A DNA stretch of 64,000 nucleotides from Microcoleus sp. (lineage in GTDB: Bacteria > Cyanobacteriota > Cyanobacteriia > Cyanobacteriales > Microcoleaceae), in contig JAYFMW010000020.1 of assembly GCA_042408215.1 (NCBI GenBank), positions 384,001 through 448,000 of the forward strand. The letters run 5' to 3'. The position numbers and the translations under genes are program-made. Positions 1-64,000 of the stretch are shown here, piece by piece (position 1 is the stretch's first letter; each line of letters starts with the position of its first letter). The notes beneath the pieces are model-generated. The model searched no databases, was not told the origin of the DNA, and saw only the letters and a list, made by a program, of their open reading frames with translations.

Positions 1-1
1 T

Positions 2-340
2 CCTAAACCAGATACGCACTTCTGTATTGCGATCGAGGAAGGAGAATCATGGTACTTAGGTGACTTAGCAGCAGTGAAGGCAGCTTATCCAAGTGCAAAA
101 GATGCAGTTCTAAATTCGTACAGCAATGACAGTATCTGTAACAGATGGGAGAAATTAGCCGACGCGGTGTTTGCCGGTGGTGCTATAAAATTGTCTAAAC
201 TTGGTTGGTAAGCGATTGGTAAAGAAAAGGCGAGTTGGGCGCAAAAAAGATCTCCCCTCATGGAAGTGGACAGGAATTTATCACCAAGTTTTTGCTATTT
301 TCGAGATCGGCTTCGACGTTTTAGCGGAAAGAAAAGCTAA
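2..340 (+). pseudogene. 3' part of DUF4276-like protein with premature stop (5' end outside window)
   Basis: Frame 2 reads PKPDTHFCIAIEEGESWYLGD...WEKLADAVFAGG...LGW*AIGKEKASWA...NLSPSFCYFRDRL. In-frame TAA at 209-211; family-like sequence continues to TAA 338-340. Confidence 0.65.
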
Positions 341-408
341 AGATCTTCTACATCTTGAGTCACGTTCTTCTGAAGGATATTCAATTTACCAATTCCTCAT
401 CCTGCTGA

Positions 409-572
409 TACCAGTTTTTTATGAGGCCCCGTAGAATCTGATCCCCCCTAACCCCCCTTAATAAGGGGGGAACAAGATTCTGCTCAAAGTCAACCCCTAC
501 TCACACCCTACTCCCCTTATTAAGGGGGATTTAGGGGGATCGAGATATATGCAACTTCACATTAAATTGGTA
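409..572. mobile_element. MITE-like element with TACCA(G/A)TTT termini carrying a CCCCC-TTAA-GGGGG hairpin
   Basis: Terminal inverted repeat TACCAGTTT...AAATTGGTA flanked by TGA on both sides. Near-identical inverted copy at 47153-47436. Confidence 0.75.
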
Positions 573-2987
573 TGAATAGGAAATGTGACAGTAAAAGTAG
601 TTTTGCCATTACCGCTTTCAACCTCTATTTTCCCCTCCAATTGTTCGACAAGTTTCTGGGCTAAAGCTAAACCCAAACCAGTGCCTCCTTGTTTCCAAGG
701 ATCGGCATTGGGAACGCGATAAAACTTCTCGAAAATCCGAGGCAATTGCTCTTGAGGAATTTCCGATTCATTGCTGAATGTAAATTTAATTTCAGTAGGA
801 GAAGCACTGCCTTTTCTCCCGTTTCCACCTGGACACTGAACATCCAGAAAAATTTCGCCGTCCAGGGGAGTATATTTGCAGGCATTGTTGAGCAATTCAG
901 CTAAAATTCTCCCCAAACTCGCGCGGTTGGAACTGATAGTGGGGAGGTGGCGATCGCACTCAACTCGCAGGTGCTGCTGGCGGTTTTGGGCGCGGGCGTA
1001 GAATGGTTCGATCATAGTAGGGCAACCAGACTTCTAAGTTGACAGGTTCCAGATCGATCGGACAAGCTGCTGCTTCGAGCCGCTGCAAATCGAGGAGAGC
1101 ATTAATCAGATCGGTTTCTCTAGTACATTCTGTTTGCAAAATTTCTAAATAAACCTGGTGTCGCTCTTTAGTAGGAGAAATTTGTAGCATATGAATAGCC
1201 ATTTTCATATTAGCTAAAGGCGTCCGCAGTTCGTGAGAAACTGTGCTGAGAAATTCATCTTTGAGGATATTTAGCTGCTGAAGTTCCTGGACTTTTTGCT
1301 GCAATTGGGCTGTACGTTCTTGGACTTGGCGTTCCAGATCTGTGTTGAGGTTTTGCACCTGCTGGTAAAGCTGTGCTTGCTGAATGGCGATCGCGATCTG
1401 AGTTGCCAGTTGCAGCAGCAAATCGACTTCTGAAGGCTGCCACTGCCGCGATTGCGAACATTGGTGGACGCACATCATCCCCCACAAATTATCGTCTTGC
1501 AAAATTGGCACGATCAAATAAGCTTTGATTTGCGCTTGCTGGAAGCGCGCATATTTTTCGTCGCTCAAACTGGCTTCGTCAATGTCGGGAACGGCATAAA
1601 TTTGGTGTTCAACCCCTGAGTCCGATTCTTGCCAAATAGTGTCGGCGAAGATTTCTCCCAAGATAGAAGACCAATTTTCGGCGACAGATTCTGCTACTAC
1701 CATGCCGGAATTGCTAGACTCCAAATGCAGGATTGCTACCCGGTCAGCTTCTAAAACTTGCCGGACTTCATCGACGCTGGCGTTGAGAATTTCTTCGAGG
1801 TTTAAAGATTGGTGAATCCGCAAGGCAATTTGAGTCAACAGCCGATCGCGCTGGGCCTGTTCGTTCAGTTTTGCCGTCCGTTCCCGCACCTGCTGTTCCA
1901 GTTTGGTATTGCGGCTTTGTAGCAGTTCCACTTTTTCGGCTTGGAGTTGATAAACCGACTGCTGCAACTGTTTGACAACTCGGTACATTTCGCTCGGATC
2001 GAGGACTCTGAGCAAGCTGGTTTGAGTAATAATTCCCAACATTTCTCCGCGCCCCCCGCACACAACCAACTGCTGCACTTGTTGCTGCTGCATTTGTTGG
2101 TGTGCCGTCCACAGCAAATCAGCAGGTTTGAGAAATTGTAAGGGAGTTCTCATTACTTTGAAAGCTGGCATTTCCTCGAAATCTAGTTCCAGAAACTGCG
2201 CCTGCACGATGTCGTATTCGGTAATAATCCCCTGGGGTTGGTGAAAGGAATAGTGAAAAATGGAGGTATAGTCATTTTTGAGCTTCTCCATTTTTAATTC
2301 TTTATTTTTGGTAATGACTACGCAACTGACTTGATGCTCTGACATCAGTTGCGCTATGCTTTTGAGCGAGGCGGTGTGGGCCGCTGTAATCGGTGTAGTC
2401 ATCAATTCTGCGACCCGCCGCAATTTGAGAATGTTTGAAGGCTGCAATACTTGGCGAATTCTTTCCCGCGTCAGCACTCCTACCAAGTGCCGAAATTCGT
2501 TGACGATCGGCAAATAGCGAATTCCGTGCTGGCGAAATAAGGATAAAGCGGTGAACAGGTCTTGGTCGTCGGATTTGGTTAGGGATACCGACACCGGCGA
2601 CATCACTTCGGAAATCGGTATTTTGTCTAGGGCTAGTTTTTGGTGAGTGTCTATTTTGCCAGCAGCGATCAGCCGAACTAAGTCGGCGGGAGTTAATATT
2701 CCGATCGGCAGCCCTCGGCTGGGGCTGTCCGATACATTACCTGTGGCGCTCCGAGGCTGGTTCTGCACCACCAGCACGCAGTGAGCCCGCATTTTGTCCG
2801 GTGGGAGCGCTTCGTTCATCCCCCCGCCTTCAGAGGGTAAAGGCCTCTTGGGTAAGGGACAACTGTTGTGCAATTGGCTGATGAGCCCGATCGCCACTGC
2901 TAGAGAGGTTTCGGGCCCGGCCGTTAAGGGGTAGCGGTCGATCGCTTGTTCTAAGGCTGAGGAGTAAAAGGGCGGGTAAAAGGGCAT
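557..2987 (-). pseudogene. CBS-GAF-HisKA-HATPase sensor histidine kinase, frameshifted near 1020
   Basis: ORF 960-2987 has CBS pairs, a GAF and the H-box SHELRTPL. ORF 557-1015 has NNACKYT and GGTGLGL. Removing one base of GGG at 1020-1022 joins them (EVWLPTMIEPF). Could be a sequencing error. Confidence 0.85.
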
Positions 2988-3245
2988 AGTAGATCGCAGG
3001 TTTGTCGGAACACGGCTGACTCTGAGTAAAGCTTGGGGAACAGAAACACCTCGCCTGTGGGCGAATTTTCAATGATAGACTGTCTAATTTATTTTTCCAC
3101 TCAACACCAAAGTGTCGATCGGAGCACTCATCTACAATTGCCGAATCTCAAATCTCTTGGGGGTTTTCACTGCTTTTTTTCTCCTGAGACTCTCCTATAA
3201 TTAAAATCAGCGAAATGTAAAGTTTTACTAAAAGATTGACCGCTA

Positions 3246-3920
3246 ATGACAACTTTAAGCTTAAAGGAAATTGCAGCCAAGTTAGAAAGCCAAAATTCAG
3301 CCGATCGAATGGTAGCTTTGGCCAACTTGCGGAATGTGCCGGCTGCTCTTGCGGTGCCTTTGATTAAAAAGGTTTTGAACGACGAAAGTTTGCAGGTGCG
3401 ATCGATGGCGGTGTTTGCTCTTGGAGTTAAACCGACGGAAGAGTGCTATCCCATTCTAATCAAATTGCTAGAAAGTGACCCGGATTACGGGATTCGCGCT
3501 GACGCTGCCGGTGCTTTGGGCTATCTCGAAGATATCAGAGCTTTTGAGGCTTTGGTGCGGGCTTTTTATGAGGATACGGAATGGCTGGTGCGCTTCAGTG
3601 CTGCGGTTTCTCTGGGGAATCTCAAAGATCCGCGAGCTCGCGATGTGTTGCTGAAAGCTCTCGAAAGCGAGCAAGTAGTGATTCAGCAGGCGGCAATTTC
3701 AGCTTTGGGGGAAATTAAGGATATTGGGGCGATCGATCGCATTCTGAATTTTGCTCAGTCAGAAGATTGGCTAATCCGTCAGCGGCTAGCGGAAGCTTTG
3801 GGAAATTTGCCTAGTCCCAAAAGCATCTCGGCGTTGAAATACTTAGCAAAAGATGCTAATTCTCAAGTATCGGAGGCGGCAACAATTTCTCTCGATCGCC
3901 TGTCAAAAGCAGAAGGATAA
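3246..3920 (+). CDS. PBS lyase HEAT-like repeat protein (NblB/CpcE-like)
   Basis: Repeated VRxxAAxALG HEAT motifs, 224 aa. Confidence 0.85.
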   Translation: MTTLSLKEIAAKLESQNSADRMVALANLRNVPAALAVPLIKKVLNDESLQVRSMAVFALGVKPTEECYPILIKLLESDPDYGIRADAAGALGYLEDIRAFEALVRAFYEDTEWLVRFSAAVSLGNLKDPRARDVLLKALESEQVVIQQAAISALGEIKDIGAIDRILNFAQSEDWLIRQRLAEALGNLPSPKSISALKYLAKDANSQVSEAATISLDRLSKAEG

Positions 3921-3999
3921 TAGATAGCGATACTTTTTTTGTAAGTGTTTCATTTTCGCGCTTTTAAGCCGGGGATGAAACACCGATCGCCTAATTGAT

Positions 4000-4426
4000 T
4001 CAGCCCTCTGCTAGATCGCACCGACTTCTCAGTTGTTGAGGTGAGAAAATGGGAATAGGCGACCCTGGGAATCCATTCACATCACGGGTAACGATCGCCT
4101 CTAAGTCTAACTCGATCGCACAGGCTATCTGCACCGCATCTTCAAAATCCGGCAATCAAGGGCGCGATCGCTTCCTCCAGAACATCTCGATCCACCGCAC
4201 AAATTTCCATCAATGTCAAAAGTCGAGTTACGGCGGAAATCCCAGCTTCAGAACTCTTGGTTTGTCGTCCCACCAAATAATGCACATCCGTAACCGTTGT
4301 CGCCGACATACACCCTTCAACTCGCCCCGATTCAACTGCATTCAGTAAAAAAGCAGCATCCGCTAAAAAAGGTTCCCGGCCAAGCATTGCATCCAGTAAA
4401 ACATTGGTATCAAATAAAACTTTCAT
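4000..4426 (-). pseudogene. PIN-domain (VapC-like) toxin, frameshifted near 4155-4165
   Basis: N-terminal VLFDTNVLLD. The conserved LPDFEDAVQIACA...AIVTRD continues in a shifted frame to TGA at 4000-4002. Confidence 0.8.
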
Positions 4427-4653
4427 CACAGATACTTTTGTACTAACCGCTCATCTAACATTGCCTTTACTTCTGCATCTGTAGGAGGTGGCGCGTCCGT
4501 TTTCGCAATGCCAATTAAACTCGCAGCTAAACCCTTCGGTTTCACCTTCGATCGGGGTTTCGGTTGGAGCGATCGCATCAAAGCATTGATTAACTGCCAT
4601 CGCTCCTCGGCAGACAATCTCAGCGATCGGTCTTGAAGTTCGCGTAATGTCAT
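4426..4653 (-). CDS. Putative antitoxin of the PIN toxin
   Basis: 75 aa MTLRELQ...LSAEERWQL; stop overlaps the toxin start (TGATG). Confidence 0.7.
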   Translation of the reverse strand: MTLRELQDRSLRLSAEERWQLINALMRSLQPKPRSKVKPKGLAASLIGIAKTDAPPPTDAEVKAMLDERLVQKYL

Positions 4654-4705
4654 AATAGTTTTATCTTTGACAGAAAACATTGGACAAGCAGGCAAGTATA
4701 TAAAT

Positions 4706-4842
4706 CAATACGGTTTACTTAACACTATTTACGCCCGGAGATCCCCCTCGCATCCCCCGATCGAAGACCCACTTTAAGAGCTTCTTGTCCCCCCCTTGGG
4801 AAAGGGGGGTTAGGGGGGATCTGTCTTAAGTGAACCGTATTG
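4706..4842. mobile_element. 137 bp MITE with 17 bp TIR and 10 bp target-site duplication (IS4-like ends)
   Basis: TIR CAATACGGTTTACTTAA / TTAAGTGAACCGTATTG; perfect direct repeat GTATATAAAT at 4696-4705 and 4843-4852. Confidence 0.9.
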
Positions 4843-4934
4843 GTATATAAATACCCCCGCTTCAAAGTTTAGCGCCTCAAGTGATATAATGTTATCTTCT
4901 TAAAAAGACTTAATTTTTCGGAACAGTGAGTTAA

Positions 4935-5195
4935 ATGCCCTACAGTCAATTTAGCATCGAACAAATTAAGACAAATTTTGGCATAACTTTTACTAGGAGG
5001 GTTGGGTTGTTTGCCGATATTCCCGAAATCGAACCCAGCATTTTTTTGCAAGAAACTTTGCAATTCAATCTACCTTTAGCACTAGAAATAAATTCCGAGA
5101 AAGCTCGCTCCGAGCTAATTGTCGCGCCGATATTAGTTGAAATCAAAAAACGGCTGCCGGAACGGATGAGTTTATTTTCCGGTCGAGAATTCAAT
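4935..5195 (+). pseudogene. 5' half of interrupted PD-(D/E)XK-like conserved cyanobacterial protein
   Basis: MPYSQF...NSEKARSELIVAPIL...LFSGREFN ends exactly at the AAT preceding the inserted element. Confidence 0.85.
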
Positions 5196-5350
5196 AGACC
5201 TCTTGCAAAATAATTTTATGCTATAATCAAGGGTTTGGCTTAAGTGGAGCAGATTGCAGGTTAGATCAGCACTTTACAATTATGAGTTAGCTCTCAGGTC
5301 TAAAACTCAAAGCCTTTAATTCTAACATAGATTTTTTTTGCAAGAGGTCT
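5196..5350. mobile_element. Left MITE (AGACCTCTTGCAAAA termini)
   Basis: 15 bp perfect TIR, flanked by AAT on both sides. Confidence 0.85.
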
Positions 5351-5454
5351 AATTATTAACTCACTACCCATTCAACCATTACCTCTACGTTGCCTTTTTC
5401 CATAAAAGCCTAAACTTCAATCAGCCTTGAATCATAAAAACTGAGCCGCAATGA

Positions 5455-5560
5455 TATAGCGTTTCTCAGAAAGATGAGGTATGCCGAGGTATGCTGCAAC
5501 CCTTACAGTATCAAGCTTTTCTTGGCAAAATGGCACCTCACTTTTTAGAGAAAGGCTATA
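5455..5560. mobile_element. TATAGC-ended MITE-like element
   Basis: TATAGCGTTTCTC...GAGAAAGGCTATA with inner TGAGGT/ACCTCA repeat. Related copies at 14938, 42607 and 49818. Confidence 0.7.
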
Positions 5561-5578
5561 CCTCACGAAGGATTTGCG

Positions 5579-5665
5579 GCATAACGGTCTAGTTGAGCCG
5601 CTACAGATGACCTTTGGATTTTAAAGATCACTTTTGATGAAGTCGGCTCCAACGCAGTGTTAGGC
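5579..5665 (-). other. Integron attC recombination site
   Basis: Minus strand: R'' GCCTAAC, 5 nt, L'' GTTGGAGC, CGAC..., L' GCTCAAC, 6 nt, R' GTTATGC. Lies immediately after the stop codon at 5668. Confidence 0.85.
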
Positions 5666-5667
5666 GG

Positions 5668-5955
5668 CTATACGGGAGTAGCTCGTAAACGGATACCAAG
5701 TGATTGTATAACTCTTAAAACAGTAGCAAATTCTGGATTACCTTCGAGGGACAAAGATTTATAGAGGCTTTCACGTCCTAATCCTGTTTCACGCGCAATA
5801 TTTGTCATTCCCTTAGATCTAGCAATGTCACCCAATGCTGCTACCACTAGATTAGGATCGCCATCTTCAAGAGCGGCTTCAAGATAAGCTGCCATATCTT
5901 CTTTAGTTTCTAGATGCTTTGCTGCATCCCAAAGATAGGTTGGAACTTTGTTCAT
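5668..5955 (-). CDS. Addiction module antidote protein (HI1420-like HTH antitoxin)
   Basis: WDAAKHL...AYLEAALEDGD...ALGDIARSKGMT.IARETGLGRESLYKSLS..GNP. Confidence 0.9.
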   Translation of the reverse strand: MNKVPTYLWDAAKHLETKEDMAAYLEAALEDGDPNLVVAALGDIARSKGMTNIARETGLGRESLYKSLSLEGNPEFATVLRVIQSLGIRLRATPV

Positions 5956-5972
5956 GAGATCTCCTATAGGTT

Positions 5973-6250
5973 TTATGATAAGTCTAAGGCTGTTTTGATA
6001 TCCCGATCTTGGGTACGTTTATCTCCACCTGCAAGCAAGACAATTAACGTATTTCCTCGCTGTATGAAATACACGCGATATCCTGCACCATAGTCAATAC
6101 GGAGTTCTGACACACCTTTTCCTATCGGTTTTACGTCACCAGGATTGCCCATAGACAATCGCCGAATACGTCGATACGCGCCCTAGCTTCCCGATCGCGC
6201 AGTGATTTAAACCACCGAGAATAGATTTCAGTCTCCCGAATTTCAATCAT
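5973..6250 (-). pseudogene. Addiction module killer protein (HI1419/HigB-like RelE family toxin), frameshifted
   Basis: ATG at 6250 gives MIEIRETEIYSRWFKSLRDREARARIDV, then a frameshift near 6165-6170. RRLSMGNPGDVKPIG.GVSELRIDYGAGYRVY continues in another frame. Confidence 0.85.
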
Positions 6251-6256
6251 GCTTTG

Positions 6257-6285
6257 ATTGTATCCTATGAGATACGGAGAAACAA
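6257..6285 (-). promoter_or_regulatory. TA promoter with overlapping palindromic operator
   Basis: TTGTTT-17 nt-TACAAT, 6 nt before the toxin ATG; inverted repeat GTATC-N6-GATAC overlaps the spacer and -10. Confidence 0.6.
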
Positions 6286-6330
6286 GCAATAGGAAAACTT
6301 GCTTAACTACTTTTGTTCAAGCAAAGATAA

Positions 6331-6379
6331 GGTGCGTTACATTTCATTAACGCACCCTACAAGATCGGAGATCGCACTG
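6331..6379 (-). repeat. HIP1-like motif + GTAG-type REP hairpin
   Basis: CAGTGCGATCTCCGATCTT-GTAG-GGTGCGTTA-N7-TAACGCACC. Confidence 0.7.
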
Positions 6380-6420
6380 TCATTATGAATATGTGCAACG
6401 TCAATTTTATTCCCAATAAA

Positions 6421-6999
6421 TTAAATTTTCGGAAAACAAGCGTCAAATACTTCAGTTAAGTCAATGATTTTCGCCTGCCAAGCCGCTTCTCCTTCTAATG
6501 CTTTTAGCGCAGAACCTCGGATCATAAATACATTGTCACCTGGATAATCGTTATTAGACAACATCTCACGCACTTCCATTTCAACTAATACTAGTGCTTC
6601 ATCATCATCGGATATATCGCACTTGTTCAGAAATGTCGCAATATAGGGAATACCAGCCTGTTTTGCCATTTCGACCTGTTCACTGGTTTGCGATGTCAGC
6701 CCTTCGGTCACAGAAACAACTAGAATTGCGCCATTGAATTTAACATCCCCTGCAAGCACATTGTTCAAATCATCGGCATTACTTGGATAGTCAACATGGG
6801 TATAGTGACGCACTGGAGTATCGTATTCTACAGTATGAGAAGTCGTAATTTGCTCGAAGGAATTTTCTTGACCACCAAATCGTTTCGCCGTTACCTTGGA
6901 TAGTGCCGCAGTAAGTGTAGTTTTACCGTGACCTGTATGACCAATGGTAATAATATTGTTGTGCTGTTTAGTACGTTGAAATGCTTCTTGTGATGACAT
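6421..6999 (-). CDS. Truncated, divergent EF-Tu homolog (G domain only)
   Basis: Colinear with EF-Tu domain I: GHTGHGKTTLTAA, VEYDTPVRHYTHVD, GAILVV, FLNKCD, LVEMEVRE, GSALKALEG. Ends at the domain I/II boundary. Confidence 0.9.
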   Translation of the reverse strand: MSSQEAFQRTKQHNNIITIGHTGHGKTTLTAALSKVTAKRFGGQENSFEQITTSHTVEYDTPVRHYTHVDYPSNADDLNNVLAGDVKFNGAILVVSVTEGLTSQTSEQVEMAKQAGIPYIATFLNKCDISDDDEALVLVEMEVREMLSNNDYPGDNVFMIRGSALKALEGEAAWQAKIIDLTEVFDACFPKI

Positions 7000-7096
7000 G
7001 GTGTTAACCAGAAGTGTTGTTTTTTTGATTTATAGAGAACAATTAATTTTACTTTACAAGATCGCCTCAAACCATGAAAGCTAAAATGTTCATTCA

Positions 7097-7150
7097 GTAG
7101 AATGCGTTGGTTTGACATCAACACATTCTACAAGATAGGCGATCGCACTG
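7097..7150 (-). repeat. HIP1 motif + GTAG-type REP hairpin
   Basis: CAGTGCGATCGCCTATCTT-GTAGAATGTGTTG-N9-CAACGCATTCTAC. Confidence 0.7.
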
Positions 7151-7167
7151 CGTTAGTTAAGATTAAA

Positions 7168-7395
7168 TTACAGCTCAATTACATTGCCAGCCTGACGACC
7201 AAGTTTTTGGCTTGGGCTTGGTATAAAGGTAAATTCTACCCTCTGCCCTTTCTCCAAAGTTTTGAAGCCTCTCTTCGTCATCTGGATTGCAGAAAAGTGT
7301 ACGTATATATCCTCAGTGCCGTCATCTGAACAGATAAAGCCAAAACCTTTTTCAGCATTGAAGAATGTTACTGTACCCGTCATTTTTTCAGACAT
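7168..7395 (-). CDS. Cold-shock domain protein (CspA family)
   Basis: RNP1 KGFGFI, RNP2 [20 protein letters not shown]; 75 aa. Confidence 0.92.
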
Positions 7396-7432
7396 AAAAA
7401 CTTCCTAAAAGTTATTTACTTGGCTGTCTAAT

Positions 7433-7501
7433 AGACATCTCCTAAAAAGACTTTCAAGAACAGGCAAGATGCCTGTTCCACAATAATTATGGGAGAGGTC
7501 T
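7433..7501. mobile_element. 69 bp mini-MITE (AGAC...GTCT) containing a REP hairpin
   Basis: AGACATCTCC...GGAGAGGTCT with inner AACAGGCAAGATGCCTGTT; sibling at 21865-21933. Confidence 0.65.
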
Positions 7502-7548
7502 AGTTTATAATTGTATCGCAGTTGCGGTACAATACTATATACAGCGGA

Positions 7549-7578
7549 ATAATACCGCAGATCGAGGATGTATGTCAA
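7549..7578 (-). promoter_or_regulatory. Sigma70-type promoter facing the cargo genes
   Basis: TTGACA-18 nt-TATTAT about 150 nt upstream of the csp start. Confidence 0.55.
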
Positions 7579-7646
7579 CCCCTTCTTACTGCCCATCGGA
7601 ATCTCCTTTCCTCGATTAATTGCTCGATCGCCAAACTCAACCCAAT

Positions 7647-7824
7647 AGACCTATTGCAAAAAAAATATGTGTTATACTTAAAAGTTTGCTCAAGTTTAGG
7701 TCAAATTTTGGTCAAACTTTGAATTATTGGGTTGATTGGCATCTCCTTAAACTTGCCCAGCCTACTAAATCATAAAATTAGCTAGACTTTCTATAATAGC
7801 ACAAAATTATTTTGCAATAGGTCT
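7647..7824. mobile_element. Right MITE (AGACCTATTGCAAAA termini), inverted relative to left MITE
   Basis: 15 bp perfect TIR, flanked by AAT on both sides; subterminal sequences mirror the left MITE. Confidence 0.85.
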
Positions 7825-7827
7825 AAT

Positions 7828-8166
7828 GTGGATGCTGCTAGGGGCTTGAGCGGTTATTGCGATTTTCTAATTAGCCGATCGCCCGAACAGCTAGTCATTG
7901 AATCCCCAGTTGTCGCCTTGGTTGAAGCCAAAAATGATAACATTCAATCCGGCTTAGGACAGTGCATGGCAGAAACGATCGCAGCCCAAATATTTAACCA
8001 GCGTCAAGAAAATGACATTCAGACAATTTATGGAGTTGTCACAACTGGGAGTATCTGGAAATTTTTTAAGTTAGAAGGAATTGCGATCGAGATGGATACC
8101 AATGAATATTTTATCAATAATGTTGGTAAAATACTCGGTATCTTAATAAATTTTATAGAGTCTTGA
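7828..8166 (+). pseudogene. 3' half of interrupted PD-(D/E)XK-like protein
   Basis: [16 protein letters not shown]...LVEAKND...GLGQC...[13 protein letters not shown] continues the 4935 ORF in frame. Confidence 0.85.
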
Positions 8167-8183
8167 GTTAAACCTCAATCCCG

Positions 8184-8212
8184 GTAGGGACACGGCATTG
8201 CCGTGTCCCTAC
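8184..8212. repeat. GTAG-type REP palindrome
   Basis: GTAGGGACACGGCA-T-TGCCGTGTCCCTAC. Confidence 0.85.
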
Positions 8213-8307
8213 TTCATAAACCTGTAATACGCTGTATTATTTAAGCTGCGAGGGCAAATCGCAAGCTAAAATAGTTATTGATATCCTTTGTTCAACCAAA
8301 CCCAGCC

Positions 8308-8571
8308 ATGAATCAACTACCGAATCCGTTTAACTCAAATCCATCCAATCCCCTAGACCCCTTAAATCAAGATCCCGATCGACTTGATGACGAAGGTGGA
8401 GAATTGCCGAAACGCTACCATCCAGCAACTAAAAAAACTCTGCAAAAATTATTCATCATCCTGATAGTTGGCGGTGCAATTATTGGGGGAATTCTATCTA
8501 TAGCTGTGCTCTCGCTGATGCAAAAAGCCGGACTGACAGATGTGCCAGCCAGGGTAGAGAATTCTAAGTAA
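8308..8571 (+). CDS. Small single-pass membrane protein
   Basis: One hydrophobic segment (LFIILIVGGAIIGGILSIAVL). Confidence 0.65.
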   Translation: MNQLPNPFNSNPSNPLDPLNQDPDRLDDEGGELPKRYHPATKKTLQKLFIILIVGGAIIGGILSIAVLSLMQKAGLTDVPARVENSK

Positions 8572-8667
8572 TATCAAATCCGCAGGATATTTTGATATTA
8601 AATGCACCAACTTTCTGGGATCAAGCTGGAAAAAATATCAAGTTGTGTATGGATGTTTTCAGAATAA

Positions 8668-9030
8668 TTGATGCTTAAAAAATCGACAATTACACCGGAT
8701 TTGGTAGGGAAGCCCCAAATTTCAGGTAAACTGATTGCTGCGGGCTTTCACGCTCTTTCTGACCCCCTGCGGATTCAGATTTTGGAGTTGCTGCGGGAAC
8801 AGGAATTGTGCGTTTGCGAATTGTGCGATCGACTTTGTGTCCCTCAGTCTAAACTCTCTTTCCACCTCAAAACCCTAAAAGAAGCAGCTTTAGTCCGCAG
8901 CCGCCAAGAAGGGCGCTGGATCTACTACAGCCTCAATCTAGCTCAGTTTATCGCCCTGGAACAGTACCTGTCGGACTATCGGCGATGCGGCCAGCTCCTG
9001 CCGGCCCGCCCTTGCTCCGAGGCAGATTAA
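8668..9030 (+). CDS. arsR: ArsR/SmtB family repressor
   Basis: FHALSDPLR, ELCVCEL metal-binding motif, QSKLSFHLK; ars context. Confidence 0.9.
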   Translation: MMLKKSTITPDLVGKPQISGKLIAAGFHALSDPLRIQILELLREQELCVCELCDRLCVPQSKLSFHLKTLKEAALVRSRQEGRWIYYSLNLAQFIALEQYLSDYRRCGQLLPARPCSEAD

Positions 9031-9080
9031 CCCATCAACATTTCTTAATGTGTTTATTGCCTATTTGTCTTCCATCATAC

Positions 9081-9108
9081 TTGACATATCAAATTTTATT
9101 GATATGAT
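9081..9108 (+). promoter_or_regulatory. Promoter with ArsR-type operator
   Basis: TTGACA-16 nt-TATGAT overlapping the palindrome ATATCAA-N6-TTGATAT. A weaker ATCAA-N6-TTAAT is at about 9034. Confidence 0.7.
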
Positions 9109-9145
9109 GCAACAGTACCCTTAGTTATGGCATTGGGTAAAATCA

Positions 9146-10174
9146 ATGAACCCAGCAGAAAAGCCCAAGGTTTTCGCACTTGGTATAATTGCTTTGACAA
9201 TCGGTGCGATCGCGCTCCTGAACTCCTGCGGACAAGTCCAGTCGCAAGAATCCCAGAGCATTAAAATAGACGGTTCCAGCACTGTCTATCCAATTACGGA
9301 TGCGATGGCAAAAGAATATCAAAATACGAATCCCAAAAAAGCATCAATTACTGTTGAATTCTCCGGGACCGGCGGCGGATTTAAAAAATTTTGTGCGGGC
9401 GAAACAGACATTAGCAACGCCTCGCGACCCATCCGCCCAGAAGAAATGGAAGCCTGCAACAAAGCTGGCATCCGCTACTACGAATTGCCTGTGGCATTTG
9501 ATGCTCTCACAGTAGTAGTTAACCCCAAAAATGACTGGGCAAAAGATATTAATCTAGAGGAATTGAAAAAACTTTGGGAACCAGCCGCTCAAGGAAAAAT
9601 TACCCGCTGGAATCAGATTAGACCTAATTGGCCAAACCGACCGATAACCCTCTACGGTGCAGGCAAAGATTCCGGTACATTTGACTACTTCACAGAAGCA
9701 ACAGTAGGTACTGCGAAAGCAAGTCGAACCGACTATACAGCTAGTGAAGACGATACCGTTTTAGTGCGCGGAGTTATCAACGATCCAAATGCCTTGGGTT
9801 ACTTTGGCCTAAGCTATTACGAAGCCAATCAAACTCAATTAAAAGCATTAGGAATTGACAATGGCAAAGGGCCAGTTATGCCCTCCCACGAAGCTGTAGA
9901 AAAAGCTCAATATCAACCTCTCGCCCGACCTCTTTTTATCTACGTCAGTTACACCGCCGCTCAAAGTAAAATAGAACTACGCAACTTTGTAGAATTCTAC
10001 ATGAAGAAAGCTCCGAGCTTAGTTAGTTCTGTGGGTTATATTCCTTTACCAAAAGAAGGCTATCAACTAATTTATCAGCACTTCTACAATGGCAAAGTTG
10101 GAACTGTGTTTGGCGGCGAGGCTCGTTTTGACTCAACAATTGGGGAGTTATTACGACAGCAGGCAACTTTTTAA
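9146..10174 (+). CDS. pstS: Phosphate ABC transporter substrate-binding lipoprotein
   Basis: [29 protein letters not shown]; lipobox-like LNSC. Confidence 0.9.
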
Positions 10175-10210
10175 GTTTTTGTCAGCAATTTTAACTTACC
10201 ATTTAACTAA

Positions 10211-11362
10211 ATGAACCATCCTCAAGCAAGTAACTCACCCGTCCAAGCAGGAAGCAAGCTCAGTTTTTTTGAAAGATACCTCACCCTTTGGGTATTCCTT
10301 TGCATTTTAGGCGGTATTATTCTCGGTAGATTATTCCCCAGCGTCGCCGTCACCCTTGATGCTCTCAGCTTTTATCAGGTGTCAATTCCTATTGCCATTT
10401 GTCTATTTTTTATGATGTATCCCATCATGGTAAAAATTGACTTTACCCAGGCGGCAAATGCAGCGCGATCGCCCAAACCAGTGATCTTAACATTAGTGGT
10501 CAACTGGCTCATAAAACCATTGACAATGGTAGCATTTTCTCAGTTTTTCTTAGGTTGGCTATTTCGCCCCCTCATTACCGGCACAGAAATAATTCGTGGC
10601 AGTGAAGTCTCCATCGCTAGTTCCTACATTGCTGGTACAATATTATTAGGAATTGCCCCCTGTACTGCGATGGTTTTAATGTGGGGATATCTCTCCTACG
10701 GCAATCAAGGACATACCCTCGTTATGGTTGCTGTTAATTCCCTAGCCATGCTGTTTTTATATGCACCACTAGGGAGATGGCTGTTAGCAGCAAATGATTT
10801 AGTTGTGCCTTGGCAGACAATAGTATTGTCTGTATTCATTTATGTCGGTTTGCCCTTAGCCGCCGGAATGTATAGCCGTTTCTGGATTTTCAAACATAAA
10901 GGGCGAGAATGGTTTGAGCGAGAATTTATGCAATATCTGAGTCCAGTTGCTACCGCGGCCCTTTTGATTACGCTAATTCTTTTGTTTGCCTTCAAAGGAG
11001 AGTTGATTGTTAACAATCCTCTGCACATTCTCTTAATTGCTGTGCCTCTGTTTATCCAGACTAATTTCATTTTTATGATTTCTTATGTAGCAGCTTTAAA
11101 ACTCAACCTGTGCTACGAAGATTCAGCACCAGCCGCCCTGATTGGGGCCAGTAATCATTTTGAGGTGGCGATTGCTACGGCTGTGATGCTTTTTGGCTTA
11201 AACTCAGGTGCAGCATTGGCTACAGTTGTCGGTGTTTTAATTGAGGTTCCAGTGATGTTAATGTTAGTAGAATTCTGCAAGAAAACCGCATTTTGGTTTC
11301 CCCGCCAACCAGAAACAGCCTCACTGCGAGATCCCCGTTGTCGTCCTAATTTAAATAGCTAG
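10211..11362 (+). CDS. acr3: Acr3 family arsenite efflux transporter
   Basis: [39 protein letters not shown]. Confidence 0.95.
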
Positions 11363-11368
11363 AATCTC

Positions 11369-12028
11369 ATGAATAAATTCACTCACAAACCGAGAATTCT
11401 GTTTTTATACGGCTCTTTAAGAGAGCGTTCTTATAGCCGCTTGTTGGCAGAAGAATCTGCTACAATTATTCAGAATTTCGGTGCAGAAGTTAGGTTTTTT
11501 AATCCTCTGGAATTGCCAATTTATGGTAGTGTTCCTGATACTCATCCCAAGGTTCAAGAGTTGCGGGAATTGAGCCTGTGGTCGGAGGGTCAAGTCTGGT
11601 CTAGTCCAGAAATGCACGGCAATATTACGGGCATTATGAAAAACCAAATTGACTGGATTCCTTTAAGTATTGGGGCTGTCAGACCGACTCAAGGCAGAAC
11701 TTTGGCGGTGATGCAAGTTAGCGGCGGTTCCCAGTCTTTTAATGCTGTCAATACTTTGAGAATTTTGGGCCGCTGGATGCGGATGTTTACGATTCCAAAT
11801 CAGTCTTCTGTTGCTAAGGCTTATCAGGAGTTTAATGAGGATGGAACAATGAAGGATTCGCCTTATCGCGATCGGGTTATTGATGTGATGGAGGAATTGT
11901 ACAAGTTTACTCTGTTGTTGCGGGAGGAAGTTGACTATTTGACCGATCGCCACAGCGAACGCAAGGAAAAAACGGCCAAAGAGACGATCGCCGTAGCAAA
12001 TAGCGCCCTTGAAACACGGGGCGATTGA
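11369..12028 (+). CDS. arsH: Arsenical resistance flavoprotein ArsH
   Basis: [29 protein letters not shown]. Confidence 0.95.
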
Positions 12029-12213
12029 AATCACCGGGCGATTGAAATCACCGGGCGATTGAAAATCGGGCGATTGAAATCACCGGGCGATTGAAATCGC
12101 GGCTACACAGACAAAACCCGCCTTCGCGGGTTGAAGAATCAAGAATTTTTCTTCAGTCTGCGGAGGCAGACTTCGTTTGTGTGCCCGTAAAACTTCGCGG
12201 TTTCTAACCGCCG
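12018..12213. repeat. About 125 bp multi-hairpin dispersed repeat with tandemly amplified left end
   Basis: GGGCGATTGAAATCACC repeated about 4 times, then GGCGATTGAAATCGCG...CGCGGTTTCTAACCGCCG. Confidence 0.8.
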
Positions 12214-12249
12214 AGGCTAAAAATTAACAACTTACAACTAACCAAAACC

Positions 12250-12645
12250 ATGAAAAAAGTAATGTTTGTTTGCAAAAGAAACTCCTGCCGATCGCAAATG
12301 GCAGAAGGATTCGCTAAAACCATCGGAGCCGGCAAGATTGGAGTCACCAGTTCCGGGTTAGAATCAAGCAGAGTTCATCCGACAGCCATTGAAGTCATGT
12401 CTGAAATCGGCATTGATATCACAGATCAAACATCCAATCCGTTAGGCGAATTCAATGCAGAAGACTACGATGCCGTAATTTCTCTGTGCGGCTGCGGCGT
12501 GAATTTACCCGAAGCGTGGGTATTGCGAGAAGTGTTTCAAGATTGGCAACTCGACGATCCAGACGGACAACCCATTGAAACCTTTCACCGCGTGCGAGAT
12601 GAAATTAAAGCACGAGTTGAGAAATTAGTTGATTCTCTCAAATAA
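12250..12645 (+). CDS. arsC: Arsenate reductase (LMW-PTP fold, cyanobacterial type)
   Basis: CKRNSCRSQMAEG and SLCGCG motifs. Confidence 0.93.
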   Translation: MKKVMFVCKRNSCRSQMAEGFAKTIGAGKIGVTSSGLESSRVHPTAIEVMSEIGIDITDQTSNPLGEFNAEDYDAVISLCGCGVNLPEAWVLREVFQDWQLDDPDGQPIETFHRVRDEIKARVEKLVDSLK

Positions 12646-12653
12646 GAATTACC

Positions 12654-12772
12654 CGGCGATTGAAATCGCGACTACAGAAACAAAACCCGCCTGCGCGGGT
12701 TGAAGAATCAAGGATTTCTCTTCAGTCCACGGAGGTGGACTTCGGTTGTGTAGACGCGGTTTCTAACCGCCG
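12654..12772. repeat. Second copy of the multi-hairpin dispersed repeat
   Basis: Direct copy of 12084-12213. Confidence 0.8.
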
Positions 12773-12871
12773 GGGCTTTGTAGGTTCCTCTGAATTCATG
12801 CTAAATTATGAGAGGCGTTCCACCAGAACGCCTCTAAATCTGTTGTGAACATAAACCAACCAGACTAGCAC

Positions 12872-13858
12872 ATGATTCAGACCGCAGTAACGCCTTTCAG
12901 AAACAAACTCAACTCAGCTTTAACTAAAAAGCAAATTACAGTTTTACAAATTAATCTAGGGAAACGCTGCAACCTTGCTTGCACTCACTGTCACGTAGAA
13001 GCTAGCCCGAAACGAACTGAGGAACTTTCACCAGAAATTTGCGACCAATTAATTGAAATAATTCGCAAATTTCCCCAAATTCAAACTGTTGACCTCACCG
13101 GCGGTGCTCCCGAAATGCTTTACGGTTTTAAACCGCTGGCGGAAGCTGCAAGGGCGACAGGAAAAGAGGTAATTGTTCGTTCTAATTTAACAATTTATTT
13201 TGAAAAAGGGTTTGAAGATATTCCCGAATATTGCGCGAAACACCAACTCAGAATTATTGCGTCTCTTCCCTGTTACCAAGCTGATAATGTTGACAAAATG
13301 CGCGGTAGTGGCGTTTTTGACAGTTCGATTCTGGCGCTGCAAAAGCTAAATCAATTAGGATATGGCAAAGATGCAGATTTAGTTCTGGATTTGGTTTATA
13401 ATCCGCAAGTGCCAACTACAGAAGATTTTTATCTGACAGCGGAACAGGGTAAGTTAGAGCGAGATTATCAGGTTTATTTAGAAGCACATTTTGGGATTGT
13501 TTTCAATCAATTGTTCACGATTACTAATTTGCCGGTGGGACGGACAAAGTTTCATTTGGAACACAAAAAGCTGCACCAACCTTATCTTGGGTTTTTGGAG
13601 GATAATTTTAATCCTAATACTGTGGAACATTTAATGTGTCGCAATGAATTGTCGATCGACTATTTGGGCAATGTCTACGACTGCGATTTTAACCAGATGG
13701 AAAATCGGCCGGCTAAAACTCGCACAGGTGAAACCATCACAGTCGCTAAATTGCTCGAAACTGGCAGTTTAGATTTGATTCAAGAGGTGCAAACTGCTGC
13801 TTATTGTTACGGCTGTACGGCGGGTTGCGGTTCTAGCTGCGGCGGCACTTTGATTTGA
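12872..13858 (+). CDS. arsS: Radical SAM protein, ArsS/DUF3641 family (arsenosugar biosynthesis)
   Basis: CNLACTHCH, YDCDFNQM, C-terminal CYGCTAGCGSSCGG. Confidence 0.88.
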   Translation: MIQTAVTPFRNKLNSALTKKQITVLQINLGKRCNLACTHCHVEASPKRTEELSPEICDQLIEIIRKFPQIQTVDLTGGAPEMLYGFKPLAEAARATGKEVIVRSNLTIYFEKGFEDIPEYCAKHQLRIIASLPCYQADNVDKMRGSGVFDSSILALQKLNQLGYGKDADLVLDLVYNPQVPTTEDFYLTAEQGKLERDYQVYLEAHFGIVFNQLFTITNLPVGRTKFHLEHKKLHQPYLGFLEDNFNPNTVEHLMCRNELSIDYLGNVYDCDFNQMENRPAKTRTGETITVAKLLETGSLDLIQEVQTAAYCYGCTAGCGSSCGGTLI

Positions 13859-13869
13859 GAAGAAGGAAG

Positions 13870-14045
13870 TTCGGCAACGGATTTTGTAACGGATGTAACG
13901 GATTCGGCAACGGATTTTGTAACGGATGTAATGGATGTAACGCATGGATGGAAGAAGGAACAAGTCAGTTTTGTTACTAATAACCTTCCAGGCTATGCTT
14001 TTAATGCCCTAGGCCCTAGGCCCTAGGCCCTAGGCCCTAGGCCCA
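13870..14045. repeat. Short tandem repeats (33 bp duplicate, AACGGATGT units, GCCCTAG x5)
   Basis: Directly visible. Confidence 0.8.
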
Positions 14046-14072
14046 TGTCATTTAGAGTAGAGAGTTGAAACA

Positions 14073-14801
14073 ATGAATGATTCTCGATCGCAAATCGCTG
14101 AAAATCCGCCGCCATCAAATCGGTGGAAGCTGATTTTAGGGATTGGTTTAGCTGTCGCCTTAATTGTGGCGGCCAAGTTTTTTAACTTTCAAGGAATTCT
14201 GAAAAATGCCCTGGAGTCGATCGGCAATCTCGGCCCTTGGGGCCCGGCAGCTTTTATTCTAATTTACATTGTGGCAACAGTTCTGTTTATTCCAGGTTCT
14301 TTGTTGACTCTGGGTGCGGGGGTTTTATTTGGAGTAGTTGGCGGTTCAATTTGCGTTTCTGTTGGTTCCACATTAGGAGCAGCCTGTGCTTTTTTAACAG
14401 GGCGATATTTAACTCGCGGCTGGGTTTCCAAGCAGATAGAAAACAATCAGAAATTCAAAGCCATTGACGAAGCAGTGAAGAGAGAAGGAGCGAAAATTGT
14501 TTTACTGACGCGGCTTTCTCCAATTTTCCCGTTTAATTTACTTAACTATGCTTTTGGAGTGACGCAGGTATCTTTTAAAGATTATTTTTTCGCATCTTGG
14601 ATCGGCATGATGCCCGCAACTGTCATGTATGTTTACATCGGTTCCCTGGCTGGGAGTTTGGCTGCACTGGGGGAAAAAGGGCGATCGCGCACGGCTGCTG
14701 AATGGGCTCTGTACGGCATTGGTTTGGTAGCAACGATCGCAGTCACCGTCTACGCCACCCGCATTGCCAAAAAAGCTTTAGACGAGAAAATTTCCCCTTA
14801 A
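14073..14801 (+). CDS. TVP38/TMEM64 (DedA superfamily) membrane protein
   Basis: LFIPGSLLTLGAG, LLTRLSPIFPFNLLNYAFG. Confidence 0.9.
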   Translation: MNDSRSQIAENPPPSNRWKLILGIGLAVALIVAAKFFNFQGILKNALESIGNLGPWGPAAFILIYIVATVLFIPGSLLTLGAGVLFGVVGGSICVSVGSTLGAACAFLTGRYLTRGWVSKQIENNQKFKAIDEAVKREGAKIVLLTRLSPIFPFNLLNYAFGVTQVSFKDYFFASWIGMMPATVMYVYIGSLAGSLAALGEKGRSRTAAEWALYGIGLVATIAVTVYATRIAKKALDEKISP

Positions 14802-14937
14802 CGCTGTCCCATCAACTAGCAACTTTGTCAATACGGATTTTTGCTGAAATTAGAATACATTCCTAATTCAGAAAAATCCGTATTTTCCCTGTGTTTGTTA
14901 TAATTTGTGAGAGTGCAAACTAGATAGATATTAAAGA

Positions 14938-15055
14938 TATAGCCATTCTCTGTTCAATGAGGTAGGCTTGGGGATTGGGCATAGGGGATTGGGCATAGGG
15001 CATAGGGCATAGGGCATCGATCGGCTTGTACCTCATGCGGTTGAAAACCGCTATA
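14938..15055. mobile_element. TATAGC-ended MITE-like element with GGGCATA heptamers
   Basis: TATAGCCATTCTC...GAAAACCGCTATA, inner ATGAGGTA/TACCTCAT. Confidence 0.65.
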
Positions 15056-15060
15056 TCGTA

Positions 15061-15140
15061 AAGCAACTATTAATTCTCAAATCTCAAATCTCAAATCGGC
15101 AAGCAACTATTAATTCTCAAATCTAAAATCTCAAATCGGC
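15061..15140. repeat. Tandem duplication of about 40 bp
   Basis: AAGCAACTATTAATTCTCAAATCT(C/A)AAATCTCAAATCGGC x2. Confidence 0.85.
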
Positions 15141-15319
15141 TGACCTCGATTGAAAGCATCCAGGGTACAAGCCCTCGGTACAGCCAGTGAATCAGCGAAA
15201 AAACCTGGTATCCGATCGACCAGAGAACGGATTTATGCCTTCGCCGGTTCAGGATGACATCAATTCTTTAATTCTTTAATCTAAAATCTAAAATGGATTG
15301 ACTCAAGAGAGAAAATTTG

Positions 15320-17812
15320 ATGATGCAAAACCCTGCAAATCAAGCCTGCGCTGTCTCTGCACAGCCACCCAAGCCAACGAAAAAGCTGCGCCATTTTTGG
15401 CAAAACCTCAGCGGTGCGGCTCAATCTCGCTGGCAGCAACTGCACAGTCTTTGGCTGCACAGACGGCAGCGTCGCCACCTGCTGACTCTGCTAATTCTGG
15501 GCAGCACGGCTTTAACAATTAGCGCTACTGCTTGCGTCAGCTATTTTTTTGTGCGCGGATTAATACTGGACAATTTAAAGGAAATAGCACTATTAAAACT
15601 AGAAAAAGGCAGCGACGAAATCGACCGCTGGCTGAGCAACCGCAAAGCAGAAATAGAAACCATCGCTTACTCTCCTACTATTCGTACTCTCAATTGGCAA
15701 TTAGCTGAACCAATTTTGCAAGGAGAAACATACAGGTTAAAAGAATATTTTGTCCTGTCATTAGTTCAAGCCGATGGCTCAGTGCAGAACACTTTAGGCA
15801 CTACCACCAACAGCAAAGACCGCAAACACTTTCAAAAGGCAATGGACGGAAAAGTAAACGTTTCTGACCCCCTCGTCGGCCGCAGCACAAAGCTTTCTAC
15901 AATCATAATTGCAGCTCCAATTTGGGCAATGCCTCCTACTCCCAACAAAGCAATTGGAGTCATTGCAGGCAGCATTAAAGTAGACCGAGTAGCAAATGTA
16001 GCGAACAGCTTGAGCTACGGTTCAGAAAGTTATGCTTTTGCGCTCAACTCAAAAGGAGTGCCAATTGTGCACCCGAATAATAACTTAACCGGAAATAGCG
16101 ACCCGCTGACCAATAGCTTTTTAAACTCAAAAGACCCCGCCTTAGCAGCAATTGCACGCAAAATGACCGATCGCCATACCAACATCGAACTGGTAAAAAT
16201 AGATCGCAAATGGGTTTATGTCGCCTATGCTCCCCTCGATGAAGTTAACTGGTCGATGGCTTTAGTAATTCCCCGCGAAAATATTGAATCTCAACTACAA
16301 GCATTAAATTTGTTGACATCCGTCGTCGCCGGACTGATCGGGCCGGCAATGCTAGCAGCAATTTGGCTAATTTACTCCTCCGAAAGCAATCGCGCTCAAG
16401 CCGAGCGAGAAGCCATGCTCAACCGCATTTCAGGACGGATTCGCGCTTCCCTAGAATTAGACCAAATCGTGCAAAGTACAGTAGAAGAAATAGTAAATTT
16501 GCTGCATCTAGAACGGGCTGGCTTTGGTTGGTACGAACCGCCACATCAAATGTTACAAATCCTGTGGGAATGTGGTCAATCTGACAATCCGAAACCAGTC
16601 AAAAAGTTTGCTCCTTACTGCATAAATAATTTGTCACTGCGGCTAGAAGAAAGCGAGCCAATTCTGCTTGGTAGCGACACTTTTGCAGAGGAAAACAATC
16701 AATCTTTACAGTTAAAAGCTAACAGTTATTTAGCTGTACCAGTCCTGACTCAAAGCCAGTCGCACGGTTATTTAATTTGCAGTCACGCTACTCATTGGTT
16801 TTGGAGTGGGGAGGAAATTCAACTGTTAAAAGCTGTGGCCGACCAATTGGCGATCGCCATTACTCAATCTCACCTTTACAGTCAAACTCAAGACCAAGTA
16901 AAACTTCTCAACAGCGCTTTAACTGAACTCAAAAAAACTCAAACTCATTTAGTTCAGAGCGAAAAAATGTCATCTCTAGGTCAAATGGTCGCTGGGATAG
17001 CCCACGAAATCAATAACCCAGTTAACTTCATTTTTGCTAATTTGCCCTACACCAGCAAATATCTTGAAGACTTATTGCAATTGGTGAGTTTATACCAACA
17101 AGCTTTTCCAGAGATTCCCCCGGAAATAGAAGATTTTGCAGCGTCGATCGATTTGGATTTTATCGAAGAAGATTTGCCCCAAATGTTGAGTTCTATGAAA
17201 ATAGGAACTGAACGGATTCGTCAGATAGTTCTTTCCTTGCGTAACTTTTCGAGACTTGATGAATCTGACAAAAAAATGGCGGATATTCACGAAGGTATTG
17301 ACAATACCTTGCTGCTGCTATCCAACCGCCTCAAAAAGGAAGTTTGTGTAGTCAAATACTACGGAAATATGCCCTTAGTAGAGTGCTATCCCTCTCAGCT
17401 CAATCAGGTGTTTATGAACTTGCTGAACAACGCGATTGATGCCTTGATCGAGAGCGATCGCCCGGATAAAATTATTACTATTTCCACGGCAGTATTTGTC
17501 AAAAATGGTACGAAGTTTCTCAAAGTGGCGATCGCCGATAACGGGTCTGGGATTCAAGACAGCGTTAAAGACCAAATTTTTAACCCATTTTTTACTACCA
17601 AGCCTGTTGGTAAAGGGACTGGTTTGGGGTTAGCTATTAGCTACAAAATTGTAGTTGACGGACATGGTGGCAGCATCGACGTTTCTAAACATCCGGGCGG
17701 CGGCACGGAGTTTTCTGTGGAGATTCCTATTCATAAGGGGAAGGAAGAAGTCAGAGGGAAGAAGCAAGAAGGAAGAGGGAATAAGTCAGCAGCAAAAAAC
17801 AGCTTTGTTTAA
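15320..17812 (+). CDS. Membrane sensor histidine kinase (dCache-GAF-HisKA-HATPase)
   Basis: Two TM segments around a Cache region (VSDPLVGR, YAFALNSKG..IVHP), a GAF, AHEINNP, GKGTGLGL. Confidence 0.9.
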   Translation: MMQNPANQACAVSAQPPKPTKKLRHFWQNLSGAAQSRWQQLHSLWLHRRQRRHLLTLLILGSTALTISATACVSYFFVRGLILDNLKEIALLKLEKGSDEIDRWLSNRKAEIETIAYSPTIRTLNWQLAEPILQGETYRLKEYFVLSLVQADGSVQNTLGTTTNSKDRKHFQKAMDGKVNVSDPLVGRSTKLSTIIIAAPIWAMPPTPNKAIGVIAGSIKVDRVANVANSLSYGSESYAFALNSKGVPIVHPNNNLTGNSDPLTNSFLNSKDPALAAIARKMTDRHTNIELVKIDRKWVYVAYAPLDEVNWSMALVIPRENIESQLQALNLLTSVVAGLIGPAMLAAIWLIYSSESNRAQAEREAMLNRISGRIRASLELDQIVQSTVEEIVNLLHLERAGFGWYEPPHQMLQILWECGQSDNPKPVKKFAPYCINNLSLRLEESEPILLGSDTFAEENNQSLQLKANSYLAVPVLTQSQSHGYLICSHATHWFWSGEEIQLLKAVADQLAIAITQSHLYSQTQDQVKLLNSALTELKKTQTHLVQSEKMSSLGQMVAGIAHEINNPVNFIFANLPYTSKYLEDLLQLVSLYQQAFPEIPPEIEDFAASIDLDFIEEDLPQMLSSMKIGTERIRQIVLSLRNFSRLDESDKKMADIHEGIDNTLLLLSNRLKKEVCVVKYYGNMPLVECYPSQLNQVFMNLLNNAIDALIESDRPDKIITISTAVFVKNGTKFLKVAIADNGSGIQDSVKDQIFNPFFTTKPVGKGTGLGLAISYKIVVDGHGGSIDVSKHPGGGTEFSVEIPIHKGKEEVRGKKQEGRGNKSAAKNSFV

Positions 17813-17994
17813 ACAGGACTTACGCATTGTAACGGTGTTGCAAAGGTTTGAGATTCTTGGCTTCCCTCAGAATGACATAATTAGGTTGTTAGTTCGTCCA
17901 GGACTATAAAGCTAACAGTCCTGGACACACTTCTTACCAAAGAAACCAGGTTGGTTATTATAATTATAACTATTAACACAGTGCAAGGAGTTTT

Positions 17995-18894
17995 ATGGCT
18001 GTTGGCAAGGATACAATTTTTGAGCGCTTTTTATCGCCCTTGATTCGACTGGCGATCGACGAAGCAGCAATCTCCCGATTTTACCAAAGTATCGACTGGG
18101 AACAAGCAGGCGATCGCCACCGACAACCAGACCTAGTGTATCCCGAATATTACAGTAGCCAAAACTTTCACGGCATTAAAGGCGGCTACCTCAACCCCAG
18201 TGCCGCCGTTTCCTACGATCCGATTACTCAATATGTTTTGCCTCCTCACGAAACAGTCGTCAGGCAAGGCTTAATTGACGCAATACGGGTTAAGCCGCGC
18301 CGAATCATCGATTTGGGATGTGGCACCGGTTCGACCACGCTCATGCTCAAGCAAGCCTTTCCTGAAGCGGAAGTTGTCGGCCTTGACTTGTCGCCTTATA
18401 TGCTGGTAGTTGCCGAAATTAAAGCCCAAAAAGCCGGATTGAATATCGAGTGGCGGCATGGTAATGCCGAAAGCGTGGGTTTTCCCGACGCTAGCTTCGA
18501 TTTAGTAGCAGCTTCCTTGCTGTTTCACGAGACGCCGCCTGCTGTATCGCGGGCAATTTTGCGAGAAAGTTTTCGGCTGCTGGGGGTTGGGGGACAAGTG
18601 GTAATTTTGGATGGGAACCAGAAAACTTTGCAGCAGACGGAGTGGCTGACAGAGGTATTCGAGGAGCCTTATATTAAGTCTTATGCTGCTGGGAGTGTCG
18701 ATGCTTGGATGGGGGCTGCTGGATTTGCTACAGTGCAAACTCAGGAACACTGGTGGGTGCATCAGGTGACGCAAGGCGTTAAACCTCTTCCGGGTGAAGA
18801 TTTGGAGCTGGTGCGGGCGGCGAGGGGATGGAGTCAGGGCGATCGCACTCCTGATTTTGGTGACGATTTACAAGGCTTTCCGGCTCCTGCTTGA
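17995..18894 (+). CDS. Class I SAM-dependent methyltransferase
   Basis: IDLGCGTGS, GLDLSPYML, SFDLV. Confidence 0.9.
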   Translation: MAVGKDTIFERFLSPLIRLAIDEAAISRFYQSIDWEQAGDRHRQPDLVYPEYYSSQNFHGIKGGYLNPSAAVSYDPITQYVLPPHETVVRQGLIDAIRVKPRRIIDLGCGTGSTTLMLKQAFPEAEVVGLDLSPYMLVVAEIKAQKAGLNIEWRHGNAESVGFPDASFDLVAASLLFHETPPAVSRAILRESFRLLGVGGQVVILDGNQKTLQQTEWLTEVFEEPYIKSYAAGSVDAWMGAAGFATVQTQEHWWVHQVTQGVKPLPGEDLELVRAARGWSQGDRTPDFGDDLQGFPAPA

Positions 18895-19165
18895 CAGTTG
18901 ATAGTTGACAGTTGACAGTTGACAGTTGACTAATGTTATTGGTTGTTGGTTATTAGCATCCTGAAGCGAGTAACAAATAACTAATGACTAATGACTAATG
19001 ACGTCGGACTCTTGGTTTGGTGCGTCGCTCATCGATTGTCGATTTTTTTAGGGATTTAAGAGTGGCGACGCACCCTACGACGTCGGACTAATGACTAATG
19101 ACTAATGACTGCTGACTAATGACTAATGACTAATAACTAATAACTAATCACAAAGAACTAATAAC
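18893..19165. repeat. STRR heptamer arrays with nested REP doublet
   Basis: GTTGACA and CTAATGA units; GGTGCGTCGC...GCGACGCACCCTAC insert. Confidence 0.85.
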
Positions 19166-19167
19166 TA

Positions 19168-19890
19168 ATGACTCTTAAAGCAGTTTTATTTGATTTTAAT
19201 GGCGTTATTATTAATGACGAGCCGATTCACGAGCAAATAGTCGATCGACTGATGCTTGAGGAAAATCTCCAGCTCAAACGCGGGGAGTTTCGAGAAGTTT
19301 GTTTGGGGAGGAGCGATCGCGCTTGTCTTGTGGAACTGTTCAACCGTAGAGGACGTTTTCTGACAGAAGTTTACCTCCAACGGTTGCTACTCCGCAAAGC
19401 TCAAGCTTATCAGGCAAAAATAGATAGTCTGGAAACTTTGCCGATTTATCCGGGTTTAGCAGACTTTATTGCTCAAATTAGGGCTGAGGGACTCAAAATG
19501 GCGGTAGTTAGCGGTGCCATGCGATCGGATATAGAATTGGTGTTAAATCGGGCTGGTTTGGCAGAAAATTTTGAGTTAATTGTCGCAGGTGATGACAAGA
19601 CGGCGAGCAAGCCAGCACCAGACGGCTATTTGTTAGCTGTGGAACTTATGAATCAGAAATATCCAGACTTGAATCTGCGATCGGGGGAGTGTTTGGCGGT
19701 GGAAGATACTTTTGCTGGGATTCAAGCGGCCAAAAAAGCGGGGATTCAGGTAGTGGGCGTGACTCACACTTACCCGTTTCACATGATCCAGCGCCAAGCT
19801 AACTGGACGGTGGACTATTTTGCTGATTTAGAATTGGACAGGGTGGAAGAAATTTGTGCGATCGCCCCAACTGCACCGAAAGCAGAATAG
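19168..19890 (+). CDS. HAD family phosphatase
   Basis: LFDFNGV, VVSGA, SKPAPD, AVEDT. Confidence 0.9.
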   Translation: MTLKAVLFDFNGVIINDEPIHEQIVDRLMLEENLQLKRGEFREVCLGRSDRACLVELFNRRGRFLTEVYLQRLLLRKAQAYQAKIDSLETLPIYPGLADFIAQIRAEGLKMAVVSGAMRSDIELVLNRAGLAENFELIVAGDDKTASKPAPDGYLLAVELMNQKYPDLNLRSGECLAVEDTFAGIQAAKKAGIQVVGVTHTYPFHMIQRQANWTVDYFADLELDRVEEICAIAPTAPKAE

Positions 19891-20016
19891 ACTTTACATT
19901 ATTGGCCGTTATGTGCTAATGTATATAACGGTCTGCGAAAGTGAGAGCGATCGCAAGCTGTAAGGCTTTTAGATTCGGTAATCCGACATCTAGAATCCTA
20001 AACTCAGCATCAATCA

Positions 20017-20089
20017 GGGGAATTAGCTCAGTTGGTAGAGCGCTGCGATCGCACCGCAGAGGCCAGCGGTTCGAGTCCGCTATTCTCCA
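20017..20089 (+). tRNA. tRNA-Ala (anticodon CGC)
   Basis: Cloverleaf GGGGAAT/ATTCTCC with G3:U70, anticodon stem CTGCG/CGCAG, loop AT-CGC-AC, GGTTCGA T-loop; CCA not encoded. Confidence 0.95.
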
Positions 20090-20202
20090 TAAATCAGTGT
20101 CGCTTCGATTTGAGATTTGAGATTGAAGACTTCAGCGCCCGGAGCAATCCGGGGGCTTGTTTCGCAGTGCGATCGCCACCTGTTTTGTTAATCATAAGTT
20201 TT

Positions 20203-20244
20203 GTATCCAAACATACAACTATCTGCTTAATAGAGTCTTAATAT
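20203..20244 (+). promoter_or_regulatory. NtcA-activated promoter of urt operon
   Basis: GTA-N8-TAC (20203-20216), 22 nt, TAATAT. Confidence 0.85.
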
Positions 20245-20308
20245 CAAGTCGCTATATGTTATTATTCTAATAAATCTGACTCATCTATTCAGGAGTAACA
20301 AAAAAAGA

Positions 20309-21628
20309 ATGGCAAAGCGATTCGATCGGCGGAAATTTCTTTTATACAGTTCTGCTACCCTAACATCAAGTCTATTTCTAAAAGCTTGTAGAACTCCCAC
20401 CCCAATAGCAACTCCCTCAGCTTCTCCTTCTCCAACTGCAACAGCAGCAGCACCAGCAGCCAGCGGAAACACCATCAAAGTAGGCATTTTGCACTCATTG
20501 AGCGGCACAATGTCAATTAGCGAAAAAAGCGTTGTCGAGGCCGAACAATTAGCGATCGAAGAAATCAATAAAGCAGGCGGTGTCTTAGGAAAACAGATAG
20601 AAGCAATCGTAGAAGACGGCAACTCTGACTGGCCAACTTTTGCCGAAAAAGCCAAAAAATTGATCGATCAAGACAAAGTTGTCACCGTTTTTGGCTGCTG
20701 GACTTCAGCAAGTCGCAAAGCAGTATTACCAGTATTTGAAGAGAAAAATCATATGCTCTGGTATCCCGTACAATACGAGGGTCAAGAGTGTTCAAAAAAC
20801 ATCTTTTATACCGGGGCCGCACCGAACCAACAAATCGAACCAGCAGTTGACTGGCTGCTAGAAAATAAAGGTAAAAAATTCTTCTTAATCGGGTCAGACT
20901 ACGTGTTTCCCCGCACAGCGAATACCATTATTAAGGCACAGCTAGCCGCCAAAGGTGGCGAAGTAGTTGGGGAAGACTATATTCCTTTAGGCGGTACAGA
21001 AGTTACGCCAATTATTACTAAAATCAAAGCAGCTTTGCCAGACGGCGGAGTCATCTTCAATTCCCTGAATGGTGACAGTAACGTAGCATTTTTTAAACAG
21101 TTGCAGGGCGCTGGTTTAGGGCCGGATAAATATCCGTCAATGTCGGTCAGTATTGCCGAGGAAGAAGTAAAGGCGATCGGTGTAGAATACCTCAAAGGTC
21201 ACTACGCGGCCTGGAATTACTTCATGACTGTGGAATCTCCCGCCAATACAAAATTTGTCGAAGCTTTCAAGGCCAAATACGGCAAAGATCGAGTGACAAA
21301 CGACCCGATGGAAGCAGCTTATATCATGGTTTACCTGTGGAAGCAAGCCGTAGAAAAAGCCGGGGTAGCCGACGATTTAGAGAAAGTGCGGGCAGCAGCT
21401 TTGGGTCAAACTTTTGACGCGCCCGGTGGCCAAGTTACGCTGGAAGTTAACCATCACCTCTCTAAATTTGTGCGGTTGGGCGAAGTTAGAGAAGACGGTT
21501 TGTTTAACATAGCTTTTGCTACACCAGAAGCAGTGAAACCGCAACCTTGGAATCAGTTTGTAGAAGAAACTAAGGGCTTTTCTTGCGATTGGTCAGACCC
21601 CGCAAAAGGCGGCAAATTCAAAGCTTGA
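20309..21628 (+). CDS. urtA: Urea ABC transporter substrate-binding protein
   Basis: Tat-like [31 protein letters not shown]. Confidence 0.95.
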
Positions 21629-21864
21629 CAAGTTGAACGATAGTGAAACCCAACACTGATTAAGATCAAATTCATGAGGATCGGAATTATTCATCTCTCT
21701 TCTCTGACTCTGCGCGCTCTGCGTCCTCTGTGGTTTAATCATTCCGATTCAGCCCGAATTGATCTAATTAGATGTTTGATTTCGTTTCCCAACCCAACCT
21801 ACATTATTAACTAAGTTTTTATGATGTAAGTTGGGTTGAACGATCGGGAAACCCAACATTCATT

Positions 21865-21933
21865 AGACTTCTCCAGAAAATCCAACTTGGAACAGGCTGG
21901 ATACCTGTTCCACAAGAATTATTGGATAAGTCT
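21865..21933. mobile_element. 69 bp mini-MITE (AGAC...GTCT)
   Basis: AGACTTCTCCA...TGGATAAGTCT, ATT duplicated on both sides. Confidence 0.65.
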
Positions 21934-21996
21934 ATTAATCAGATGTTGGGTTTGCTTCCTAAAGCCAACCTACGCTATCAATTCAGAGGAAAAAAA

Positions 21997-23151
21997 GTGG
22001 CGATACTCGACGGTTTATTTAATGGGATTAGCATCGGCGCTGTATTGCTAATTGCCGCCCTGGGATTAGCCATTATTTTCGGGCTGATGGGCGTGATTAA
22101 TATGGCTCACGGCGAGTTAATGATGCTGGGTGCTTATACAACTTTTGTCGTACAAAATGTCTTTAAAGGTATCGGAGGATTCGCTTTTGAAACCTATATT
22201 CTTTTTGCCATACCTTTAGCTTTTTTAGTTGCTGCACTGGTAGGATTAATTCTCGAACGCGGAGTAATTCGCTATCTTTACGGGCGGCCCCTAGAAACTT
22301 TGCTAGCAACTTGGGGTGTAAGTTTAATTTTACAGCAGTTTGTCCGCAGCGTGAGTTGGGCGCTGGTAGTTGGGATTGCGGTGTTTTGTTTACTGTTTTT
22401 TGGCGGTTTGCGGGTGCTGAAACGTCGCCCAGATTTCGAGCAAGTTCGCAAGGGAATTATCGCGATTATTTTGCCTCTCTCTGTTGCTATTTCTTGGGCG
22501 GCGATCGCATTTTTAGGGGCCACTTACCAGCTAGCAGTAACTAAACCTTGGTTTGGCGCTCAAAATGTCGATGTGACTGCGCCTGCATGGCTGCGGGGCG
22601 GCATACCGATCGGCAATTTTCAGTTACCTTATGCTCGACTTTTTATTATTGTATTAACGGCGCTTTGTTTGGCAGGAATTTACTTATTTTTGCAGAAGTC
22701 TGTGTGGGGACTTCGGATTCGTTCTGTGACGCAAAATCGCAGCATGAGCGCTTGTTTGGGCATTCCTACCGAACAAGTAGACGCGCTGACTTTTGCTTTG
22801 GGTTCTGGGTTGGCTGGTGTTGCTGGATGCGCGATTAGTTTGCTTGGTTCTGTCGGGCCAAATACCGGGCAGAATTATGTGGTGGATACTTTTATGGTTG
22901 TGGTTGTGGGCGGTGTTGGTAAGATTATGGGGAGTGTAGTTGCTGCGATCGCGATCGGCACTGCAAATTACCTGATCGGTTCAGGAACCTTAGCATTAAT
23001 GCTAACTCCTGTCAAGCCTTTAGCTGATTTCTTCACTTTTTTCGCCACAACCAGCATGGCAAAAGTAATGGTATTTGCCTTAATTATGGCTTTTTTACAA
23101 GTGCGGCCGGGAGGGATTTTCCCACAAAAAGGACGCACGGTAGAGAATTAA
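21997..23151 (+). CDS. urtB: Urea ABC transporter permease
   Basis: FGLMGVINMAHGE, YGRPLETLLATWG; GTG start inferred. Confidence 0.93.
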   Translation: MAILDGLFNGISIGAVLLIAALGLAIIFGLMGVINMAHGELMMLGAYTTFVVQNVFKGIGGFAFETYILFAIPLAFLVAALVGLILERGVIRYLYGRPLETLLATWGVSLILQQFVRSVSWALVVGIAVFCLLFFGGLRVLKRRPDFEQVRKGIIAIILPLSVAISWAAIAFLGATYQLAVTKPWFGAQNVDVTAPAWLRGGIPIGNFQLPYARLFIIVLTALCLAGIYLFLQKSVWGLRIRSVTQNRSMSACLGIPTEQVDALTFALGSGLAGVAGCAISLLGSVGPNTGQNYVVDTFMVVVVGGVGKIMGSVVAAIAIGTANYLIGSGTLALMLTPVKPLADFFTFFATTSMAKVMVFALIMAFLQVRPGGIFPQKGRTVEN

Positions 23152-23177
23152 ATTTTACTAATAAAAACACATAAACC

Positions 23178-24320
23178 ATGAAGAATTCAACTCGAAAGGC
23201 ATGGCTAAAAGAAGGGGCGATTGTGGGGGCGATCGCACTCATCTTCATATTACTCATCCCCGGAATACTTCCCGACGTTCGCCTCAACCAACTAGGGCGA
23301 TTTCTAGCCCTAGCAATTGCAGCACTCGGCATTGATTTAATCTGGGGATACACAGGTTTACTCAGTCTCGGACACGGCGTATTTTTTGCCCTTGGCGGCT
23401 ACGCATTTGCCATGCACCTAAAACTGCAAATCCCCCCAACCGCCAGCAGTCAATTGCCCGAATTTATGAACCTATATGGCGTTACCGAACTACCCTGGTT
23501 TTGGCAACCATTTTATTCATTTCCCTTCTCAGCGGCAGCAGTAATTCTCATCCCCGGCTTACTGGGCGCAATCTTGGGTTACTTAGTATTCCGCAATCGA
23601 ATTCGAGGCGTTTACTTTTCAATTCTCACCCAAGCAGCAACCATAGTATTTTTCAACTTTTTTAACGGTCAACAAAAACTGATTAACGGCACCAACGGTT
23701 TAACAGACTTTAAAACCCTGTTCGGAGCCACAGTAAATAACCGAGATACCCAATATATTTTCTACATTCTCACCATACTATTTCTAGCAGCAACTTACGC
23801 CCTTTGCCGATGGCTGACAAGCGGGCGTTTTGGTCGCTTGCTAATCGCAATTCGCGACGACGAAATCCGTCTCCGTTTCTCTGGTTACAATCCCACAGGA
23901 TTTAAAGTTTTAGTATTTGCAATTTCTGCGGGAATGGCGGGAATTGCAGGCGCTTTATATACTGTACAAACGGGAATAATTTCGCCAAAAGCAATGGATA
24001 TTGCCTTTTCAATCGAAATGGTAATTTGGGTAGCAGTAGGAGGCCGTGCTACATTATCGGGAGCAGTATTAGGAACACTTCTAGTCAACTTTGGCAAAAG
24101 TTTCTTGAGCGAACAATTCCCCGAAGTCTGGCTATTTTTCCAAGGCGCGCTATTCTTAATAGTAGTGACAGTGCTGCCCGACGGCTTAGTCGGATGGCTC
24201 CAACAACAAGGCTTTGACCAAATCCGCCGCTTATTCAGAAAACCCAGGTATGTATCTACCTACCCCAGCCTCGAACAAGACCCCGAACTGATCCACGAAA
24301 AAGAAGAACTTGAAAAATGA
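23178..24320 (+). CDS. urtC: Urea ABC transporter permease
   Basis: GIDLIWGYTGLLSLGHG, GVYFSILTQA. Confidence 0.93.
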   Translation: MKNSTRKAWLKEGAIVGAIALIFILLIPGILPDVRLNQLGRFLALAIAALGIDLIWGYTGLLSLGHGVFFALGGYAFAMHLKLQIPPTASSQLPEFMNLYGVTELPWFWQPFYSFPFSAAAVILIPGLLGAILGYLVFRNRIRGVYFSILTQAATIVFFNFFNGQQKLINGTNGLTDFKTLFGATVNNRDTQYIFYILTILFLAATYALCRWLTSGRFGRLLIAIRDDEIRLRFSGYNPTGFKVLVFAISAGMAGIAGALYTVQTGIISPKAMDIAFSIEMVIWVAVGGRATLSGAVLGTLLVNFGKSFLSEQFPEVWLFFQGALFLIVVTVLPDGLVGWLQQQGFDQIRRLFRKPRYVSTYPSLEQDPELIHEKEELEK

Positions 24321-24376
24321 TCGTCAAACAATCATGTTAAAATGTATGCAAATTTATGCAAATTTAGAGGCAAAAT

Positions 24377-25099
24377 ATGGCAGATATTATTGACTACAAA
24401 ATCTACGGCGACGACTTACAACTGATTGAAATTGAACTTGACCCCCAAGAAGGTGTCAGGGCGGAAGCCGGCACCATGACATATATGGAAGGTGGCATCG
24501 AAATGCAAACTTCCACAGGCGGCGGCTTATTTAAAGGCTTCAAACGGATGTTTACCGGGGCTGGTTTCTTCATCACGACATTTGTAAATGGCGGAAGAAG
24601 CAAAGCGCGAGTAGCTTTTGCAGCTCCCTATCCAGGTAAAGTAATTCCCCTCGATTTAGGCAAACTTGGCGGTGAATTTTTATGTCAGAAAGACTCATTT
24701 CTCTGTGCAGCTAATGGCATTGAAATTGAGGTTGCATTTACCAAACGACTCGGAGCCGGTTTCTTTGGTGGAGAAGGCTTTATTCTGCAAAAATTGCAGG
24801 GTGACGGGCTAGCTTTTGTCCACGCCGGCGGAACAATAGTTGAGAAAAATTTAGGAGTTGGTGAAGTGTTGCGAGTAGACACGGGCTGTTTGGTAGCTTT
24901 TGCTCCTACAGTGGACTACGACATTCAGTTTGTCGGCGGGTTTAAAAATGCTTTATTTGGAGGTGAAGGCTTGTTTTTGGCTAAGATGACTGGGCCTGGT
25001 AAAGTATACATTCAAAGTTTGCCACTCTCGAAGTTAGCTGAGCGGATTCTGGCTGTCGCTCCACCTCCAATTTCGAGCAGTTCTAGCAGTTTTAGTTGA
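24377..25099 (+). CDS. TIGR00266/AIM24 family protein
   Basis: [41 protein letters not shown]. Confidence 0.88.
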
Positions 25100-25126
25100 G
25101 AGTAAAAGAACCATTTATGTGCTTGT

Positions 25127-25285
25127 GTAGGGTGCGTCAGCCAGCAGATTTTCCGGCTTACCCAGAGACGGTTAACTGACCCACCCTAGGAGGAAAATCA
25201 GCGATGTCAGGTGCGTCAGCCAAAAGATTTTCCTGCTTACCCGGAGACTGTTAACTGACGCACCATACGAGGAAAATCAGCGATG
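25127..25285. repeat. Tandem 79 bp duplication of REP doublet plus urtD start region
   Basis: GGTGCGTCAG...CTGAC(C/G)CACC..GAGGAAAATCAGCGATG x2. Confidence 0.8.
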
Positions 25286-26029
25286 AATGGAAAAGTATTA
25301 GAAATCGAAAATTTGACTGTGAGTTTTGATGGTTTTAAAGCCATCAATGGGCTGAATTTTAGCATGGATGCGGGCGAATTGCGGGTGATAATTGGCCCGA
25401 ATGGTGCGGGTAAAACGACGTTTCTCGATGCGATTACTGGGAAGGTGCAGCCGACTGAAGGTAGGGTGTTATTTAAGGGACGAGATTTGCGTACATTGTC
25501 GGAAGATAGGATTTCGCGTTTGGGAATTGGCCGCAAGTTTCAGACACCGCGAGTTTACCTAAATTTAACGCCGCGCGAAAATTTGGAGTTGTCTTGTAAC
25601 CGTGATAAAAATGTGTTTGCAACTCTGTTTAAGCCTTCTCCTGTCGCTGAAAAACGCACGGTTTCTGGTTTGTTAGAAACCATTGGTTTAGTTGCTAAGG
25701 CTGATGTGTCGGCTGGTTTGCTTTCTCACGGGGAAAAGCAGTGGTTGGAAATTGGAATGTTGGTGGCGCAATCTCCTGATTTGTTGTTGGTAGATGAGCC
25801 TGTGGCGGGTTTGACTGATGAGGAAACGGCGTTAACGGGAGATTTGTTAATTTCGCTTGCCGAAAGTCATTCGGTGTTGGTAATTGAACATGATATGGAG
25901 TTTGTGCGGCAAATTGCGCGGCAGGTGACGGTACTGCATCAGGGTGCGGTTTTGTGTGAAGGAACTATGGATGAGGTGCAAAATGACGATCGGGTAATTG
26001 AGGTATATTTGGGAAAACCAGAAAACTAA
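25283..26029 (+). CDS. urtD: Urea ABC transporter ATP-binding protein
   Basis: GPNGAGKT, LSHGEKQWLEIG. Confidence 0.93.
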   Translation: MNGKVLEIENLTVSFDGFKAINGLNFSMDAGELRVIIGPNGAGKTTFLDAITGKVQPTEGRVLFKGRDLRTLSEDRISRLGIGRKFQTPRVYLNLTPRENLELSCNRDKNVFATLFKPSPVAEKRTVSGLLETIGLVAKADVSAGLLSHGEKQWLEIGMLVAQSPDLLLVDEPVAGLTDEETALTGDLLISLAESHSVLVIEHDMEFVRQIARQVTVLHQGAVLCEGTMDEVQNDDRVIEVYLGKPEN

Positions 26030-26220
26030 GAAGTCATTAGTCAGTAGTCATTAGTTATTAGTCATTAGTTATTAGTCAGTAGTCATTAGTTATTAGTCAT
26101 TGGTTATTTGTTGGTTCCCATTACCAATGCCCAATGCCCGATGCCCGATGCCCGATGCCCGATGCCCCATTACCAATTACCAATTACCCATTACCCATTA
26201 CCCATTACCCATTACTAATC
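26030..26220. repeat. Composite STRR array
   Basis: AGTCATT, ATGCCCG and ATTACCC heptamers. Confidence 0.85.
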
Positions 26221-26222
26221 AT

Positions 26223-26921
26223 ATGTTGCAAGTCTCTAATTTGAATGTTTACTACGGCGAAAGTCACATTCTCCGCGATGTGGATTTAAGCGTAAATGCG
26301 GGACAAATGGTTTGCTTAATCGGCCGCAATGGTGTGGGCAAAACTACTATGTTGAAAACTCTAATGGGTTTGCTGCAACCCCGCAGTGGCACGATTAATT
26401 TTGGCGGACAGTCTATTGTTTCTAAGTTGACTCACCAGCGGGCGAAAATGGGAATTGGTTATGTTCCTCAAGGACGCGAAATTATTCCTCGTTTGACTGT
26501 AAAAGAGAATTTATTGTTGGGTTTGGAAGCGAAAGCAATTCCTACAAAAAATCCCGAAATTCCCGATGAAATATTTGATTTATTTCCGGTTCTGAAAACT
26601 ATGCTGGAGCGCCTAGGTGGCGATTTGAGCGGGGGACAGCAGCAGCAGTTGGCTATTGCTAGGGCTTTGATGGGAGAGCCGCAGTTGCTGGTTTTGGATG
26701 AGCCGACAGAAGGAATTCAACCCTCTATTATTTTAGATATTGAAGCTGCTGTGCGTCGTGTGGTTGCTACTAGGGGAATTTCTGTTTTGTTGGTGGAGCA
26801 GCATTTGCATTTTGTGCGGCAAGCTGATTGGTATTATGCTATGCAAAAAGGTGGCATTGTGGCTTCTGGAAGCACTGGCGAGTTAAGTGATGAGGTGATT
26901 CAGAGGTTTTTGGCTGTTTGA
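26223..26921 (+). CDS. urtE: Urea ABC transporter ATP-binding protein
   Basis: GRNGVGKT, LSGGQQQQLAI, DEPTEGIQP. Confidence 0.93.
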   Translation: MLQVSNLNVYYGESHILRDVDLSVNAGQMVCLIGRNGVGKTTMLKTLMGLLQPRSGTINFGGQSIVSKLTHQRAKMGIGYVPQGREIIPRLTVKENLLLGLEAKAIPTKNPEIPDEIFDLFPVLKTMLERLGGDLSGGQQQQLAIARALMGEPQLLVLDEPTEGIQPSIILDIEAAVRRVVATRGISVLLVEQHLHFVRQADWYYAMQKGGIVASGSTGELSDEVIQRFLAV

Positions 26922-27064
26922 TATTGAAGTCAGGCACTCTAAGAGATTTTGACACGGATACACGGATTAATTAACAATCAGGAAACGAGGCTAGCCTCTA
27001 GATATTTATTCCCAGGCTAGCCTGGGAACAAGGAAAGGGCAAGCGTTTAGATTTGAAAAATGGC

Positions 27065-27421
27065 TTATTCGTCTGGGTTCGCTTGGTATTCTGCGATCGC
27101 AGTTTGGATTTCCTCGGCGGAGACATTTGCTTGTTCTGATTTCGAGTAAATCAGGTGTAAAACAACTTGAGTCTGTGATTCAACTTGATAAATCAAGCGA
27201 TAACCGCCGCTCTTACCAACTTGGGCATCACTGTTTTTAGCCCGGACTTTGTAAACGGTGTATTGAGTCCCTGTAATTTGGTTTCCCATAAAGTTTCCTT
27301 GGATAATCTCATCTAGGACTGGCTGAATATCGGTTTGAATTTGGCGATACTTTTTAGCGAGTCCTTTGAGGCGGCGTTTGAATAGTGCTGTGAATTTGAG
27401 TTGGACTGGCAGATCAGACAT
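27065..27421 (-). CDS. RelE/ParE (HigB-like) toxin
   Basis: FKRRLKGLAKKYR, YKVRAKNSD..GKSGGYRLIY. Confidence 0.85.
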   Translation of the reverse strand: MSDLPVQLKFTALFKRRLKGLAKKYRQIQTDIQPVLDEIIQGNFMGNQITGTQYTVYKVRAKNSDAQVGKSGGYRLIYQVESQTQVVLHLIYSKSEQANVSAEEIQTAIAEYQANPDE

Positions 27422-27668
27422 TGATACCGTCCCAGAGTTCCGATATGGGAAAGGTTTGTCCCGCTTTCGCTTGGTGGAGGGAGGCTTTCAGATCGGCGAG
27501 GATTTGGTCGTTGGAGTCGGTATCTGAGTCAAAATCTGAGTCGAAGTCTGGGGCGATCGCGGATTGTGTCCGACTGGTCAAAAATTCCAGGAATGCCAGG
27601 GTTTGCTCTAAAAGCGGTTCAGGAGTCCGTTCGATCGCTTCGAGAAGGCGTTGTTTAATCGGCGACAT
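27414..27668 (-). CDS. Putative antitoxin
   Basis: Acidic 84 aa protein ending GQTFPISELWDG, overlapping the toxin start. Confidence 0.75.
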   Translation of the reverse strand: MSPIKQRLLEAIERTPEPLLEQTLAFLEFLTSRTQSAIAPDFDSDFDSDTDSNDQILADLKASLHQAKAGQTFPISELWDGINV

Positions 27669-27715
27669 AAGACTACCTCTAAATTTAGCTCCTCCCATCT
27701 TATCAGTTATTATTA

Positions 27716-28315
27716 TTAATTTTTTCTGCCATCTGGCATTGTTGTACCGGCCATGCTTGCTCTATCAAAACTTGCGCCATCTATGTTAGCATTGCGGAGG
27801 TTGGCACCTGAAAGGTTTGCGTCTCTTAAGTCGGAAAATCGTAAGTCTGCACCGTCTAAATTGGTGTTGTTTAAGTTGACTTTTCTGAGGTTTGTATTGC
27901 TGATTCTTGCTTCTCTTAATACTGCTGAGCTTAAGTCGGTGCGTGCTAAATTGGTGTTGACAAAATCTGCTAGCTCGAAGGTGCTGCGGCTGAGGTTGGC
28001 GTCTGATAAATCGGCTCCTGTCAGGATGGGATTTTTGAGGCGGATGTTCACTAATTTTATGCCTCGGAGGTCGCAGCGTGGGCAGCTTTGGGTTTGGAGG
28101 AGGGTTTCGACGTTGGCGTTGATTTGGTCTATTTGTTGCTGTGAAAGCTTTTCGGCAAATTCGGGGGAGATGTAGCCGAGGTTTTTGGGGTCGGTTTTTT
28201 GGGGTTGGGGAGTTTTTGGTTGGGCGATCGCACTTAGGGAAAGTCCCACATGAGACAATTCTGGAGTTGCTGCAAAAATTAGCAGGGCGATCGACAATAT
28301 TGTGATTTTTATCAT
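27716..28315 (-). CDS. Exported pentapeptide repeat protein
   Basis: Signal-like N-terminus, CPRCDL, A(D/N)LxxA repeats. Confidence 0.9.
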   Translation of the reverse strand: MIKITILSIALLIFAATPELSHVGLSLSAIAQPKTPQPQKTDPKNLGYISPEFAEKLSQQQIDQINANVETLLQTQSCPRCDLRGIKLVNIRLKNPILTGADLSDANLSRSTFELADFVNTNLARTDLSSAVLREARISNTNLRKVNLNNTNLDGADLRFSDLRDANLSGANLRNANIDGASFDRASMAGTTMPDGRKN

Positions 28316-28466
28316 ATAATCGTTGACAAAATACCATTTATATTCTATCGTTGACCGTTGGATCGGAATGATTTAACCGCAGAGAACACAGAGGACACAG
28401 AGGGAGAGAATAGAGATCTGAATAATTCCGATGCTACCGGATTTGATATTATATATTATAGCGCAC

Positions 28467-28943
28467 CTAAATTGAGCTAAATAGATCTAAGTTTAAATAA
28501 AATACTTCTGAACCGTCTGGTGAGCGAATTAACTTTTCTACTGCGTCAGGGAGTTGATTTTGGCGGTACAATTCTGGTATGTCGCCAAAAGTTTCTTCGG
28601 GAGTTTCTAATATTTTTGGCATATCAGGAACCGGAATTCCCAGCCGATAGCTCTGATTAAAAGTGCAAATAATTAGGTAGTTGTACTCAGCAATCCTCCG
28701 ACTGCTGGGAAATATTTTAGATAAATCAATGAGCGTAATCAGTTCTTCTTGGTACCTAACTAAACTTTGACCGCTATCTAAGAAAGCGTAGGGATTAAAG
28801 TCTTTGACAATGCGCTGTACTCGTTCAATAGGAACAGCATAGTAGATGTTCCCCAGTTCAAAGGCAACGAGTTTGCGAGCTGGGGTTCTGAAAGTGCCTT
28901 GTTTTTTGCTGCGAAAACGGCGATTGTAATTTGCGTGAGTCAT
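28467..28943 (-). CDS. cheW: CheW-like adaptor
   Basis: LVAFELG..YAVPIERV; follows cheA. Confidence 0.8.
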   Translation of the reverse strand: MTHANYNRRFRSKKQGTFRTPARKLVAFELGNIYYAVPIERVQRIVKDFNPYAFLDSGQSLVRYQEELITLIDLSKIFPSSRRIAEYNYLIICTFNQSYRLGIPVPDMPKILETPEETFGDIPELYRQNQLPDAVEKLIRSPDGSEVFYLNLDLFSSI

Positions 28944-28944
28944 G

Positions 28945-29140
28945 TCGATTTTGGATTTTGGATTTGGGATTTGGGATTTTAGATTGTAATGGGGAATGGG
29001 GAATGGGGAATGGGGCAGAAAAGCATTGGGCATTGGTAATGGGAACCAACAAATAACCAATAACTAATGACTACTGACTAATAACTAATGACTAATGACT
29101 ACTGACTAATGACTACTGACTAATGACTACTGACTACTGT
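28945..29140. repeat. Composite STRR array, inverted relative of 26030-26220
   Basis: Shares a 39 bp core and flanking heptamers. Confidence 0.85.
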
Positions 29141-31987
29141 TTAATGTTTGATTAGTTTGGGGATGGCTTCTAAAAGTTGGGTTTCGCTGTAAGGTTTGGT
29201 GAAATATTGATTGGCTCCTAATTCCATCGCCATTTGCCGGTGTTTTGCGCCGCTGCGGGAGGTCAGCATGGCTACGGGAATCTTAGCAAACCGCTGGGTC
29301 GATCGGATCGATCGCAACAAGTCAAATCCATCCATCCGCGGCATTTCAATATCCACAATTGCCAAACTGCAATCGAGACCGTTTTGCAACTTTTCGAGGG
29401 CATCCATGCCGTCTTTCGCCTGCACCACTCGGTAGCGAGCCCTAGTCAGCGTCAGAGACAGCAATTGACGAATAGTATAGGAATCGTCCACCACTAAAAT
29501 CAGGGGTGTCTGACTTGAACTCGTTGGTAAATGGGACGCTTTACCGGACACAGGGGCGATCGAACTATTTCCTAAAGGTTGACCCACCAAATCATCCACA
29601 TCCAAAATTGTCACGACTCGGCCGTCCCCCAAAATCGTACTCCCCAAAACCCCGCGAGGCTTAGACAGAGGTGGCGGCAAGGGTTTTACCACAATTTCCT
29701 GCTGGCCGATCAATCGTTCCACGGCCACCGCCAGCATTCCTTCGCTAGAAGCCAACACCAGCACCGGAATGTGGTCTTGGGTCAAAGGGTCAGGAGAGGG
29801 GGCATCCGGCCCCAAAACGCTGTAGTCGAGCAAATCTTGGAGTCGCACCAAACGAATAAATTCGTCCCGCCACCACAGCATCGGCTGATTGCCGGCGGTG
29901 TGCACATCCGAGGCTTTGATGTGGAGAATTTCCTCGACTGCATCCAGTGGCACTGCTATTTTATTGCGATCGGTCTTCACCATCAAGGCGTCGGTAATCG
30001 AAAGTAACAGCGGCAGTTTGAGGATAAAACTCGTACCCTTTCCTAGGCGAGAGTCCACCTTCACAGTTCCGCGCACCGTTCGCAAATTTGCCCGTACCAC
30101 GTCGAGACCGACTCCCCGCCCTGAAAGGTTGCTCACTTCCTCGACTGTGCTGAAACCAGGCAAAAATAGAAAATCGTAGAGTTCGGCAATGGAAAAGTCT
30201 TGGGCGTGTTCCTCGGTTGCTAAACCTTTTTTGACAACTTGGCGGCGAATGATTTCCGGGTCAATGCCTTTACCGTCATCGGCGACAGTGATAATGGTTT
30301 GGCCGCCTTGGTGGCGGGCTTCTATTTCTATTTGACCGCTTGGTGGCTTGCCGCTGGCTTGCCGAACTTCGGGCATTTCGATGCCGTGGTCGAAAGCGTT
30401 TCTGACTAGGTGTACTAAGGGGTCGCGCAAGGCGTCGAGCAAACTTTCGTCAATTTTGGTATCGCGTCCCAACAGCAGCAGGTTGATATCTTTATCGTAT
30501 GTGAGACACATATCCCTGAGCGCCCGCGGCAAGTGATCGACGGCGTGGCTGAAACTGACTACTCGCAACTGCATGACGCGGCTGCGGAGTTGTTCGGTGA
30601 TGCGGCGCAGTTGGTCGATGCTGCGCTCGAATCTGATGGCTAGGGCGTCTAATTTGGTGGCAGAGTGAGCAATTGCTTCGGCGGTGTCGATGACTTCTGA
30701 GGCTGTAGAGTGGAACTCTGTATAACGATCCATCTCTAAGATATCAAAGTGAGCATGGGCCTGAGAGGATTTGATGTGAGAAATAATTGGGAATTCTGTT
30801 TCTGGTTCTGAAGGTTTCCCGATTCCTGGGTTGCCATTTCCTACCATCCAGTCTCCAAAACTCAGTCTGTCATATTCTGATCGCAACTGGCCGCCGAATT
30901 GGTTCAAATCGACGATACTGCGACGGATGCGCTTGACTTCGCTGCGGAGTTCGGATTCTTGAAGTTCTAAGTTGGTGCGGTTGATGACTAATTCGCCGAC
31001 TAGATTGACTAATTCTGTTAAGCGTTCTAAGTCTACTCGGATGGTTTGTCGCTGTGGGTTGGGGACTGGGGATTGAGGAGATATGGGGGAGGGGGAATAG
31101 TTTTGAGTTTCTGGTAATGAGTTTTGAGTAGGGGGAGTGGGGGAAGTTTCTAAGTCTTCTAAGTCTTTCTCTGGCTGGCTTTCTGACGGGGCTGCGGGGG
31201 GGATTTGGGGGAGGGAGATCGCCTCTCCTGCTAATATTTGCCCTCGGGCATTTTGCAAGTTTTGGGCGATCGCCCAACCCTCGGATTGCAACCGTTCTAG
31301 TGTCAAGTCCTTTGAGTCGATCAAATCTCGGAGGGGTTGGGCAATTTTCCCAAAATCTGGCAATTGCAACATTCCAGCTAAGCCGGAGAGTTGGTAATAA
31401 ACCTGGTTGATTGCGGTGACGCTTTTTGCCAAATCTGTCTCAGAAGCTTGGGAAAGTTCGGTTTCGAGGCGATCGAACACTGGCGGCAATTCGTGTTCAA
31501 AAATCAATTTTAGGGTTTCTGGGGCCGGCGAGGAGCTGATGACCGGAACAGGCGGTGATTCGGGCCGGCCGTACTTCGCCTGGAACTGAGCTTGAATTTG
31601 GGCGATCGCCTCCAAGTTTTCCTGTTGATCGGGAGTGCTGACATCCGAGTGATGAATTGATTCGGTAGTAATCTTTTTGAGAGCATCCACCCCTTGCAGT
31701 AAAACAGTCACAGTTGCCGGTTCCAGGGCCGACAAGTCGGTGCGATCGCGCAAAATGACAAAACAGTCCTCCAGAGTGTGAGCTGCGGCAGACACGTTTG
31801 GAAAGCCCAACATCGAACCGGCACCTTTGATGGAGTGAGCCGCCCGAAACATTTCTTTAACCAAGGTCGATCGCTCTTTTAAGTCAGCAGATTCCATCCC
31901 CAACAAGTTTCTTTCCATTGATAGGAGAAACTCTTGGGTTTCTGCGGTGAAAGCATCTATTAATTGGTTTAAATCATCGCTATTCAT
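29141..31987 (-). CDS. cheA: Hybrid chemotaxis kinase (Hpt-dimer-HATPase-CheW-REC)
   Basis: AHSIKG, HLVRNAFDHGIE, SGRGVGLDVV, C-terminal receiver DIEMP. Confidence 0.95.
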   Translation of the reverse strand: MNSDDLNQLIDAFTAETQEFLLSMERNLLGMESADLKERSTLVKEMFRAAHSIKGAGSMLGFPNVSAAAHTLEDCFVILRDRTDLSALEPATVTVLLQGVDALKKITTESIHHSDVSTPDQQENLEAIAQIQAQFQAKYGRPESPPVPVISSSPAPETLKLIFEHELPPVFDRLETELSQASETDLAKSVTAINQVYYQLSGLAGMLQLPDFGKIAQPLRDLIDSKDLTLERLQSEGWAIAQNLQNARGQILAGEAISLPQIPPAAPSESQPEKDLEDLETSPTPPTQNSLPETQNYSPSPISPQSPVPNPQRQTIRVDLERLTELVNLVGELVINRTNLELQESELRSEVKRIRRSIVDLNQFGGQLRSEYDRLSFGDWMVGNGNPGIGKPSEPETEFPIISHIKSSQAHAHFDILEMDRYTEFHSTASEVIDTAEAIAHSATKLDALAIRFERSIDQLRRITEQLRSRVMQLRVVSFSHAVDHLPRALRDMCLTYDKDINLLLLGRDTKIDESLLDALRDPLVHLVRNAFDHGIEMPEVRQASGKPPSGQIEIEARHQGGQTIITVADDGKGIDPEIIRRQVVKKGLATEEHAQDFSIAELYDFLFLPGFSTVEEVSNLSGRGVGLDVVRANLRTVRGTVKVDSRLGKGTSFILKLPLLLSITDALMVKTDRNKIAVPLDAVEEILHIKASDVHTAGNQPMLWWRDEFIRLVRLQDLLDYSVLGPDAPSPDPLTQDHIPVLVLASSEGMLAVAVERLIGQQEIVVKPLPPPLSKPRGVLGSTILGDGRVVTILDVDDLVGQPLGNSSIAPVSGKASHLPTSSSQTPLILVVDDSYTIRQLLSLTLTRARYRVVQAKDGMDALEKLQNGLDCSLAIVDIEMPRMDGFDLLRSIRSTQRFAKIPVAMLTSRSGAKHRQMAMELGANQYFTKPYSETQLLEAIPKLIKH

Positions 31988-32113
31988 ATTAGTATGTTGA
32001 CAGTTGGCAGTTGGCAGTTGGCAGTTGGCAGTTGGCAGTTGGCAGTTAACAGTTGGCAGTTAACAGTTGACAGTTGGCAGTTGACAGTTAACCATCAGGA
32101 CACTCCAAAAGCC

Positions 32114-32334
32114 CATTGGTGTCAACTTAACGTCAAACGTAGTACCTGTCTGCTGTTTGAACATTAAAGCCCGATCCCCCCGCATTCTTGCCCCCTACTC
32201 AACCCCTACTCCCCTTAAGAAGGGGGGGACAGGAGTCCGATCAAAGTCCCCCTTCTTAAGGGGGATTTAGGGGGATCTAGACTCGGATAAAAACGAGATT
32301 TCTCAAGGGTTTTAGTCTTAAGTTGACACCAATG
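32114..32334. mobile_element. MITE with 17 bp perfect TIR within STRR arrays
   Basis: CATTGGTGTCAACTTAA / TTAAGTTGACACCAATG; carries the CCCC-TTAA-GGGG hairpin. Confidence 0.8.
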
Positions 32335-32382
32335 GGTTCCTGGAGTGTCCGACCTTGCTGACAGTCAACTGTCAACCGTCAA

Positions 32383-35300
32383 CTAACTCCTAAAATTCGC
32401 CACTGATTTTTTCAATTTGCCAACAGAACCAGATAAATCATCAAGCGATGCTTTTACATCCGAACCTTTTTGTGCAGTTGTATTCGCAATCTCGTTTACT
32501 TGCTGCATACTGCTAGAAATTTCCTCAGCCGAAACAGTTTGCTTCGCGGCAGCCCGGGTAATGTTCTGCACCAAAGAATTCATTTCCCGGCTGACTTGAA
32601 TAATAGCATTCAGGTGAGTTTTAGCTTCGCTGGCGAGCCTAGTACCTTCGACAACTTCTTGCGTCCCCGATTCCATTGCTTTCATCACACGGCTGATTTC
32701 TTCTTGAATTGTACCGACAATTTCGGAGATTTCCTCGGTAGCGCCGGCTGACCTTTCTGCTAATTTCCGCACTTCTTCGGCGACAACGGCAAAACCTAAA
32801 CCTTGTTCGCCGGCACGGGCGGCTTCAATGGTAGCATTGAGAGCTAACAAATTAGTTTGGGAAGCAAGTTGAGAAATCGAAGTCACAATTTTGCCAATTT
32901 GTTGGGAAGACTCGCCCAAACGTTTCATCATTTTTGAGGTAGAGGCGATCGTCAATCGCAGTTCGTTAATACCTTCGACAGCTCGATCGACCGCCATACC
33001 GCCGACTTCCGCCTTGTGAGAAGACTGCTGAGCCACTGTTTCAGCCCGCACCGAAACATCTCGCACGTCGCGAATCGAATTCACAATTCGATCGATTTCT
33101 CGCATGATGGCAGATATTTTTACTGCTTGAACTTCAGCTTGTTCGGTAAGTTGGCTGGTGTTGTTAATTGACTCACCGGTAGCAGATGTTACCTGCTCTG
33201 CCAAAGTTTGAATTCCGGTTACCACCTTCCGCAGAGAACCGATTAGGAAGTTGAAAGAATCGGCAACAGCACCTAAAACGTCGTTAGTAACTTCAGCTCT
33301 GACAGTCAAATCGCCTTGAGCCGCGCCTTTAATTTCTCCCAACAATTTGAGGACTTGCTGGGTCATCGAATCAGCTTCTGCTTTCCGTTCTGCTGCGAGT
33401 TTTTCTAGCCTTTCTTCTGCCTCTTTGCGCTCGGTGATGTCAAAGCGGATGGCGATATATTTAACGATTTTGCCGCTGGTGCCAAAAATCGGGGCTATCG
33501 TCGAATCTACCCAGTAAAAAGAGCCGTCTTTGCGCCGATTTTTGATTTCGCCTTTCCACACCAAGCCGCGAGAAATTGTCATCCACATTTCTTGAAAAAA
33601 TGATTTGGGGTGATAGCCGGAATTGACTATCCGGTGGTCGCGGTTCAGGATTTCTCCGATGCTGTAACCAGAGATTTGGGTGAATCTTTCATTGACGTAG
33701 GTAATCGTTCCTTTGAAGTCTGTTTCGCTGACAATCGCAGCTTCGTCAAGAGCATTTTGCCGCGTTTTGAGTTCTTGCAGCAAGCCTTCTTGTTCCTCGG
33801 CTAACTGCTGCATTCGCTTGGTAGATGCTCTTTCTTCGGTGATGTTGCGGCAGACAACTACGCCGCCTTTGAGGACGCCGGTTTGGTCTTTGAGCGGTCT
33901 GCCGTTAATTTTGAGCCACAGGCCCAGAGGCTTGCCTGCGTGGCGGGTGAAAAGCTCTATGTTGTCAACTGCTTCTCCTCGAATTGCCCGCGTTAAGGGG
34001 ATGTCGGCTGGGGGATAAGGGGTGACTGCATCGGGCAAAAATAGACCGTATTTTGCCGACCACTCGTCGGGAAGAGTATCTGTTGCACCCAAACCAAACA
34101 TATCTTGAGCTGCGGGGTTAAATAGGAGAAAATTGCCCTTTTCATCGGCCGCAATTACGCCATCGGCGATGCTGTCAATTAGCAGTTGTAACAGAGAGCT
34201 TTGCTGTCGCAGTTCGGATTCGGAACGGGCTAATTGTGATGTTGTTTCTTGTAATTGAGTAATTGCCTGTTTGCTTTCGGTAACGTCGCGAGCCACTGCA
34301 TACAAGATGTTTTCTTCGAGCAAAGGTCGCGCTTTCCATGACAGCCACTTGTAGGAACCGTCTTTGCAGCGGTAGCGATTTTCAAAAGCGATTGTTTCGA
34401 TGCCGCTGCATGATTGGCCGGTTTCGGCTGCGGTTTGTTCGCGATCGTCTGGATGGACGAAATTGATAAAAGGTTGGTCTTGCAGTTCTTCTAGGCTGTA
34501 GCCGAGGGTTGTTACCCAAGCGGGATTGACGCGCTTGAATTTGCCTTCAAAATCGGCTATGCAGAGCAAGTCGAGGGAAAGGGTGAAAAATCGATCGCGC
34601 TCTTCTTCGGCTTGTTTGCGATCGGTAATTTCTATTGCTACTCCGCCGACGCCGATGGGTTTGCCGTTCTCTCCAGGCAAAGGAAAGTAAGATGACAGCC
34701 AATACCGCAGTACGCCCGGTAGATTGAGGGTTGTACCCGACACTTCAATGTTTAAAATCGGCTCGTTCCTAGTCAGAACGCGCTCTAAGATCGGCTCTAG
34801 GGTATCGCTCATTTCTGGTATAACTTCCCTAACCGTCTTCCCGAGGTGTTCGGCAACTGAGGGCCCGGTGGTTTCGACCATTTTTTCGTTGACTTGCACG
34901 AAACGCAAATGGTCGTCAAAGATAAACATTGAGGCTGGGGCGGCTGCAAAAAATGCGTCAAAGCGGGCTTGACGCAAAGCGAGTTCTCGTTCTAGGTGTT
35001 TGCGCTCGCTGATGTCGCGGCCTTCGGCGAGTATTTGAAATACTTCCCCTGCTTGATTTAATAGGGGCTTAAACGATAGATCAATTACTATCACCTGGTT
35101 ATTGACTCCGGTGATTTCGTATTCTGAGCGGACAAATTTGCCGGCGGAGACTTGTTGAATGTTAGTTTTTAGCTGTTGCTGGTTAGTTGGGGATGAGGCC
35201 CACCAGGGTGTCTGCCAAAATTTCCGCCCCAGCACCTCTGACGGTTGGAAATCGCCCAAGGACAGCGCTGTTTGATTGGCTTCGATCAGAGTACCGTCGG

Positions 35301-35757
35301 GCTCCAATAGCGCTATTAATTGAAAAGCTCGATCGAAGATTGCCTGGAATCGCTGAGTAGTTTCGCTGAGGGCTTGTTCTGTTTCTTTTTTAGATTGAAG
35401 AATTTGGGTGGAACCTACTAAGAATTCGTAGCGGTTGGAGAGGCTTAAAAAGGCGATCGCCGGAATTACAGTAATCCAATCGGACAGAGTTTGCAACACT
35501 GGGGAGTGTGGCAATCCTAAGTATTCTGCTGCGTGCCCGCCGTGCCCGAAGGCACAACTCCAAAATAGGCCGGCTGTGACTGTGGCGAAGATGTCGAACC
35601 TCGGACGGCTTCGCCACAAACCTAAGCTAATTAGTGAGGCGATCGCCAAGTAACAGAAAGAAATGATGCAATTAGCTACCCCAAGCAGTAGCGGTTGGGA
35701 GATGTCAGGTAATGTTAGGGTGAAAGTTGTTGCGAGAAAGTAATAGACAAGTTTCAT
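32383..35757 (-). CDS. Methyl-accepting chemotaxis protein with N-terminal membrane domain and multiple PAS domains
   Basis: [34 protein letters not shown]; about 5 PAS repeats; HAMP-like GDLTVRA. Confidence 0.93.
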
Positions 35758-35862
35758 AGTAAAATTGATAATTGGCAAATCGAATCCGGGCGATCGTGAC
35801 TGCAACTTTTTGAGGGCGACAAAAAGTTAGTAAATGTACTCGTAACTCCCCATTCTCTATTT

Positions 35863-36363
35863 TTACCAGCGTTCGGAATGGGCGATCGCTTCTACATCGA
35901 CAATCATTAGCAAGCGTCCATCACAATTGTACAGACCTTTTAAAAATGGAGCGAGATCGGGACTGACATCTATTGCGGAGACAATGCGATCGGGATTTAG
36001 AGGTAAAACTCCTTCGACGCGGGAGACAGCCAATCCCATCCGCATTCTCGACAATCTCACATCTCGCGGATCAGGCGCTTCCACCACTAAGATGCGACTG
36101 CTGGGATGGTGGGTGTCCACAGGTTCGATACCTGTGAAGCGCCCGAAGTCTGCTGCTGCTAAAATTTCGCCCCGCAAGTTAGTTAATCCCAGCAAAAATG
36201 GCTGGGTATTCGGCACCGGCGAAATCGGTTGTTCCTTGAGGGAAAGCACTTCCCGCACTGCATCTAACTCTAGGCCAAAAAGACTGCTTCCTTGACCGAA
36301 GACGAGGAATTGCTTTGTTTCACTTGTCTGAGTTGCCGTACTGGTGGCTGCGGTTGCTTTCAT
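35863..36363 (-). CDS. cheW: CheW adaptor
   Basis: VPNTQPFLLGLTNLRGEI. Confidence 0.9.
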   Translation of the reverse strand: MKATAATSTATQTSETKQFLVFGQGSSLFGLELDAVREVLSLKEQPISPVPNTQPFLLGLTNLRGEILAAADFGRFTGIEPVDTHHPSSRILVVEAPDPRDVRLSRMRMGLAVSRVEGVLPLNPDRIVSAIDVSPDLAPFLKGLYNCDGRLLMIVDVEAIAHSERW

Positions 36364-36434
36364 GAATTATTTTTAGGAGTTTTCGCGGTATGATGTTTTT
36401 TCATTGGCGGCTCTGAGAACACTTGATATTTGCT

Positions 36435-36800
36435 TTATGCTGATAGCAAACGCTGTACGATGTTGACGAGTTGCTGCGCTGCAAAGGGCTTGCTGACGTA
36501 AGCATCGGCTCCTAAATCGGTTCCCCAAGCTCGATCGATCTCGGTGCTTTTGTGAGTACAAAATACTACTGGCAAGTGTGCGGTTTTGCGATCGCCCCGT
36601 AATTCTCCGATCACTTCAAATCCGTTCATTCGGGGCATCACTACATCTAAAACGACGAGATCCGGAGGAGTTTTTCGGATCAGGGCGATCGCTTCTTCGC
36701 CATCAATAGCCCGCATCACCTTGATGCCCGCATCTTGAAGAATCCGACAGATGATTTCCAGTTCGCTGGGAACGTCGTCTACTACTAAAACTGTGGACAT
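36435..36800 (-). CDS. CheY/PilH-like single-domain response regulator
   Basis: VLVVDD, LDVVMP, KPF. Confidence 0.92.
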   Translation of the reverse strand: MSTVLVVDDVPSELEIICRILQDAGIKVMRAIDGEEAIALIRKTPPDLVVLDVVMPRMNGFEVIGELRGDRKTAHLPVVFCTHKSTEIDRAWGTDLGADAYVSKPFAAQQLVNIVQRLLSA

Positions 36801-37142
36801 ACTTACTGAATTCCTTGCGATTATTGACCGAGATCATTTGGCTCCAAAAGTGAAGCCATTGGCTGTTAGTCTAGACCGCTTTGCGAACAAATTAACATAG
36901 CTTGTAAATACAATATAGCTGATTTTAGTTGTGAGTTTTGATCTGGGGGGAGAATAGAACCTGGGGAATTGGGCTCTAGCGTTGCTCCGGGATGGGGCCT
37001 AGGGCCTAGGGGATGAACACAATTTTAGATGGGAAATTTTAGATTGATTAGTAATTTTCATCTAAAATCGCATTGGGATGAGTTGACAGCCGAACTTTGA
37101 TAGGATAATACATATTCATCAAAGCTTTCAAACAAGGTACTT

Positions 37143-38003
37143 ATGCTCGCATCAACTAGCGAATTGTTACACACTGCCCGGAGAAACGCTTATGCGATCG
37201 GTGCTTTTAACGTCTACAACCTCGAAGGAGTAAAAGCCGTCATCGATGCCGCAGAAGCCCTTCAAAGCCCAGCCATGCTGCAACTTCACCCCAGCGCCCT
37301 CAAATATGGAAAATCTCCTTTAGTAGCACTTTGCATGGAAGCAGCGCGCAAATCTTTAGTGCCGATTGCTGTTCACTTAGATCACAGCACCTCCACCAAA
37401 GATATTGATTTAGCCCTCGCAGCAGGGATCAAATCAATTATGGCAGATGGTTCGCATTTACCCTACGAAGGCAACTTAAAATTTACCCGCGAAATGACTC
37501 AATTATCCCACGCTAACGGTGCTGTTGTCGAAGCAGAAATCGGCAGAATTAGCGGCACAGAAGATGGTTTGACCATCGCCGAAAAAGAAGCAAAAATGAC
37601 CGACCCAATCCAAGCAATTGAATTTGTAAAAGAAACTCAAGTCGATGCTTTGGCTGTTACAATTGGCAACGTTCACGGCAAATATCTCAGCGAACCGAGA
37701 CTCGATTTTCCGCGTTTGGCAAAAATACGCGATGCAGTAGCAGTGCCGCTGGTTCTTCACGGTGCTAGCGGTTTGCCGGAAACAATGATTAGTCAATCTA
37801 TTAAACTAGGAGTAGCTAAATTTAATGTCAATACGGAAGTTCGCGAAGCTTATATGGATGTGTTAAAAACTACCGCTTCTTTGTCAGATCCAGATTTGTT
37901 GGAAGTGATGGAAAAAGCAATTGATGCAATGGGAATGGTAATTTCCGAAAAACTGCAACTTTTCGGCTCGGCTGGTAAAGCTTATTTGCACCAATCTCCC
38001 TAG
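37143..38003 (+). CDS. Class II ketose-bisphosphate aldolase (short type)
   Basis: GAFNVYNLE, HLDH, GNVHG, LVLHGASG, KFNVNT. Confidence 0.9.
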   Translation: MLASTSELLHTARRNAYAIGAFNVYNLEGVKAVIDAAEALQSPAMLQLHPSALKYGKSPLVALCMEAARKSLVPIAVHLDHSTSTKDIDLALAAGIKSIMADGSHLPYEGNLKFTREMTQLSHANGAVVEAEIGRISGTEDGLTIAEKEAKMTDPIQAIEFVKETQVDALAVTIGNVHGKYLSEPRLDFPRLAKIRDAVAVPLVLHGASGLPETMISQSIKLGVAKFNVNTEVREAYMDVLKTTASLSDPDLLEVMEKAIDAMGMVISEKLQLFGSAGKAYLHQSP

Positions 38004-38278
38004 GCTGAAATATTGACCGTCAACGGTGTCAACGGCAAAAAAGCTTCAACTTCACAAGTTGCTGTCAAATAACCACTCAGGACTAACCAATAGCTGGCAA
38101 ATTGAGGTAATCTAAGTAAGTGGGTACAAACTGAGAGCAGGCACCATTGTCAATAAGCCTTTCAGCGGCGGGCTCTCGTGCCCACCCCACAAGAAATAAA
38201 TTTTATTGTGGAACAGGCCGAAAAGCCTGTTGCTGACATTGTTATTAATCATTAGCAATTTCATTTCCGACGCCGACT

Positions 38279-40474
38279 ATGCTCAACATTCCTCAACTCA
38301 TTGCTCAAGAACTTTCCGTCCATCTCTCTCAAGTCAATAATGCTCTGGAACTTTTCGCCGAAGGAGCAACAATTCCGTTTATTGCTCGGTATCGTAAAGA
38401 ACGTACTGATTCTCTGAACGAAATTCATTTGCGTGATATCTCCGATCGCTTCACCTACCTCACGGAAATCGAAGCACGAAAAACCACAATTTTAGAGACT
38501 ATTTCCTCTCTAGGTAAACTTACCGAAGAACTGCAAGCAAAAATCGAATCCTGTTTGCAAAAAACTGAACTAGAAGATCTTTACTTACCTTACAAACCCA
38601 AGCGGCGCACGCGAGCAACAATTGCTAGAGAAAAAGGTTTAGAACCCCTCGCAGAATTCATCAAATCCCTGAACCAACCCTCATCTCAACCAGTACCTCT
38701 CGAAGCAGAAGCAGCCAAATATATTTCTGAAGAAAAGGGAGTCAAAACACCGGAAGAAGCTCTCAAAGGTGCTGGGGATATTTTAGCAGAATCTGTATCT
38801 GAAAAAGCAGAACGGCGGGCCGATCTGCGAGATTTTTTGATGACAACAGCAGTGTTTATATCTAAAATTAAAGATGAGTTTCCAGAGGGAAGTACGAAGT
38901 TTGAAATGTACCGGAGTTATCAAGTTGCTGTGAGAAGCGTTCACTCACATAATATGTTAGCACTATTTCGGGGCGAAAGTGAAGGAATCTTAGATTTAGA
39001 AATCTCCTTTGATGAATCAGCAGTAACGGCTTATTTGGAGTCGGCAGAAATTAGAACTAAGATACCGGAAGTCAAAGATTTTTATCGCTTGATGCTGAAA
39101 GATGCTTTCAATCGGTTGATGAAAACTTCGTTAATTACAGAAGTGCGATCGGACCGAAAAAATGCTGCTGATATTGAGTCAATCAAAACCTTTGAAACTA
39201 ACCTCCGTGAGTTGCTGCTGTCTGCGCCAGCGGGTATGAAACCGACATTAGCAATAGATCCGGGATTTCGGACTGGGTGCAAAGTTTCTGCACTAGATGA
39301 AACCGGGCAATTTTTGGAATATCAAGCAATTTTTCCCCACCAAGCGGCCGGACAAAGACAGCAAGCTGCTACAATTGTCAAGCGTTTAATTGAAAAATAT
39401 AAGATTGAATTAATTGCGATCGGTAATGGTACAGCTTCCCGCGAAACAGAGGAGTTTGTTTCCGAAGTTTTGGCAGAATTAGACAGAAAGCCCATTAAAG
39501 TGATGGTGAATGAATCAGGTGCATCGATTTATTCGGCTAGCGATGTGGCGATCGCCGAATTTCCCGATCTCGACATCACCGTCAGGGGCGCAGTCAGCAT
39601 CGGAAGGCGTTTACAAGATCCTTTAGCCGAACTCGTCAAAATCGACCCCAAATCCATCGGAGTTGGACAATACCAGCACGACGTTGACCAAAAATTGCTC
39701 AAAAAGAAACTAGATGAAACAGTAGAAAGCTGTGTCAACTATGTAGGAGTAGACTTAAACACAGCCTCGAAAGAATTGCTGACATTTGTGTCAGGAATGA
39801 GTCCAACAGTTGCCAAAAATATTGTCAATTACCGCAACGAAAACGGCGCGTTTAAAAATCGTCGCCAACTCCTAAAAGTCCCTAAACTCGGCCCCAAAGC
39901 CTTTGAACAAGCGGCGGGTTTCCTGCGAATTCGCAACGGCGAAAACCTGTTAGATAATACAGCAGTCCATCCAGAAAGTTATGCTGTGGTTCAGGCGATC
40001 GCCAAAGATTTAGACTTACCACTCACGGACGTAACACAAATCGCCGAAAAAGTCAAGACTGTAAACATTAAAAAATATGTCACCGAGCAAGTCGGCGAAC
40101 CCACACTCAGGGACATTATTTCCGAACTAGAAAAACCAGGAAGAGACCCGCGAGCCGAATTTAAATACGCTACTTTTAAAGCAGGAATCAAAGGAATTTC
40201 TGACTTGACAGTTGGGATGGAATTAGAAGGAATAATCACCAACGTAGCTAACTTTGGAGCTTTCGTAGATGTGGGAGTGCACCAAGATGGTTTAGTGCAT
40301 ATTTCTCAATTAGCTGACAGATTTGTAGAAGATCCGAAGCAAATAGTCAAAGTCGGACAAGTTGTGAAAGTCAAAGTGTTAGAAATTAATGAAAAACTGA
40401 AGCGAGTCAGTCTGACGATGAGGTTGCAGGAAAAACAACAAAAGTTCGATCGACCCAGCCCGCGCAAGTATTAA
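38279..40474 (+). CDS. tex: Tex family transcription accessory protein
   Basis: TIPFIARYRKE, IDPGFRTGCK, IGVGQYQHD, C-terminal S1 domain. Confidence 0.95.
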   Translation: MLNIPQLIAQELSVHLSQVNNALELFAEGATIPFIARYRKERTDSLNEIHLRDISDRFTYLTEIEARKTTILETISSLGKLTEELQAKIESCLQKTELEDLYLPYKPKRRTRATIAREKGLEPLAEFIKSLNQPSSQPVPLEAEAAKYISEEKGVKTPEEALKGAGDILAESVSEKAERRADLRDFLMTTAVFISKIKDEFPEGSTKFEMYRSYQVAVRSVHSHNMLALFRGESEGILDLEISFDESAVTAYLESAEIRTKIPEVKDFYRLMLKDAFNRLMKTSLITEVRSDRKNAADIESIKTFETNLRELLLSAPAGMKPTLAIDPGFRTGCKVSALDETGQFLEYQAIFPHQAAGQRQQAATIVKRLIEKYKIELIAIGNGTASRETEEFVSEVLAELDRKPIKVMVNESGASIYSASDVAIAEFPDLDITVRGAVSIGRRLQDPLAELVKIDPKSIGVGQYQHDVDQKLLKKKLDETVESCVNYVGVDLNTASKELLTFVSGMSPTVAKNIVNYRNENGAFKNRRQLLKVPKLGPKAFEQAAGFLRIRNGENLLDNTAVHPESYAVVQAIAKDLDLPLTDVTQIAEKVKTVNIKKYVTEQVGEPTLRDIISELEKPGRDPRAEFKYATFKAGIKGISDLTVGMELEGIITNVANFGAFVDVGVHQDGLVHISQLADRFVEDPKQIVKVGQVVKVKVLEINEKLKRVSLTMRLQEKQQKFDRPSPRKY

Positions 40475-40493
40475 AATCAGGCAGACTCTACTT

Positions 40494-40518
40494 GTAGGGT
40501 GCGCACTGCGCACCTTAC
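40494..40518. repeat. REP palindrome between convergent genes
   Basis: GTAGGGTGCGCA-C-TGCGCACCTTAC. Confidence 0.75.
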
Positions 40519-40520
40519 TA

Positions 40521-41696
40521 CTACAAACTGATTAACTCAAGCAGGGCCTTAGCCAAATATTCATACTGCGGCAAAGTGTTGTAATACTGAGCCGAAATCC
40601 TTACCAGCCGCCCCCTTGCATCAGGCCAAGGAATCACCGGCACCTCTATTTTAAAAATCTCCCACAAAGCCTCTTGTAAAGGTGCAATTCCTCCCTTTGT
40701 AACCGCATCAGACTTTTCATCCGGGAGTTGTACAACAGCCATCGAACCCACCATTTCATCGGGACAAGGCTGCGGCAAATCTAATTTTTCCAGCAATATC
40801 TGTCTTCCTGCTAATGCCAAAGCATGATTTCGTTCCATTAATTCCGGCCATCCGCCATCCAACAAAGAACCCATAAAATCAATAGCAACAGGGACGCACA
40901 AATAGGGACTAGGATCGACAGTTCCCATCCAGTCAAATTCCAATTGAAAGCGCGATTTATCAGTACGCGGCGAATTAGCACCGTGACTGATAGTTGTTGG
41001 CCGAATAGCATCTTGCTTGTCGCGTCGCACGTACAAAAAACCAGCTCCTTTCGGCGCGCACAGCCACTTGTGGCAATTTCCAGTGTAGTAAGCAGCGCCA
41101 ATTTCATCTAAATTGAGCGCTACCATGCCCGGCGCGTGAGCACCGTCTACTAATACATCCACGCCGCAGTTAGCTAACTCGCTTACTAACTGTTTGATGG
41201 GAAAGATTAAACCCGTTTGACTTACAATATGGTCTAATAATGCTAACTTTGTTTTCGGTGAAACGCACTTAATTACCGCTTCAATAATTTGTTCCGGCGA
41301 CTCTATTGGAAACGGCACTTCGGCTAGGATTACTTTAGCGCCTGTGCGACTAGCAACAAAATCAAGTGTATTGCGACAAGCGTTGTATTCCTGACTGGTA
41401 GTTAGTAATTCGTCACCGGGCTCAAAAAAGAGCGATCGCAAAACCGCATTCACTCCCGTCGTCGCATTCGGCACAAAAACCAACTCATTCGCATCCGCCC
41501 CGATAAATGTCGCCAACTGATTTCTAGCTTGATCCAACAGTGGCTCAAATTCCCGCATCAAAAAGCGCAAAGGTTCCCTTTCCAACTGTTCTCGAAAACA
41601 GGTTTGTGCTTCGAGTACGGGAATTGGACAAGCGCCAAAAGAGCCGTGATTGAGAAAAGTTATATCGCGTTCGAGTAACCAATATTCTAGATTCAT
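40521..41696 (-). CDS. Class V PLP aminotransferase (isopenicillin N epimerase / C-S lyase-like)
   Basis: FLNHGSFG, VDGAHAPG, GNCHKWLCAPKG. Confidence 0.88.
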   Translation of the reverse strand: MNLEYWLLERDITFLNHGSFGACPIPVLEAQTCFREQLEREPLRFLMREFEPLLDQARNQLATFIGADANELVFVPNATTGVNAVLRSLFFEPGDELLTTSQEYNACRNTLDFVASRTGAKVILAEVPFPIESPEQIIEAVIKCVSPKTKLALLDHIVSQTGLIFPIKQLVSELANCGVDVLVDGAHAPGMVALNLDEIGAAYYTGNCHKWLCAPKGAGFLYVRRDKQDAIRPTTISHGANSPRTDKSRFQLEFDWMGTVDPSPYLCVPVAIDFMGSLLDGGWPELMERNHALALAGRQILLEKLDLPQPCPDEMVGSMAVVQLPDEKSDAVTKGGIAPLQEALWEIFKIEVPVIPWPDARGRLVRISAQYYNTLPQYEYLAKALLELISL

Positions 41697-41915
41697 TTGT
41701 GATTGGTAATTTGTAATTGGTAATGGGTAATTGGTAATTGGTAATTGGTAATTGGTAATTGGTAATTGGTAATTGTTATTTGTTGTTGGTAGGTGGGTGA
41801 CTATTATGTGTTGGTTATTGATTGTTGTTTAGAATAACCAATAACCAATAACCAATAACCAATAACCAATAACCAATAACCAATAACCAATAACTAATGA
41901 CTAATGACTAATGAC
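41697..41915. repeat. Opposed STRR heptamer arrays
   Basis: ATTGGTA and TAACCAA tandem units. Confidence 0.9.
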
Positions 41916-42510
41916 TAATTTTACCCTTTAATTGCTCAAACTCTTCAAGTGTATTGCAATTTGACAACATTACCGCTTCTCGTTCCCCTACAGGCAGAGG
42001 AATTGCCGCAATTTGACTCAACCACACTTGAAATGAACTCCCCCCTGACTCAATAAAAGTTTGCAAACTTGACAGAGATTGGCGATGGTAGAAGCCGCAC
42101 AAAGGTTCCCAACGCGAATTTTGATAAGGCACAATGGCTAAAGTAGATATTGGTACTGTCGTTAACTGATTGGCCCAATTCTGAATAATTTGGGCCTCCA
42201 ACAAAGGCAAATCGCAAGCTAAGAGTAAAATCCATTCAGCAGCAATTTCAGTCAATCCCTGAGTCAAAGCAACTAGAGGCCCGGAACCAGGATTATACTC
42301 TACCAGAAATTGGCATTCTTTAGTTAAAGTCGATCGATAGCGATCGGGCCAAGAAGTAAGAACATAAACTTCTGAAGTTAAACTCACAGCAACTTCGCAC
42401 GCCCGCTGCAATAAAGATTTACCCTCAATTTCTAAAAGAGCCTTATCCCTACCCATGCGCGAACTCTTGCCACCTGCAAGCACTAAAACAGCAATTTTAT
42501 CATTAGTCAT
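41908..42510 (-). CDS. mobA: Molybdenum cofactor guanylyltransferase
   Basis: LAGGKSSRMGRDKA, LLACDLP, EPLCGFY. Confidence 0.92.
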   Translation of the reverse strand: MTNDKIAVLVLAGGKSSRMGRDKALLEIEGKSLLQRACEVAVSLTSEVYVLTSWPDRYRSTLTKECQFLVEYNPGSGPLVALTQGLTEIAAEWILLLACDLPLLEAQIIQNWANQLTTVPISTLAIVPYQNSRWEPLCGFYHRQSLSSLQTFIESGGSSFQVWLSQIAAIPLPVGEREAVMLSNCNTLEEFEQLKGKISH

Positions 42511-42868
42511 TGGTTATGGGGAATAGGGAATAGGGAATGGGGCATTGGGCATGGGGCATCGATGCACTCTCGTCTTGGGAATTGGGAATTAGTAATGTGT
42601 GATTAGTATAGCCTTTCTCAGAAAGATGAGGTACGACTGGGCATAGGGCATGGGGCATGGGGCATAGGGCATAGGGTTCCGTGGGCATACCTCACTTTTT
42701 TGAGAACCGCTATAAGTGGTAATTTGTAGCAAAGAACAAATAGCAACTAACAACTAACAACTAACAACTAACAACTAACAACTAACAACTAACAACTAAC
42801 AACTAACAACTAACAACTAACTAACAACTAACCAATAACCCATGCCCGATGCCCGATGCCCCATGCCC
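42511..42868. repeat. STRR arrays with TATAGC-ended MITE at 42607-42714
   Basis: GGGCAT(A/G), CAACTAA heptamers; TATAGCCTTTCTCA...TGAGAACCGCTATA. Confidence 0.85.
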
Positions 42869-43933
42869 CTAAATTATCAAGTTAACAATTTTGCTAACCT
42901 CCTCAAGTTTTTGAACAACTTGACCGCTGAGCAACAAATTTTCTGCTTTGAGAAAACCCGAATTTAGATCCGAACAAACTCCGCAGCGCCACAGATAAAA
43001 TCCGCCGTTCCAGATAGCAGATTGCATCAATTCTGAAGGCTTGCCGAGCAAGACTTCCTGCATTTGTTTGAATAAATTTGAGGCGGATTCTAAGGCAGGA
43101 TTTGTGCTACTAAAACCGTAATCTGCGTGGGCTAAAAGCACTCGCTCGAAGGGAAGATCTGGCTTAGCAATACCAATAATAGCAGTGCGATCGCGTGGCA
43201 AATCGCAACTTCCTTCCAATCCTTTAACTGTGGTATAATTATTAATTCCCCGCAATTCTAAGGTCTTAATAAACATACCTTCCGTCGGTGGGTGCACGTA
43301 GCCGGAAATCAGGTGAACGTCCCCCGCACAGGGACACCACATCAACTCCATAGTGGAAAAAGGTGGCCGTTTGCCTATTTCGCGGCGGTAGGGAACTAAA
43401 GCAGCAGCTTGAGGAAAATGCCTGGGTATGTAAACAAAACCCAAACCCGTACTGTCAAAAACTTGCTGGACTTTTTCTAAAGAAAGTTTTGTCCAGTCAA
43501 CACCTAAACCGCGCCAAATGTCAATCAGGGGAATGCCTTCTTTTGTGGGCATTGTATCACCCCCGTGCATGAGAACCGGGACGCCGGAGGAGGCCAAAAT
43601 CAAAGCAGTCAAGGGACTAATTGGGGCTGTGCGCGATCGCCCGTCGTAAGCAACGCCAAACACCGCAACGCTGTTTACTGAAAACCCAGTTTCTCTGTTT
43701 GGGGAGGCCAGCTTCGGGCCCAATTCTTCATAAGCATCAAGCATTCCGGCCAACTCTTCCCCCGTCGGCCGTTTAATGCGGTGGGAAATCATAAAAGCTC
43801 CAATTTGAGCCGGTGTTGCTTCTTGCAGCAGCATCATCCGCGTTGCCGCTGCTGCTTCGTTTCGAGTTAAATTTTCTCCTGTATGTATTCCGCTGCCAAT
43901 TTTTCGTAGTAATTCTCTAAAAGCGTCACTCAT
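42869..43933 (-). CDS. cnaT: Anthranilate phosphoribosyltransferase-like protein (CnaT/YbiB)
   Basis: TrpD-like AQIGAFMI; directly downstream of ntcB as in Anabaena. Confidence 0.8.
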   Translation of the reverse strand: MSDAFRELLRKIGSGIHTGENLTRNEAAAATRMMLLQEATPAQIGAFMISHRIKRPTGEELAGMLDAYEELGPKLASPNRETGFSVNSVAVFGVAYDGRSRTAPISPLTALILASSGVPVLMHGGDTMPTKEGIPLIDIWRGLGVDWTKLSLEKVQQVFDSTGLGFVYIPRHFPQAAALVPYRREIGKRPPFSTMELMWCPCAGDVHLISGYVHPPTEGMFIKTLELRGINNYTTVKGLEGSCDLPRDRTAIIGIAKPDLPFERVLLAHADYGFSSTNPALESASNLFKQMQEVLLGKPSELMQSAIWNGGFYLWRCGVCSDLNSGFLKAENLLLSGQVVQKLEEVSKIVNLII

Positions 43934-44951
43934 GATCTTTAAAATTAGTAATTGGTAACTGGTAATTGGTAATTGGTAATTGGTAATTGGCGAGCGGTAA
44001 TTGATAATTAGTAATTTGCACAAATTGACGTACCAATTGACAGAAATCGGCGATCGGCGGAATTTGCATTCGATCGTGAGTTGTCACTAATACTACTTCG
44101 CGAGTCCAAGTCGGATCTGCTGTCGCACTGCCAAGATCAGAAACTTTGGAATTGGCGCGATTGCTTTCGATCGAGCGAATTGCTAAAGTGCGATCGACCC
44201 TCGCCTCCACCAAAGCCGAATGTGGCAACAAAGCAATCAATTCTCCCTGTCGTACCACACCCCGAAAAGCATCGAGAGTGTTCAACTCCAAAACAGCCTG
44301 AAGTTTAGCACCCATGCGTACAAATTGCTCTTGCACCATCCGCTGCATTCCGTAGCCATCCTTAAACACCACTTGCGGGTAACAAATCAATTCCTGCCAA
44401 GGCACTGATTCATACTTAGCCAGGGGATGACCCGCCGCCATCAACACCTCGATCGGCTCATTGTAGAGCACCTCAACCAACATTTCTGGGCCTTGAGTAA
44501 AATAGCGGTTGTTCATCACGATCGCCACATCCACCAAACCATCTTTGAGAACTTTCAGAGCTCGATCGCTCCCGAGGGCTGTCACCCGCAACTGCACCTC
44601 TGGATAGGTTTTACAAAATTTTTGGAGAACAGGTGGCAAATAAGCAGCACAAACCGAGTGAATAGCAGCTACGCAGAGTTCCGGTTGTTTGCCGGCGAGT
44701 AAGTCTCGCAATTCCTGACTGGCATTCTCCCAAGTCTGACAGATTTTGCGAGCGTGAGGCAACAGACGTTCTCCAGCCAAAGTCAGTTTGGCATGGGCGA
44801 TGCGGTGAAACAGCGACAAACCGAGTTCAGCTTCTAATCCCTGCACTTGGCGGCTAATGGTCGATTGAGTGACACCACACTTGCCCGCGGCTTGCTGAAA
44901 GCTGCCGGTTTGGGCAACAGAAAGAAATGCTTGAAGCTGCTCTAAACGCAT
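43926..44951 (-). CDS. ntcB: LysR family nitrate assimilation activator NtcB
   Basis: MRLEQLQAFL..GSFQQAA.KCGVTQSTISRQ, GKQPELC, LGSDRALKVLKDG, VFKDGYGMQR; NtcA box upstream. Confidence 0.85.
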   Translation of the reverse strand: MRLEQLQAFLSVAQTGSFQQAAGKCGVTQSTISRQVQGLEAELGLSLFHRIAHAKLTLAGERLLPHARKICQTWENASQELRDLLAGKQPELCVAAIHSVCAAYLPPVLQKFCKTYPEVQLRVTALGSDRALKVLKDGLVDVAIVMNNRYFTQGPEMLVEVLYNEPIEVLMAAGHPLAKYESVPWQELICYPQVVFKDGYGMQRMVQEQFVRMGAKLQAVLELNTLDAFRGVVRQGELIALLPHSALVEARVDRTLAIRSIESNRANSKVSDLGSATADPTWTREVVLVTTHDRMQIPPIADFCQLVRQFVQITNYQLPLANYQLPITNYQLPITNFKDHE

Positions 44952-45066
44952 GGAGGTTTAACTCTAGGTGACATTTGGTGCGATCGTCATCAATATTTGT
45001 AGCTGAAACCATGAATTTTATTGCATTTCCACATCTATCTTCTTCCTTCTGTTATACCTGCGAGTC

Positions 45067-45108
45067 ACATTAACCGATTTGCTCCCCAAGTTTAGTAGAT
45101 TTTGATAC
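45067..45108 (-). promoter_or_regulatory. NtcA-activated promoter of ntcB-cnaT
   Basis: GTATCAAAATCTAC, 22 nt, TAATGT on the minus strand. Confidence 0.8.
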
Positions 45109-45443
45109 AGCTACAGATTAGTTTTGATGGGCGGGCGATCGCGCTCCAGAGATTAGCAATAAACTGGAATTAGGGACTCGGCAATGGGGTGCGATCGCGA
45201 TCGCACCCACAGTGTCATCCAAAGGCAGAATTTTACCCTCTGGAGCGATCGCCCGGCTGAAAAATTTAGCACATCCGGTTTCCCACCCACCATCTCAAAA
45301 CTCAACACTTCGACACAACGACTGCATTTACCCGCTCGCGTAGCGGCGCACTGAGCGTAGTCGAAGTGTCGAAGTGTCGAAGGGCGAGCGTGCGCCACTT
45401 CGCTCAGTCACCGAAAGTCCACAATCCCAAACCGCCCTATCCC

Positions 45444-45673
45444 TATGTTGAAATCACTGTCAGCCATACCGGAATTGGCATTAGCAAGGAGTTTTTGCCG
45501 TTTTTGTTCGATCGGCTGGAGCCAAGCTGACAGCACTTCTACGCGCAATTACGGGGTCTGGGATTGAGATTGGCGATCGTCCGGCATTTGGTAGAACTAC
45601 ACGGCGGGACTGTCTGGGCCCAAAGTCCAGGGGAGCAGCAGGGATCAACGTTCGGAGTACAGCTACCACTTTA
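45444..45673 (+). pseudogene. Decayed HATPase_c fragment of a histidine kinase
   Basis: VEITVSHTGIGISKEFLPFLFDR / [11 protein letters not shown] / [26 protein letters not shown] spread over shifted frames. Confidence 0.8.
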
Positions 45674-45836
45674 ATCAGTTGACAGTTGTTAATTGTTAGT
45701 TGTGATTGGTTATTGGTTATTGGTTATAGCAACCTCTGGACGGTTATAGCTTGTAAAAGTATAGTCATTTATTACAGTGCCGTGGGAGGCATGAAGTCTC
45801 TCCCCTTTCTTTTTTACTTCGAGCGGATTGACCCTT

Positions 45837-47043
45837 CTAAAGCTGAACTACGCAGCTCTCTATCCCATTGCACAAGGCATTTGGGATTGCTTTTCTCAAT
45901 ATATTGTAAGACCCATTAACATCGGCATTAATTAATTGACCGCAGGATGTTTTGTATAATCCTCTCTTAATTCGTTGGCCACTAAATGTGACATCCAGGA
46001 CGCCAATACTCCCGTATACAGGAATTGGATCTAAATTTAGGAAACTGGATTGAGAAGTATATGAATCTTCCTGTACAATCACTTTTATTCCGACCAATTC
46101 AGCTTTGTATTCCAACATCTCAATTAATCGAGCATGAGGAACAGTTACGAAGTTCTGATTAGTTTTTTTTCCCAAATTAATCTCGTTTTTCCATTGCACA
46201 TTTTTCCCTATTACCAGAGTCCCAATCTTTTCTGAGCTTAAAATATTGATGATAGAACGACTGACCTAGTGTAAGTAATTCTCGATTTTTTGGTTTCTAC
46301 AACGAGTCAAGCGCTGAATCCTACGCGATGTTTTGCGACTTCCTTTTAGCTGAGATTGTAGCTGCACGCTTGTTGTAAAACTGATTAATTGATTTTAATG
46401 GTCGTCCGTTAATCAGTAAAGGGACAAATCCCGGCTGATTTGAAGTTAACGCCACTAAATTATTTAGCCCTAAATCGATACTAGCAATTGCTTCTTTCGG
46501 ATTTGGTGCGACGGTGGACTCCGGCTCATTATAAATTACCTCGATTACATAAGAATCACATTTTGGAACCAGTCTAAATTGACAAATTTGCTCTGGTTTT
46601 ACCAGGGTCTTAATCAAGATATTAGTCCCGGACAGATGGATAATTCCTTTCTTTAGTTGCTTGCTACTAATCGCCTGAATCGTATAGACGAGAATATTCC
46701 GACCCTTAACTTGATCTTTGTACTTGGGCAACTTTGGGCTACCAGTAAATTTTGTTGGCTCAATATTGTAAGCTTTAACGGCTTTAAAAAAAGATTTCCA
46801 ATTCTTGTCTAATATCATCAAGATTTGTTGACTTACCTTGGCTGGTAAGTCCTTGTATGCTTGATGAGACTTCATCAAACGGTTCATTTCGTTGTAATTG
46901 ATATAACCCCATCCATAGACAAAACTCTGACGAATAACGTAGTTAGCGACGTTGTAGAGATTTTTGGATTTAAAGGCTAATCCGTCAATTTCAACAAAAC
47001 GATTCTCGGTGGATTTAATGATATGTCTTTCTGCTAGTTGCAT
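45837..47043 (-). pseudogene. tnpB: TnpB RNA-guided endonuclease (IS200/IS605/IS607 group), disrupted
   Basis: KNLYNVANY, SIDLGLNNL, EDSYTSQ, NADVNGSYNI. Frameshift near 46365 and in-frame TAG at 46266-46268; no tnpA in window. Confidence 0.9.
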
Positions 47044-47152
47044 TCAGACTCTCCATTTTTTAACGCTCTCAATAATTCTCTCATTAGACCCTCCTGACTA
47101 TATGATACTACAATTGTCTATTGATGCTTACAATCTTAATGAAGTTTTATAA

Positions 47153-47436
47153 TACCAATTTAATGGGTCGTTGCATATATCTCGATCCCCCTAAATCCCC
47201 TTAATCAGGGAGTAGGGTGTGAGTAGGGGTTGACTTTGAGCAGAATCTTGTTCCCCCCTTATTAAGGGGGGTTAGGGGGGATCAGATTCTTGTTCCCCCC
47301 TTATTAAGGGGGGTTAGGGGATCAGAATCTTGTTCCCCCCTTATTAAGGGGGGTTAGGGGATCAGAATCTTGTTCCCCCCTTATTAAGGGGGGTTAGGGG
47401 GGATCAGATTCTACGGGGCCTCATAAAAAACTGGTA
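47153..47436. mobile_element. MITE-like element, inverted copy of 409-572 with 4x internal amplification
   Basis: TACCAATTT...AAACTGGTA; four 40-42 bp units at 47241-47404. Confidence 0.8.
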
Positions 47437-47469
47437 TTAGGACGTTGTTCATGGCCCAAACCATTGATT

Positions 47470-49710
47470 TTATTGCATTTCCCTTCTTCCTTCTTCCTTC
47501 TGCCTTCTGCCTTCTGCTATACTAGGACTCTGCTCTTGAGCGTAAGATTCATTGGTAAAATAGTAATGGCTGTGGGGTTCATTTTTAGGACTTACTCCAT
47601 TCACCACCAAGCCCAGAACGTGCTGACTGGATTTCTGCAAAAGCTCCTTCGCAAAAGCCACAGTACCAGAATTAAGAACTCCCGGCCGCACAACCAATAA
47701 AATCCCATCTGCTTTCTTCCCCAGAATCAGAGCATCAGCAGCAACATTCACAGCAGGAGCATCAATAATCACTGCATCATAACTAGCCGAAAATTGCTTA
47801 ATTAACGAAGTGATCCGCTGCGAATCTAAGAGAGCCATTGGATTAGGTGGAATCACCCCGCAAGTCAGCACATCTAAATTATCCATGACTGGGGCGATCG
47901 CACTTTTCAATTCAGCCTGTCCCACGATCACATTGCTCAAGCCTACTAGATTAGGAAGTTCCCAAATCCGATGTTGAACAGGACAGTGCATATCCGCATC
48001 TACCAGCAAAACCTTCCGTCCTAATTGAGCTATAGCTACAGCCAAATTAGCCGATACAGTAGACTTACCCTCTTGCGGTAGCGAACTACTGACAACAATC
48101 ACTTTCAGCTCTTTATCAGAACTCAGAAACCTCAGATTTGCCTGAAGCATTCGGTAAGCAGCACTGCTCGAAGTATGAGGAGTACCTCTAACAACAATCG
48201 GTCGAGGAGATAGCTCTAAATCCTGCGAAGCAGACTTAAGCCGCCAGGAATTGCGCCGAGTATTTTTGTCAGACTTTCTCTGGAAAGGAATCACCCCCAA
48301 CAAAGTCAACCCAAACAATTCCCTCGCCTCTTCAATAGTTTTCACAGACTTATCTTGAGACTCTAAAACCAGCGCCGCAGCTAGAGCAAGCAGAGTTCCC
48401 AACAAAGTACCCGACACCAGCAATAAAGACTTACGAGAACTCATTGGTTCTTCAGGAACACTCGGCATTTGGATAATGCGAGCGTTCCCCACTTGCTGAT
48501 TTTCAGTAATCCGAATTTCCTGAAGTTTTTTCTGCAATTCCTGATAATCCGCTTCGGCTTCTTGGAGTTTCCTTTCAAGTTCCCGCTTTTCCTTCTCTAG
48601 CTTCGGCAAAACTTTGACCCGCTGCTTGTAGCCAGCTAGAGCATTTGATAAAAGAGTAACTCGCTCAGCCAAACCCTGGCGTTCTACATCTACCTTGATA
48701 AATTCTTCGATCAGTTTTGGTTTCACATCTCCTATCTGTAAACTTTGATTTTCCAACGGCTGTTGACCACCTAAAACTTGTTGTATTTGTTGGTCTAGTA
48801 AAGCTTTCATAGTAGCTTTCTTAGTTTCTAACCTAATGATTATCGGCGAAGTTTCCACGTAGCGATTTTGCTCAATTGCTAACTGCCTCTCTATTTGTTT
48901 GTATTCTTTCAGAGCTTCCTGCACAGTGCTAGATTGGCTGAGAGTGCTGGCCGCCAATGCTTGCTGGGGATTCATTTGTAATTGGTCTTCAAATGCTTTG
49001 GACTTAGTATTTGCCTTGAGCAAATCAGACTTAGCTTGGTCGATTTGACTTTCTAGTCCCGCCATAACCGTTAGTGCTGAGCTAGCTTCTTGTTCAAGAT
49101 TTACAACTTTATTATCTTCTTTAAATTTGCTCAATTCTGCGGCAGCTTTCCGCATATTTTTGTCTGAATTAGGCAGTTTTTTTTCAATAAACTGTCGAAC
49201 AGACACAGCTTCTAGCCGATTGACTTTTTGATTGTTATCCAGATAATAAGTCATCAGAGTTTTCACGACATCTGCTGCTATCTTCGGGCTTTTGTCTTTG
49301 TAGGAAACCGTGAGAATATCAGCTCCCCGAATAGTAGCTACTGTCAGTTTTTTCAAAAAATTTTTTGTTTTAATCAGATGATTGTTTTCGTCTTTTAAGT
49401 GAAGTCTATTGATAGTTTTTTCGACAATTTCGACAGAACGAATCAGTTCGATCTCGGTAGTCAGAGGGTTACTTTGCTCCGCCGCCGGAGTCAACTGTCC
49501 GATTTCTTTTCCCAATTCTGTTAAAGCAGAGCCAGGAGTTGTTTTCTTAAATAACAGCTTTCCTTCTGCTTCATAAACTGCTTTTTCCTTAAGAGTGCTG
49601 TAGGCGGTGAGTGCCAGAACCGAGGCAAATACAGCTAAGGCTGGTAGCCACCGGCGCTTCAGAATCTGCCAGTATGCCTGAAATCCCATACCAGTTTCAG
49701 TTGATTCCAT
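47470..49710 (-). CDS. wzc: Polysaccharide co-polymerase / tyrosine autokinase (Wzc/GumC family)
   Basis: Two TMs, coiled coil, Walker A PQEGKST, LLVDAD, IIDAP, Tyr-containing tail. Confidence 0.9.
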   Translation of the reverse strand: MESTETGMGFQAYWQILKRRWLPALAVFASVLALTAYSTLKEKAVYEAEGKLLFKKTTPGSALTELGKEIGQLTPAAEQSNPLTTEIELIRSVEIVEKTINRLHLKDENNHLIKTKNFLKKLTVATIRGADILTVSYKDKSPKIAADVVKTLMTYYLDNNQKVNRLEAVSVRQFIEKKLPNSDKNMRKAAAELSKFKEDNKVVNLEQEASSALTVMAGLESQIDQAKSDLLKANTKSKAFEDQLQMNPQQALAASTLSQSSTVQEALKEYKQIERQLAIEQNRYVETSPIIIRLETKKATMKALLDQQIQQVLGGQQPLENQSLQIGDVKPKLIEEFIKVDVERQGLAERVTLLSNALAGYKQRVKVLPKLEKEKRELERKLQEAEADYQELQKKLQEIRITENQQVGNARIIQMPSVPEEPMSSRKSLLLVSGTLLGTLLALAAALVLESQDKSVKTIEEARELFGLTLLGVIPFQRKSDKNTRRNSWRLKSASQDLELSPRPIVVRGTPHTSSSAAYRMLQANLRFLSSDKELKVIVVSSSLPQEGKSTVSANLAVAIAQLGRKVLLVDADMHCPVQHRIWELPNLVGLSNVIVGQAELKSAIAPVMDNLDVLTCGVIPPNPMALLDSQRITSLIKQFSASYDAVIIDAPAVNVAADALILGKKADGILLVVRPGVLNSGTVAFAKELLQKSSQHVLGLVVNGVSPKNEPHSHYYFTNESYAQEQSPSIAEGRRQKEEGRREMQ

Positions 49711-49817
49711 AAATTACTCCAGAAAAGTGATTTATTGGTAAAAAGTGTAGATTAAACATTGCCAAAAATTCAGTTTTAGCCTAAACAGCATAAGGCTTAC
49801 AGACTCATTCTTGAAGA

Positions 49818-49927
49818 TATAGCAGTTCTCAATCTTGGTGAGCTATGCCCTATGCCCTATGCCCTATGCCCTATGCCCTATGCCCGCTTATCAAGCGTGC
49901 ACCGCACTGTTACTGAGAAAGGCTATA
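49818..49927. mobile_element. TATAGC-ended MITE-like element with CTATGCC heptamers
   Basis: TATAGCAGTTCTCA...TGAGAAAGGCTATA. Confidence 0.7.
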
Positions 49928-50287
49928 TCTGTTATATCACTTAAGTCAAAACTGTCATTTCTTTAAGAAATATGTTGTTTGTGTTCCAGATCACAGACAT
50001 TTTTTTTTATTTTTATTAAACGCAATGTAAAGTTTTATAAATTTATCACCGATCGAAGCAGTGGTAGGACAAGATAGATGCAGCAGGTGATATTTAAAAA
50101 AAAACAATTTAGCAAAAAAAAAATTAGGATACGGGAGATGTTCTTTGTACTATCACCTGAATGATATCACTTGAGTGATACCAGATTTAAAGGCTGATTA
50201 ATTTCAGATGCCAGGGTGGTACAAACAAACACCTTAGCGTCAGGTACTAGAGCTTGTTTTGGTAAACTTGTTATCTAAGAGCGTGTT

Positions 50288-53071
50288 ATGAAGAGAATCA
50301 TAAAAAACATCAGCAAAGTGTTGCTGGGATTAAGAATCCGCCATTTTTTGATGCTCGATGCAATTTGCTTTGCGATCGCACCCTTATTGGCCCTGGCAAT
50401 TCGTTTAGATGATACATGGAATCTGGCTCCCTATCTCAACAGCTTAGCGGTAGTTACAGTATTATTTGTATCAGTCAAACTTGCAGTATTATATGCCGGT
50501 GGCTTCTACAATCGTTACTGGCAGTATGCGGGTCGGGAAGAAATGACACAAATAGCGATGCTGATAGGTATATCCCTAGCAGTGGAAATTATCTTGTTTC
50601 AACAACTCTACCAGCTAAATAATTCGCCGATCGCCAATCTGCCACGATCGCTGCCACTACTAGACGCTACGATCAGTTTTTTGTTAGTGGTGCCCATTCG
50701 TTTCAGCATTCCAGCCCTGGAAATATGGAACCAAAAACCGTGGAAAGTTCATCGGCGCAATCGCCTCCTGATAGTGGGTGCGGGCAGTGCAGGCACATCT
50801 CTGATGCAAACGATGCTCTTGAGCCCGGAGGTAGGACTCGAGCCAATCGCTTTCATTGACGATGACCCCAGAAAAATCAGCAAGCGGATTCGCAAACTGA
50901 CTGTAGTCGGCAATCGTCATAATATTCCCCAAGTAGTTCGATCGCTAAAGATCGGCAAAGTCATAATAGCCATCCCCTCAGCGCCGGGAAAAGAGATTAG
51001 GGAAATCATAGAAATTTGCCAGTCAATAGGAGTTCCAACCAGCACCCTCCCCGGCCTCAATGAAATCATCAACGGTCGCGTCAGTTTAGGTGGCCTCAGA
51101 GAAGTACAGATTGAGGACTTGCTCCGCCGCGCCCCCATCCAAACCGATACCCAGAAAGTATTGGGATTGATTGGAGGCAAGAAAGTTCTAATTACCGGTG
51201 CGGGCGGCTCCATCGGCAGCGAACTTTGTCGGCAAATATTAAAGTGCGATCCAGCCGAAATCATCATCGTCGGACACGGAGAAAATTCTGTATTCAACAT
51301 TGAACAAGAACTAACAAAAGTCCTGTCAAAACTCAAAAATCTCAGCAAAACCCAAACAGATATTACTCGCCTGACAGCTTCGATCGCCGACATTCGTTTG
51401 CTGGAGCGATTAGAGTACGTTTTTGAAACAGTTAGACCAGACATGATTTTTCATGCGGCCGCTCACAAACACGTACCCATGATGGAATTAAACCCGCCGG
51501 AAGCCATTACTAACAATGTGCGAGGGACGAAAAATCTGCTGGATATGGCATTGAAATACAATGTGGAACATTTTGTGATGATTTCCACCGACAAAGCGGT
51601 GAATCCAACTAGCATTATGGGAGCTAGCAAAAGAGTTGCCGAAATGCTGGTGCTGCAAGCAGCAAAAACAAGCAAAAACCCCTTTGTAGTGGTTCGTTTC
51701 GGTAATGTTCTTGGCAGCCGCGGTAGTGTCGTACCCACTTTCAAGCGACAAATTGCTGAAGGCGGGCCGCTCACAATTACCCATCCAGATATCTGTCGCT
51801 ATTTCATGACAATTCCCGAAGCAGTTCAACTGGTTTTGCAGGCAGCAATCATCGGTGACGGCGGGGAAGTTTTCATGCTTGAGATGGGGAAACCAGTCAG
51901 AATTTTCGATTTAGCAAATGATTTGATTCGGCTCTCAGGATATGAAGTAGGCAAAGACATTGAAATCGCGTTCACAGGGCTGCGGCCTGGAGAAAAATTG
52001 TTTGAAGAACTGTTTATTCCGGGCGAGAAATACAACCGCACTAAACACGAAAAAATTCTGAGTTTAGGTAATGCCAGCCGCATAGTGAAAGAAAATATCG
52101 ATCGGGAAGTAGAAGCTCTTTGTCAAGCGGGCGATCGCAATGATACCAATTTAATTGTCTCAATACTACAGCAGTTAGTGCCTGAGTATGTACCAGTGTA
52201 TTCAACAGCCAATTTGCACGCCAATACAGCCCAAGAAACAACCGCTGTGGCGAAGATTAGCAGTGCAGCATCTGTGCAGTTAGAGAAGGATTTGCGGGGG
52301 GCTCTGGCCAATGAGGAGTTTCGGATTCACTATCAGCCGATCGTCTGTCTGGAAACTAATAAGATTACTGGTTTTGAAGCGCTGTTGCGCTGGCAGCACC
52401 CGACTCGAGGTTTGCTGTGGCCCGACGAATTTCTCGCCGATGCAGAAGAAACGAGTTTGATTGTTCCTATTGGCGAGTGGGTGCTACGACAAGCTTGCAG
52501 CCAGATGAAGATTTGGCAGTCGCAATTTCGTCTTAACTCTCCTTTAACAGTCAGCGTGAATCTGACTAGCAAACAGTTTTTCCAAGCTGACTTAATCGAG
52601 ACGATCGACCAAATATTGAAGGAAACAAATCTCGCTGCTTCTAGTTTGAGGTTAGAAATTCCTGAAGATGTTGTGACGCATGATTGCGAGTTGGCTAGTT
52701 CTGTATTTGTCAAACTTAAAACTTTAGGAGTGCAGGTACAAATTGACCACTGCGGTCTCAGCGATCTATCATTAACTCAGCTCTACCAATTGACGCGGCT
52801 GAAGTATGGTAAATTCGACAGTTTGAAGCTAGATTGCTCTCTAGTGAGCGGCCTGGATACTAGCAACCCCAACTTAGAAATTCTTCAGAAAATTATTGGC
52901 ATAACTCAGGAGTTAGGTATGGGAATGATTGCCACAGGAGTAGAAACGAGTTGGCAAATAGCTCAGCTAAAAACTCTGAAATGCGTCTACGGACAGGGAT
53001 ACTTTTTCTCGGAGCCTGTAGAATGCGCGGCGGTAGGGAAATTGATTGGGGGGATGGCTGTTAATAGTTAA
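50288..53071 (+). CDS. CapD/PglF-type NDP-sugar 4,6-dehydratase fused to C-terminal EAL domain
   Basis: 4 TMs, GAGSAG, TGAGGSIGSEL, STDKAV, MGASK, RFGNVLGSRGS; then YQPIV..FEALLRW..SVNL..QGYFFSEP. Confidence 0.9.
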   Translation: MKRIIKNISKVLLGLRIRHFLMLDAICFAIAPLLALAIRLDDTWNLAPYLNSLAVVTVLFVSVKLAVLYAGGFYNRYWQYAGREEMTQIAMLIGISLAVEIILFQQLYQLNNSPIANLPRSLPLLDATISFLLVVPIRFSIPALEIWNQKPWKVHRRNRLLIVGAGSAGTSLMQTMLLSPEVGLEPIAFIDDDPRKISKRIRKLTVVGNRHNIPQVVRSLKIGKVIIAIPSAPGKEIREIIEICQSIGVPTSTLPGLNEIINGRVSLGGLREVQIEDLLRRAPIQTDTQKVLGLIGGKKVLITGAGGSIGSELCRQILKCDPAEIIIVGHGENSVFNIEQELTKVLSKLKNLSKTQTDITRLTASIADIRLLERLEYVFETVRPDMIFHAAAHKHVPMMELNPPEAITNNVRGTKNLLDMALKYNVEHFVMISTDKAVNPTSIMGASKRVAEMLVLQAAKTSKNPFVVVRFGNVLGSRGSVVPTFKRQIAEGGPLTITHPDICRYFMTIPEAVQLVLQAAIIGDGGEVFMLEMGKPVRIFDLANDLIRLSGYEVGKDIEIAFTGLRPGEKLFEELFIPGEKYNRTKHEKILSLGNASRIVKENIDREVEALCQAGDRNDTNLIVSILQQLVPEYVPVYSTANLHANTAQETTAVAKISSAASVQLEKDLRGALANEEFRIHYQPIVCLETNKITGFEALLRWQHPTRGLLWPDEFLADAEETSLIVPIGEWVLRQACSQMKIWQSQFRLNSPLTVSVNLTSKQFFQADLIETIDQILKETNLAASSLRLEIPEDVVTHDCELASSVFVKLKTLGVQVQIDHCGLSDLSLTQLYQLTRLKYGKFDSLKLDCSLVSGLDTSNPNLEILQKIIGITQELGMGMIATGVETSWQIAQLKTLKCVYGQGYFFSEPVECAAVGKLIGGMAVNS

Positions 53072-53151
53072 TGGGGCATTTGTTAATAATTTTGAGATTT
53101 GAAATACAGGATTTTGAATTAACCAATTAGCAAGCAGGAAATTAGCTACTA

Positions 53152-54459
53152 ATGCAACAGTTGAAACCACTAACATTACGCCGTAATTTTTCTTGGACTT
53201 TCACTGGGAACCTAGTTTATGCAGCATCCCAGTGGGGGATGTTGGTGCTGCTGGCTAAATTGGGTTCTCCTGAAATGGTGGGTCAATTTACCTTGGGTTT
53301 AGCGGTGACAGCACCTGTGATCATGTTTACTAATCTGCAACTGCGAGGGATCCAAGCGACGGATGCGAAAGGGGACTATGTTTTCAGTGATTATCTGGGT
53401 CTGAGGTTAATTGGAACTGGGTTAGCACTGTTGATCATTGCGGGAATTACGCTCAAAGCAGGATATCGGTGGGAGACATCGCTGGTGATTTTGGTTATTG
53501 GCTTTTCCAAAGGAATTGAGTCAATCAGCGACGTATTTTACGGATTAATTCAGCAGCACGAACGGATGGATCGCATCGCCATTTCGATGATGATTAAAGG
53601 CCCCCTATCACTTTTACTATTAGGTATTGGAGTCTACCTCACCAGGACTGTGTTGTGGGGAAGCATCGGATTAGCGGTTGCTTGGGCGATCGTCTTACTT
53701 AGTTACGACATTCGCAGTGGTGCTTTGATGCTAAGGACTAGCCCTTGGGGAACAGGTGAGCCGAAAAGCAGTAGCACTTCCCAAAATCCGTTACACCCCC
53801 ACTGGCACCTCAAAACCTTGGGCCAACTCACTTGGCTGACTCTGCCTTTGGGTTTGGTGATGATGTTGATTTCCTTGAACAGCAATATCCCACGATATTT
53901 TATCGAATCCTATTTGGGGGAACGAGAACTGGGCATTTTTGCCGCACTGGCCTACCTAATGGTAGCCGGGAACATAGTGATCGGTGCCTTAGGGCTGTCA
54001 GCCAGTCCCCGATTAGCGAAATATTATGCCGCGGGAAATAGCACTGCTTTCCGCACGCTGGCGATCAAGTTAGTGGGGATGGGTGCAGCAATCGGTGTAC
54101 TGGCTGTTTTGGTCGCACTGGTTGCAGGTCGGGAACTATTGACTATTGTCTATCGGCCTGAGTATGCCCAGCATAAAGATTTGTTTGTTCTGGTGATGGT
54201 GGCGGCTGCGATCGGTTATGTAGCTTCTTTTTTAGGTTATGGAATCACGGCTGCTAGGTATTTCCTGATTCAAATTCCTTTGTTTACTGCGGTTACGGGT
54301 ACGTCTGCGATCGCAAGTCTCTGGTTAATTCCCTCTCTGGGATTGCAAGGGGCGGCACTAGCACTGATTCTGGCAGCTATTGTCCAAACAGTTTTTAGTT
54401 TGGGGGTGATCTTTCATGCACTGCATAAAATTCCCAAATCTGGGGAAATGGAAATTTAA
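53152..54459 (+). CDS. wzx: Oligosaccharide flippase
   Basis: About 12 TM segments, LRRNFSW..GN, LGPxxG-like N-terminus; cluster context. Confidence 0.85.
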   Translation: MQQLKPLTLRRNFSWTFTGNLVYAASQWGMLVLLAKLGSPEMVGQFTLGLAVTAPVIMFTNLQLRGIQATDAKGDYVFSDYLGLRLIGTGLALLIIAGITLKAGYRWETSLVILVIGFSKGIESISDVFYGLIQQHERMDRIAISMMIKGPLSLLLLGIGVYLTRTVLWGSIGLAVAWAIVLLSYDIRSGALMLRTSPWGTGEPKSSSTSQNPLHPHWHLKTLGQLTWLTLPLGLVMMLISLNSNIPRYFIESYLGERELGIFAALAYLMVAGNIVIGALGLSASPRLAKYYAAGNSTAFRTLAIKLVGMGAAIGVLAVLVALVAGRELLTIVYRPEYAQHKDLFVLVMVAAAIGYVASFLGYGITAARYFLIQIPLFTAVTGTSAIASLWLIPSLGLQGAALALILAAIVQTVFSLGVIFHALHKIPKSGEMEI

Positions 54460-56353
54460 TTGGTTGCATTTGGCACTGGTTTGTTTAGCAACGATCCTGA
54501 CTGTAACTCTTAACACGGTATCTATGAACAGCACAATATCGTCGGGTGAAAACTTAGTTGAACTTGAACCAAAGTCAGCTTCATCGACAGAAAGCCGTAC
54601 TTATTCAGTCACCGTCAACGGTCAACCTGTATCGGTGCAAAAATATAACTCGTTGAGTTATGTCCAATTCGCTTTTGCTGGGAAAGCTGATATTGAAATT
54701 ACGGCTGATGAAGCGAGCGAAAAATATACCCTTAGTCCTAAAAGCTACGACATCCCAACGAGCCGGAACGATCGCAAAATTTCTTTTTCGCTAACCGTCC
54801 CCAGAAAGCTGATTCTTCATCAAGTCAATTCCTTGGATGAAAAATTATTTATTATTGCCGAACCGCTAGAAGAAAACATTCCCACGCTGGGAGCGGCCAA
54901 TGTGACAAACATCTTAAATTACGGAGTAGATTATACAGGAAAACAAGAGGCAACGGCACTAATTCAACAAGCCATTGATGAAGTTTCAGCCCAAAAAGGT
55001 GTTCTTTATTTCCCTGCTGGGGTATACACAACCAGACAACTCAACCTGAAAAGCAATCTCACTTTGTATTTGGCTCCAGGAGCCGTCCTTGAAGCCACGA
55101 AAGAAATTTATCCTTCCTATGGGCGCGGTTTAATCCAGATTGAAAACGCCGAGAATGTCAAAATTATGGGGCGCGGAGTCATCAATGGCAATGGGACTTA
55201 TTGGCGACCGAGAGGGGGATGGTACAGTTTAATCTTGTTGAAGAATGCGAAGAATGTTCTCTTACAAGACACTCTTCTCAAAGATCCAGCAGTTGCCAAT
55301 GTTTGGATGTCTTATTCAGAAAATGTCAATGTTTACAATCTCAAGATTTTAGCCGATCCGCAGCCGGAATTTCTCAATACAGATGGCTTTGATTTCTGGT
55401 CTTCCAGAAACATCACGATCGATAACGTTCTCTACAAAGGAACTGATGATGCTACTTCCCACGGTGGCGATAAGAAAGGAGCGATTCAAAACAATGAAAA
55501 TATCAATGTTATAAATTCCGTATTTTACGGTGGCAATGGGTTCAAGTTAGCTTCAACGGAAAAACCAAATTTTATCCGCAATGTAACCTATGAAAATATC
55601 GATGTTGTGTTTGCCAATGAATTATCAGGATTCTGGCCGATTGCGGGAGGATATTTTGAATATATTTACTTGAAAAATATTCGGATAGAAGATATTCTTG
55701 ATAGCCCCCAAGAGGATAAATCAGCCCGTCTATTTAGCTGGCAAATTCGGACAGGTTCGTGGCGACCTGATTCGCAACCAGATAAATTTGGCTACATCAG
55801 AAACGTCTATGTTCAAAACATGAAAGTAGACGATAATGGTGGCAGTAATTCAGTTTTTCAAGGCTACGATGCGGAACGCAACATCAACAATATCAATTTT
55901 GAAAACCTTTCGATTGAAGGAAAGCCAATCACAAATTCCCAGGATGCATCCTTCGATGTTTTACCCAGTGAGAAGGATGGAAATAAATATGTCAACTTAA
56001 ATTTCACTCAAAGCGATCCCACAATTGTCAACATAGCCGCAACAAATATGTATGCCTCTGAATCTGGGGATGTTGGAGAGTTTCTCATCACTCGCACGGG
56101 CAATTTAAGTCAAGCATTAACGGTGAATTACACCATCCGAGGAACAGCCGAAAATGGGGTAGATTACCAAACTATTCCTAACTCCGTGACGATTCCTGTT
56201 GGCGCAAGTACGGGTGCGATCGCAATTCAACCCAAACTCGACAGTCAACCAGAGGGACTCGAAACCGTTTTTCTCTCCTTGCAAAACCTGCCAAACAGCA
56301 CTGCATATATGCTTGGTCCGAATTTCCAAGCTGTGGTGAATATTCGTGATTGA
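54416..56353 (+). CDS. Exported pectin-lyase-fold (GH28-like) protein with C-terminal Calx-beta-like domain; start uncertain
   Basis: IQQAID, LYFPAGVY, NTDGFD, TDDA; ITRTG..LTVNYTIRGTAENGVDY. Confidence 0.8.
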   Translation: MHCIKFPNLGKWKFNWLHLALVCLATILTVTLNTVSMNSTISSGENLVELEPKSASSTESRTYSVTVNGQPVSVQKYNSLSYVQFAFAGKADIEITADEASEKYTLSPKSYDIPTSRNDRKISFSLTVPRKLILHQVNSLDEKLFIIAEPLEENIPTLGAANVTNILNYGVDYTGKQEATALIQQAIDEVSAQKGVLYFPAGVYTTRQLNLKSNLTLYLAPGAVLEATKEIYPSYGRGLIQIENAENVKIMGRGVINGNGTYWRPRGGWYSLILLKNAKNVLLQDTLLKDPAVANVWMSYSENVNVYNLKILADPQPEFLNTDGFDFWSSRNITIDNVLYKGTDDATSHGGDKKGAIQNNENINVINSVFYGGNGFKLASTEKPNFIRNVTYENIDVVFANELSGFWPIAGGYFEYIYLKNIRIEDILDSPQEDKSARLFSWQIRTGSWRPDSQPDKFGYIRNVYVQNMKVDDNGGSNSVFQGYDAERNINNINFENLSIEGKPITNSQDASFDVLPSEKDGNKYVNLNFTQSDPTIVNIAATNMYASESGDVGEFLITRTGNLSQALTVNYTIRGTAENGVDYQTIPNSVTIPVGASTGAIAIQPKLDSQPEGLETVFLSLQNLPNSTAYMLGPNFQAVVNIRD

Positions 56354-56377
56354 TGAAGTTAGAGGAACTGAAAAAAG

Positions 56378-57634
56378 ATGTATTTCACAGACTCGACAGC
56401 TAGATCAAAACCGCATCTGCAAAGCACATTAGGCGATCGTCCCATTCGCATTCTGCACGTTGTCGGCAGCATGGTGCGGGGTGGAATTGAAACTTGGTTG
56501 ATGCACGTTTTGCGACATATCGATCGCGATCGCTTCCTGATGGACTTCCTGGTTCTCACGACTAAACCGGGCGATTACGATGAAGAGATTCGCGCCCTGG
56601 GTAGTCAAATTATCCCCTGTCCGCTGCATCGCGGGAATCCTTGGAGTTATGCTGTCAACTTCAAGGGAATCTTGCGCGAGTATGGCCCCTATGACATCGT
56701 TCACAGCCACCCCCATCACTTCAGCGGCTATGTTCTGCGCTTGGCAAAGCAGGCTGGTGTACCCGTCCGCATTGCCCACAGCCATAATGATAGCTCTCTC
56801 CTCCAGGCTAAAGCGGAATTGTATCGGCGCTTGTATTTCACTGTGACGAAACATTGGATCGATCGTTATGCCACCCTTGGTTTGGGATGCAGTCACCCAG
56901 CAGTTGCAGCTTTGTTCGGTGCCAACTGGGAACGCGATCCTCGTTGGCAGGTATTTTACTACGGTATTGACCTGACAGCTTTTCGAGATGCGATCGAAAA
57001 AGTTGCAGTTCGCGCCGAGTTGGGTATTCCAGAGGATGCTTTCGTGATTGGTCATGTCGGCAGATTTGCTCAACAAAAAAATCACCTGTTTCTCTTAAAG
57101 ATTGTCGCAGAAGTAGCCAAACGAGAACCAAAAACATACCTCTTACTCATAGGAGATGGTGTACTTCGTCCCCAAATAGAGCAAGAAGTTGCACAGTTGA
57201 GTTTAGCTGACCGAACGATCTTTGCGGGTGTCAGGTCTGATGTAGCCCGACTGATGCAAGGTGCAATGGATGTCTTCCTCTTTCCCTCCTTCTACGAAGG
57301 GCTGCCCCTAGTCTCGCTGGAAGCACAAGCGGCAGGGCTACCCTGTCTATTTTCAGATGCGATTACGGAAGAAGTAGATGCGGTCAAACCCTTGATGCAG
57401 CGGCTATCCCTTTCTCAACCAACCTCTGTCTGGGCGGATGCAGTGTTAGCTAGGTTTCGTGATGCGTCAGTCATTAAGCAATCTGAAGCTATGAGCGTTA
57501 TTGAGCAGAGTCCCTTCAACATCGAAAAAGGAATTGAAACTCTGGCGAAACTCTATAGCTTCAACGTCAGCAAGTCTTACCAGGTGTGCTACCCAAATTC
57601 ACAGATAAATCGACCTGGAGAAGTAAATGAGTAA
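56378..57634 (+). CDS. GT4 family glycosyltransferase
   Basis: GGIETWLM, GHVGRF.QQKN, EGLPLVSLEAQAAG. Confidence 0.9.
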   Translation: MYFTDSTARSKPHLQSTLGDRPIRILHVVGSMVRGGIETWLMHVLRHIDRDRFLMDFLVLTTKPGDYDEEIRALGSQIIPCPLHRGNPWSYAVNFKGILREYGPYDIVHSHPHHFSGYVLRLAKQAGVPVRIAHSHNDSSLLQAKAELYRRLYFTVTKHWIDRYATLGLGCSHPAVAALFGANWERDPRWQVFYYGIDLTAFRDAIEKVAVRAELGIPEDAFVIGHVGRFAQQKNHLFLLKIVAEVAKREPKTYLLLIGDGVLRPQIEQEVAQLSLADRTIFAGVRSDVARLMQGAMDVFLFPSFYEGLPLVSLEAQAAGLPCLFSDAITEEVDAVKPLMQRLSLSQPTSVWADAVLARFRDASVIKQSEAMSVIEQSPFNIEKGIETLAKLYSFNVSKSYQVCYPNSQINRPGEVNE

Positions 57635-59009
57635 CTGGAAAGTCACCAAAATTGAACTCAACACCAGAATTAAAAGTGTAGCAGGATTGCCAAATCGTTC
57701 CCTGGTACGAAATGCGTGGCAGATGTCTACTGATGAATTCTGGAATTACCAAGCAACTGCTTTTAAATCCCTCTACGAATTGGCCAAAAACCGAGTCCCG
57801 TTTTATCAAAAGAATCTAAATGATTATCCTTTGCTTTCTTCTGGAGAGGACAATGTTTTAGAAATTCTTTCTCAGTTTCCGGTTCTCTTGAAACAAACGC
57901 TCCGAGCCAAAAATTCTGATTTTTGGCCTTCTCCACTGTTACCATTAACAATGTTTCACGCGACTAGCGGAACGAGTGGTACTCCGCTTCGCTTGTCTGA
58001 AACTCTTTGGGAAAAAGGATTTTTTCAAGCCATTAATGAAGAATTGTTTATTCGCATTTGCGGAACTCGCTATCCGCGATCGCTTTATCTGACTGGATTT
58101 ATGACTCCTTCACATAATAGTGAAGAGTTATTCTGGCGCGATCGCTTATTTGGCAATGTGGCTTTGTCTATTTACTCATTAAACTCCCGCAATCGCGACG
58201 GAATCATTCAGTTAATTAACAACCTGAAACCACAACTAATCTGGGGCTATGCTTCAGCAGTTCACCAGTTAGCCATTCTTTTAGGCGATCGCACCTTGCT
58301 ATCAAAAGATCAATGCGTGGCTGTTGTCACTTCCGAAACCCTGCAACCTGATTGGCGTGCTGATATCGAAAATGTAATTTGCCGGAAACTGTTTAACTAT
58401 TACTCTTCACAAGAAGGCTGTCACTTAGCTGTGGAGTGTCCAGAAGGACAAATGCACATCAACCCGCTAATGGGCGTTGTCGAGATCCTAGACGAATACG
58501 ATCGACCCGTGAAAAAAGGCGAGTTAGGAAGAGTTGTAGTCACTGGACTGCTGCGAAAAAGTATGCCTTTGATTCGTTACGAACTAGGAGATGCTGCCAG
58601 ATCAACAGGTTATGCCTCAGACTGTTCTTGTGGGCTGAAATGGCCGATTATTGCCCAAATCGAGGGAAGGTTAGAGAACCTTGTGAAAACGAGGGATGGG
58701 CGCAGGATTGGAATGCTGGGTTACAGTGTTCTTAAAGACCTTCCTGGTGTCAAAGAAAGTCAGATCGTCCAGGTAGGTTACGAAAAATTTATCTGTAACA
58801 TTGTCAAAATTGAAGCATATTCAGTTGAAACCGAGTATTTAGAAAAGTTAATTCGTGACCAGCTAATCAAGCGTTTGCAGACCAACGTGCAGATAGAATT
58901 TAGGTATCTTTCCTCCATTCCTCGCAGAGGTTCGAGAGCTAAGTTTAGTGCTGTCGTTGTCGATTTTGAAGATAAAGATATTCCAAATCATCGCGAGGCT
59001 ATTGTATGA
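57627..59009 (+). CDS. Phenylacetate-CoA ligase-like adenylate-forming enzyme (CapK-like)
   Basis: TSGTSGTP, YSSQE, MPLIRYELGD, EGR. Confidence 0.85.
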   Translation: MSNWKVTKIELNTRIKSVAGLPNRSLVRNAWQMSTDEFWNYQATAFKSLYELAKNRVPFYQKNLNDYPLLSSGEDNVLEILSQFPVLLKQTLRAKNSDFWPSPLLPLTMFHATSGTSGTPLRLSETLWEKGFFQAINEELFIRICGTRYPRSLYLTGFMTPSHNSEELFWRDRLFGNVALSIYSLNSRNRDGIIQLINNLKPQLIWGYASAVHQLAILLGDRTLLSKDQCVAVVTSETLQPDWRADIENVICRKLFNYYSSQEGCHLAVECPEGQMHINPLMGVVEILDEYDRPVKKGELGRVVVTGLLRKSMPLIRYELGDAARSTGYASDCSCGLKWPIIAQIEGRLENLVKTRDGRRIGMLGYSVLKDLPGVKESQIVQVGYEKFICNIVKIEAYSVETEYLEKLIRDQLIKRLQTNVQIEFRYLSSIPRRGSRAKFSAVVVDFEDKDIPNHREAIV

Positions 59010-60553
59010 CCCAGAATACTTTACGCATCAAAACTGCATACAAGGATAGCGCGATCGTTTCTTTTTTCCTCAGCCTCCTGATAGTTGTGGGTTTTATCCA
59101 AACCTCAGACCAGTTTTTCCACTGGTTTTTGTTCCCCGTCACCCTATGCGGAATTATCATGGGAATTGATGCGGTTGATTGGTTTCGCGGTCGCTTAGGC
59201 ATCTTCGATCCCGTTGGTATTATCGGCTTATTAGGTTTTCATTTCTTCTTTTTAGCACCTCTGTGCCACGTCAGTTGGGATTATTGGATGGGAGGAGATG
59301 CCATACCGCCTCCCGACTGGCGACCTTGGATTGGCTGGATGGCGATTCTGAATTTTTTCGGTCTTTGGATATATCGCTTTTCCAGAAATCTTGCCGCTCA
59401 TTCAACTGAAAATCCCGCCAAACAAACAGTTTGGCAACTCAACCGACGGCGTTTTATCCCGATTCTTTGCTTCGCCCTGATGTTTTCTGCTGTCTTACAG
59501 CTATTGGTTTACCAAAAGTTTGGCGGAATAAGTAACTACATTGAAGCGGCGACAAGAGAAGCTAACAGGGAAGGAGAAGGTGAATTTGCGGGATCGGGCA
59601 TAATCTTCTTGTTTTCAGAGAGCTTCCCGATTTTGGCAATGATGGGTTTCGCGGCCTATGCCCAAAAAAATCAAAAAATGCGAAGTTGGACTGTATTAGT
59701 GATAGTTTTGCTGGTCTTCCTAGTTCTGCAAATGCTTTTTGGCGGTCTGCGCGGTAGTCGGAGTAACACGATCTGGGCTTTGTTTTGGGCCGCGGGTATT
59801 ATTCATTTTTGGATTCGCAAAATTACTAAGAAAGAAATCGCGATCGGTTTAGTATTTATGGTTATTTTTATGTACATTTATGGTTTTTTTAAGACCGGAG
59901 GTTTAGAAGGTTTGAGTAAAGCTTTAGAAGGACAGGAAGAGCGTGCTAGTTTGGAAAAAAAGTCGGGTCGCTCTTGGCAAGGCTTAGTCCTCCAAGACTT
60001 GGGAAGAAGTGACATTCAGGCTTTCTTGCTCTACCGATTAATGCAACCTAATAGCGACTACAAATACGCCTTGGGCAGAACCTATTATGCAGCATTATCT
60101 ATGCTAATACCAAGTGCTTTTTGGCCTGTTAAACCACCGGACAAGATTAAGGCAGGGACAGAGGCACAATACGGCATGGGAAGTTATCATCCTCAGCTTT
60201 GGGCATCTTCAAAAGTTTATGGTTTAGCTGGTGAAACTATGCTCAACTTCGGGCCAACGGTAATTCCGTTTGCTTTTATTTTTATTGGCGTTGTTGTCGG
60301 GAATGTTCGACGTTTCCTCTTCACTTGGCAAGCTGATGATATCCGATTAATTTTGTTGCCGTTTTTGGTAAATTACTGTTTTGTAATTCTGGTAGGCGAC
60401 CTGGATAATCAGATATTTTTCCTGACAAAAAATGGAGGTTTTCCTTTTATAGTATTGGTGCTAAGTTCGGAAAAGTTCACTATCAGTTATTCCCAAAAAG
60501 ATAGATTATCATCTACTGATTCTGCAAAAACAATGAGGATTAAAGGAAAGTGA
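59006..60553 (+). CDS. Polytopic membrane protein, putative Wzy polymerase
   Basis: About 11-12 TMs, GSRS motif, large late periplasmic loop; cluster context. Confidence 0.65.
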   Translation: MTQNTLRIKTAYKDSAIVSFFLSLLIVVGFIQTSDQFFHWFLFPVTLCGIIMGIDAVDWFRGRLGIFDPVGIIGLLGFHFFFLAPLCHVSWDYWMGGDAIPPPDWRPWIGWMAILNFFGLWIYRFSRNLAAHSTENPAKQTVWQLNRRRFIPILCFALMFSAVLQLLVYQKFGGISNYIEAATREANREGEGEFAGSGIIFLFSESFPILAMMGFAAYAQKNQKMRSWTVLVIVLLVFLVLQMLFGGLRGSRSNTIWALFWAAGIIHFWIRKITKKEIAIGLVFMVIFMYIYGFFKTGGLEGLSKALEGQEERASLEKKSGRSWQGLVLQDLGRSDIQAFLLYRLMQPNSDYKYALGRTYYAALSMLIPSAFWPVKPPDKIKAGTEAQYGMGSYHPQLWASSKVYGLAGETMLNFGPTVIPFAFIFIGVVVGNVRRFLFTWQADDIRLILLPFLVNYCFVILVGDLDNQIFFLTKNGGFPFIVLVLSSEKFTISYSQKDRLSSTDSAKTMRIKGK

Positions 60554-61806
60554 AAATGCTAATAAATGAGACAGCTAAAATGCAGAAAACTCTCCCAAAA
60601 ACTGAAACAAATATGAATGTAATCGTTATGCTTGAGCATCACTTTTGGCAAACTCCCGATCGAGCCGTGTGGACGCAGACAATGTTCCCCTATTCATTTT
60701 GGCTGCGTTACCTGGACGTTTTTGACCAGGTGAAGGTTGTGGCGCGAATGGGCGAAGTGAGGGAGATTCCTCCTAACTGGAAACGGGCTGACGGTGAGGG
60801 GGTAACATTTACACCCGTGCCGGATTACACCGGGCCTCTTCAGTATCTTTTCCGGGCAAGGCAAGTAAAACAGGCGGTCAGAAATGCCTTAAATGGAACT
60901 GATGCTGTGATTTTGCGCGTTGGTTCTCAATTGGCTAACGATCTCGAACCTTTGCTGCGTCATAGTGACCATCCTTACGGCGTGGAAGTTGTAGCTGATC
61001 CCTACGATGTCTTTGCACCTGGTTCTGTTAAACATCCCTTGAGAGTCTTCTTCCGCTGGATGTTCACCCGTCGATTACAACAGCAGTGCTATGGAGCCTG
61101 TGCTGCTGCTTACGTCACTGAACGCGCCTTGCAACAGCGCTATCCACCAGCCAATGATGCTTTTTCGACACACTATTCCAGTGTTGAGTTGCCGGATCGG
61201 GCTTTCGTACCTTTTCCTCGTTCACTTAAAGAGATGCACCCGTTGACTCTGATCACCGTAGGTACGCAGGATCAACTTTATAAGGCTCCAGATGTGCTGA
61301 TTGATGCTGTCGCGGCCTGCCTTGAAGGGGGGTTAGACCTCAAATTAGTGTTGGTGGGGGATGGTAAACACCGAGGGGAACTGGAGGCGCAAGCTGCAAA
61401 GCTGAATCTGGGTGAGCGCGTTTGTTTTCTGGGCAACTTGCCTGCGGGGGAGGCGGTGCGAACTGAGTTCGATCGCGCCGATCTGTTTGTCTTGCCATCT
61501 CATCAAGAAGGCTTGCCCAGGGCGATGATTGAGGCGATGGCACGGGCGCTTCCTTGCATTGGCTCAACTGTGGGGGGTATCCCTGAATTGCTACCGCCTG
61601 AAGATATGGTACCACCTGGTAATGTGGCTGCTCTAGCGGGCAAAATTCGCGAGGTGGTGAGTCACCCAGAACGCATGACTCGGATGTCTGCACGGAATTG
61701 GGAAAAGGCAAAAGATTACAGAGAGGAGGTGTTACGCGATCGCAGAATTGCATTTTACCGCCATGTCCGTGACACAACCGAGGCTTGGCTTAAACAAAAA
61801 TACTAG
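60550..61806 (+). CDS. GT4 family glycosyltransferase (start may be ATG 60613)
   Basis: EGLPRAMIEAMA, VGGIPE. Confidence 0.9.
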   Translation: MKMLINETAKMQKTLPKTETNMNVIVMLEHHFWQTPDRAVWTQTMFPYSFWLRYLDVFDQVKVVARMGEVREIPPNWKRADGEGVTFTPVPDYTGPLQYLFRARQVKQAVRNALNGTDAVILRVGSQLANDLEPLLRHSDHPYGVEVVADPYDVFAPGSVKHPLRVFFRWMFTRRLQQQCYGACAAAYVTERALQQRYPPANDAFSTHYSSVELPDRAFVPFPRSLKEMHPLTLITVGTQDQLYKAPDVLIDAVAACLEGGLDLKLVLVGDGKHRGELEAQAAKLNLGERVCFLGNLPAGEAVRTEFDRADLFVLPSHQEGLPRAMIEAMARALPCIGSTVGGIPELLPPEDMVPPGNVAALAGKIREVVSHPERMTRMSARNWEKAKDYREEVLRDRRIAFYRHVRDTTEAWLKQKY

Positions 61807-61850
61807 CAATTGTTTGGATCAAATCAGTGTTAAAAAATTCCCTATTCTCT

Positions 61851-61951
61851 AGGCTTCTTGCCAAAGTCCGAAATATTGGATTTTTTACCAAAAATATCCG
61901 CAGATGTACAGAAATGAACACAGATGGGTTAATGAGTTTTGCAAGAGATCT
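61851..61951. mobile_element. Degenerate AGACCTCTTGCAAAA-family MITE
   Basis: AGGCTTCTTGCCAAAG...TTTTGCAAGAGATCT followed by AAT. Confidence 0.55.
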
Positions 61952-61952
61952 A

Positions 61953-63113
61953 ATGAACAAACTGTTACTTGTTACTGCTGTTCCAGATGCCCTCCGCGCT
62001 TTCTTGCTTCCTTTTGGCGATCGTTTCCGCGCTAAGGGATGGCGAGTAGATGCAATGGCTCACGGTGTTTCGACTTGTGCTTTTTGCACAAAGGCTTTCG
62101 ATCGCGTTTGGGATGTGGAGTTTTCCCGCAGCCCCGATCGTCCCCGAAATCTCTTAGTTGCTCCACCAAAAATCCGAGAAATCGTAGTGCGCGAAGGCTA
62201 TGATATCGTTCATGTTCACATGGCAGTTGCCGCTTTTGTCACCCGGTACGCCCTCAAAGGTGTGAGAGGACAGCATAAGCCTCAGATTATCTACACGGCT
62301 CACGGCTTTAACTTCTACCAAGGGGAAAATCCCCTGAAAAACGCGATCTTTTTAACCTTGGAAAAGTTGGCGGGGCAATGGACTGATTACTTGGTGACAA
62401 TGAATCGCGAGGATGAAGCCGCCGCAAAGCACTATGGTCTTCTTCCGGCTCACAGAGTCCGGTATATGCCAGGAATTGGCGTAGATCTTCAACAATACAA
62501 TGTCAATGCTATTTCTGATGCTGAGGTTGTGCAGGCGCGACAAGAACTGGGACTTGCACCGGAAACGCCTCTGTTTTTATCCATTGCGGAGTTCATTCCC
62601 CGCAAGCGCCATCGCGATGTTTTACGGGCATTTGCAAAAGTTGCTAGACCTGAAGCCCACCTAGCTTTTGCTGGTTCTGGCCCACTCATGCCGGAGATGC
62701 AGCAGTTAGCCTCTGCGCTGGGTGTGGCAGAACGAGTGCATTTTTTGGGCTACCGTCGGGACATACCGACTTTGGTTAAGGCTTCGGTGGCGACGGTGCT
62801 GGCTTCCGAACAAGAGGGGCTACCCAGGAGTGTGATGGAGTCTTTGTGCTTGGAAGTTCCGGTTATTGGTACTGATATTCGGGGTATCCAGGATTTGCTG
62901 GAAGGAGATTGCGGTTTGCTCGTTCAGTTGGGCAATGTGGAGCAACTTTCTCAGGCAATGACTTGGATTTTAGACCATCCCACCGCGGCGAAAGCAATGG
63001 GCAAGCGGGGACGGGAACTGATGGCGACCTATGACTTGCAGCATATTCTCAATTTGCACGAAGCGTTGTATGCAGAGGCTTTAGAACAGGTCAAGCCTAT
63101 GGTTTCTGTTTGA
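61953..63113 (+). CDS. GT4 family glycosyltransferase (EpsD-like)
   Basis: YTAHGF, PGIGVD, EGLPRSVMES. Confidence 0.9.
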   Translation: MNKLLLVTAVPDALRAFLLPFGDRFRAKGWRVDAMAHGVSTCAFCTKAFDRVWDVEFSRSPDRPRNLLVAPPKIREIVVREGYDIVHVHMAVAAFVTRYALKGVRGQHKPQIIYTAHGFNFYQGENPLKNAIFLTLEKLAGQWTDYLVTMNREDEAAAKHYGLLPAHRVRYMPGIGVDLQQYNVNAISDAEVVQARQELGLAPETPLFLSIAEFIPRKRHRDVLRAFAKVARPEAHLAFAGSGPLMPEMQQLASALGVAERVHFLGYRRDIPTLVKASVATVLASEQEGLPRSVMESLCLEVPVIGTDIRGIQDLLEGDCGLLVQLGNVEQLSQAMTWILDHPTAAKAMGKRGRELMATYDLQHILNLHEALYAEALEQVKPMVSV

Positions 63114-63213
63114 GAACTTACGCAAAAAAACCCAGTTTCTTCGCAAAATCCTGGGTTTAGGCGATCGAGGTATAGCAGAAACCGGGTTTTTTGCCCCCGT
63201 GTGGGTAAGTCCT
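63114..63213. mobile_element. MITE-like element with (G)ACTTACGCA-type ends
   Basis: GAACTTACGCA...TGGGTAAGTCCT with inner AAACCC(A/G)GTTTC hairpin; a single such end also at 17816. Confidence 0.6.
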
Positions 63214-63301
63214 GTGTTTAATAAAAATGTCGGTTCATTTAACAAAATATACTCGGAATTACAACGGTTAACTAATCTATTGTTGGCAGGAGTTTAAAGA
63301 A

Positions 63302-64000
63302 ATGGATTCGGAATTTTATCCTAGTCAATGTTTGCCTATCTCTGACCTGAATGGTTCGCCAATTTGGACAGCAGAACAGTGGCAAGAAGCGCAAAAAAAA
63401 TATCTTGACAAACGCCAAGGTATTCGAGTATCATTGGGAATGAAACGCATCTTCGATTTGGCGATTTCCAGCCTTGCTATCCTCATTTTACTCCCGGTTC
63501 TGGCTCTGATTTCTTTAGCCATCCGACTCAGTTCTCCCGGCCCAATTTTATTTCGCCAAGAACGATTGGGCCAGCTGGCTCAACCATTTAAAATTTACAA
63601 ATTTCGCACGATGATTGATGGTGCGATCTCTCAAGGTGCGGGAATTAATACTTTTAAAGGCGATCCTCGTGTCACCCCCATCGGTCGATTCTTGCGCGAA
63701 TACCATCTTGATGAATTACCGCAACTCTTCAATGTTTTACGGGGTGAAATGAGTTTAGTCGGGCCTCGACCGCTGTTAGTTCAGTCTTTACCAACTTACA
63801 CCGATTGGCAAAAACAACGCTTCTTAGTGTCCCCAGGTATTACAGCTTGGGAGGCAGTACAAGGCGGTCTTCTCAACACATTAGAGGAACGGCTAAAACT
63901 AGATGTTTGGTATGTGAATAATTGGAATTTTTGGTTAGACTTAGTTATCCTGATCCGTACAATTCCCGTAGTTCTTAGTAAAGAAGGAGCCTATGCTAAA
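63302..64000 (+). CDS. Initiating phosphoglycosyl transferase (bacterial sugar transferase), runs off window
   Basis: Open frame missing from the ORF track: MKRIFDL, KFRTM, DPRVTPIGRFLR, LDELPQLFNVLRGEMSLVGPRP, PGIT. Confidence 0.92.
   Translation, partial: MDSEFYPSQCLPISDLNGSPIWTAEQWQEAQKKYLDKRQGIRVSLGMKRIFDLAISSLAILILLPVLALISLAIRLSSPGPILFRQERLGQLAQPFKIYKFRTMIDGAISQGAGINTFKGDPRVTPIGRFLREYHLDELPQLFNVLRGEMSLVGPRPLLVQSLPTYTDWQKQRFLVSPGITAWEAVQGGLLNTLEERLKLDVWYVNNWNFWLDLVILIRTIPVVLSKEGAYAK

Follow-up and report, generated by a model that had tools for sequence, protein, structure and literature searches.

The 192-codon open reading frame at positions 6421–6999, on the reverse strand of the window (the whole 64,000-nucleotide stretch of DNA that was analysed), encodes a mobile pseudo-GTPase that consists of EF-Tu domain I only and is under purifying selection. 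Translation, alignment, profile searches and a structure model identified its product as a stand-alone, catalytically dead EF-Tu domain I. The reading frame was intact, which ruled out a pseudogene with a premature stop codon. It was colinear from end to end with residues 1–201 of E. coli EF-Tu and, as the preliminary description of this DNA had claimed, ended at the linker between domains I and II. No frameshifted remnant of domains II and III was found in the window or at the locus of a related gene in genome G145 (L181; best E 3.0), and in the host genome these domains occurred only in two ordinary tuf copies. Gene content and the relatives met in genome searches indicate that the host is a cyanobacterium. 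Host contig C23 (32 kb) was largely a 98–100% duplicate of part of contig C28, with the str operon included, so that the presence of two tuf copies in the host may reflect a duplication made in assembly.

The G-domain profile of translational GTPases (PF00009) scored 97 bits on the 192-aa protein against a cut-off of 26.5, and the full-length EF-Tu profile (TIGR00485) scored 205 bits against a curated cut-off of 522.4. Identity to Enterobacterales EF-Tu was 54–55%. An AlphaFold model had a mean pLDDT of 85 and TM scores of 0.90–0.91 to EF-Tu chains. In addition to this fold, the protein had the P-loop, D80, N135, D138 and GSAL in common with EF-Tu, with GKT and NKCD also kept, so that both the G4 (NKxD) and G5 (SAL) motifs were present. 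It differed from EF-Tu by the lack of domains II and III, by a switch I that was 12 residues shorter (seven residues in place of the 19 from I49 to V67 in E. coli), and by the substitutions D21G, G83S, and H84N. GHVDH thus read GHTGH and DCPGH read DYPSN, as first reported, and R58 was also lost. Both members of the catalytic pair, Asp21 and His84, were absent, which bore out the earlier statement that the catalytic His had been lost.

Both D21 and H84 are required for ribosome-stimulated GTP hydrolysis by EF-Tu (PMC5084732), while tRNA is bound by domains II and III and EF-Ts mainly by domain I (PMC11085428). The 192-aa protein is therefore predicted to be unable to work as EF-Tu. Judged by established EF-Tu biochemistry, it would neither carry aminoacyl-tRNA nor be open to activation by the ribosome. 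A guanine nucleotide would probably still be held, without switching, in a pocket whose base and alpha/beta phosphate contacts are mostly kept.

Comparison of the window gene with the G145 gene over 186 codons yielded a dN of 0.21 and a dS of 1.08, corresponding, for this one gene pair, to a dN/dS of 0.20 (bootstrap 0.12–0.30); YN00 gave a value of 0.09. In 2000 simulations with 0.5 changes per site, a neutral reading frame remained free of stop codons in 0.3% of cases. Since the window and G145 genes have the same truncation and the same switch I deletion, selection acted on the short form, in line with the selection that had been suspected from the absence of stops. The gene of a second strain showed two non-silent and no silent differences, which are too few to weigh but point against purifying selection. 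Branches of the family to which the gene belongs were long (0.3–0.4, versus about 0.1 for ordinary EF-Tu). We consider it very probable that the 192-aa product folds and is under selection. In two RNA runs from a single study, whose contigs show presence only, no contig matched the gene at high identity.

Genomic setting of the gene

The gene is part of the cargo of a 2629-bp insertion (5196–7824) with AAT at 5193–5195 and 7825–7827. MITE-like elements with inverted ends, each flanked by AAT, form its left (5196–5350; AGACC...GGTCT) and right (7647–7824) borders. The insertion splits a PD-(D/E)xK gene on the forward strand into a 5′ half (4935–5195; residues 2–35 of the PADLOC PD_DExK profile) and a 3′ half (7825–8166; residues 37–140). 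These halves were contiguous in 19 of the 19 congener loci examined, which were those that matched the 3′ half best. The insertion thus combines a target-site duplication, inverted ends and an empty site in relatives, as in a MITE-bounded composite element. Its end motif had 11 matches in the genome at no more than one mismatch, four of which were the cassette's own, and its MITE ends were not found at other tuf-paralogue loci.

Further cargo genes all lie on the reverse strand. An HI1420-type addiction-module antitoxin gene (5668–5955; PF21716, TIGR02684) was intact, and the adjoining RelE/ParE-type toxin gene of the HI1419 type (5973–6245, start approximate) was frameshifted: TIGR02683 matched its 3′ part, and three-frame translation placed the 5′ part in another frame. 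A gene for a 75-aa CspA-like cold-shock domain protein (csp, 7168–7395; PF00313, 79.6 bits; best NCBIfam match CspA) is located 168 bp upstream of the G-domain gene. The RNA-binding face of its product is presumably altered, with TFFN in place of the usual KWFN. A promoter-like sequence (TTGACA-18-TATTAT, 7549–7578, reverse strand; 11 of 12 consensus positions) precedes csp by about 150 nt, and a terminator-like hairpin (6327–6360, reverse strand) follows the G-domain gene. The sequence arrangement gives csp and the G-domain gene the appearance of an operon. The number of promoter-like sites (four, versus 3.9 expected in shuffled sequences) was in itself no evidence, and that of terminator-like sites (one, versus 1.0 expected) was no more than chance. 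A 35-nt repeat at 6345–6379 overlaps the hairpin and recurs after csp, at 7116–7150. One contig in each of the two RNA runs matched csp without mismatch (7097–7274 and 7252–7436), for which library DNA is a possible source. In the second strain, csp had several minor differences close to its 3′ end. Positions 7425–7500, inside the cassette between csp and the promoter-like site, are occupied by a short repeat of the host that had about 159 BLAST matches across the genome.

Among 79 genomes of the genus, csp was present only in the strain's own (0 of 78 congeneric genomes), and it occurred in 12 of 143 other genomes of the family, mostly in two genera. A conserved linkage with csp was rejected: no csp lay beside the G145 copy of the G-domain gene, and the csp genes of G145 were on another contig. 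The G145 copy, the one other locus for which DNA was available, had no neighbours in common with the window, so that the conserved neighbours anticipated in the preliminary description did not materialise. Its neighbours are an IS630 transposase and small toxin-antitoxin or XisH/XisI-type genes.

The domain I family and its origin

Two protein searches (8000 candidates scored and the best 120 listed in each) and a cluster look-up yielded a stand-alone domain I family of 10 clusters with 26 member sequences, two of them partial. Intact homologues with the 12-residue switch I deletion, whose existence had been made a check on the first description, were found, the deletion being present in three clusters: that of the window protein, P0004 and P0005/P0122, the last with Planktothrix sp. 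PCC 11201 as source name. The switch I (G2) motif RGITI is thus deleted in these three and degenerate in the other seven clusters, whose named members came from a Thiolinea MAG and a 'Desulfobacteraceae' MAG. Although the clusters were only about 58% alike, the same end point was found across all 10. For the window and G145 genes, the stop codon was seen at DNA level; for the others, it was deduced from the shared end point and the length of the contigs. In database entries, the members appear as 'EF-Tu (fragment)' or 'GTP-binding protein'. The first ESM Atlas match was an 81-member cluster of 205-aa GTP_EFTU-only proteins, which may belong to the stand-alone family or be fragments.

D21G, I31L, A45S, D47E, Y87D, I92L, and G122A were fixed in all 11 aligned family members, none of which had R58, G83, or H84. 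G18, H22, G23, K24, D80, N135, and S173 were invariant. K136 was replaced by Q or H in 10 of the 11, and D138 by E in one; the earlier observation that GKT, NKCD and SAL are kept thus holds for the window protein, which alone retained NKCD, but not for NKCD across the family. In helix D, residues D142, E144, and E155 were invariant in eight family rows, and L148R, E152G, and R154C each occurred in single members, so that this helix was not strictly conserved. These proteins are a domain I-only family and not a decaying fragment. Upstream of position 8212 of L181, the non-coding leader of the G145 gene, read in frame, agreed with the N-terminal extension of P0004 at 15 of 16 residues; the proteins behind these sequences are just 72% alike, which suggests kept expression signals.

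The family was patchily distributed. At E ≤ 1e-48, the G-domain gene had no match in 78 congeneric genomes and matches in three of 143 other genomes of the family: the stand-alone, 189-aa G145 copy and full-length foreign tuf genes in G136 and G060. In samples of 400 genomes from the order and 400 from the phylum, no match was better than 2.9e-55 (G145: 1.6e-74), and some of these matches were read. Pattern scans of contigs from genomes (80 of 139 loci kept) and metagenomes (80 of 564 kept) showed ordinary EF-Tu in every locus read. None of 37 viral contigs was confirmed, and phage records gave 14 matches of 43–54% identity. A gammaproteobacterial sample of 400 genomes had matches in two, both at 58%, the identity shown by ordinary EF-Tu; another genome was left unscored. 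As weak evidence on longer forms with the same deletion, the one candidate scored, out of 81, was a full-length protein with an intact loop.

In a tree of 44 of 90 rows from which the switch I columns had been dropped, the eight family rows formed one clade (support 100/99) among Enterobacterales-type EF-Tu (enclosing set 85/90), away from cyanobacterial EF-Tu. At the 29 sites that distinguish host tuf from the Enterobacterales consensus, the window protein matched the consensus at 17 and host tuf at three. Four-fold degenerate sites of the window gene, the G145 gene and the tuf gene of L182 were 58–67% identical, versus 30–32% expected from composition, a figure that shared codon preference could inflate; relative to host tuf, identity was 19%, versus 28% expected. 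The L182 tuf gene and P0062 were sister to the stand-alone family at 72/76. Consistent with the proposed horizontal acquisition, these patterns and the cassette with its empty site point to derivation from an Enterobacterales-type tuf that spread horizontally, although AU tests did not reject grouping of the family with cyanobacterial tuf (p 0.117) or with P0084 (p 0.151), or of the deletion subclade with P0084 (p 0.060). The lack of the insertion typical of cyanobacterial EF-Tu, previously taken as a foreign mark, was correct in so far as host tuf has a 10-residue insertion that the window gene is without; the insertion was, however, also missing from some ordinary cyanobacterial EF-Tu (L184–L187), so that its absence is not diagnostic on its own.

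Full-length Enterobacterales-type tuf genes were present in cyanobacteria at L182 (7469–8650, G136), L183 (6532–7710), L188 (13–1227) and L189 (7995–9179, a Planktothrix agardhii plasmid record). All four had G83S and other switch changes and kept His84, and the L182 gene carried D21N, T61S, and G83S. The gene order of L182 was that of named P. agardhii plasmid records, and four named P. agardhii plasmids carried such a tuf behind an N6-methylase and a DruE-like helicase. The plasmid genes, annotated simply as tuf, resemble the stand-alone genes in being foreign and mobile, in changes at D21 and G83 (L182) and in shared four-fold degenerate sites; unlike these, they retain all three domains and His84. 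Such full-length genes may be toxin-resistant or dead EF-Tu spares. Six congeners (G020, G007, G015, G004, G010, and G002; L092–L097) had a second, diverged tuf of cyanobacterial type outside the str operon, with MIVG for MITG and intact catalytic motifs; by appearance, the flanks of two of these genes were tRNA-rich.

A second short form, the P0084 cluster (seven members of about 193 aa), had the same loop deleted and the same end point, with D21N, P82R, and H84N and without the changes fixed in the family. It was placed in another part of the tree (95/94), and an independent origin is likely, though short of proof. Outside the deletion it had four point changes at near-invariant sites, two of which were the catalytic D21N and H84N; the probability of such a coincidence, computed after the fact, was about 0.002. 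The cluster, made up of P0084 and P0134–P0139, is young and near ordinary EF-Tu, with domain I only, switch I deleted, D21N, and H84N or H84E, one member having a longer deletion. P0335 represented a third short form. Other degenerate EF-Tu modules were fused (to LRAT-like domains, an RNA polymerase alpha CTD or long uncharacterised N-termini) or arranged in tandem; these fused or tandem proteins included P0322, P0277, P0327, P0330, P0204, P0323, and P0191. Among 22 degenerate EF-Tu domains, D21 was changed in 14, D80 and S173 in none, and N135 and D138 in one each; the rows had been picked for lacking DCPGH or RGITI and having a P-loop, not on D21, and related rows are not independent.

Possible functions

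The preliminary description had suggested a possible decoy or sensor for EF-Tu-targeting toxins or phage proteins, or an EF-Ts titrator, and had pointed to the Lit protease. The Lit cut site in EF-Tu, which we take to be Gly59–Ile60, lies in the loop that is missing here. Because this loop is deleted, a Lit-type cleavage decoy is impossible, and the 192-aa protein resists proteases that cut the loop and does not bait them. Most other known defence and toxin proteins that bind EF-Tu use domains II and III, as do Avs7 (PMC13581612) and the CdiA toxin.

The favoured reading, to which we assign a probability of roughly one in three, is that a non-modifiable, switchless EF-Tu mimic soaks up factors that dock on domain I. 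It would offer its P-loop/helix D face to such factors, which could be TreTu-type antibacterial effectors or phage or defence proteins. With the modified or cut residues gone, attackers would be bound unproductively and the real EF-Tu would be spared. The dN/dS of 0.20, the support for the family clade and the predicted G-domain fold are consistent with such a role. TreTu, an antibacterial effector, ADP-ribosylates D21 and leaves D21 variants unmodified (PMC9825190), and it is D21, not D80 or S173, that was changed in most degenerate domains and, together with H84, in P0084. The caspase of type IV Thoeris, which is promiscuous, cuts EF-Tu after R45 and R59, and the same source confirmed EF-Tu as the Lit target (bioRxiv 10.1101/2024.10.24.620036). 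A precedent by analogy comes from conflict systems of multicellular bacteria (Kaur et al., 2020, PMC7159879), in which EF-Tu domains serve the EACC1-caspase system among its variable effectors and inactive copies of enzymes have been put forward as decoys. The mobile, toxin-antitoxin-rich settings and the related plasmid tuf behind a DruE-like helicase would also fit.

Several observations argue against the mimic. TreTu was modelled on helix D of EF-Tu, but the model also needs switch I in its GTP form (PMC9825190), and this switch is deleted here; Avs7 binds the missing domains, and helix D varies in single members. The 192-aa protein matched no PADLOC family, no neighbour was common to the window and G145 loci, the second strain differed by amino-acid changes only, and the gene is rare, being absent from the 78 congeners. 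Moreover, D21, R58, G83, and H84 are the residues freed once ribosome-dependent GTP hydrolysis is abandoned (PMC5084732), so that their loss also follows from giving up catalysis and does not single out a decoy. A wider reading, slightly less probable than the mimic itself, is that bacteria have repeatedly made EF-Tu domain I a free, mobile, non-modifiable decoy (at least in the family, P0084 and P0335) against toxins, phage proteins or defence effectors directed at the nucleotide face of EF-Tu.

Alternatively, the dead G domain might act as a brake on translation, binding EF-Ts or the L7/L12 stalk via helix D and slowing elongation, for example in cold or stress together with the Csp protein; we regard this as unlikely. 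D21, H84, D109, and H118, presumably EF-Ts contacts of EF-Tu, are changed and domain III is missing. A predicted complex with host EF-Ts, from alignments of 9 and 12 rows, scored 0.01, which speaks neither for nor against a brake. In favour of a brake, EF-Ts binds mainly domain I (PMC11085428), helix D contacts both EF-Ts and L7/L12 (PMC9825190), and its residues D142, E144, and E155 were invariant. The apparent operon with csp, which has a promoter-like site before it and a terminator-like hairpin after it, also speaks for a brake, but csp did not accompany the G145 copy. Since EF-Tu is very abundant, titration of EF-Ts or the stalk would need high expression.

The gene could also be a long-lived relic of a harmful foreign tuf that was inactivated and stayed free of stops only through selection against misfolding or through hitch-hiking, with no positive function. 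The very patchy distribution, the long branches, the occurrence in cyanobacteria of full-length foreign tuf genes damaged to graded extents (L182, L183, and L188), the broken toxin gene next to it and the non-silent strain differences are compatible with this reading, to which we give a low probability. A nonsense allele would end a misfolding cost, yet both genes known at DNA level, like the full-length members of the clusters, were without one. The common end point across 10 clusters of about 58% similarity, the dN/dS and the match between the G145 leader and the P0004 extension likewise speak against a relic.

Use of the protein as a switchless sink or sensor for GDP, GTP or (p)ppGpp appears rather improbable. 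The invariance of G18, H22, G23, K24, D80, N135, and S173 in the family, and the near-constancy of D80, S173, N135, and D138 across the 22 degenerate domains, would be expected of a nucleotide binder, but these residues also stabilise the fold, 10 of the 11 aligned members have lost K136, one has E for D138, and no output domain or partner gene was present. EF-Tu has holdase activity, and a stress chaperone or other moonlighting role inherited from it would explain why the fold was kept and catalysis was not in a gene behind that of a CspA-like RNA chaperone; with csp linkage seen in one locus only, this role is very unlikely.

Relation to known EF-Tu variants

The 192-aa protein did not fall into either of two described groups of unusual EF-Tu proteins. 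Like the EF-Tu effectors of the EACC1-caspase system, it is an EF-Tu module outside translation in a multicellular bacterium; those effectors are caspase-fused parts of a two-gene system (PMC7159879), whereas the window protein is free and has csp, the toxin-antitoxin pair and the split PD-(D/E)xK gene as neighbours. In a survey of translational GTPases, actEF-Tu2 was the sole distinct bacterial EF-Tu subfamily (Atkinson, 2015, PMC4342817). With actEF-Tu2 and Streptomyces EF-Tu3 the window protein shares the status of a divergent extra paralogue that escapes gene conversion. These are full-length actinobacterial paralogues that serve as condition-specific, antibiotic-resistant translation factors; the window protein consists of domain I only, would deliver no tRNA and is nested in Enterobacterales-type EF-Tu, with a gammaproteobacterial tuf origin. 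The literature covered, mainly outside subscription journals, did not describe a stand-alone family of EF-Tu domain I proteins, although the source data of PMC7159879 may list some members. The anatomy of the cassette adds to the preliminary description.

Proteins and systems that attack EF-Tu or borrow it include Lit, type IV Thoeris, TreTu, CdiA, Avs7, and Qbeta replicase, yet the one distinct subfamily in the survey, actEF-Tu2, is a working factor of full length. Retention of a truncated, dead EF-Tu copy in several unrelated bacteria suggests a job that has not been described, for example that of a decoy. Some 'EF-Tu (fragment)' entries in databases are real genes under selection. A selected, mobile pseudo-GTPase made of domain I only, apparently with more than one origin, suggests that this domain has a ligand yet to be described; the small size and predicted fold of the protein mean that the ligand could be named by a pull-down or nucleotide-binding assay. 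If the mimic reading is true, the most abundant translation factor of the cell would have supplied the material for a stand-alone immunity protein that works by target mimicry.
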